A DNA stretch of 61,903 nt, counting the filler, from Bipalium vagum (Eukaryota), in the NCBI GenBank assembly GCA_037834085.1. It is 3 parts of 3 records of this genome, joined end to end, with 100 filler letters (N's around TTAATTAATTAA, not from the genome) between each part and the next. Parts side by side here need not be neighbours in the genome. Positions count along the whole stretch, not along the records: positions 1 to 16,926 come from JBBMKC010085951.1; 2 more parts are not named here. The stretch is one strand, 5' to 3'. The translations under genes were made by a program, and so were the position numbers. The notes under the pieces are model-generated. The model did not search any database. It was not told the origin of the DNA and worked only from the letters and a program-made list of their open reading frames with translations. Position 1 is the stretch's first letter. The number at the start of each line of letters is the position of its first letter. Positions 1-61,903 of this stretch are shown piece by piece.

Positions 1-129
1 AACGCAACCTTCAACCGTTGAGACCTGAGAGACATTTAAGCTCCGACCTTTAACATCCTTTTGTCCATCATTCTCTAGGATCTTAACAATAGTAAATAGA
101 TGAATTATTTTATAAGGAAGTCTTTCATG

Positions 130-500
130 ATATTTCCTAAAGAATATGTGTGCTTATACAATTTATTGGCATACTGAGAATTAAAGTTCTTTTTAGAATT
201 TGATAATCAATCAAAAATAAATTTTTTTCCCATGAAACTTGGTAATACAGCCTTTTCACGATAGACTAATAAGCAACATTCAAAAGTACATACCCTATGA
301 TATTTTATTATTCCAAAAAAAATTAACAGACATAATAAACGTTTAATTGAAAATTGATCAAAACATACCAGAAACAGTTTTAACATACTCTAACGTGCAG
401 TGCTATCACAAAGATTTATGAAGAAATCTTTTTCTAGAGAATTCTTTTAGTGAAAATTTGGCATTATCGATTTCCACTTCAATTCCATCCCATTCCTGGG
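130..500 (-). pseudogene. Possible Merlin/ISXO2-type transposase core remnant
   Basis: ORF 406-600(-) contains GIEVEIDNAKF, resembling the ISXO2/Merlin first catalytic motif GxxVEIDESKF; weak downstream VSGMF similarity; heavily decayed. Confidence 0.3.
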
Positions 501-1039
501 AACGGGAAATTGAATAGGATGTGACACATTGAAATAAAATAAGGCCAAAGCAGCCATCATTAGTGGAATTATGTTTTAAAGACCAATGAAGCGTTGTCAC
601 TAAGTAGATTTATTCCTCCTCTTATCGCCAGATTAAAGCAAATAAAATTATGTCATCAGATTTTCCAGCAGATAGATTGATTTATTGTTATCATTATATT
701 ATTTTATTCATTTACATATTTTTGTCCAAAAATGTCTGGTTTTAATTGAAAAAATTATCAAAAGAAAATGAAATATTTTCAAAATCAATGAATTTTAAAT
801 AGGAAAGATTTTTTCCTTTCATATGCTTGATAAAGAATACAGGGATAAATAAAATGATATTTTTAGAAATATAAAATTTCGTTCCTTATTAATATATTTC
901 TTTTGACTTTCATTAATTTAGTAATAATATTTTAATTTTACCTTGTGTTCTAGATAAATTTGACATAATAAAAAGGAGATTGTTTTCCAATATTTATTAT
1001 AGTTGCATAAATATTGGAAGACCCTGGGATCCAAATTGC

Positions 1040-1350
1040 CTTTGTCTCGGCAATTGCATGTTTCATCAGCAACTTTGAAGCTTGCACTAAAAATGATTTT
1101 CGCTACTATTCATAGAAAAATCCCAGTCAACCCGTCTACTAAAGGCGAGAAATCTTTTGAGCAAATTGAAACATCCTGCTGAAGCACAACCAATCTGGTT
1201 TTTCGGATAATAAAATTTTTTACCAGGACCAAAAGCACAAAACACAGAACAATAGATGGCCAGAGGATACTCTTCCAATTATGCAGATTAAATTTCCCCA
1301 AACCGTCATGGTTTTCAGATTTCTCCCCTGTGATGTTTCATCATTTTTTT
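1040..1350 (+). mobile_element. Tc1/mariner superfamily DD37D(maT)-like transposase remnant
   Basis: Hand translation with one frameshift: LLSKLKHPAEAQPIWF/SDNKIFYQDQKHKTQNNRWPEDTLPIMQIKFPQTVMVF, matching the WFFSDEKxFxQDQxxNxQNNRW...VMVFG pattern. Confidence 0.7.
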
Positions 1351-1801
1351 AAAGAGGGTCTCAAGAGAAGTGATGAAGTGAGCTCTATCAGCCATTCTCA
1401 CTCTACTACAACATTAGATCATTTATGTACTCCTATTTTTATATAACCATATTTTTTATATCCTTATTAACTCAATTATCCATTAATCAGTGTTTTCGTA
1501 GAAAATGGATCAAAAATGGTATTGTGAATTTTGTAAAAAATATATCTCTAAAAACGATTAAAATCATCATAAAATTCAATAAAACATGAAAAGATAAACA
1601 ATAAAACAACAACGACAAAACAATAAAATTATTAAAAAGTAAAACAGAAGAGTAACAAAATAAATAAAATATTCAGGAAATTCAAAAAAATCCGTTTTAT
1701 TACAAAAACCAAGAAAAAATTGGTCTATAGCCTACGACTCCAAGAAATTCTGGGGTGCTTTACAATCAGCAATTACAAATGCTACATTTTTAATTAAATT
1801 T

Positions 1802-1985
1802 TTAACAGGAAAATATCCTGGAGAATTACATTTTAGATTCTTAAATGATTTTAATAAAAACAAATGTAACGTACGAATTTATGTGGTCTGTGTGATAAGC
1901 GTGTAGAACATTCTGAAGAATTAAAACATGAAAATAGAAAACAGTTAGCAAATGAACTTTATAAAGAATTTTAAAAACCAAAATA
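1802..1985 (+). pseudogene. Polinton/adintovirus PLA2X-like plus integrase N-terminus remnant
   Basis: Reads LTGKYPGELHFRF... then after a frameshift NLCGLCDKRVE...RKQLANELYKEF*KPK. These resemble the PLA2X start (PGELH...CGPGT.LDKR) and the LANELHK motif at the start of Polinton integrases; the middle is deleted. Confidence 0.5.
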
Positions 1986-2049
1986 TAGTATTATAACATC
2001 ATTTTTTTAATTTTTAAACCAAAATTTTTATTTATAACCTTTTTTAAAA

Positions 2050-2830
2050 TAAAAATATTTGGTATACATATTTTTTTGTAAAACAAATGCATACTCAGGA
2101 TTATATCTATTTTGAAAATTTGTTAATAAAGTATCATTTATTTTTATTTTTCAGAACAAAATGGAAAATACTTTGTTAAATTATGTAATTCTTTTGGATA
2201 TTCTCAATTAAATTCTTAAATAAAACTAATTTTATCGTAAGTTGTTTTATCATAATTCAAATTTTTAAATTTTAAAAAACTTTCTCCAGTGAGTAATGAA
2301 ATAGTGATACATGATGAATATAATGCTTTCGCATCATGATATTTTAAATTTCGTTCTCTAAAAAAATTTGGTAAATTAAAGGATTCCTTTAAATGAATCT
2401 TTTCTTTTTTAATTTATCTATCAGGAAAGGAAACTCAGTATCAATTAAATTAAATTCATTAATATATCTCATATAATAATTTAATATATTTGAATGTTTT
2501 CAGGTTGTTGAAGTTCTGCAATTATTGAATATAAATAACCTCTATTATCATTTTTAAAATATTTACTACATAAGGAAATCTTATATGTAATTTCTATAAC
2601 TTGAACCAACTAATTATTGATATTCAATAAAATCAACTCTAATTTCTTTAATATAATACAACATCCAATCAAAACTAGTAAATTATTTTTCTTTTATATA
2701 TTTATTTAATCTTGAAAATATATATTCAGATTTATTTTCACTTTTATTGTAATCTAATATTTTATAATTATTAGAATAACGATTATTATCTAAAATTTTA
2801 TCATCTCTTTTATATTCCTTATCTTAGTTT
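2050..2830 (-). pseudogene. Degenerate protein-primed DNA polymerase B (Polinton, EYPKELH-type lineage)
   Basis: Minus strand: motif A-like YHDAKALYSSCITISLLTGE (~2283-2342; consensus YLDANNLYxxxMxxxLPTGEF) and EYPKELHNLTKYFPFCSEK (~2148-2204; consensus EYPKELHDLHNDYPLAPE); many stops and frameshifts. Confidence 0.75.
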
Positions 2831-4062
2831 GCACTAAAAATTGAATCAAAACAATCACAATAAACGTTATTAAACTTAAAACAGTTTGCAATAACACCGA
2901 TCACAAAAATCACAATTGTCTGAAAAATCAATAAAGAATCAAAGATTAATCAAATCGTTGAATAAAATAAAACTTTGTAAATAATTAAATCAAGTTCAAA
3001 AACAAATCACACTAAAGATTCAAATGAATTAAATTTCAAAATCGAATAAATTAAATGCCAGAAATCAAATTAATAAAAGATAATTAAAATAAAAAAAAAT
3101 AACAATCCTCTCACCCGGAGTGACAATGGGTCCAATGATCGTTCTCTAGGGCCCGATTGTGAAATCCTGTTGCGAATGAAGCATAAATATAAGCAAGGTT
3201 TACGAACAATAATATTCTTCGTATAATTTTCTTCCTTAAATAACGTTTTCGTCGTAATTAAAACAATAAAAGATATCCTCGTGCTATTTTTCTTGGCCAA
3301 ATTTCTGGAGATATTCGTCTACGTATATAGTCGTATAATGACGTACTGATCGCCAATTTAGACATCTATATTCTTTAATAATTCATTAATTCTGACTTTA
3401 TCTCGACGCCAAGATAAAGTTACTTTAAATATAAAAATAATATAATTAATTGTCCTGACGGTTGGACATAATTCTTTTTCAACAATATTAATATTTTTTT
3501 GATAAATTAATATTACTTTATTAATACTTTTTAAAAGTACTCTTAATTAATAATAATATTATTATTATCAGTATTATTACTATTAACCTTAATGTTAAGT
3601 TCCTGCCTTTACAAATTTCAGAAAGATTTTTCAAAGGATTAAAATATAAAAATCATTGAAGCCTGTGGCTTTTTTACAAGGATTTGTACTTTTTTATTTA
3701 GATTGGACATATGTTTGACACGTTGGACGTGAATAGTAACCACGTAGTTTCTAGTCAGAGTTGAATAGCATTTCTATGGATTTTATAATTTTTTATGCCT
3801 CTCAATTACTATTTTGCTTTGTTTAACTTGTATTTAACAATATTCTAAATATTTTTGTATTTATAAAACATTTTTATTGATAAAAAAGCTCACATAAAAA
3901 AGAATTTAAATACCAACGTTATTTATTTTATCTTTTAGAATTTAATAAATTCTATTATTTAAAGTTTCTTTTTATTTTTTATAAGGCTTTTTATAAAATA
4001 CTTTATTTATTTAAGATTTTGTTATAATACTTTAATTTAGCAATTATATAAAATTAAGAATT

Positions 4063-4352
4063 ATGAGTTCATCCGATAATATGAATGATGTCATGCCATC
4101 ATCAAATTACTATAGAGAATACGCTCCACAATTTGCTGTGATTAATAGCGGTTCTTTAGCTGTTCCTGTCGTAGCAAGTAATTTGTGAATTTTTGAAACT
4201 TAATCTATTCAATAATAGGTTTCATAGTAATTCTGGCAGTCCTTATAGCCATTTTTCTTACAATTTATATTTGTAAGTTAAAAACTGAGAGAACAAATAA
4301 ACCAATTAGAAAAAATGAACCAAATGTAGAAAATCTATATGTGAAAGTCTAA
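4063..4352 (+). CDS. Two-exon 82-aa single-pass membrane protein, join(4063..4177,4219..4352)
   Basis: ATG at 4063; 41-nt GT...AG intron at 4178-4218; spliced product MSSSDNMNDVMPSSNYYREYAPQFAVINSGSLAVPVVASFIVILAVLIAIFLTIYICKLKTERTNKPIRKNEPNVENLYVKV*, with a long hydrophobic segment followed by a basic stop-transfer patch. Confidence 0.55.
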
Positions 4353-6216
4353 AGATGATGTCATGTATACAGAAATTTTGCAAAAACAACCTAAACATAG
4401 TGGTAAAATCTTTAAATTTGTCAATTTCTCTTCACGATTTTATTGATTTTTTATATATTTGCATTTTTCATTCAAATCATAAACTCACGTGGTCTTTGTT
4501 CAGCCATTGAATAACAAATTCAAACATGTAAATAAATATTTGTTCAACGCAATAATCTAAACAGATGTCTGGGGGTCAGTCTTGATTTACGTTGTATGTA
4601 CTGATTTAATTTTTCATTATTGATTTTATGTGTAAAAGTTGTTCGGATTGATGACTTCAAAAATATTTATTCTGTAAAGGAACGAGTTTTATTGATTTTT
4701 TTTCTATTATTTTTATTCATTTACCAAATTTTGAAATTTGTTTCAAATATTATTTCCAGATTTTGCGAATATTGGCTTGCTTCTTATTTTATTTTTTAAT
4801 CTTGGATGGCTGAATTAGTTTAAAATTAACTATATGTATTTCATCTGGCTAATCTGATGTGGCTCGTTAAATTATTAATTAATAAGTATCATGTTTACAT
4901 TAATGATTTTTTTATTTTTCTATTTAATAATAATAAAATTTTCCGAGTAATTTGTTTCAAAATTGAATTTTTTTAAAAAAAAATATCAGCTTTCGAATTG
5001 AACCAAATTTAAATAAACTGTTCATGATTGTACAATATTATTAATTATAATTAATAAATGACAACCTGATAAATAGCTAAAATAATCTAAGAAAGGATTA
5101 GTTGTACTTATAATAAATGAAGAATTCCTATATTTTCTGTGATAATTAGAAAATTAGTTTAAAAATTCTTGAATCTTTTCTTTTCGACGTCTACTTCTTT
5201 TATTAATAACCAATATTTATAACTTAGATGGCCGGTCCAATGTTTGATAGTAAATTTTTATCATTTAATCTTACTTCAAAATTAAATTGCATTCGTTTAT
5301 TTTTGCCAAATATATTCCAATTTTGGTATCCTTTACATTATCATTCATGTTTCATATATGGTTCCCATAATATGTTCCCATAATACTTCTATTTTAATGT
5401 CATTTTCTGATGTCCAATGCATCTTCCATATCGTTCTAATATTCTATTATATTGATTTCCGAACTTAGAATTTATTCTTCGCTTCGCCAATTTCACTAAT
5501 GTTTTCATCATTATTTCTTTTCTTTTATAATAGTCATGATATATTTTGTATATATTGTTCTCTCAATATGTTCCAATTAACTGCTATTCAAATTATATCT
5601 TACTCTGATTTCGTTTTTACATAATTTCATCTTTCCATACTACCATATGTTTCCAAAATCTGCTATCGTCTCGTTCTTCATCGGTATATAAATGTTTTAA
5701 ATAAGGATACCTAGTGAATTTTCATGTAAATATTTTTAGTGCGTGGGGTCAAATTTTCATGATTCGATTGTGCTAATCATTCAGGATTTCATAATTCGTT
5801 ATCTGTTCAAAATATATTTTTCAATTGTTATTATCTGTGATTTTGTATGTTTCTATCGGTTTTTTGAATTTCATTATTGATTCTCTTAATTTTCATTATT
5901 ATTTCCAAATTCTTGCTGTTTGGATATATTTTAAAACTTATTTCTTGTGTTCTTCATTTATAAATTTAGTGATATCTCAAGAAAATTCTTGAGATTTATA
6001 CTTCATTTCATCTTCTTGACATTTCATTTGCTTTCTTTTTATCCAAAAGATCTGCCTTTGACATTGATTGTACCTTTTAATTAGTTTTTCATTATAACAA
6101 TTTTGGGCGATTTTGTAGATTTGAACTTTTTATTATTTGAAGTTTGTTTGAATAATATTTTTGCAATTTCTAAAATTAATTTTATTTATTTCCATTTTTC
6201 AATAGAAATTATCATT

Positions 6217-6595
6217 ATGGCTGGTCGACCACGATCACCTGAAAACATTGTCGGAATTGTTCATCCCGCTCTAGATTTGTGTGCTCTAAATATAAATCAC
6301 AGAGATCTGGTTCTTGTCACGTCAGACAATCTATCCACAATAAAATGGTGCGCATCTTACGGCCTTATTGCAAATTCGATGCAGTGTTCCCCTTGTCAAA
6401 TACCAATGTCATTTCAATCTCGAAATGGAGAAAGATTTGTAGACAATTATTGTTGGGCATGCAGAGAATGTAAATCTCATCGAAATATCCGCTTTAATTC
6501 GTTTTTCGAAGGAAGCCACTTACAAATTTGCCAGATAGTGAATGTTATTTATTATTGGTCCATTCAGGTCAAACAATCGGATGCTCAAAAATGGT
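6217..6595 (+). mobile_element. Merlin (IS1016/ISXO2-like) DNA transposase, N-terminal part, truncated
   Basis: ORF 6103-6762 from M at 6217: WCASYGLIANSMQCSPC...YCWACRECKSHRNIRFNSFFEGSHLQICQIVNVIYYWS, the Zn-ribbon/SFF/LIYxW pattern of Merlin transposases; similarity is lost after ~6595 and there is no DDE core. Confidence 0.8.
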
Positions 6596-8209
6596 CAATT
6601 CAATTTTTTCCTTTTTTCTTTGCATTGTCACCGTCTCTCTGTCGTTTTGTTTCTCTTCTTTTATTTTTGGTTCACTATGATTCTGGTTCTCGGTTTATTT
6701 CTTGCTGTGGAGAATCTGGTAGTTGCTTACATACTTTCCAGTTTTCCTCCATCGACCAATGACTAATCGTCCACACAAAAACCCATAGCTATCGGTTATC
6801 CAACTTAACCAGACGTTAGTTGTCTACAGTGAATAATTGATTCTGCAGCAGCTCTTAATACCAAGTCCACAAGCTCTATCTTTGCTTGGCCAATACGCTC
6901 CCCTTTTCCATTACGATAATGACAATCCGACAGCTTTAATTATAATTATTCAGCTCGGCCCAAATGTTTTCGTCCTAGCTGAATAATTAAATAAATTGGG
7001 TTTTCTAATCATGCCTAAAAAATTTTCAATGAAAAATAGATGCTAAATTTTTATATGGAGAAGTGTTAATTATAATTTACCTATTTTTCATTTGTTATAA
7101 TTTTTATTATTATTATCACATTAATATTAAGTTCCTAAAAGTCAAAAAATATATTGAGCTGTTGGTTTTATTATTTAGAAATCTCCAAAATAATGAGTTA
7201 AGTCTACAAAGTGTATTTTGAATAAAAAAAATTTTACAATTAGTATTATCATCCACATAGATTTTTATAAACTTATTTTGGATTTTATTTTTTATTAAAA
7301 ATCCACTCTGTCTTAGACTCAGAGGTTCTCGGCTAGGGAAAAGCAATTTATTTTACCGCCATATGTAACGTGTGAAATAAGAACAATAAAAGAAAAAGAT
7401 GGAAGGAACGAAAATTATAAAATTATTTGATCCTCAAGTCTGGCCTGAGTATTTATTTAATTATAATTAACTTTGTTTTGCCTACAAAAAGTTTATTTTA
7501 AAAATATATGAAAAGATATCAATATGCAATATATGTAGATTTATTAATCGATGGGGATCTTTGTTTTAAATATTAAAGTTTTAAAAAATAAAGTTTCAAT
7601 AAAACTAAGATTTTTCTGTCAGGTTTCTTTTTGTTAATGTATTGCTTTGATTAAGATCTGATCAATTATATGTATCCTGGATATTAATTATATTCGGTTA
7701 CTGTAGGTTGAATTGAATTAAAATCTCAGATACGTTTGACGTGGGTCTTAGCTGGTTTTGTCTCGCAATTTAATGTAACCTCTTTCACTAGTTTTGACTT
7801 GATTAAAATATTTTTATTTTTGAAATGATATTGTTATTTATATATAATCTCTGTATTGATACTGGTCTTTAATAAAGTATAATTATTTTGCTTTTCTCTT
7901 GTTTTTGAAATTCTGAATTTTCTTGTATATTAATTACTCTTATGTCTTCTGTAAATGGTAATCACTGCTTTGTAATTTAATTTCTTTCCTTAGTATTTTT
8001 ATAAATCTTTCGTACTTCTTTTCTTGATTGATTTTAAGAAAAATCTATGATTTTTTTGTTGGCTAAAAATCACTTACAAAAAAGTTAGTCCTGAATTCGT
8101 AGTTCTTGCCAAATTGAAGGGAATAGCCGTCTCTTTATAAAGTCTCAGGGATTGCTCTACGATTACCAATCCTTACGATTAGACGACTATTTTCCCTAAT
8201 AGCCATAAA

Positions 8210-8243
8210 TCAAACTCTATCTCCACTCCGAGATAGAGTTCGA
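8210..8243. repeat. Inverted repeat / hairpin (14-bp stem with one mismatch, 6-nt loop)
   Basis: tcaaactctatctc-cactcc-gagatagagttcga; the inner 11 bp are perfectly complementary. Confidence 0.8.
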
Positions 8244-8829
8244 TCATACTAATGGAATCGAAAACGGCTTACAAAAAATCCATTAGCCTAATATATCAAA
8301 ATCCACACGACGAGGTTTTGACATATGGCTTTTGGAAAAAAATAATTTTTTTAAAAATTTTTATTTATAATTATTATTAATTCAAAAATCCAACACTTCT
8401 ATAAAGTAAATCACCAATAAAAAATGAGTAAACGTTAGACTAAGTCAGAAAATATTGAACACACCTACTGACAAAAAGACAGGCACAATCTTGATTTTCC
8501 GACGAATATCCAATCAAATGATCACCAATTATTTTTCACACAAACCGATACGCACTGACGCAAGACACACTCGTTCCTGTCCCAAACAGATCCGTCCAGC
8601 TGACACTCTCAGTCGCAGCACCAATACACGTAAAACTCAACAATATAAATAAATATCCACGTGATTTCAGTCAAATTCAACATTTAAAATCCTAAAGATT
8701 ATCCTTTAGCTTTTCTAGAGAAAGACTTAGTAATAGTGCAGGTAAAAATAAAAGATAAAGAATTGTATGATTCCTAACGTAAAACTGATTTTTTTAATCC
8801 AGTTAAATAATATAAAATTATTCTAGTGA

Positions 8830-9330
8830 TGGAAATAAATCCTTCTAGTCTATTTATTAGTATTCATTCCGAATTTCACAGTTCTCCTGGTATATATAGG
8901 ATTATATCAGAATAATTTTGCTTTGCGGACACATTCACTTCTTTTCCAGGACATTTCTATCCGGCATTTGTCACTAAACATGGCGTCATTCCAAAAAGAA
9001 TATACGGTTTGCCATAAAGTATCCACTACTTTAGGCGATTCCTGATATTTCGATCATTTAATAAAGAACAATACGTACTTTCTCTAATACGTTTCACAGT
9101 ACTAATTATCAAGCAGCAGCTGACGTGTTGTTTTCTTGGATTTCTCTTTGAATTATGAATAGGGAATCTTTCTGATCTGTGAATTATTTTTCTAATTACG
9201 ATTACTATAATATATTTCCCAATGTATTTTGTTGCTTAAACTTGAACACAATACATTCTACACCATGTCATGAAATATTAAGTTGAATTGAAACATTCCT
9301 CTGAGACCATTATACAATTTATTTGAAAAA
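8830..9330 (-). mobile_element. Tc1-like transposase remnant
   Basis: Minus strand: KRNPRK...; LLNDRNIRNRLK; FWNDAMFSDKCRIEMSWKRSECVRK...YNPIYTRRTVKFG (Tc1 FSDE...RYTxxTVKFGG pattern). Confidence 0.7.
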
Positions 9331-9689
9331 TAGTTTATGCTCAATTTGATAAAAAATTGACAATTCGAAAACACACGGATCAAAACTTTGATTGTATATT
9401 TAAACAACTGATAATTTAAAAATCTTTGGTTAGTAAAGCAACGTTATATCAACACAAAGAGAATAGGTTCACTTCACCTTTTGTAACTATAATATGTATC
9501 GCTTTCAAAGTATAAACATTGTGCGTGGTGATAAAAAAAATTGTGGTCCTGCAACCGTTTTAGATTCTGATTTATTTTTAATTGATTGCAAATTTTTATT
9601 AAGTAATGAGACAAATATACTTGCATTTTTATATTTTATTTATTTATATTAATATATATTTTTATTCCGTAATACAAAAATCACTCTTT

Positions 9690-10200
9690 TGAAAAATATG
9701 ACCACACATAGTGTACCACTTTTTGACGACGGAACGAGTATGTGTGCCGTGTTCAGTTAACGTAAGAAATAGAACGAAGAAATAGATGAAATCGATGGGT
9801 GTAACAAATTTTAAATTGAGCCTCAACTTGAATGATATAACTGTTTCTCAATCCATAATTGCCGAAGCTTAACAACTTTCTGAAGTGAATTTAGATATTT
9901 CTGGTGCAAGAATTTGGTTTAATTCTTCTATATGACTGGCCAGATGATAAGCCGATGCACCAACACATTGATAATTTTGTTTATCAATTTTGCGATCTGG
10001 ACTGCTCAATGACACAAGATACAGGTAATAGTCTATAATTTCTACAGTAAGAGCCAATACTCCAGGTTTGGACGATATAAAGATTGAGTACGCTTTATAA
10101 CCATTTAATCATAATTGAGCGCATATTTACAATATCCTGATAACTGTTGGATTCAGGAAGTCCTACCCAATTCTCATAATTACTAACTTTTAATAAATTT
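9690..10200 (-). pseudogene. Intronless cyclin-box (Cyclin_N) pseudogene
   Basis: Minus strand: NMRSIMIKWL*SV (ATG 10124) / frameshift / VLALTVEIIDYYL...IDKQNYQCVGASAYHLASHIEE...AIMD*ETVISFKLRLNLKFVTPIDFI. This parallels the cyclin A/B box MRxILxDWL...LAVxxxDRYL...LQLVGxxALxIASKxEE...ExxILxxLxFxLxxPTPxxFL. Confidence 0.75.
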
Positions 10201-10231
10201 TTCAAGACTTCAGTGTTTTTGTTGTAGTGTA

Positions 10232-11784
10232 GGCTGAAGTAGATATTAAAGAAACTGGAAATAATATTGATGATTTAAAACAATTTGATATTTTCTTACA
10301 AGCAAGAATTAGAGTTTATTCTCATAATAATAATAATCAAGCTGATTCTATTTTATACAGAGAAAATGAAAAATTTGAAAAACAAACTTTTATTTATTAT
10401 GATCAAGAAAATCATCATTTTATTTCAATTTCAATAAAGCAGCTTTTTACAATCATTAAAATATTGTAATAAATGTTTAATAAGATTTCAAAATCAGTAT
10501 ACATGTAAAATAGATAATAGTAAATCATATAGTTATAATAAAAAAGAATATTTTAATTTATATCAACATAAGTATGGTTATAAGAATTGCTTAATTTGTC
10601 ATGAACAATACAAATGTCCATTCAATAATCACAAATGTTATTTAAAATATAATTCAGGAACATTTAAACAAAGTAATAAATATATATTTTTTGATTTTGA
10701 AGCAACACAAGAAACAGTTGGTTATCATGAAATAAATTACGGAATTGCTTTTGATAATGAAAGAAATATATTCTATAAAATTCAAAATACTTCAAATACA
10801 TTTTTAAAATTTTTATTACTGAAAATTTATCAATTGAAAATACTTTAGATAATATATAATTTTTAGAAGAAATAATAATTGAAGACTCAATTTCTTTAAT
10901 TGATACTTTTTGTATATTCTTTATTTGTAAAGATTTTGAAAAATATACTTTTATAGCACATTATGAAAAATTATATAACTATCCAATATTAGGTTGGTTA
11001 ATTCAAAATAAACTACCAGTTGAAAAAATTAGCTCAGGAAGAAAATCACATTCATGCAAATAAAACATTTTTATATAAGATTGGTAGATTCGATTTTACT
11101 TTACATTAAAAGCTTTTCCAGAAACATTTGGTTTTAAAGGTTCCAAAGGATATTTCCAACATTATTTCAATACAACAAAATATTAAAATTACATTGGTAA
11201 ATATCCAGATTTAAAATGTTATTTATAGATATATGAGCGATAATAATAAAGAAAAAAGTTTATTAAAACAATGGCATGATGAAAAAATAAAAAAGAATGA
11301 AGTTTTTAGTTTTCAAATACAAATGTTTTATTATTGTTTAACAGATGTTATGATCTTAACTAAAGGTTGTTTAATTTTTAGAGATTTATTTTTAAATATA
11401 AATATATCAGAAACCCAAAAATTAGAACGATGTTTTTTTTAAAAAGCTTTTAAAGAGCCAAAAGAATCATTTTGTAGAGGAAGAACTAAACCTATAAATA
11501 AAAAACAAAAGGTTTTGTAAAAAATAATATTAATTCAGATAAACTAACTTTTGAAAAAATAGGAATTTAGTATTAAATAATCCTAATAATCCGTTTAATA
11601 AAAATAAGGAAGAAAATTATGAAATAGTAGAAGGTATAAAATTTAAATTTACAGGAAATAGTTTTAATAATTTTAATAGGATAAAAAAATAGGTGAAATA
11701 AAAATGTATGATTTTGATTTTAAGAAAAGACAGATCAAATATTTAGACAATGGTAATGTAATAACTTATCCATATGGATATTAA
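10232..11784 (+). pseudogene. Protein-primed DNA polymerase B (FPHxFNT-type lineage), frameshifted, palm deleted
   Basis: N-terminal IDDLKQFDIFLQARIRVY...FIYYDQENHHF; Cys-rich segment; ExoI YIFFDFEATQE (10681); FIAHY; IRLVDS; LKAFPETFGFKGSKGYFQHYFNTTKY*NYIGKYP; ExoIII YCLTDVMILTKGCLIFRDLF; PKESFCRGRT; C-terminus FKKRQ...TYPYGY* (stop 11782-11784). Confidence 0.9.
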
Positions 11785-11875
11785 AATTTTATTCTTTAGA
11801 AAAAAATTGTTAGCTAGAGTTGAAGGTTTTTTTCCCAACAATAATCTTTCGCAATCTCAAAATGAAATTTAAAAA

Positions 11876-12055
11876 ATGATGTTCTTTTCTTTTTGTCGTT
11901 TTTATCATGATAGATTTTTGGATTATGATTCGAAAGGTGTAGCTGAAGAATTTAATTTATCTTATAGAGAGCTGATGAGACAATTAAATTTGAATGAAAT
12001 AATGATGTATACTGAATATTTATATGAGGATGATTTATTTATTGAACATGAATAA
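11876..12055 (+). CDS. Small acidic ORF (59 aa) of the Polinton, unknown function
   Basis: MMFFSFCRFYHDRFLDYDSKGVAEEFNLSYRELMRQLNLNEIMMYTEYLYEDDYFIEHE*, preceded by TTTAAAAAATG like neighbouring genes. Confidence 0.35.
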   Translation: MMFFSFCRFYHDRFLDYDSKGVAEEFNLSYRELMRQLNLNEIMMYTEYLYEDDLFIEHE

Positions 12056-12341
12056 AAGAATTTTAAAAATTAAAATTTTATTTTAAAAAATGAATCGATA
12101 TAAGATTTTAAAAACAAATACATTACTAGAGTTTTTATGTAAATATGGAATAACTCAACTAAAAATTTTGATGTAATTGATATTGCTGAAGAATTAGAAA
12201 TGCTCTTAAAAGTTTTAACGAAAGATGAAGTAACAGAATAAAGAGTTAAGTCAGAAATTCCATTAATTATTAATTATAAAAATACAAATCAAAATCGAAT
12301 TTATTATGTTGAATATTACAAAAATTTTTACCTAACAAAAC

Positions 12342-12462
12342 AATAGATGAAATAAAAATGTATGACTTTGATTTTAATAAAAGACAGATAGAATATTTAA
12401 AAAATGGTAATATAATAACTTATCCATATGGATATTAAAAATTTTATTCTTCAGAAAAAAAT
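12342..12462 (+). repeat. Diverged direct repeat of the pPolB 3' end (copy of ~11688-11807)
   Basis: DEIKMYDFDFNKRQIEYLKNGNIITYPYGY* versus GEIKMYDFDFKKRQIKYLDNGNVITYPYGY*, with shared downstream aaattttattct(t/c)agaaaaaaat. Confidence 0.9.
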
Positions 12463-12701
12463 ACTTATTGTATATCTATACTAAAAGAAAATTAAAAATT
12501 TATAAAAATTAAAAAATTATAAAATTTATAAAAAAGAAAAAAATATCGTAAAATGGCAATAAAAAATGCAGTAAAAAATTTTTGGATGCCTAAATATCCC
12601 CTGATTTAAAATAATTAAATTTTGCTAGTCTTTTAGAATGACCAACAGAATTTATATAGTAATATTTTTGAGGGGATTAAAAATCAAATTTTATTTTAAA
12701 A

Positions 12702-13223
12702 ATGGCGAATACAAATTTCATTACTGAAAATTGTCAATCTGTAAATTTTAAAACATGTTTACAATGTTTTCAAAAGAAACCTATTTCTGCAATTTATTCA
12801 AAAATGAATAAATGTGAAAATTGTCTTAAATTTAATGTAACACAACATAGAAAGATTCCAGAAAATAGAATAAAATATAATGCGTATCATAGAAATAGAA
12901 TACAAGAAAATCCAATGTTAAAACTTCAAGAAAATTTATATACCAGTTTAAATAGATGTTTAAAAAAACAGAGAGAATCTGAACAAATAAAAATGTTAAT
13001 CGGATGTAGTTTTGATTTTTATATGAGTGAATTGATTTTCAATTTTATGATGGAATGATATGGGAAAACAAAGGATGTTTTTGGCGTATTGATCATGTTC
13101 TTTCCGTTTCAAAATTTGATTTTGAATAAAGATCATTTTAAAATATGTCGGAATTGGAAAAATTTAAGACCATTAAGATCTGATAAAAATCTAAGTAAAA
13201 GTATTAAAATTTATTATGAATAA
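12702..13223 (+). pseudogene. HNH endonuclease (giant-virus/NCLDV-like type), frameshifted
   Basis: N-terminal KTCLQC...CENC Zn ribbon and LIGCSFDF; after frameshifts MIWENKGCFWRIDHVLSVSKFD and ICRNWKNLRPLRSDKNLSKS, matching WHIDHxxP...CFNWxNLRPL...NLSK. Confidence 0.8.
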
Positions 13224-13264
13224 AATAAAGCATAAAATAAATTTTTTTTAAAAATACAAGATAA

Positions 13265-14513
13265 TTATAATTCAATCTTTTTTGCTTTACTTTCATAATT
13301 AATCATTTTTCCACCTTCACGTTTAATATCCACAAATTTCTCATGTAATAAAACATAATTTAAAAATCCTTTAAAATCATTTTCTTTTTCAATAAGTAAA
13401 GTAATTTTTGCTCCTTTTATACACAGATTTTCTGCTTGATCTGTTAAATCAAAACAAAATATGGAATATAATTTTTCAAATTCTAATAAAGATAACTATG
13501 GATCATTCTTAACATATTTATATGCTTCTACATAATTCAAATAGGTTTCATCATTGTATGCTTTTTAAAGTTTATTGGTTATAAAGGATAATAAGTATCA
13601 ACAAGTTGAATTTGTAAAGATTTAATTTTTTCTTGAACAAATAAACTATTATTTTTCTTAAACCAAATATTTATTTCTATAAAAGAAATAAATAAACATA
13701 TTGGAATATTAGGTATATTTTATATTTGTAATGTTTAAGTTGTTCCTTCAGTTAATTTTAATTCTCAACAACTTCTACATAGAAAATTAATATTAATATT
13801 TTTATCATCACTCATTCTTTGGATAAGATCTAATCTTACTTTTTTGTTAAATTTTAAAGATGGAATAAATAATGAAAGTTTTTCAATCTTATTTTAGGTT
13901 CATGTTTTTCTACAACTTTTTGTGTTCCATAAAATATTAATTTTTTTACATTAGTTATTCTAATAATGTTATTTCCCCTTGAATATTATATACAACTTTT
14001 CTAAAATATTGTAAAAATTTAAATATTATTTTTTTTGGAAATCTTCCTCTAAATGTATTATGTGAATATAAAATTTTTCTAGATTTAAAACATTTATTGT
14101 TTTTACGTTCATTCTCTTTAATTTTATCAGGAATCCATCCAAATAATTCTCCATTATTATTTTTATCAATCATTACAAAATTTGTTATGGAATTTGGTGG
14201 ACAAAATTTTTGAATATTTTCTATTTCTGTTTATCCTAATTTTAATGAAGCATTTGAAAATAAATAAGGAAAAATGTTATTTTGCAATATTATATTTTTT
14301 TCTGCTTTAACATTTTTTATTTTAATTTCATAAATAAAATATACATTACATATATCTAAAGGATTTGTTTTAGGTGTTATTGTAAATGTTAAATTTCCTG
14401 TGTCATTTAAATTTGTTAATATTTCTGGATCTAAGCTTACTTAATAATAATGTTTTCTCAGATGCTGTTTTTCGATGATAGTAATTTTTATCATTAATCA
14501 ACGTTTCTTCCAT
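13265..14513 (-). pseudogene. Polinton major capsid protein (double jelly-roll type), degenerate
   Basis: ATG 14513: MEETLIND...LNDTGNLTFTI...LQNNIFPYLFSNASLKLG*TEIE...GELFGWIPD...FRGRFPKKIIFKFLQYFRKVVYN; C-terminal YFCFDLTDQAENL...KKIEL*; lies next to the ATPase and minor capsid genes. Confidence 0.8.
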
Positions 14514-14568
14514 TTTTAATAAGAAAAAAAAAATTTTTGGAAAAATAAAAATTAAGAAAAATAAATTT

Positions 14569-15298
14569 TTATTCAAATGCTGATGGCATTATCTGTTTTG
14601 TGTCTAAATTTATATACAAATGATTATGTTTTTGCTTCATATGAAAATCAAATAAATAATCAAATTCTTTTTCTAAAAGCTGAGATTACATTTTTGAATA
14701 AATTTTGGATTTATCATTTATAGAAATTTCAAATAAAATTAAAAGATAGGAATTATTTCTTATATCTCTTAAAGGTAAATTAAAAAAAGATTGTGATAAA
14801 TATATTACTGAACATTTTGTATGTCTTCCTCTTGTAAAATACATTTCTATAATATGTTGATTTTTTTCATTTACAACATCATCAAAAATAATTAAAATTT
14901 TCTCTGGTGGTTGAATTTCATTAGGTTTATCAGATAATGTTACTTTAATTTCTCGGACTTTTTTTCCTTCAGTTTCGCTTTCTTTATATTTGTAGTTTTC
15001 TTCATCAAATTTATATTTTTTTATTTTTGATATGCTGATAGGCTTCTTCTTTTGATAATCCATAATCAAAACAATCTTTAATATATTTTAATGTTGGTTG
15101 AAGAAAAGCAATTATAGAAAAAATAATCAAATTGGTATAATCAATATAATCTATTTTTAATAGCATATTATATAATAACATTGTTTTTCCTGATATAGAA
15201 GGATCAATAATTAACATTCTAAAAATTTGTGGTAAATTGGAATGATGTTTAAATTTTACAGAATTATTATTTAAGAAATCATCACAATCAAATTCCAT
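14569..15298 (-). pseudogene. A32/FtsK-like genome packaging ATPase, frameshifted
   Basis: Degenerate Walker A RMLIIDPSISGKT; Walker B LIIFDD; YFTRGRH; IYLSQSFF; IRNN. Split across ORFs 15011-15298 and 14686-15069 and continuing past a stop to ...PSAFE*. Confidence 0.92.
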
Positions 15299-15325
15299 TT
15301 TTAAAAATATAATTTGACTTACTAT

Positions 15326-16128
15326 TTAAACTTGTTTGAGGTGCATTTAAAAACTAATTTCTTCTTCATTAAAGTCTATTAATTCTCTGTTATCATCCAT
15401 TATTCTAAACGTAATAATAATTATAATACAATTAATAATATCAATATTTTTTGTAATCACAGGAAAATAAATAGGAAAATTTGGTTTTTTATTAATTTTA
15501 TATCCTCTTTTTACAGTATTCGTAGGAAAATCATAAATAATAGTTGTTTTTTATTATTAAAATATAATCCACTTACAATATCACATTCAACCATAAGTGT
15601 ATTTATATCTGAAATATTATCTTTTTGAGGATAATGAACTCCTTCTTCATAAGATTAATTTACTTCAAATCCTAAGAAATTTGCTAATGAATTTTGAACA
15701 GGAAAAAATATTTTACGACTAGATATTTCTATTATTCAATTACCAGAAATTGGATTAGCAACAATCTTAAAATAAAATTTATCTTTTTCTAAAACTACTA
15801 ACTCTTTGTCATATTTAAATTGAAACTCGATTGAATTAGATATTTCTGAAATTTCTTATGCTCTAGGAGTTAGTTTGAAATTTTATTTTTTATTTTTACC
15901 TTTTGAATCTGTAATTTTTAAATTCATTCTATTATTTTTTCAGTATTATTAAAAATTGAATTATACGTTGAAAAATATACTAAACCTAATTCATAGTTTA
16001 AATTGTCTTTAATCTAATCTTTATTTTATTTTTGAACTATTGCTTTTTATGAGAAATGAAGTTGAAAATTTTAGAGATAAAAGGTTTGTTATTTTTTTTA
16101 ACGATTCGGAAGCTATGCTTGGTTTCAT
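15326..16128 (-). pseudogene. Polinton minor capsid (penton) protein, degenerate
   Basis: NYELGLVYFSTYNSIFN; SLANFLGFE; ISDINTLMVECDIVSGLYFN; IIYDFPTNTVKRGYKINKKPNFPIYFPV; ITFRIMDDNRELIDFNEEEISF*MHLKQV*. Start position is approximate. Confidence 0.85.
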
Positions 16129-16264
16129 TTTTTTCATATCTTTATATTTTTCATATCTATGAAAAAACATAATCTCATTAATTTTTATATTTTCTAAATT
16201 AAAATTTTATAGAGAAATTTGTGAATCAATTGAAAATTCAATTAGTAAACTTTATTTATTTCAA

Positions 16265-16477
16265 ATGAAAGCTTTAGAAGATAAAATTTTAACAAATGAA
16301 GAAATCGAACAAGCAAAAATAATTATTAAGGAATGTAAAAAGAATATTAAAAAAATAAAATCAGTAAATGAAATTGCAAAAATAAATAATGAAGCAAAAA
16401 AAGAATTGAAAAAAGAATTGAAAAAAGAGTATAGAGCAGCTGTAAAACAGCTTAGTGTTAAAGTCACAAAACATTAA
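16265..16477 (+). CDS. Small Lys/Glu-rich coiled-coil ORF (70 aa), unknown function
   Basis: Intact ATG ORF with a KKEL-KKEL-KKEY repeat, located inside the Polinton cluster. Confidence 0.4.
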   Translation: MKALEDKILTNEEIEQAKIIIKECKKNIKKIKSVNEIAKINNEAKKELKKELKKEYRAAVKQLSVKVTKH

Positions 16478-16778
16478 AAAATATTAATAAAAAAACTAAT
16501 TAATTTAATTTAATTTTTTTTTAAAAATGAGTGACTTATATAACATAAAAATTTTTCAGTTAAATAAATTTTTATATTTATTAGAGACTTTTCCTGAATT
16601 AAAAAATATAAAAATAAATTCTCTTCAAGATATTTATAATTTTTAGAAATAGAATATTATGACTACCCTTGGTAGTACTCTACAAGTAAAAAAAATTAAT
16701 TATCAAAGGTTGGCTTACAACTTGTAAATTTGTTTTACATTCACCTCAAACAAGTATAAGTAAAAAAAATAGTAAAAA

Positions 16779-16926
16779 ATGGAATTTTATTGTGATGATT
16801 TCTTAAATAATAATTCTGTAAAATTTAATCACTATTCTAAGTTACCCTTAATTTTTCGAATGTTAATAATTGGTCCTTCTGGTTCAGGAAAAACAATGTT
16901 ATTATATAATATGTTATTAAAAAAAA
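16779..16926 (+). CDS. Second packaging ATPase copy (N-terminus, intact Walker A), cut by assembly gap
   Basis: MEFYCDDFLNNNSVKFNHYSKLPLIFRMLIIGPSGSGKTMLLYNMLLK; preceded by a minor-capsid tail (HLKQV*) at ~16743-16760. Confidence 0.88.
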
Positions 16927-16970
16927 NNNNNNNNNNNNNNNNNNNNNNNNNNNNNNNNNNNNNNNNNNNN

Positions 16971-16982
16971 TTAATTAATTAA
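16971..16982. other. Artificial scaffold linker TTAATTAATTAA between N runs
   Basis: Palindromic six-frame stop cassette flanked by N runs of similar length; identical at 34636. Confidence 0.9.
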
Positions 16983-17029
16983 NNNNNNNNNNNNNNNNNN
17001 NNNNNNNNNNNNNNNNNNNNNNNNNNTAA

Positions 17030-17080
<51 letters not shown>

Positions 17081-17103
17081 GAATAATAATAATAATAATA
17101 ATA
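17030..17103. repeat. (AAT)n microsatellite
   Basis: Near-perfect AAT run with one AAG interruption. Confidence 0.95.
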
Positions 17104-17938
17104 CGAATATATTGTGTAAAATGAAATGTAGCATTCGCCTGTCACAAAAGATTTTTCAGGACTGGATTCCAATGGAAATAAAGAATCAATTCAATTAGTT
17201 AGAAAAAATGTTGAAGACAAGCTCGGAGAAACTGAAAACTCTTGACTAAATAATGTATATAATATAACATAACATTTGCCTTGAAACATGGCAGTAAACT
17301 GAAATACACATACGGAAACAAACAAACCACCAGACAAACCCAACCAACCCGACCCGGACAGGGACCCAACATTAACAGAGATCGACAACACACACGCGCA
17401 CACTGACGAAGATGACAGCGAATCTAAAAATACAAACTGACTAAACAAAATCCAATTTGTCAGATTCTTTGCATAAATTCTGCCTGCAAATGTTGTACAG
17501 TGCTTGTCCGTTTATTTTAGAAATAGTTTTCCATTGTCAAATGGAAATAGAGCTCACGTGCTTATCTATAATTGTTTGTTCGATCACGTGATTTGTAATT
17601 TTGTCTATTTCAGCGTTTGTTATTAATATTATTGAAAATTGAAATATGATTTATTTTGCTTCATAATGAAAAAATACTTTCGCACTCGATTTTTTTTCCT
17701 GTTCTGTTTTCAAAACAATACAGATAGAAACGGTAATTGAATCACTTTGATTCAAGTGTAAATGAAAAACGTCTGAACAATTAAAAATATATTTTTTTTA
17801 AAATAAATATAATAATAATTGTCGATCTGAAACAGAATACAATGGTTGGTCCCAAATATTGAATATCGGACTATCGACCAATATTGTATAATGTTAATTA
17901 TATTAATTTGACAATATTATTTTGACTTGGACGCACTT

Positions 17939-18076
17939 TCAGGCTGCGGCTTTTGGAAAATTAATCAGACCATCTTGCATCATATTGCTGCAGGAACGGC
18001 TGTCCGGATTATCAACGTGTAAGCTTATCATCTCTGATTCTGCCATTTCCTTTTCTATTGATACCAGGTTCCTCAC
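17939..18076 (-). CDS. Probable terminal exon of the ankyrin-repeat gene
   Basis: AG acceptor at 18077-18078; phase-0 open frame VRNLVSIEKEMAESEMISLHVDNPDSRSCSNMMQDGLINFPKAAA*; GC higher than flanks; phase matches the exon ending at 20623. Confidence 0.5.
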   Translation of the reverse strand: MRNLVSIEKEMAESEMISLHVDNPDSRSCSNMMQDGLINFPKAAA

Positions 18077-19419
18077 CTTTATTAATTAATGATGATAATA
18101 ATCATGGGGAAATAAATAATGATTAAAAAAACAATTATTGTGTGAAATAGAAATATGATTTTCTCTCTGTGTCACATTAAATGTGGTAAATTGTGAAATT
18201 AAAATTGAGTGCAATTAGAATGATCAAGTGTGTGAAATATCAATAGAGAGTGATCAACTTGGAAAATGGTGCTTCATTAATTTTCCGTGATAATTTCATG
18301 GAGTGGCAATGATCATTTATGTTTCGTCAATCAAAGCCTCTCGTTGATGTTTAGAACATTTATTCATTTAAAACTAAGAGAATGTTTCGACCCTGGTACA
18401 AAAGCCAATAATGATGGTGTTTATTATCTGTTACTGGTGTTTTTATAAGTTCTGATGCTTCGCTGTCAGATTAATCTTTCCAAGGCACTTTCAATAACAT
18501 ATGGCACATCTCTTCTGCCGCTATGAGTATTGCTTAAATTTAGGTTATATTCTTTTAGAGTATACCGCCAGAACACGGTTTATTACTAAGAGAGTATGAA
18601 ATGTTACATCTTCAATATTAAATGATTAAAAAATAATTATATTCGATGTCTGCTTGAAATCAGTTGCATTTAGTGAAAATTAATATTATTATAACTTTCT
18701 GATTATGAATGTCATAAACACTGACCTCTACGGCTTAATAAAAAGTAACATTTTTAGAACTTACATACTTTTTTGAAGAAGATAATGAGTCTTCAAGAAA
18801 TCTCAAATTATTTAAGACCCACGTTTCTAAATCTACTGTGCAGCGATGGACAGCAGGGTTCAATAAACAGACAAAAATAATGTCAAAATCATCAAAAATT
18901 AAGATAGACAAATGTAAAGAGAATACTGAAGCAAAAATCGAAGAAATGTCCTGAAAGTCAACTGTTGATTATGATAATTGAATACACTTGTTGTATTAGC
19001 ATTTTATTTGTGTATCATTACTATAGTAATAATATTTATTTATTTTAAAACCTTTTGGGACCAACGAAGATATTAAATCGACAGGAGATAATTGGATACA
19101 CAGGCGATATAGTGTCCTTGCTCATAAGACAAAATTAACAAAAAAATGATTTTTAGTTGGTTTATTCTTTCTGAAAATTGACCCCCAAACAGTCCTGTTT
19201 ACAATTCAAGATTTTCCTTTTAAACTGTGTCAGCAAAATTGATAACCAAAATTCACTTAAATATTAATTTTTGAAAGGTTGAAGAAAAAGTAGACAAATG
19301 CCGACTCGTGGCCTAAAGACGTTTTGAAGTTAAACATCGTGAACAAAATTTACTATTAATAAATTATTGTTTTAAAGAACCTAATTTTGTTAATCTGAAT
19401 ATGTTTTCTGGTTTATGTT

Positions 19420-20305
19420 AGAGGTATGCATAAGTTTTAGTCTTTTTAAAAATATTTTTTAATATTAGAAAGGCTAATAATTATTTGTCAGACCCATTAT
19501 TGTCGATCACTTTTAGTCTCCTTTTTGATAATTGTCGAATTCTAGAACAATAACAAGTTGTAGGTTTCGAAGGAAGGAAATTATTCGGAAATTCTCGTAT
19601 CATGGAAACATTTTTGAAGTGAAAACTGGCTAAAACTGTTGCATTGATGAGAAACAAATGATAATCTGTGGGAGTTAGGTTTGAACCTGTGAGGACGAAC
19701 TTCTCAGTCTAATTGTAAGATGATTTCCTGTGTATGTTTAGCCATATGCGGTTTTACATTATCCAGTAGCAAAATAATCTTAAGAGATCTTTATCCGAAA
19801 AAGGTCTTTTATCTCTATTTTTCAAGCAAATACAACAACTCTTTGCTTTAACGTTCGGAATTAGTAGTCATACCTACTTGAAGGAGCTCATAATGAATAG
19901 GATCCTTCATATACCACCATATGTAAAGTAAAACTTTTTTTTCGTCAAGTTTTCAGATTCCAACCTTCATAGAGCCCCTATGGATGGTTGATCAGTGACA
20001 TCAACATTTCCTTCTTTAAATCTACAAAACCAAAATATACATGTGCTGTAGGAAACTGTCTTCTCATCTAGAATAAGCATATCGAAACATTTTTGCCTCG
20101 CTAAACTCAAATCTGATGCATTATACGATGTATGCTTTTTCGTCACTCATCTTCAACGTAATTTTTGATAATATATCAGAAACTAAATTAAAATAATAAC
20201 AATTTAATAGAAAATTATGGAAATACAATTTGGAAGAAGTTAGATTATTATGTCGATTATTTAAACAATGCTCAGAAAAGGATTAAAACTTATGCATACA
20301 CCTCG
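19420..20305 (-). mobile_element. Decayed mariner element with TIRs
   Basis: Imperfect TIRs gaggtatgcataagtttta (19421) and taaaacttatgcatacacctc (20284); minus strand TVSYSTCIFWFCRFKEGN, LLLDNVKPH, NLTPTDYHLF. Confidence 0.8.
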
Positions 20306-20622
20306 TCTTTACTAATGTTAAATTTATTCGATTAATATGAACCTCTTCAAAAGTTTCAGATTTAATTTTCGATATAGTCGGTATAATAAAATAAAACCTT
20401 TGTAACAAATCTTACTACCTTGAACATCCTTTGCTAGATTTACAATTTATCAATCTTCAATAATAACTTACGTCAATAATATGTTACGTCAAGAAATGTA
20501 AACTTATTATGTTACTATATATAATATTCATGTTTTAAGATAAAGGTATATTGAAGTACAAAAAGTCTTAATCATTTTAAACTATATTTTACAAAATCAG
20601 TCAAAATCAAAACATTACTTAC

Positions 20623-20715
20623 TTCGTAATTATAAGTCCTCCTTCCTCGAGTTTTCATTTTCACGGGCGTTGGAGCTTCCAGTTCCATAATATATTCTTG
20701 GGCAGATAAATTATT
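20623..20715 (-). CDS. Ankyrin-repeat gene, internal exon
   Basis: ag|NNLSAQEYIMELEAPTPVKMKTRGRRTYNYE|gtaagt, 93 nt, after a 49-nt intron (20716-20764). Confidence 0.75.
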
Positions 20716-20764
20716 CTAACATACACTGTAAATGATGTATTAAAAGTAATAAAAAAATATAAAC

Positions 20765-20982
20765 CACGTCTTTATCACGCAAATTGATGGAGTTGCTGTT
20801 TGATATAATAGATAATATTTGACGTTGATCCTTTAAACAAACAGCATAGTGAACAGGTGTACGTTGTAAGCAGTCTGGCTGGTTAATCAACTGGGGAAAC
20901 TGGTCACAAATTAGGCCCACCAGCTCACTATGACGGTATAGGACGGCCAAATGCAAAATATTTCGATTGCGACTATCGACAC
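20765..20982 (-). CDS. Ankyrin-repeat gene exon
   Basis: ttttag|(G)VDSRNRNILHLAVLYRHSELVGLICDQFPQLINQPDCLQRTPVHYAVCLKDQRQILSII...RDKDV|gt; two ankyrin TPLHxA-type motifs. Confidence 0.85.
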
Positions 20983-23399
20983 CTAAAATAAGTTAGCTAA
21001 TAATGCTGTTGTAAAAGTGCATGGATAATAATTTATTTTTAATATTATATAAATATAATTTTATTTATTATATAGCCAATTGCATTTATTACATTGTTAT
21101 TATTATTATTCAATATAAGTAGAAGAGCTAAGTTTTATTTTAAGGAAAAACAACAGGAGCATCATTCCCATAGGTTCCTTCTTCCATTCTCGTTAAGAAA
21201 TGGTACATGATCTAACCAAATAGGATTTTGATTGAATAAATATGTTAGACTTATTTTCATGCTTTGGACATAACTTTATTGACAAAACTGGTTCGAAATG
21301 AATTTTTAAGATTGATAAAGATGAACAACATACATGACCTTTTATATTTCATGGTCTGTGATAGTATAATAATTAACTATTATTACACATAGATCAGGCA
21401 GAAGAGCTGTTTGGTCAATTGTTGATCAATGTTGAGTTCAAGAAAAGTAAAAGATAAGATTAATAACACTTTTTACTCAATTTTGGAAAAAGAAATGTCA
21501 GCTAAATGTTTAGAGATTCTTCCTCGTACGAGTTAATACTTTCTCCTGTTATAATAGAATTTTTTTTATTAATTTTCCTTCAGTTCAGAATTTTGTTTCA
21601 CTGTTAAAAAATAAACTTAATATTTAATAATTATTATTACCTTTTTACACAAGAAAATAAACATGATTATATGTTATCAGTGATTTGAAATCAATACAAA
21701 ATAACTCCATTCTTTTTACTTATCAAGTCCCTTTGCTAATTTACCCACTTTGGTTACCTTTAAATTAAGAAAAGGTTGGGAAAATATATAATATAATTTA
21801 TCCAGAGTTTGATAAGATTAAAAGTATTCAAAATATAAAATGATTTGCTGATAATAAGTAATAATTTACAATAGGGAAACATTAAAAATAAGTTACTATA
21901 TCCAAATTAATTGTTATTTTTGGTCACTTTAAACAATTGAGATCAATGGAGATTCAGTTCCGAATTACCAGTCGACTGATCCGGAAATGGTATACATATT
22001 ATAATATACATAAAAATATCTTGCTCTACTTAAATAGACGCTCTTCTGTAAATCTGTTGATCGAAATATTTTTGGACAACATAAACTAATTTATTTTGTG
22101 ACCTTTTAATTACATATTATGATTTGACAGATTCAATATGTTTTTAGATCACTAGATCTTTATAATAAAGATAGATGTTATTGATAAACTATGGTCAATT
22201 AGGCTGAAATTGTTATTGTTGATCATCTGGAGAACTTTGGAAAAGTCTAAAAGTTTCCTTTTTAATGGAGCGGCTTTAATCAAATTTTTCAAAAAAAAAG
22301 GTTTTGGTGCATATTACACAACAGAATTAAAAAGTAACACAGACTTTATATAAATTCATAATCAGAATACGGAAATAATCGTATCATTTTGAAGTTTTAT
22401 TACATTCTAAAAATGTTTAAAGTTTTTAAAGGAAGACAAATTGAAGTATAATCGTTTCAAAAAAGAATTTAGTAATAAAAACAGGTTCAGTTTTCCTTGA
22501 ATCTCCGTTTTTATGTTTTACATAATGTAAAGGAAAAATACAAATGACCTTATCATACATAATTTTGCTCTAAAAATATATTTTTTTAAAAAATTGTCAT
22601 ATTATGTTGTTTTGTACGACCAATTATTACTTTTTCTTTAAATTTACTTTAAATATATTCCAAATTACCAATCATTAATGGGTTTTCATAAATAATTTCA
22701 GTTCTGACTACTCTATATTAGACTAAATTCTTCAGTCTGGAAATGTCAAGCTCAATAAACTTGTCCCTAATGAATTTCACAAGAAACAAGTGTCACAAGA
22801 AAATTTCATTCACACCATTTCATTTCATTTATAAATTTCATGGAACCAGTTTTTGATTGAGTCGATATATCGGAATTTAGATTATTTAAATGCTTACCAA
22901 CGGTTTTTAGGAGATTAATGCGGTTTATGGTATTAATGTTTTTTGAAACTAAGGGTAGGAGAAAGAATTTTAGGAAAATCATATTGAGAATAGAATAATT
23001 CTTCTGGACATATTACGTCACCCGAAAAGCAGTCTGTTTTTTGATCAATGTATTAAAGGTTTAAATAAAATTAATCAATAAAATTATTATACATTATTTT
23101 ATTAAATATTAATAAAGTAGTACTTTTTAAAATAATATGATTAATTAAAATAAATGCAAGTAATTTAAAAATGATTAGCCTTAAACCAGATAAAACTAAA
23201 ATTTCAAATGCCAGCTATCCTAAGGTAAACTTCGTAGGGAACCAGCTACTAGATATTACGATTAGTCTTTTGCTCCTGTACTCATGTCAGACGATAGATT
23301 TATGTACAACAGAGCCGCAGCGATTTATCATGGTTTCCTTTGACTTCAATCTGCACAGGCATAGTTCATCTTTCAAGTCTCTACATGATCACTGAAACT

Positions 23400-24390
23400 C
23401 CACCAAAATGCATACATCTTAGACTGATCAATGAAAAGAAATTTCATCAAGATAATTTGGCAGTTGAGGCCAAGTGGAAGATTAATGCTGTTTGTGAGAA
23501 AGCATTAGATTTGAAAAGGATACGAAGATGATTTTCAAAATGTAATTCGTGAAACTTTGATTTGAAAGTTATTTCAAAATCATAAAGATCATTTAGTATA
23601 GATGACCAAGTCCTTCGAGATTTGGTAGGGAAGATCCTTGGATGCCTTTAGATGAAATCTCAGAAACTTTAATAATTCCGAGGAACTTCAATTAAAAATA
23701 CATGATCACTTCAAATCAATTGGTAAAAGAAATCCTTGAATGAAGGTGAGTGCCACATCTCAAATGAAATTTTAAAAATGCAACGAATACTAATCTGTAA
23801 TTATTTCTTATTCAATAGAACAAGCACCCTTTTCTCAACAGAATTTTCACTTGTAATAAGAAATATATCCAGTACGACAATCCTTAATAAAAAAGACAAT
23901 GACTCTCATCAGACAAAACTTCAATTGAAAAAAAACATTGCTTAGCCTTTGATGGAATTTTCATAAACTTTGATTTTTAGAAGCCGGGTAAAATAATTAC
24001 ATCAGACTTGTATGCAAACATTTTATCCAATTAAAGGATGTTGTTCAACGTAAACATCCTTCACTAATCAACAGAAAATTTGTCATGTTGCATTAAGATA
24101 ATTCCAGGCTGTATACCACAATAGTGACCTCCAAAAATTATGGAATTTGGATGAAATATTCTTCTTCATCTTCCTTATTCCCAGGATATAGTATCCTCTG
24201 ACTACCACTTCGATCAATACAATGTTTCTTTTCCGATAAAATTTTTCAAAATTGAGATGGTATCAAATTAGTATACTTTTGCTTATCAAATCCAAAGCTG
24301 AAAAGTTATACAAAAGAGAGATTGAAAGCTTGATTTGTTGGAAACAAGTCATATACACGGGTGGAGAATAAATCAATAATTGCATAATTG
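23400..24390 (+). mobile_element. Decayed mariner element
   Basis: HTH-region fragments, MLH*DNSR (HxDNARPH) and PYSQDIVSSDYH (YSPDLAPSDYH); 3' end resembles the copy at 43370-44090. Confidence 0.75.
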
Positions 24391-24649
24391 ATGATTCCGA
24401 AAATGTTTATTTACTGATTGATTAAAATGACCTACTAAATACTGCAGAAACTACAGTATCACAAAAAACCATCACATTTAGTAATCTGAACTTAAGACTA
24501 CTATTGATTTAGGAAAACTTTTTGATAGCCATTCATTAGGTTTAATCAAGTTTGACCTGTTTTCCTCGAGCTAGATAATAATATCTGTAGTTATATGGGG
24601 TTTAGAACCATTCAGCTATCATGTTGATTAATTATTTTTGTACTGAGGT

Positions 24650-24960
24650 AGATCTTTTTGTCTAGCAGCATAATCTTAACTGAAGTGCAGCTGTCTTAAC
24701 ATACCATGATAATACAGCTTAATAAAATATTGTAGACTCCTGTTTATCAATTTTCACCAATAAATCCTCATTTGGAATGTCTGTTTTGACTTCTTCCTCA
24801 CGAGAAATACGATCATTTTGATGATTGAATGTGAATGAAAAGAAATTTGACTAGTCTGTAAACCAGGCATTTCCATTAGGTCAATAAAGTGAATGGCTTT
24901 AGCATTAACTTTCAGTTTCCGAATATTGTCCTAAAGAAATCTGGTAAAATTGCACATTTG
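24650..24960 (-). mobile_element. DD37D-like Tc1/mariner transposase remnant
   Basis: Minus strand: AWFTD*SNFFSFTFNHQNDRI...DIPNEDLL...AVLSWYVKT. Confidence 0.55.
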
Positions 24961-26051
24961 TCCAATCCTTAAGTGGACAAAATTTAAAATTTTGAATGTA
25001 ATAAAAACTTCACACTGAACATTTTAAGTTGCATTATTGAATACTAGCTAAATCAAAAAAGTAAAATAGTAAAAAAAAAGAATTTAGTCATCTTTTTCTT
25101 GAATGTGATGGGTTTTGTGAGGCATCCTTTAGCATGTTAATTAACGAGTTAGAGAAAAAATGTAGTAATATAATATTGATCATTTCCTAAATAATGAAAA
25201 AAATACAAAACTTTTTTTTCCATAGGCTTTTACTTTTTGGGTCATTTATGAAAAACAAAATCGTGGAAGATCTCTGCAATTATTCTTAGTGAACATGGAA
25301 AAATTACTTTCAATGTGAAATCACTACTGATTAACTATGGATTTACCATCGTGATTTGTAATTAAAGAAAACAGAAAGGGGTTGATTTAATTGATTTTCT
25401 TGAAAAAGTAAAATACGAACAAAAATAAGTACGTTAATCCCACATGATTTCAATCATGATCAACAATTTTCAGTAGACTTTGATATGACAGTCAGCCCAT
25501 GGACTTAGCAACATCTGATTTTAGAAATTTGGTCATCTAAAGAAAGACAAATGTGGCCACACATTTAATTCGTGTAATGCCTTATCTATATACTCTCGTT
25601 TCTAAGGAAAAGCCAAATATTATTAATATCTTAATCTAAAGTGTCTCAGATTCAACATTAATTTTTTAAAAATATTAGAAACCTCTTGAACCTGTACAAA
25701 CTCATAATTTTTAATTGGTATTTTTTAAAAAAACTAGTAATATTGAAGGTTCCACAAATGAACAGTTTCGATTTTACAGTGAAGCATAAAGACTTATAAT
25801 TTAAGATGTCATTCATGCCCTTGAAGGTTTATTGAAAAACATCATGGACAAGTGTTGAATTTAGAGATTCTAAAATTTTTACTCGTTTTTTACTTTCATT
25901 ACTCTAAAGGGCTTTTCATTGAAGAGTGTGACGATCTCGACTTTTTCTCACAATAATTATTAAACTATTTCATTAAAATATAATTGAGTAGAACCCAAAA
26001 ATTTCAATTGGAATTGCATTTTTTAAAAGTTACTTATTTATATAATCATAC

Positions 26052-26052
<1 letters not shown>

Positions 26053-26094
<42 letters not shown>

Positions 26095-26095
26095 T
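26053..26095. repeat. (ATT)n microsatellite
   Basis: Run of tandem ATT units. Confidence 0.9.
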
Positions 26096-29000
26096 TATTA
26101 TTACACAGGTCAAATGCAACAAGAGTAAATTTCAGAGTTCACAGACTAAAGACAATGCTTATATATCTTAAACTTTTGAATAAACTTTAATAAAGTATAT
26201 CAATGATATCGTAAATCTTAAATCTATAATCAATTTCCGAATGTTAATTTTTCTTAACATTCAATATTAATACATTTAATTTTGCACATATTTGCTTATG
26301 CAATAAAATAAGTTGGTATTGTCTCAGAGTTATTCATGATAAAAAGATTAAAAAATTAATATTTTGAAACTTTTATCAGAAAAATTTTTAGAAAATCAAA
26401 AACGGCGATCTGAACTAATAATATGAGTCACAAAAGATGATCAATAACCTTTTTTTAATATCAATTCATCATATGATAATATTTATTTATAATAAAGAAA
26501 ATGTTCGTGACTTTAGACTAAAATGTTCTGATTTTAGTCTATCTTTATTATTAGAAACGTGTTGACTTAGTTCCAAAAAGTAAAAAAAATTATTGCACTT
26601 TTAGGCAATTTTTCAAAAAAAATTTTTTAAAAATTTATAAAATGCAAGCTTAATTTCAAATAAATTTTTCTTAATCTTTTATTTCATGAAATATTATTCC
26701 GGATTTCATTTAATAAAAAATAAATAATAAATCAATAAATAAATGAATAAAATTAATAAAAATGCGTATTTTACCACTACATTTGAAAGTTGACATTAAA
26801 TCAAGTATACACAATAATTGCCTTAATGTAATTGCAATGCATCTTTTGATTGGCTGTTTATTAATCGATGCGAAAAAAATTGATTATTTTCATTGGACTT
26901 GTAATAAGAACGTTTTAAACTTCGTTTTTAATATTTTAATCATTAAAATAATTTAATTACTATTATAATTATTTAATTATTAAATTTAATTAAATTTGTT
27001 GCATTGTGTAATTTACTACTTACAATTATATGAATTCGATAAGAGAAAAGTTGAAAATACCTTATTCAATATACCATGATTTGATTAGAATATTATTATA
27101 ATACTTTAAAAAACCAGTTATCATATTAATTAGCATATAAAATAGCAAAGAAAATTTTCTAGAATACATATTTCCCATTGTACGAAATTTATTTTTCTCT
27201 AAGAAATTGCATAAATAAAAAAAATGCAGTATATTCCAACATGATTATTATTTATATTTGTGTCTAATCTTTTTTATTTTTTCCAATAAGAAAGAATGTT
27301 TATTTTATGCAAACAATGATTTAATTTTTATTCATAAATAAAAAACTCAATAAATTCATCGGGCAAGGGTGATAGACAATCGTCTTGAAGGTATCAATAA
27401 TCTTTAAAAATTAATTTATTTTTTAACATATTTTATAAAATTTTATTGAAAAGAATTCCATAAATAATTTTACAAAACTCGGAATTCATAAAACAAAAAA
27501 TTCTTTTTAACTTAAATGGAATAAATAATTAAAAATATTATCATAATTATTTTTGAAAAAAAAAATTTTCGAAATAATTATTATTAATAGAATTTAATAA
27601 GATTTAAAGTTTTTAAAGATTTTTTAAATAATATTTATTTACTACTATTAATAATTATTATAATTTTAATTATAATAATATTATTATTGTTATTATTATT
27701 ATTATTATATTATTATTGTTATTATATTATTATTATTATTATTAAAGTACATCATAAATGTTACTAAAAATAGAAAATAATTACTTAATTTGAGATCGAT
27801 TTTATTTTCGATTTCAGAATAATAAAATTTATTAAAAAATTAATAATTTTTATTGCTTCAAAATGTCTGGTTATTGTAATATACTAACAAAAATTATTAA
27901 AATAAAAATATTTATTTCCAATTGTTTATTTATAAAATATTTTTATATTTAAAAAATTCCTGGGCCTTGATAATAAATATATCAAAGAAATGTCTTTTTC
28001 AACTGTCCCCATCGATCGGTTTGTTATTTTGTCTCTTTACATTCTATAAAAGGGCAAATCAACGGACTGAAATTTTCCCTTGCATGAATTTGGATTTAAG
28101 TCCAAACCAGAAACAAATTGCAGAATATATTTCAATATATCAAACTGGTGTCGAACCAAATCCGAACACTCTTTTGATATTTAATTGCCTAATAATGTTA
28201 ATGACTCGAAATAATACGAGGAATATCTACGGTGTATTAAAAATCTCTGGAAAGATACCGATATCACCATGAAGGGGAAACTTGATTTTTCTAATTACCA
28301 AATTCATATTCTTAAAAGTTCAACCCCGGGAACAAGCAATAATAATATCCAAGTGAAATGATTTTTGATATTATGGAAATTTTCCCATGAAACATAGGAG
28401 CATTGTGACCTCCTTTCAGATAAATATGATAATAATTAGATCATTTCGAAACATAAAGTAATTTTAATAATTTGTGTATTCATCTTCTGTTATTGGTACA
28501 TTATTCTGGTTTTTGCATAAATATTCTGATAATTTTGTTATTTAAAGATAGCATGTGGTTTGTAGTTCAAATATTATATCCGGAAGAATGGAAGTATTTA
28601 ATATTTACAAATGAAATTATTTTCTTTAGTAAAAATTTGATTAATACTGACAATAAAGGAATTTAATGTAAAAATCTAAACATAAACATATACTACTTTT
28701 AAAATTATGTCAAAATTAAAATAATAAATTTTCAACCAATAAATTTGCAGATAAATAAATGAAATTAAAAGATTTTTTAGGTCAAAATGTATTTGTAAAT
28801 ACATTCATTTGCATAAATTATGGATTTTTATTTTGATCTAATCAATATTGATTGTATTAAAAAAATTTAAAGACACCGTTTATTTTATATGTTGCGATAC
28901 GTGATTTAACGGAATACTTTTTCATGAAATTCTCAAAGTTTATCAGTCTAAAATACCAAGGTAAATCAATTAAGGTAATTCCACTACAAAACCAGTGGAT

Positions 29001-31346
29001 GATTTTCACACTTTATAATCAGATATTAATAGTATTTTACGTCAATAAAAATTATTTTTTGTGAACAACTTGCGCAGATAGCTTATTTTATAGATTACGG
29101 AAATGACTAATAATAGCTTATTTTTAAGTTGGTTGATTATCTTTGAAATTCTGACCTCGAATCGTCTCTTGTTCGTGTATTAAGCATCAAATGTAAACAT
29201 GGCTTTCAAATATCTTTACATTTGAACCCATCACTTTATGTTAACTTACACCAACTAGAAGCACAACATAAAGTAAAACAACTTCATATAAAGTGTTAAT
29301 TAAACAATACTGTAGTCTGGAAGCGGTTCCCTTTATATTATTAATATTTTTATTATTATTATGATGCATCTTTCACAAGTCCATTATTTGTAATAATAAT
29401 TAAACTAGGTCACTTATGTTCGACGGCCCAACTATGAAAAGAAGCAATTGTCGATAGTTTATTTATCAATAAAACCGATACATTAAATATTTTTTATTAA
29501 AAGAAGAACTTCAAGCACACTTCGAAATAAACTCTACAAAAAAGGGATGTCATAAAAATTTTCGGATCAATATTATTTTAGATAATCTTAATAATAAAAA
29601 TCATGACGAAAATATCAGTGATCAGTTGTTATGTTGATGTGAATGTCTAAAAGTTAGAATTGTTTTTTCACGATTTTAGACAGCTTAAAAATATACACCA
29701 ATATATATATTAAAAGAAATCAAAGGAAGATTTGGAGTATCGTATTACTTCATCAGGATTGGGAATATTTTGCTTATCTCGTGTAAAAATCTTCGCAATA
29801 ATTAATGAATTAATGAAATACATTCACAAAGTGCTGGAGAAATTCTACCAAAATCGAAAATCAAAGATAATCAATGAAATATAATTTATATAAAAATTTG
29901 AACAAATAAAAAAATTAATTAAAACAGAATTTCGAAGTGTAAATAAAATTTTAAAAAATCAATCACTAAATGGCATTACTTTAAATCGGCACAAGGAAAA
30001 TTCTCGGAGAAAATTAAAAAAATATTATTGATGAAATAATGAATTTAATAATAAAAGTGGTTCTGGTAATGATCTTCTGAAGGGCCACAAAACGACATAA
30101 TGTAAAAATAACACCGAAATTTTTCACTTATTTATTTTTACTTTAAAATATAAGTCTTTGGACTGTTGAGTTTTATCTTTTACCAGTAATGGTATTCTAA
30201 AATAAAAGAATGTTACAAACTTGTTAGTAGAAATAAGGAACATTAATTATGATCAAAAGGGACATCTAATAATTTATATGGTAAGGAAAAAAAGGATAAG
30301 CTTTTAATTTAAGTGCTTTTGATAAGTTAAAAGCTCAAAAGGAAGAAGCTCAAAATAGAAAGTAATTGGAGAGAAGGGGTATTAATTGGGATTCAGATAT
30401 GAATTAATTTCTGAATTTATATTGTACACGATTTTCAAACTTTCAAAATTCGTCTTGGACATAATTGACATCCATTGGTAGAAGACCAAGACGACAATAA
30501 TATTATTAAAGTAATAATGAAAGTCTGAAAATTTTCGAAACGAACTGCATAATTTTTAACAAATCATATAAATCTTAATGGTATGGTATAGGAGCAAAGT
30601 AGAACAAGAGTTGTTGTAGGTTAACAATTTCGACTTTTTAAACTTCAAAAGTAAAGATCAGTAAAATGGAAATTGTTCTCAATTTAAAGTAATTGTACTC
30701 TTTGATCCTTTCAATGTTGGGTTTGAAGAATTTTTATCAAATTAATTGGATTTAGTTATAATGAAAATGACGATTCTGTTGGGCTGCACGTTTCCTACAC
30801 ACGGTCAATGGATGCACTGCACATCATCATCTGACATTCCTTTTAAAAGAAAAATGTCTAAGATTTTTTTTCTTTTTCAAAAATTAGGAAGTCTTGTTAG
30901 ATATTTTTTATCATTTTCTTTGATATTTAACTTATCACCACTCATGACTATAAAGGAAATACATATAGAATTTTATTGATGAAATTAAAAACATCTTTAG
31001 TTTTACTTAAATAATCCCTCAATGTTGGACTTAACGATCCGCTGATTGAAACAGAATTTTATAAATAAATAAATAAAAACCAATTGAATAGCGAGTATTT
31101 TCGTTTATTGATTATTTATATACGCAACACTACAACTATTCAGTTTTTATCGTCAACATTAAGAAGAAAAATTATTGATATTTTTGAAGGTGTACATTAT
31201 TATACTCTCTTTCAAAAAAGAAAATGAAACATGCTTGCATTATTAATTTATTAAGATTTTCGTTCATTTTTAACACGAATTTTCATAAATTACTGATTTT
31301 ATTGGTAATTAAATAAAATTTCACTATTGATTTTTATAATATTCTT

Positions 31347-32556
31347 TTGTGTCCAAAGTTTCGAAAAATCTCATTTTAAAATTTCCGATAAGAAAATTTC
31401 AGACAATTCTTTTTTGAAAATATTTTTTAACATTCAATAATATAAATTCAAAGTTTTACGTTATTAAAATCATTATTTAAAGAAGTATCAATCTTAAATA
31501 ATCGCACATAAATCCAATCAATGACTGCAAATCTCAATGTATGAAGATCAACTAATTTGTATTAAATTGTGTCAGGGGAACGATTTTCCATGTTACAAAA
31601 TACTGGAAACGATGCAGAAATGTTTCCGTGATCAATGCATGGTCGGAAACACGGAATTATCAATGGATCTTTATCAACACGGATCTTTAAAGAAGGCAGA
31701 AAATCTGTGGAACACGACCAATACTTCGGAAGACCTTTCACATCAGCTAAAGATGAACACATTGAAAAAATAAAAAATCTGGTGCAAAAACGGTGGCCAA
31801 CTGACAATCAGAGTGATATCTGCACAAAGTGAAATATAAATTGGATTTTGCTAATTGATTTTGAAAGATAAATTGAAAATGAGATCCACTTTATATTGAC
31901 TTTTGCCGAAATATTTAAATTGTTGCACTCTCTTGCTATTTAATAAATTTTTTGTTAAAGAACATTATTATCAATGATGAAAAATGTTTATATCATTACC
32001 AACCGAAACAACCAAATGAATGGTCTATTAAAAAAATGAAATGAAACTGGAAAGCTTTAAAAAACCAATTCAAAAATTAAGATTCTGTTAACAGTTCGGA
32101 GTTATTGTCCTGGATTAATCCATCACGAATTTCTTCATGCCGGTCAACAGTAAACAAGTAATATTATTTGCAACTCATGTGTCATTTGAAAGAAGCAATT
32201 CTTAAAAAACAACCGGTTTATGGGTAATAATTCATGAATTTTGCACTACGACAATGCGTCATCTCACATTGCAGGATTACTCGTGATATTTTGGTCATAA
32301 ACCAAACCAAAATCATTCTTCAATCATCAAATTCACCTGATATGCCTCAAAAGAAGTCAACACCACCTTCTGGCCTTGGTTTTGAGACAGTAGAAAAGAT
32401 TCAAGAAAAATCCCTATGGGTTCAGAAAGCTAGTCTGCAAATAAAAAATACAAGATGTTTGGATAATTGTATAAACGTGTTGTAGTGACTGGGATCCCAT
32501 AAATTTTGAAAATTAAATAGCTCTGTTTGAAAATTCTCGAAACTTTAAGCACAGTA
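31347..32556 (+). mobile_element. Near-full-length decayed mariner (irritans-like) with TIRs
   Basis: Imperfect TIRs tgtgtccaaagtttcgaaaa and ttctcgaaactttaagcaca; DQLICIKLC..., FKEGRKSVEHDQYFGRPFTSAKDEHIEKIKNLV, ILHYDNASSH, NSPDM. Confidence 0.82.
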
Positions 32557-32794
32557 GTATATTTCAAAAATCTTGTTTCGTTATATACCTATGTGGTTAT
32601 TTTATAATAAAAAAAGAATATCTCAGAAGGAAAATCTCACTTCATAACTCATTTTAGCTCTAAACTAATATAAGTATCGAAGCTAATATTTATATATAAT
32701 ATTTACTCCATACCATAAAAAACCAGATTTATTTATTTTAGAAAAGAAATTGTAAGTATAGTTTTTTTAATTGATGTAATATTGATTATTATAG

Positions 32795-33505
32795 GTGGCA
32801 CTATCAAATGATAAGAAAAATTTTATCTTAATCCACTATGAGAGATTTCTCATGAAAATTGGCAAAGTACAGCCACAGTACGAAACAGTTGAAAGTCTGT
32901 GCGATGCATTCAATGTTAACAAAGATTACGCACATGACTTACGAAAGACATTTTTTGAAACAGGTTCTCTGGACAGAAAAGTAGTTTAGGAAGAAAGCAT
33001 ATTGAAGCATATATGTTGACAGACGACAATGAGTTGTGGAATCTATTCGGAAGCGGAGATCCTCTAGCATTGTGTATTTCTGAGAAGTTTGAGATTCTAC
33101 ATACAAGTGTTCAAAGATTTATCAAAGAAGGAGGAATGAGGAAGAACATGCCCCCTGTTAAGTGATGACCAGAAATTAAAGACGCTAAAATGATGTCGAC
33201 AGATTTCTCATTATCAATAGAAGGATCACGTTGACATAGATGAGAAGTGGTTTGACTTGTATCCCTTCCATCAAGATCGATATAATGACACTAGTCCTTG
33301 AAGAAAACAGTCAATACTAAGTAAAGGTAATAAGCGAGTTCTTAGGAATAAATGTAAAAATGTTGACGAATTTTGATTTTTATTAGAAGAGAATTTCTGG
33401 TCAACTAAACCTGAAACGTTGACTTCCATTTTTGAAAGCAAATCTCGGGTAGTAACGAAAATTACAAAAGAGAAAAGTTTAAATGTTAATGTGGCACATT
33501 CGATA
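32795..33505 (+). mobile_element. DD39D-like (plant-mariner type) transposase remnant
   Basis: HTH region ending FFETGSLDRK; KDHVDIDEKWFDLY at ~33221-33262 (xIDEKWF signature); degenerate C-terminus ...KEKSLNVNVAH. Confidence 0.55.
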
Positions 33506-34635
33506 TAATAATAAACTTTGTCAATATTATTTGTCTTGTTTTGTTATAATTAATTTTAACAAATCGGGTTTTTACGGTATGGAGTAAGTAACAAATATAA
33601 ACACTGGTATATTATAATAGCTAAATATTAAAACAAGGGTGAATTTGAATATCATGATTGTCGTGATCTTTACACAGAGTCACGCCACTACAATACTCGA
33701 ATTAGTGAACATTGACAAAAATTAAAACAAATATTTGACCTCACTAAAATTGGGAATAGTCCAAATATTTCCTTATTAACTATATTTTTATTTGTAATTG
33801 TAATTTTTACGTCTATTTAGAAAATATATATTGATTTTTGTGAAAACTATTTTTTCGAACTTAATAATTAATATTGTTTGTCTTGTACATTTACAGGAAA
33901 ATATTGTTTTAAAAAATGATAACTGGTCCTATTTACCTTAATTTTCATTGTTAAAGTTTTGCTATAATGGTGCAGTTAAATTAATTTATACACAGAAATT
34001 GTCATTGTGACCTAATAATAATTCATTTATATAATTAAGAAAGATTTAGATCTTTGTGAACTCAACAGATTCAGATCAATATAACTAATAATTATTAGTG
34101 AAGAGTTTATTCACCACTAACTTTTACTTATAATTTTTAGACTGACAATTTGAAAAAAAATTCGTATCCGCACTTCGAAGAACTTTGAACATCTTTTGTT
34201 TATTAAGAACACTATTCTTTGTGAATAACGCGGAGAATTAATTAATTTCTTTTCCATGAAAATAATAGATAATATTGAAGCTTTAAAATCTAAATGAATT
34301 TGTTTTGATATAAATATCCCCTGTAGAATTGGTTATAATTAGTCAAATTAATCATTTATAATTAAATGTAAGGAGTGGTTCGAACTATTAGTTTGAATTG
34401 ATCTTTTAAATAAGGACCTCACACTTTTGTTAACGATTATTAAATTTTTAAATACAGTTTTTAATGGTTTTTAAATATTTGGTTTCCAAAAGAGTAATTG
34501 CGGTTATAACCAAATACTTTAAGAAGTCATAACTTTTTTAAAAATCAACTTTATTAAACAAAATAATTTCCATCAGAATCAACAATTTTTTNNNNNNNNN
34601 NNNNNNNNNNNNNNNNNNNNNNNNNNNNNNNNNNN

Positions 34636-34647
34636 TTAATTAATTAA
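34636..34647. other. Artificial scaffold linker TTAATTAATTAA
   Basis: Same cassette as at 16971, flanked by N runs. Confidence 0.9.
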
Positions 34648-34692
34648 NNNNNNNNNNNNNNNNNNNNNNNNNNNNNNNNNNNNNNNNNNNNA

Positions 34693-34890
34693 AAACATTA
34701 ATCATCCATTGATTTCTGCTTTCTCCATTTTGTGAATTAATTTCTGGTTTCAGTTTTTTAATTACTAACGATTCACATATTTTTCTTTCTTCATCGTGAT
34801 CAAAGTTGGTCATTACTACAGTAAACTCATTTTCATTGGCATATTTATTTCCTTCTCTATCTTTGCAGCTAACAGTATGATCCAACACTT
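34693..34890 (-). mobile_element. Penelope-like retroelement GIY-YIG endonuclease C-terminal remnant
   Basis: DHTVSC...NEFTVV...ERKICESLVIKKLKPEINSQ, matching the H...F.IL...R.I.ESL.IK..KP.LN.Q tail of Penelope endonucleases. Confidence 0.7.
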
Positions 34891-37800
34891 TGAAATATAT
34901 ATATTTCATTTTGATAAAACAACAAAAAATACCATATTTCAAATTTTCCGTATTTATTTTATAACTGAAATGTAAATATTATTTTCGGAAAAACAGTGTT
35001 ATAAATTTTTCTTGACTCAGTTCAAGTCACTACAAAGAGCCAGATGAGAGATTGTCTAATTAGATTACTATATAAAATAATTAAAAAGAAATTCTTCTGT
35101 AATTACGATTTACGCTTCAATTCACTTAAGTGCGCACAAAGAATAATGTTAAATAATAATAAAAATAATAACAATTATTATTATTATTATTATTATTAAA
35201 TTCCAATTAATATAAATATATCAATATTTAAATAGGCCGCAATATGTGCTGTATTAATTTTTCGATCTGATTCTAAAATATATAAAAAATAAAAACTCTG
35301 GAATTCAAATATTGATTATTAATAAAATTATATGTGACTCAGAAAATAATAAATAATCAAATATTTTTGTAAAAATGCTTTTACTATATCGATTTCAATT
35401 TCAAAAATTTATGGTAATTTTTTAATCTGAATTTTGTATTATATGTCAAATCTTTTTGAATTAATAATTAAATTAATAATATTTAGTTTCCAAATAATTA
35501 TTTATAGTCATATTTCCTTTTTTTCATTTAACACTAAGAAATATGCAAAAATATGATCAAATATATTTTATATTACTTTAAATATTTATGTTTTCGTATT
35601 TTTATTATTTTATTTATAATAATTCATTTATATTATCATTGTTAGTTGAAAATTAATCGGAGATACCGGGACTTCTCACATCCGTATAGACTGCTTTGAT
35701 CGCTGATCTAAATTCCCACAAATTTTCAATTTATCTCACAATCATATTATAAATTTATAAAAAAAATTAAATATGATATTTCAATATATGTATTTATTTT
35801 CATATTTAAAGAAATTATGACAATATTAGAAATAATAAATCATGTTTAAATTAATTTTGGTTAAATAATTTTATTAAAATTTTTTATTAATTTTATTTTA
35901 GAAAAAATAATAAAAGAAATAGAGTATTTATTAAGAAATTAATGTGAAAATATATTTTAAAAATTAATGTCAGCTGTTTATCACAATACATAATATATCA
36001 TGTGTATATATAAGCAAATTAAAATCAATCAAATTTTTAATCTTTAATTTTAAGGTTAAAAGTTAAAATAAATTATTCATTTATCGATTAATTGATTGTT
36101 AACTTCCATATTTTCTAATCACATCTTGATGGTATTAAAATTTTATAATTACTTTTAAGTGTTAATTCCAAATTAATCATTTAATAGTTCTTGTACTCTA
36201 TTATTTTTTTGTTATTTTTATCCTTTCATTTTTCAGATGATTTTTTTAGAAATAAGTTAAGTAATAATATTAAATTGCGCAATGTAATGCCGCTTAAATA
36301 GTTATATTGGATATGTGAGTATTTAATCTGATTTCTAATTTTTAAATTTTTATATTGTGCCTAATCTAAATTTTAATTATTTAATTTTTATATTTATTTT
36401 AAAATAATTTTTATTTTAATGGCACAATATATTAATTTATGAGGAATGGAAAATTTATTTAAGTATTATTGTTTTAAAAATCATTCAAAATATATTATCA
36501 AAACTATGACTGATTTTGTTGATATCGCTGCTAACAGGATAAGAATACCAGGCTTCGGAATGGTCGTTAAAGCTCTATTTTGGGTTACCAATACCCATAA
36601 GCGAACTTGATTCAGAGAAGACCAGATGAAAAAGGAATGATACTTAAAAGAGGAGTCATTTCATAAATAAATTGTTGTTTTGTTTAAATGTCACCATAAA
36701 TAACAATAGAGATATTTTAATATCACCTATTATTAAATTTCCATATTTTTGTGATATTTCCGTACAAAAAACCTTTTATCAACACAACCGAAATTAATAC
36801 CTTCAGAATTATCGAGCATTTTTATTAAATATTAAGCAAAAAAATAAACAACAGAGACTTATTAAAATAAAATAATTTTCCAAACCGAACATTTTAATAT
36901 TTGAAGCCATCATCAATGAGAGTTCATCGAAACAGAATAGTCGAACATTTAATAGGATTTTCCGTTATTAAAAATATTGCCACAAAGAATGATTTTTGAG
37001 CTATTAGAGAATAATTATTTCCTTAATAAAATTTATCATTATTGATAATTTTTCCCTGATGTCGTGTTATCTCCCATTTCAAGAGTTGTTAAATCTCGGC
37101 TTTGGGATTCATTATTTCCTACGTCTTCATGCTAAAAGCTGTCGAGAAGTACATCGATTCGACTTGTTATTAGAACAATTAAATCCCATCGCCTCGGTCA
37201 CGAAAGTCCGTACTGGGCTTAAGAAATCAATGTTTGGTATCTTCACGTATTGACAAATAATCCCAAGTAGGTCTCATGCATATTGTTGCGATAACAAAGT
37301 TAATTTGGTCCCCGAGTCAGATGGGTTTCTTTGATATCTTTACATTATAATATCGATAATGGTCAATTTAGTTTTCAAAAAATCCTTTAAAGCGATTATC
37401 TAAAAAGGAAAAATTCATTTCGTTCTGTATATTCTAATATAATTATCTTAAGAANNNNNNNNNNNNNNNNNNNNNNNNNNNNNNNNNNNNNNNNNNNNNN
37501 NNNNNNNNNNNNNNNNNNNNNNNNNNNNNNNNNNNNNNNNNNNNNNNNNNNNNNNNNNNNNNNNNNNNNNNNNNNNNNNNNNNNNNNNNNNNNNNNNNNN
37601 NNNTTAAAATATATAAAACCGATTTATTTTTATAAAGAAATAAATAATGAAATTAATTTAATTAAAAGATAAAAATTATTAATAATAAAAATAATTTTAA
37701 AATAATGTAAATTAAAAACGAAGAAAACACGAATTTTAATATTTATTTATTATTATTTTCATTGGCATTTACCAAATTGTTTTAATTAATTAACTTAAAA

Positions 37801-38169
37801 ATGGTGCTTGGAAATATTCAATACTTAAGTAATAACTAATATTTTTAAATAAACTTATCGATTATGAAAACAAGAATAAAAAACGTTTTAATATCTTTAC
37901 CGGAATTTTGACTGACATTAACTATTTATTATAAAATATTAGATATTTGCAGAGGTTTTGACCCGATTGGAGACATTGTATGTTATGTGAGTTCTAAATC
38001 ATTTTAAATATTTTGTTTATCCAACAAGTTTTAATATCAATATGGGTAATATTTCAATAAAACAATTTGCTCAAATAATCGCGAAACATTTCAGCCATTT
38101 TTTATGATATGAACATAAAAAACTATTTACAATGAGTTCCGGAAAAAATTCCTGACTCATTTGTAAAAA

Positions 38170-38730
38170 TATTAAAATTTAGATACTGCTCTCACCCACA
38201 AACCAATAAAAAGATTTTATCTCCACCTCGCTTTTTTCTTCGTTTCATGCAATGAAGGGCATTGGTTACACCCATTTGTCACAAATAATAAAAAATGGAT
38301 TGTGTACAATAACTTCAAATAAATTGGAAAGAAGTAGATGAAAGCCGGAAACAGTTTCAATGAAGATATTGATGAGTATTTTATGGAACTATAGAAGCAT
38401 TATTCATGTTAGACCTCTCCCACGCAGTGAAACAATAACGGCAGAGAAGAACTGTGAGCAACTCACTAAAGTCAGTGATGCCATTCTTCAAAAACGTCTA
38501 TTTTTAGACAATCAAAAGGGTATAGTCTTTTGCCAGACCCCAAATTGCTCAAAAGGCAATGTGGAAGCTGCAAGCATTGGAATAGAAAATTCTCAAAAAA
38601 CGCCATAATCCTCAGATATTGTGCCTTCTGATTTTTAACTATTCCAGACTTTTAACAATAGTGTTTTTATTGATAAAAGGCTTTATTCTGATTAAGCCGT
38701 CGAAACGTATCTGATGGGCTTGTTAAAAAT
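38170..38730 (+). mobile_element. Decayed mariner transposase
   Basis: KWIVYNN; LMSILWNYRSIIHVRPLPRSETITAEKNCEQL; NQKGIVF; P*SSDIVPSDF*LF. Confidence 0.8.
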
Positions 38731-39005
38731 CATTGTAAAAATAAGAGTTTTCAAAACCAATTTCGAAAAACTATGACAATCGTACATTTTTCCTAATAAT
38801 TTATCTATGTAATTTATTAATTAATTTAAATAATAAAATTTACAATATTTTTAATATTTAATTTTTCTTTATATTATATATTTATTTAATAAATTCTTTC
38901 TATTTTATATAACATTTCACCTTTTATTAAGTTATTAAATCAATAAAACAATCACTTAAAAACCAAAGAAACACTGTGATATAATGAAGATAAAATATTG
39001 TTAAG

Positions 39006-39232
39006 GCATGGATAACAGCCCTTGGAACTGCATCTAGTGCTGCGACGTTACCAATAACTTTTCGATGCTTAGAGGAGAAGATTGGAATCGACAAAAGGGT
39101 AACCAGATTCGTTTTACCAATTGGTGCTACTATTAATATGGATGGAACTGCTCTTTATGAAGCCGTGGCGTCGATATTTATAGGCCAAATAAATGACAGA
39201 AAGCTGGAACCAATGCAAATATTTACTATAAG
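39006..39232 (+). CDS. SLC1A2: Excitatory amino acid transporter (SLC1A/EAAT2-like), exon encoding HP1-TM7
   Basis: ttaag|[63 protein letters not shown]...IFTI(S)|gtgatt; NMDGT motif; [11 protein letters not shown] is EAAT2-like; ends in phase 2. Confidence 0.95.
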
Positions 39233-39779
39233 GTGATTAATCATATTTTAAAATTGGTAAATTTAAATAATATAAATAAAATAAATATTTTTATAAATTT
39301 CAAAATTGGCGTATTTAATAATAAGTCATTATCGTTTTACTTAATTTTCATGGACGTTATTCGTTAAAACTGAATAAATATTGCTTGTCAAAACATAATA
39401 GGTAATTTTTTTCAATTTGAAAGTTTAATAGTTTTATGCTTAAGTTCAAATTATAATACAAAAGAAAATCAAAATTTGCATTTCCGTTATATTTTGTTAG
39501 ATTACTTTAAAGAGTAAGTATTATTATTATTTATTAATATTTTATTACCTTTGAAAAGGTAAGAGTCGAAAAGACAAGAAATATATAACGTAGAATTTGT
39601 ACATTATTATAAATTGAGTACCAAAAGTATTTGAATAAATATTTTCAATAAATGTCAGGCTGTGTAGCCCACAGAATGTTCATCAAATTCAATATCTGCA
39701 TCCCGGGAAGAATGTATATCATACTATTAGGTCAATGAATAAATTTTTCTTTTTTTCAAAACACTCTTCATTTTTTTTA

Positions 39780-40070
39780 AACATCAATTACAATTTTATC
39801 ATCAAAGTATTTTACATTGTTGACTATGGCCTTCTGCCATCGTTATGGGAGATGATGGATTCCGCCACGAAAGTAGTGTATTGGTTTGAAGGCAATAAAC
39901 TCATCGATGAATTTTTGGGATATCTGATAGATCATTGTCATTGACCTGAACAAATAACAATCTGATGAAACAAAGTGTGGTCTTGCATTTTGGCATTGCA
40001 TTTTTTTCTTGGTTGAAACTGATAACGAATATAATGTCATAGGTACACTTTATCATCAGCCATTGCGGAT
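39780..40070 (-). mobile_element. Internally deleted mariner
   Basis: MADDKVYL*HYIRYQF joined to NARPH...SDCYLFRSM...GIHHLP*RWQKAIVNNVKYFDD. Confidence 0.75.
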
Positions 40071-40809
40071 TCTAATTTTTCTAAATATTATTTTATAACT
40101 AAAAAATTAAAATACCTTTTGAATTGTTTGATGTATTAAATAAATTTTTGATACAATTAAACAAAGATTAAATTATATTAAGTAGTTGTAAAGTGAGAGT
40201 GTAAAATTTATGTATACTGTATATATAGTGCATATTAAATAATAACATTTCCTATATATAATTAAGTAATATTTGTACAGTATACTTCCTCTTTCATTTT
40301 TTCAGAAGCGTTTCTTTTACTATTTAATTTTATTTATTATTTATATTACTTATAGAATATATGATAAATTATAATTTTAAAATTATGAGACAGAATTACA
40401 GGAATTAAATAATAATTAAATAACTAATTGCTCTGAAATTTCTGAACATTGTTTAATAATTGCTGTAGTGATCAAAATAATTTATTGATAATTTAACATA
40501 TTCACTTATTTCTCAAAAATTTTTATCAATATTTATATATCTTTAGTACTTTAATGTACAGCATATGAATATTGTCCTTGAAATTGGAACTTGATTAAAG
40601 TTCAAGTTTGCATAATCAAAAATAAATAATAAATATTTTTTAATTATTTAATTTTTTAGATGTCAGGAAAAAACAGATATTATAAATTAATGTTTAGAAC
40701 AATTTGAAGGTTATTGGTTTAATAAAATAGAATGGTAAAGAAACTCCTTATTTTTTACATAAAGATCTAATTCCAATAAACATTAACAAGTATTATTTTA
40801 GTCTTTAAT

Positions 40810-41330
40810 AATTTATGGAACCTCTTTTAACCTTGATAACTTCACAAGTCTTGCTAACATGAAACGGGCTAGATTAGATAACCATTGTATTGGAATCTGA
40901 TTGCATAACATTTCCAAGATATGTAGCTTCTTCAGCAATCTTTTCAATAGATATCACAGATTTTCTATTGGAATTAAATAAAGGCTTTGTGGAGGAAAGT
41001 CTAGTACATTACATACATTTATCGCATTCTAATCTTTCACCCTCTGATTACTGTGGCACAGAACACCATCGTGAAGGAGAATCCATGAATCCTCTATCTT
41101 AAAATACTGCTGCTATAATGATGATACCTGGACCTTTCCCAATCAAAGAAAATATATTTTTTCACCTACAGTTAAGCATCCTGCCAGTGTTATTTTTTGG
41201 GGAACTTTTACTTCAAAGAGCCATACTAAATTACAATTTTTGAAATCTAACGAAAAGTTGAACACTGACTGGTATCAGTATTTCTATTTAAAAGACTACT
41301 AAAGAAGTCATTCATTTATAATGAAAACGA
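40810..41330 (-). mobile_element. Tc1-like transposase C-terminal remnant
   Basis: LLHDGVLCH (QDGAPCH-like) and terminal CEVIKVKRGSINY* (AVIKAKGGxTKY-like). Confidence 0.55.
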
Positions 41331-41559
41331 ATTGAACCTACTTTTCTTATCAGATCCCAAAACTATTTTTATCTTATCTAGCCTGCTCCATACCAGAATT
41401 TATCAAGACTAAAAGAGGTTCTAAGAATTATTAAAAACTATATAACTATTACTATGGTTACTATATATTGTAATTGAATCTTTATGTTAAAAATAAGGAA
41501 TTCATTTGCCATAAAACATGTTTTTATCTTTATAATTTTTTGTTCACGGTATTAGTTAA

Positions 41560-42010
41560 AGTAATTTAGTATTTTAAAAAATTTGAGTTTAAACTGAAAT
41601 CAAAAGCTGCGGAAGCATGTCGCAACAAACGTTCCTTAGAACATTGGTTTAAAAAGTTTCGGGATGGAGATGAGACACTTGAAAATAAGGAAGGTTGGGA
41701 ACGAAAGACTTCAATCAATTTTGACAAATTGAGATATGGTGGTTAGAGACCTTACAAAAGACCTAGGTGTTACAACTGGAATAATTTCGAATCATCTGAG
41801 ACAAAATGATAAGATAAGATAAGAAAATCGAAAAGTTAAAATCGTCTATTTGAGGTTTCATCTTAGTATATTTTGCTCAACAATAATAATTCTTTTCTCG
41901 ACCTACTTTGCACCATTAAAGAAAAGTCTAGTTTATCACGGCTTCCTAAATTCTACCAAAACAGTTACGGTATAAATATACTGTCAGCAAATTGAAGAAA
42001 TGAACTAAGC
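41560..42010 (+). mobile_element. Mariner remnant
   Basis: EFKLKSKAAEACRN; HWFKKFRDGDETLENKEG; YCQQIEEM. Confidence 0.7.
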
Positions 42011-43369
42011 TTAAACAATATTATCGACGAATGACTACATAATTTTCAGATTTTAATTTTTCCAACATGTTCTGCACAGTCTTCTTGTTTATATTAACCC
42101 TAGATTATTTCACAATAATTTTTAATTTCGATATTTTTCCAGTCAACTTCGAATCCTCATTCATTTCTTTCTATATTAGATAAATTGTACATGTCAGCTG
42201 AAAATTCTCATCCAATTGTGAATAGTAACTTTATATGGAGCTTCATTTCCATATGATTTGTGTAGCTAACAAACAGTTTTCTTCATTTCTTTCACAGACA
42301 AAAAATATAACGTTACGAAATTCAACTTGTGGTACATTTTTAAAGAAACTTCCGTAAATAATGCCATTAATATTTAGGACACATATTATTAAGTTATTAA
42401 ATATATTATTTTTAAATAATAAATTTATTAATATATTAATTGCTTTCTGTGGAAAATTTCGTGGACTTAATTTTAAGTCAGTTTTTTTAGCATTCAGATA
42501 GAAAATAAAAACTAATGAATCGTCAGTTCGTTCTCTGATTATATATATCTTTATTTATTTATTTTTACTTATTTAATAATAATAAATTATCGATAATTTT
42601 TAAAATAATTCAATCAAATCAATATTACATTTCTAAATAAATTAATATAAACTTGGTTATCGATTATCGAATAGAATATAAAAATAATATTAATAAAAAA
42701 TAAAGCATACTCAATATAAAATATTTCATAAAGAAACGTTTAAAAAGAGAAATGAATTACGCTTATAATTAATTAATAGCAATTATTTTCCATAAAAGAT
42801 CATTTGGCAAGACAATTAGGATGGATTAATAATTCAGAAGATTTTCCCATCAATTTTCTTCTCTATTTTATATCTCCCAAATCACCATATAGAGTTTGAA
42901 TTTTATTTATTTATGTCAGAACTTTTCATATTTATATGCAATATTTTTCTTTCATATTCAGAATTTTAACAATATGAATTTAATATTAGTACAAAATAAT
43001 TTAAATTTCTCTGAACCCGAATTAACCCAAAGAAATTTTATTTTCCATTTCCTTTATTAATTATTTAAATAAAATTAACTATTATTTATAGATAATTAGT
43101 TTAATTAATTAACCTTTTTCTGGATTCTTATTTAATTTATTCATTGATCGTTACTGTAATAATTTCTCTGCTGAAATCATCCCTATTTACATAATTATTG
43201 ATATTTTTTAATCAAATACCATTAGTGAGAAATAATGAATTTGAGAATTATTTATATTTTATTGATTTTCCATTGATTTAATACATTTTTATTGAAAGAT
43301 AATAATAATTATACTTAAGTAAATGATTAAATTGCAATACTTGTCTTGACAAACGTAAAGAAGTATTAC

Positions 43370-44090
43370 TGTTACTCTGAAAAGAACTAAATTTTCGGAG
43401 CACCCCAATCAACAATATTTAATCATCTCAAAGATGCGAAACCATGTCGTATCTGTTAAAGGAAGGACAACCAATATCTGGAATTCATTTCTTATTCAAG
43501 AGGATATAAAACTTTTTTTAATCGATTTGTCACTGTTGATGAAACAAAATTAAAAGGTGTATGACAAAAAACAATTACTCTCACCAGGCGAAACTTTAAA
43601 AAATACCAAAAGCGAACAATGGAAAAAGGACATTACTTAGCATTTTGTGGAATGTCCATGGAATCATTCACTTTGAATTGCTGAACCCGGGCAGAACAAT
43701 TACAGAAGAGTTCTATTGCAAACAATTAATTCAATGAAAGAAAATAATCAAACATCAACATCCTGAATTAACCAACAGAAAATGCTTTATTCTGCATAAA
43801 GATAAGGACGCATACCGCAAAAATGACAGTGTAGAAGATTAAGGAATTTGGATTGGATGTTCTACTTCATTCTCAAAACAAAGGTACTTTCAAAAACGAC
43901 GTTGCAGGTTTTCGACTCCAAAGATAAAAAAATGTACAGAAGAGGGATTGAAAACTTGGTTTCTCGTTAGTAGAACGTCATAGATGCAGGTGGAGAATAC
44001 TTCGACAATTGCATTATTGATAATTCTAAAACTGTTATATTATGTCTGATGAATTAACAGGAACATCTTTTCTGAGGAGCTAATATATTC
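43370..44090 (+). mobile_element. Mariner remnant
   Basis: FLNRFVTVDE; ILWNVHGIIHFELLNPGRTITEEFYCKQL; ILHKD; IDAGGEYFDN. Confidence 0.8.
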
Positions 44091-44717
44091 TTTTTCTTCC
44101 TGATAAAGAATCATTAATATTGTTAATATAAACTCATTTTCATTGAGGATCTTTTAATAACCACTTGTAAATACTTATTTTTCTCAGTAGAAAACAAACA
44201 TATAACTTAGTGAAAGAGACACTTTCTTAATTAATCCCAATTTCCACTTGAAGTCATCTTTTCCTCCGCTTCAGTGTTAATTAATAAATTAGTTGCAAGT
44301 CTTCTTGATATTGATTAAGAAATTAAACATTTTTTATAAATGTGTAATCCAATATATTAATTTCAATGTACTATTACTACAGTTATTATCATTGAACTTT
44401 TTATATGATAATTTATTAATGATTTGTTATATAAAAATCACAGGAAAAATTTAAATTATGGAGATATATATATTTTAATATATATAATAAATAATATTAA
44501 TAAAAATATTTTTTATTTATTTTATATTTAACTATAATACAGTTTGAAAAATCCTAAGTTCACAAATGAATTCTAATTTTCCTATTGATATTCCTATTAA
44601 TTTTTAAAGAAAAAGTATTCCGAAATATGAAAACATTTTTAATCAAGACTTGTACTGATTTGTATCGATTTACTCTTTACCTTCAACAAATTGGTCAAAA
44701 TTGTCAATAAAAAGATA

Positions 44718-45700
44718 TTAGGTTGTTCGGAAAGTTACTACGTTTTTTTTTGAGTTGAAGTTTTAGACATCATTTAAAATATCAAAACAAGTTATAAAAA
44801 TGTCAATATCGATTACATTTAATCCTTATGTCAAATATGATTAGTAGGTAAAATTGTTTAAATATATGAGATAAATTATTTTGTTTGCAAATTTGAAATG
44901 AAATTTGAAAAGTTACATTTTCGATATATTTTACTGTTTTATTTCCGAAAAGGAAGTAGTGCCGCAAATGCATGAAGAAAATTATGTGCGGTATATGAAC
45001 AGGCTAAAACCAAGCGGCAATCTCAAACGTGGTTCTCCAGATTTCGTTCGGGAAATCTCGACATCCAAGATTGGTCGCGTTGTGGAAGATCAGTCAAGAC
45101 TTATGTGGAAAATCTGAGAACTGCCGTTAAAGGAGGCTCGCATTTGATAACTCGGACAATTGGAAAGATGTATGATGGAACTGGCAAGGAGTAATTTTCT
45201 TTGAGCTGCTACCGCGCAACAGGACCATTAATTCCAACATTTACTGCAGTCAACTGGATAAATTAAATTATTGTATCAAGCTGGAGAGGCCATCATTGAC
45301 CAACAGAAAAGGAATAGTTTATCAGCATGACAACGCCAAACCTCATACAAGTTTGGTTATTCGACAGAAGCTGTTAGATCTTGAATATGATGTTCTATCA
45401 CATCTATTATATTCACCCGATCTAGCAACTTCTGATTTCCATTTATTTTGCTCCATGAAACATTCTTTGGGTGGAAAAATCTTCGAATCAGGTGAAGGTG
45501 TCCAAACGTACTTGGTTTCAGTTCTTCGCAAATAAAGAAAGGAGGTTTTATGTGGATGGAATTCTAAAATTACTAGACAGATGTCAGAAAGTGTTTGATC
45601 AAAATGGACAATATACTGTTAACTGAAAAGTTTTTTATTAATACAAAATTTAATCTTGAATCTCATTGAGGAAAGGGAAATATTTTTCCGAAAAAACTAT
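44718..45700 (+). mobile_element. Internally deleted mariner with TTAGGT-type TIRs
   Basis: ta|ttaggttgttcggaaag at 44718 and tttccgaaaaaacta at the right end; HFRYILLFYFRKG, WFSRFRSG, YQHDNAKPH, YSPDLATSDFHLF. Confidence 0.88.
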
Positions 45701-46854
45701 TTAAAAAAAGATAACGATCAAATTAGTTGATTTAAATGTGCTACATCTGCTCTATTTCATTATGTGTGATTTATATTGCGATCTGAAGGAAAAAATCTGT
45801 TTCGTTTAAGTATTCCTGATTACCTTTATTTCTTCGAGAGCTTTATATTAGGTATATGTGTTGAAAGTGAGCCTTTTTTAAAATAACTACATAAATAAAA
45901 ATAATTTACTCATATTATTTTTTGGTCATAATAAAAATCTCACTTTTTTCAAAATTCTGATGAAAACTTTTCGAAATGAAAAGATTAAATTATAATGATG
46001 AGATTAAAACAAAAGAAAAAAGGATTTTTACAAGAATTAGTTGGAGAAACAACATCCATCAGATGTGAACATAAAAAGAAAAGATATTTTTCAAATCAAC
46101 CCCTTCTGATTTCGAATTTTCAGTTTTAAAATATAAATCTTAAAAATCAAATCAAAAAATTGTAATATCTTTTATTATTTAATTTTTTTCAAAAATATTA
46201 ATAAAATTTGAAATATGATCTAAAATTTTCTTATGTACATGAATTTATAATTTTAAGCCCCAAGGGTCAATAATTCTTAAGAAACCAATAAAATCTGTTT
46301 ATATGTCATTATTAAGTTAAATGGATATTACAATTTTATTAACACTCATTTAATATTCATAAATTCGATTTATTAATTATCAAATGGATTTTCATATCGT
46401 AATTTGATCGTGAAATTGTTTTTATTAATTATTTATTTATTGATTTCTGAAATTAATTTTTCGAAAAATAATTGAATTGTATTTGTTGCATTAATATCTT
46501 TTACTAAATAAAATATTTATAAATACTAATTAAATATTAATAAATTTCACAGATATTTTTTTCATTAAATAAAAACTAATTTCTTCCATAAAATTAAAAT
46601 AAAACAAAACAAATTTAATTTCTACGATAATTAACAGAATTTATCTGATTTAAATTTAATTGAAAAAATTAATTTCATTTCATTTTCCTGGAGTTAGCTG
46701 ACCAGTTTACCGGATTAAAAATGAAAAAAAATATTTTTAAATTATTTAAAAATCGTTAATAAAATTACACATACTGTTAAAATTATATTTTCATTAAAAT
46801 CTGTTGCAAGCTAAAATAAAACTAATTAATTAACCGAAGTTTAAATTAGATATA

Positions 46855-47610
46855 CAGTGTGTCCCAAAAAAGCTTTACTAGTTTGAATCCAGCTTGTCGA
46901 AGATAAAGATTTAATTTAGTTCAGCAGCTTAAAGAATCAGATCATCAATGTGTCGAAATTATTTCACCTGTCTGTTAGATAGATCTGTTGAGGGTCCTGA
47001 TTTTGGGCCAAAAAATCATTATGACCGATGAAGCTTACTTTTACTTGTGTGGAGCAGTGATTAATAGATACAAATTTTGAATTTAGACAACTGAAAAACC
47101 AGTTGTGTTTGAATCTGGAAGCATTACATTTACCAAAAGTAACTGAATGGTGTCATAAATGAGCAAGGGGTGTAATTGGTTCATTTTTTCTATGATGCTG
47201 TAGGTAAGACAATTACGGTGAATGGAGAGCAATTTAGACAGATGATCGAAGCATTTTTCCAGTCCTATATCATTGATATTGAGAATTTTTACTTTTAGCA
47301 AGATGGTGCCACATACCACACAAATGGCAAAGCAATTGGATTTTTATTACTCCATTAGAGTATAAAATTTTCTTGTTTCGGTGATTTTTATTGACTTCCC
47401 AGATTTCCACCCTGACTATTTTTTATGGGAATATCTTAAAGATAAAGATTATGCAAATCACCCAACAATGATTGCATAACTGAAACCTAATATTTCTGCA
47501 AAAATCGCAGTGATTTCAACGCACTTTTGAAAAATGTTATGCAAAATTCCAATAAAAGAGCCCAAAAAATTGTGAGGCAGTCAGAGGCGTTCATTTCAAT
47601 GACATCAAAT
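46855..47610 (+). mobile_element. DD41D (rosa)-like Tc1/mariner remnant
   Basis: Begins ta|cagtgtgtccc; IIMTDEAYFYLCGAV; TVNGEQFRQMI; QDGATYHT; DYFLWEYLKDK. Confidence 0.75.
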
Positions 47611-47619
47611 TTAGCTTCT

Positions 47620-48200
47620 TTTGGTGAATATTCAATTTTGGACATTGTTTGGGAGCCTCATTTGCATCTAACCATTGTGTAGATCGCTCACGGTTGTTGT
47701 ATAGGATCTACTTTTCATCACATATAACATCACGATGCAAAAATGGATTCTTTTTCCGTGAGAGTCGAGAAAGACATGTATCAAAACTCTTGTTCATATG
47801 GATTTCCGGTAATTTTTAAAGAATCCAACGTTCAAGTTTTTTTTCTTTATTTATTTTCCCTAAATGGTCCAAAATGGTTGGAATTGAAACCAAGAATATT
47901 TCTGCCGATTCTGTAGTAGATTCGGATTTGTTTCTTTGAACCACAGCCTTCAATTCGTCATTGCTTACCTTAGTTTCAGATCTTCCTCGGGGCAGATAAG
48001 CCAGGTCAAAATCACCAGATTTGAATTTTGTAAACCAACGATTAAAAGTTTTTGGTTATACGCACTATAACGATAAACATCTTTCGTGTTCCTGATGGTT
48101 TGTGCCGTGCTAGATCCCATATGGAATTCATATTCCATTACAATGCGATTCATCAATTTTTCCATAGTCCGAAAACCAGTATGTAAATACAAATTAATGT
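47620..48200 (-). mobile_element. Mariner 5' remnant
   Basis: MEKLMNRIVMEYEFHMGSSTAQTIRN; ITSCYVMKSRSYTTT region corresponding to the TCDEKWIxYDN motif in shifted frame. Confidence 0.75.
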
Positions 48201-49221
48201 CTTACTTCACTATTTCAAAGTATGTATTTATGACAACATATTAAAACAAGAATTATTAATTTATATTAAAAATCCGCAGTGATATTAAAGTTTAAAATTG
48301 TCAAATTAAATCCGTGCATTTCATACTTTATGACTTAGTGTATTTAATTTGTTAATTTGATTTTTTTATTATCATTATTCTTTTTCACTAATTTTTTAAT
48401 ATACATTCAGAAATATTTAAAAACGATGGAGAATTAATTTCTGGAGAAAATGTTTCAGTAATTGCATTTATTTCGATAAATATAAATGTCCTTCGTCATT
48501 TTACAAGTCAAAATTAAGTTTACAAAACGTAATTTATAATTTATAGTGAGTCTATTATTCAGGAATTCTATATAAAAAGATTTATAATCACATTACACTT
48601 TTGACATTCCCTGACTAGAAAATTATGATTTTAATTCAAACAAAAAGCAGTTTTGAAAGAATTATCAATACTCACAGGACCTTTTTCCGTTTTATCTCAG
48701 GGTTTTCTGTATAACTAATATATATGTTAAAGCTAAAATTGTTTTATTAAAAAAAAGTTTATTTATTTATATATTATGTATAATGAATGAATAAAGCTTT
48801 TTCTTTTTTCAATGAAATTAACTATTTACTCTCATTTAACTAAAGATAAAACATTTAAAATATTTTTTTTAAAATAAATTCCTTATTTTTCTCTGTTAGA
48901 TTTGAAGATTTTGAAATTAAGTTCAGATTCTTCGTAATAAAAAGAATGTGCTAACNNNNNNNNNNNNNNNNNNNNNNNNNNNNNNNNNNNNNNNNNNNNN
49001 NNNNNNNNNNNNNNNNNNNNNNNNNNNNNNNNNNNNNNNNNNNNNNNNNNNNNNNNNNNNNNNNNNNNNNNNNNNNNNNNNNNNNNNNNNNNNNNNNNNN
49101 NNNNNNNNNNNNNNNNNNNNNNNNNNACTGTATATATAAAGATTTATGTATAAAAAATAAATTAAATAAATTTTTTTAAGTTCTACATTAGTAAATCTAT
49201 TTAATGATTATAACTTTTCAG

Positions 49222-49356
49222 TATTACAGCGACTTTGGCCGCCATTGGAGCCGCCAGTGTTCCCAGTGCAGGTTTGGTAACAATGATCATGGTCTTAACT
49301 TCCGTTGGCTTACCTACAAATGACATTTCCTTGATCCTAACAGTTGACTGGCTACT
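49222..49356 (+). CDS. SLC1A2: EAAT2-like transporter, exon encoding HP2
   Basis: ttttcag|(S)[44 protein letters not shown](L)|gtgagt; 135 nt, phase 2 to phase 2, in frame with both neighbouring exons. Confidence 0.95.
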
Positions 49357-50899
49357 GTGAGTATATTTCATTCCTGTTTTGTATATTTTTATCATATAAA
49401 TATATAACTAAATAAAATATTTTTAACATTATTTACAGCAGTAACAGACATTATGCTGTTAATAATCCGGCGTTTCCTTTTCACAAGAAAATATATTTAT
49501 CATGAAATTTTTTGTCATTGAAATATTATAAAATTCCAAATTCACTGCTTATTCTGTGAAATCGATATTTTTCATCAGATAGTTTTTTTCCATGACAAAT
49601 TATTATTTAATTTTCGTACTAAGACTTGAATGGTTACGTGTCCTGAGATGATACTGATTCTCTCCTATTTACAGGCCATTGCACCCATGACATTTAAATT
49701 GGTACACAATATTAGCTTGCAATATTGCATGAGTTGAGGTTTCAGCTTTAAATAACTTTCAAAAAGATTGACTAATAAAATACTCGGTAAAAATATTTTG
49801 TCCATTATCCCTTAGAAGTAAGAAAATGCTTTCACAAAAACATTGTGCCCCTTTCTTATTCATGTTTAACCTAAGCCGAAGATTCTCCGTTGATGTTCAA
49901 TAAATAGAGAAAACATTAATAATTTAATAAACAATAAATGATTGTTAAAGAACGGAAATGTGTAAATATTGTAGATAACTCATTAAAAATTCCAATTAAA
50001 CTTCTAAAACCTTTAATCAAAAAATTAAATTATAAACTTTGTTCAAAAAGACCCTTCAAGACGACAAATGTCTTATTAAACCTACAATCTCTAAGCATAT
50101 AGGTCGAGAAGTGCATTCGGGAATTCATAACCTTCAGTTATCATAACTTTTATAAAAATAATTAATTAATAATTAACAGTTCTTAAAAATGTTAAATTTT
50201 AGAAAATATTTTTTAATATTAAAACAAATGATCAAATATATTTTTTAATTTATTTGAATTAATTAATCACAATAAAAATATAAACAAATGGCCAAGGTTG
50301 ATGATGTACAAGGTTTTGATAAAGTTCAAAAAATATTAATTAATTAAAGTTTAATTTTCGTTATATTTTTTTAATATTCATATTGAAAAGTGGAAAGATA
50401 TTAAAATTATCATTTCAATCATTAAAAATACAATAAAATCCTGTCTGATTTTTCTAAATTGAAATTTTCATCATTAAATCCAAAATAAATCAATAATTAA
50501 TTTTAAAAAAATTTTACCTTTAAATATTTTCGATATTTTATATCTTCGATATGGCGAATATAAAATCAAACAGTGCAGAATTCAATTCCGTTAATTATTT
50601 ATTAATCCTAAGAATTATCGTTTTCTGGTTAGGAGTAAAATTTGATCAATATTTGTTAAAAACGGTAATTTAATTTTCCATTTTATTGAAATAATTGAAA
50701 ATAAACAATTTTTAAAAAAAATGAAGAAAACATTTTGGAACAATTTGACAAAATGAAGATAAATGATTTACAACTTAGAAGTACAATATTCTACTTTCCA
50801 AAAGATTCCTTTTTCGAAACCTTCTTCATTGCAGCAGTACAGTGAATTCTCACAAACTGCGAACTTGGGGGATCGATTTGTTAAAGTTGAATTAAATGA

Positions 50900-51200
50900 A
50901 TTTCAATGATTTTTTTGAAATTGGTATGCACTTTTTCAAAATCAATCGAATTATTTGTAACATTTTTTAACATAAAAACTAATTTGCACACATTTGTCAA
51001 ATCGATTGTACAACAATTTTTGTAGTGAATGATCCGTAGTATTGATATATCCTCGATTGATAAATGACCTGTGAAACTAAACAGAATAATTAAACTTACA
51101 ATGATTCAAACTTATGATCATTTCCTAGGTATTAGTGGAAGTACTGATTGTATCAAAATCCCGGATTGAGTAAATGAGGAATAAGATGGACAGCAATTAA
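50900..51200 (+). mobile_element. Possible PIF/Harbinger nuclease remnant
   Basis: HFLGISGSTDCIKIP at ~51119-51163 resembles FPGVIGAIDCTHIP; otherwise highly decayed. Confidence 0.35.

Positions 51201-61903: not shown

Follow-up and report, generated by a model that had tools for sequence, protein, structure and literature searches.

The stretch from 10227 to 16926 of the window, as the whole 61,903-nt stretch of DNA analysed is called here, is an AT-rich, decayed Polinton/adintovirus relic. It probably represents a germline copy, now dead and rearranged, of an 'AB'-type adintovirus (Maverick/Polinton), in which a Beta pPolB accompanies an Alpha virion module. The term AB denotes an Alpha hexon combined with a Beta PolB, and the Alpha virion module here comprises penton, ATPase and hexon. 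The pPolB and an HNH gene lie on the plus strand, while the penton, the A32 ATPase and the double-jelly-roll (DJR) hexon lie on the minus strand (Table 1). A remnant pPolB, a DJR capsid protein, a penton (single-jelly-roll in Polintons) recognized by sequence match and an A32-like ATPase, which are among the defining genes of a Polinton/Maverick, are all found, which bears out the endogenous Polinton/adintovirus proposed in the preliminary description. The five genes named there were recovered at about the same positions and in the same orientations by profile, phmmer, Pfam and tblastn matches. Its 'full virion module', on the other hand, was overstated: the protease is absent from the matches, and stops and frameshifts interrupt every gene of the element. 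A complete or active element is rejected on the broken genes and the loss of the polymerase palm; the present copy can neither replicate nor form virions.

Table 1. Features of the relic and its left flank, in window coordinates
Feature	Position	Strand	Remark
Decayed intronless cyclin-box sequence, head to head with truncated pPolB	9780..10225	-	Flank
pPolB, Beta class by sequence: vOTU end, Cys-rich region, Exo I-III; 5'-truncated, stops and frameshifts	10227..11401	+	
pPolB remnant: GGRT-like motif (~11476), thumb KxKG (~11502), C-terminal tail copy 1; no catalytic palm	11402..11784	+	
pPolB C-terminal tail, copy 2; upstream sequence unrelated	12340..12438	+	Direct repeat D7
Putative HNH-type endonuclease gene, broken	12702..13223	+	Phage putative HNH match
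Major capsid protein (hexon), Alpha class by sequence, non-Mayetiola subclade, broken	13265..14513	-	
A32/FtsK packaging ATPase (PacK), broken, degenerate P-loop	14572..15298	-	
Minor capsid protein (penton), Alpha class by sequence, broken; 5' end approximate	~15330..16075	-	
Lysine/glutamate-rich short ORF	16264..16477	+	ORF list; no family above cut-off
Second ATPase 5' end, intact P-loop, cut by N gap at 16927	16779..16926	+ (opposite orientation)	

The polymerase is recognizable mainly through its N-terminal half. Three pieces score 59, 44 and 40 bits against the pPolB profile, compared with a shuffle maximum of 3.2, and the first pPolB entry of Table 1 covers profile columns 242-649 of 1269 at 16-59 bits. 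Domain names follow PMC11071308. The vOTU assignment, made by eye, concerns 10227-10443, which aligns to profile columns 242-310 with 16.4 bits; an OTU domain at the N-terminus of PolB belongs to the adintovirus definition of PMC8502044. Beyond the exonuclease region the remnant follows two internal deletions; the spacing from ExoIII to GGRT is 48 codons, against 193-263 in nine of ten references and 91 in the tenth. The thumb piece is weak (6.7 bits) and the C-terminal tail scores 12.8 bits. Since none of the SLYP, NSxWG and DTDS motifs (PolA, PolB and PolC) occurs anywhere in the element, most of pPolB has been deleted. In addition, an Atlas cluster with 13% PF03175 scored 0.97.

What remains places the polymerase, on its motifs, in the Beta class (group 1), with an exonuclease of the KGYFPHxFNT / YCxxDV type and not of the KGVxPYEY type. 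This class assignment is based on tblastn and on by-eye motif comparison with the PolBa and PolBb of the PMC11071296 supplement, as far as that source was available, and not on a two-class score. Of 27 motif-bearing GTDB ORFs, 22 match the pPolB region by tblastn at E<=0.01 (best 1.5e-20), although these references were chosen by KGYFPH, the very motif at issue. The earlier attribution to the KGYFPHxFNT type holds on both comparisons. A pPolB tree gives no supported placement, the three window pieces falling in separate places, and tblastn of a pPolB piece against phages gives no matches.

The hexon is assigned by sequence to the Alpha class, within the PF21738-positive family and outside the KSELDLF (Beta) clade. 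A phmmer search of 1.84 billion proteins returned 68 matches at E<=1e-3. The best, P0001 (413 aa, E 6.6e-53), maps onto the hexon locus over three frames, and its predicted model matches DJR capsids (PBCV-1 Vp54, E 8e-16). PF21738 is present in 23 of the 26 hexon homologues scanned and in neither of two Beta hexons. In the tree, approximately unbiased (AU) tests reject a clade that joins the window hexon to Beta hexons (p-AU 6e-5) or to Mayetiola-like hexons (p-AU 9e-6), so that a simple Mayetiola-type hexon is rejected as well. Its immediate branch contains P0001 and P0002 (support 98/99), and P0020 belongs to the same supported subclade (92/86). PF21738, the tree and the AU tests thus uphold the earlier view that the capsid is not KSELDLF-like and belongs to the class that usually goes with the other polymerase. 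Other searches for hexon relatives added nothing: the PDB sequence search with a hexon piece and tblastn of P0001 against phages gave no matches, none of 28 matched stretches in a GTDB scan was confirmed, and BFVD holds no close relative (best identities <=14%). Word-based protein searches came back empty with the ExoIII piece (10 candidates), the hexon piece (655) and the pPolB frame (1303), an outcome that says nothing about the existence of relatives, given the 68 that HMMER found for the hexon.

The two other virion genes point in the same direction, and both are Alpha class as judged by their best matches. The ATPase scores 42 and 25 bits against its profile (shuffle maximum 9.7), with Pox_A32 at E 1.2e-3 over 14572-15298, below the cut-off. 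Its best match is the Alpha-type ATPase of L021 (VBOA01000002.1), a GTDB-binned Polinton contig from a bacterial MAG, at E 5e-8, while three Beta-type ATPases give E>=0.016. The L021 penton matches 15995-15332 (E 3e-7 for two main pieces) and the penton profile yields 17 and 14 bits, shuffled sequence reaching at most 5.2, while none of three Beta pentons matches at E<=1. The HNH gene is identified through a 32-aa piece matching a phage 'putative HNH endonuclease' (E 2e-4; 61% over 33 aa, E 4e-6), and the region reaches a PHROG endonuclease at E 0.025. It has no Pfam match, and its C-terminal piece has no significant match.

The mismatch between polymerase and capsid classes is therefore real, but the pairing is uncommon and already described. 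The preliminary description had read the mismatch as a polymerase swap or a poorly described lineage; the difference in classes stands, and its novelty does not, as AB isolates appear in PMC11071296, so far as its list was available, and L021 shows the same pairing of a KGYFPH pPolB with an Alpha hexon. The proposition that a Beta polymerase with an Alpha capsid is undescribed is rejected on those published isolates. In the PMC11071296 list AB is the rarer direction, with 2 of 67 isolates against 12 of 67 for BA. Flatworm records (AAWT01048431, LFJF01006280) are listed in that paper too, and Schmidtea is among its sources. Swaps of pPolB have been described in nematodes (PMC10748475), and general mosaicism elsewhere (10.64898/2026.10.13.758929).

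Comparison with known elements shows what is shared and what is not. In the records as far as available, the pairing is confirmed by motif in the two named AB isolates, Adintovirus sediment15303 (Adinto15303, BK066759) and androctonus13035 (Adinto13035, BK066392), which share the KGYFPH Beta PolB and Alpha hexon but, unlike the window element, are intact. By eye, sediment15303 further resembles the window element in its NNFFP hexon motif, its Alpha-type penton and the long insert of its PacK. It differs in encoding integrase and adenain, in having no annotated HNH in the available part of its record, and in its gene order (PolB, PacK, PLA2-integrase, penton, hexon). The androctonus13035 hexon is Mayetiola-like, unlike that of the window. 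L021 shares the polymerase type and the Alpha ATPase, penton and hexon, but it carries integrase, PLA2X and a protease-like ORF, has all its core genes on one strand, and possesses a Mayetiola-like hexon. Alpha adintoviruses (Mayetiola type, Polinton group 2 / Mavpol2) share the class of PF21738 hexon, penton and ATPase, but differ in polymerase class; PLA2X, a gene of the Alpha class, gave no match in the window, where the element is incomplete. Beta adintoviruses (Terrapene type, vertebrate Mavericks, group 1) share the polymerase class and differ in the hexon. A Beta/Beta (BB) element is rejected on that hexon test, together with the lack of any match to a Terrapene-class hexon or penton in the window.

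The relic is a further example of module exchange in its rarer direction (AB) among animal polintoviruses. In addition, its hexon points to a large Alpha subclade whose members are mostly unnamed and which seems to accompany polymerases of either class, because P0020 is close by eye to the hexon of Adintovirus nemertoderma6405 (Adinto6405, BK066529, from an acoel worm, AA), which carries PolBa in the record as far as available and lies outside the immediate P0001/P0002 branch. The case is useful for adintovirus classification and changes no principle; the copy is too decayed for functional testing.

Whether polymerase and capsid came from one element is complicated by internal duplications. 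The direct repeat D7 is 83% identical over 141 nt; the two pPolB tails differ at 7 positions in 90 nt, and their upstream flanks do not align. The two ATPase starts form an inverted repeat with 86% identity across 162 nt; they differ at 16 positions in 145 nt, and the second matches Pox_A32 at E 1.8e-5, above the cut-off. The two tails and the two ATPase starts show that the locus drew on two or more related copies or was rearranged. The palm loss, these duplications and the decayed cyclin at the left end had been overlooked in the earlier reading. One alternative is that a Beta pPolB fragment with the HNH and an Alpha virion module from two Polinton families were nested or deletion-fused at this locus only. 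The duplicated tails and ATPase starts, the absence of terminal inverted repeats (TIRs), the sharp left truncation and the lack of a gene match at 11785-12340 would suit such an origin, and nesting of Polinton copies is possible. Against it, GC is uniformly low (19-23% across 10230-16926, 31% in both flanks), which is why the whole stretch is taken as one element, and decay is similar throughout. About 40 nt separate the convergent stops of HNH and hexon, with no host-like spacer between them, and this compact junction likewise counts toward a single element. Moreover, the 62 kb hold no trace of a Beta hexon or penton, the two 'missing' partners searched for, and intact AB elements exist elsewhere. 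This local fusion is accordingly unlikely, and pPolB and capsid were likely linked in the parent element, even given the rearranged locus.

Short-read misassembly, in which a number of similar repeats were fused at one contig end, is most improbable. The element does end at an N gap in a window with eight N runs, and the duplicates could be mis-joined paralogues. Nevertheless, they differ by 8-17%, copies that assemblers normally separate, and the main gene run is collinear with full-length homologues. The element is incomplete at both ends, pPolB being 5'-truncated at 10227 and the right end meeting the gap at 16927. Profile searches of the window found no match to PLA2X, to integrase (rve profile of five sequences) or to adenain/Ulp1 protease (profile of four), and no TIR pair, which together with a 5-8 bp target-site duplication (TSD) marks Polinton ends, is among the longest inverted repeats, the ends being lost or in the gap; protease and TIRs had already been reported as not visible. 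NCBIfam and PHROGs searches returned nothing diagnostic.

For a germline copy of an AB-type adintovirus, knowledge of the family suggests a parent that would have replicated by protein priming, used the A32 ATPase to package its DNA into DJR capsids, and inserted through an rve integrase that has since been lost or lies within the gap. Its mixed pairing would be older than the insertion, arising by replication-module exchange between polintoviruses; the inserted copy would then have undergone deletions and recombination with a close sister. It is possible, with the balance somewhat against it, that the parent stands for an adintovirus lineage of invertebrates, perhaps flatworms, that is as yet undescribed. 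Such a lineage, its hexon subclade distinct from the type members of both reference classes, would have switched from an Alpha to a Beta polymerase within that subclade and have its own penton-ATPase-hexon order, with a polymerase-linked HNH possibly driving the swap.

That this lineage also carried a captured cyclin is very doubtful. The flanking sequence matches Cyclin_N at E 1.2e-5 and cyclin D1 at E 5e-5; it is intronless and decayed and adjoins the polymerase remnant, and the typical place of candidate oncogene-like genes is upstream of PolB (PMC8502044). Were it 'oncoid'-like viral cargo, the element would reach left of 10227, which is highly improbable: GC in the cyclin flank is 31%, against 20% inside the element, and the join falls within pPolB with about 240 profile columns missing. 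The join is thus a deletion or insertion junction and not a native gene border, and the cyclin is probably not part of the element.

The element is real, and the mismatch between its polymerase and capsid classes was correctly spotted in the preliminary description; this kind of pairing is on record already, and the copy itself is in an advanced state of decay. Its hexon (major capsid protein) frame, with stops read as X and searched against 1.84 billion proteins, gives 68 matches at E≤1e-3. The top match, the 413-aa homologue P0001 (E 6.6e-53), maps back onto the window from 14458 to 13277 across three frames, with a start at 14513. PF21738 is found in 23 of the 26 homologues scanned. Searched against PDB and BFVD, the predicted P0001 model (pLDDT 86) finds double-jelly-roll capsids, all at identities of 14% or less. 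A tree was built from the 26 full-length rows of the 68 matches, the homologue P0002 and four locus hexons, with each of three window pieces given a row of its own. All 34 rows entered a quick tree; the final tree of 32 excluded the long branches P0048 and P0058 and was rooted on the three Beta (group 1, Terrapene-type) hexons, all that were available. The window pieces group with P0001 and P0002 (98/99) and are nested with them in a 25-row clade (92/86), itself the sister of Mayetiola-like (Alpha, group 2) hexons and separate from Beta hexons (100/99), in agreement with the earlier view of a capsid unlike the KSELDLF type. Forcing the window hexon together with the Beta hexons (n=3) was rejected (p-AU 6e-5), as was forcing it together with Mayetiola-like hexons (p-AU 9e-6). 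L021 (VBOA01000002.1, a Polinton contig in a bacterial MAG) has an Alpha-type penton and ATPase, which match the window at E 3e-7 and 5e-8, respectively; none of three Beta pentons matches it, and three Beta ATPases do so weakly (E≥0.016). The HNH call is based on one 32-aa piece (E 2e-4).

Word-based protein searches with the hexon piece, the pPolB frame and the ExoIII piece found nothing, and GTDB was therefore scanned for the pPolB motif KG[YF]FPHxFN. This gave 38 loci, many of them Polinton contigs placed in bacterial MAGs. At 27 loci the motif lies within an ORF 90 aa long or longer, and 22 of these ORFs match window 10456-11436 (best E 1.5e-20); PF03175 is present in all four tested. An 18-ORF profile (1269 columns) aligns columns 242-649 with window 10227-11401 at up to 59 bits, a score that reaches 3.2 in 30 shuffles. 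As the references were selected by motif, these matches prove homology beyond the motif and are no two-class test. The class call is instead a reading of the PolBa and PolBb sequences in the available part of the PMC11071296 supplement, where PolBb sequences carry KGYFPH..YCxxDV, the same as the window polymerase, and PolBa sequences KG[VI][FY]PY; the labels are imperfect, since the isolate Adinto6483 is called PolBb yet bears the Alpha motif. The separate pPolB tree proposed earlier was built from exonuclease pieces and is unresolved.

The available text of PMC8502044 defines Alpha as group 2 and Beta as group 1 and reports mixed pairing solely as Alpha PolB with Beta virion genes, so that the window's direction would look new. 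The accessible parts of PMC11071296 state that both AB (Alpha hexon, Beta PolB) and BA pairings exist, and L021 is also AB. The naming key there, counted by eye, holds 2 AB and 12 BA in 67 adintovirus rows, and motif checks on its sequences gave AB for Adinto13035 and Adinto15303 and the reverse for Adinto12738 and Adinto13673. Four of the GTDB loci fetched carry a hexon of adintovirus type; the pairing is AB at L021 and BB at L005, L013 and L023. In the same partial source the hexon of Adinto6405 looks like the homologue P0020 by eye and is paired with PolBa; the window's hexon subclade thus appears to occur with both polymerase classes. At L017:306-1823 (-) and L020:12376-13341 (+), a KGYFPH-type pPolB adjoins ORFs without a match to either hexon profile; by eye these look like other types of capsid, which again points to module mixing.

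The most likely parent is a dsDNA virus that integrated and would have carried a TP-vOTU-Exo-palm polymerase (a domain scheme found in the available part of PMC11071308), a double-jelly-roll capsid, a penton, an A32 packaging motor and, presumably, an integrase now missing. The best explanation of the class mismatch is that the replication module was exchanged earlier. Such exchange is treated as common in the portions seen of 10.64898/2026.10.13.758929 and of 10.64898/2026.06.19.733378, the latter for group 2 especially, and PMC10748475, also in part, describes replacement of pPolB in nematode Polintons under a different group numbering. Alternatively, polymerase and virion modules of different class may have been juxtaposed at this locus only. 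Duplications in the element imply rearrangement or input from a sister copy, and this reading therefore keeps some weight, but the composition is uniform over the element and the HNH-hexon junction is tight, which makes it unlikely. The final 30 codons of pPolB are present in two copies (7 of 90 nt differ), and the second ATPase start, preceded like the first by a common ~30-nt stretch (inverted repeat I15), suggests a sister copy extending into the gap. Between the duplicated polymerase tails lie two short reading frames (11873-12343, +) without a Pfam match.

The copy is inert, because the palm is lost and every gene is broken; the pPolB also lacks ~240 N-terminal columns and ~150 codons past ExoIII. 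GC is 19-23% in window 10230-16926 against 31% in either flank, and the right end is the N gap at 16927. Pfam finds Pox_A32 in two pieces of the element, PF21738 below its cut-off and little else. Profile searches of the window for integrase, protease and PLA2X gave no match and no TIR pair was seen among its longest inverted repeats, as previously noted for protease and TIRs. The gaps at 16927-17026 and 34592-34691 share the form N44-TTAATTAATTAA-N44, a pattern more like an assembly linker than a biological feature.

Other features of the window
Feature	Position	Strand	Remarks
225-aa ORF with Cys-rich region	6085-6762	+	
Cyclin-box sequence, decayed, intronless	9780-10225	-	joined head to head with truncated pPolB
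Second ATPase 5' end	16779-16926	+	86% like first, opposite strand; 16/145 nt differ; continues into gap
Host exons: SLC1A/SDF transporter (E 1e-28) and ankyrin-repeat gene	38994-39233 and 57183-57557; 20714-20992	+; -	
Mariner/Tc1 transposase remnant	45176-45535	+	PF01359 E 2e-10

Literature searches for flatworm Polintons returned general papers only, and the available text of PMC11131425 held nothing further on pairing; PMC11071296, as far as seen, names unsubmitted adintovirus records from Schmidtea and Macrostomum. Eukaryotic Polinton contigs sit inside GTDB species-representative MAGs, of Endozoicomonas (L005, L013, L030, L036, L037), of Dysgonomonas (L006, L008, L024, L027, L028) and others (L016 and L025; L021; L023), and are probably host contamination.

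The cyclin-box sequence may be viral cargo but is more likely a processed pseudogene. The Cys-rich region of the 225-aa ORF, which has no Pfam or NCBIfam match, resembles a Merlin/IS1016 transposase N-terminus. Further mariner/Tc1 pieces were seen by eye, for example at 44976, 48055 and 60104. The host exons and mariner remnant fit an AT-rich animal genome.
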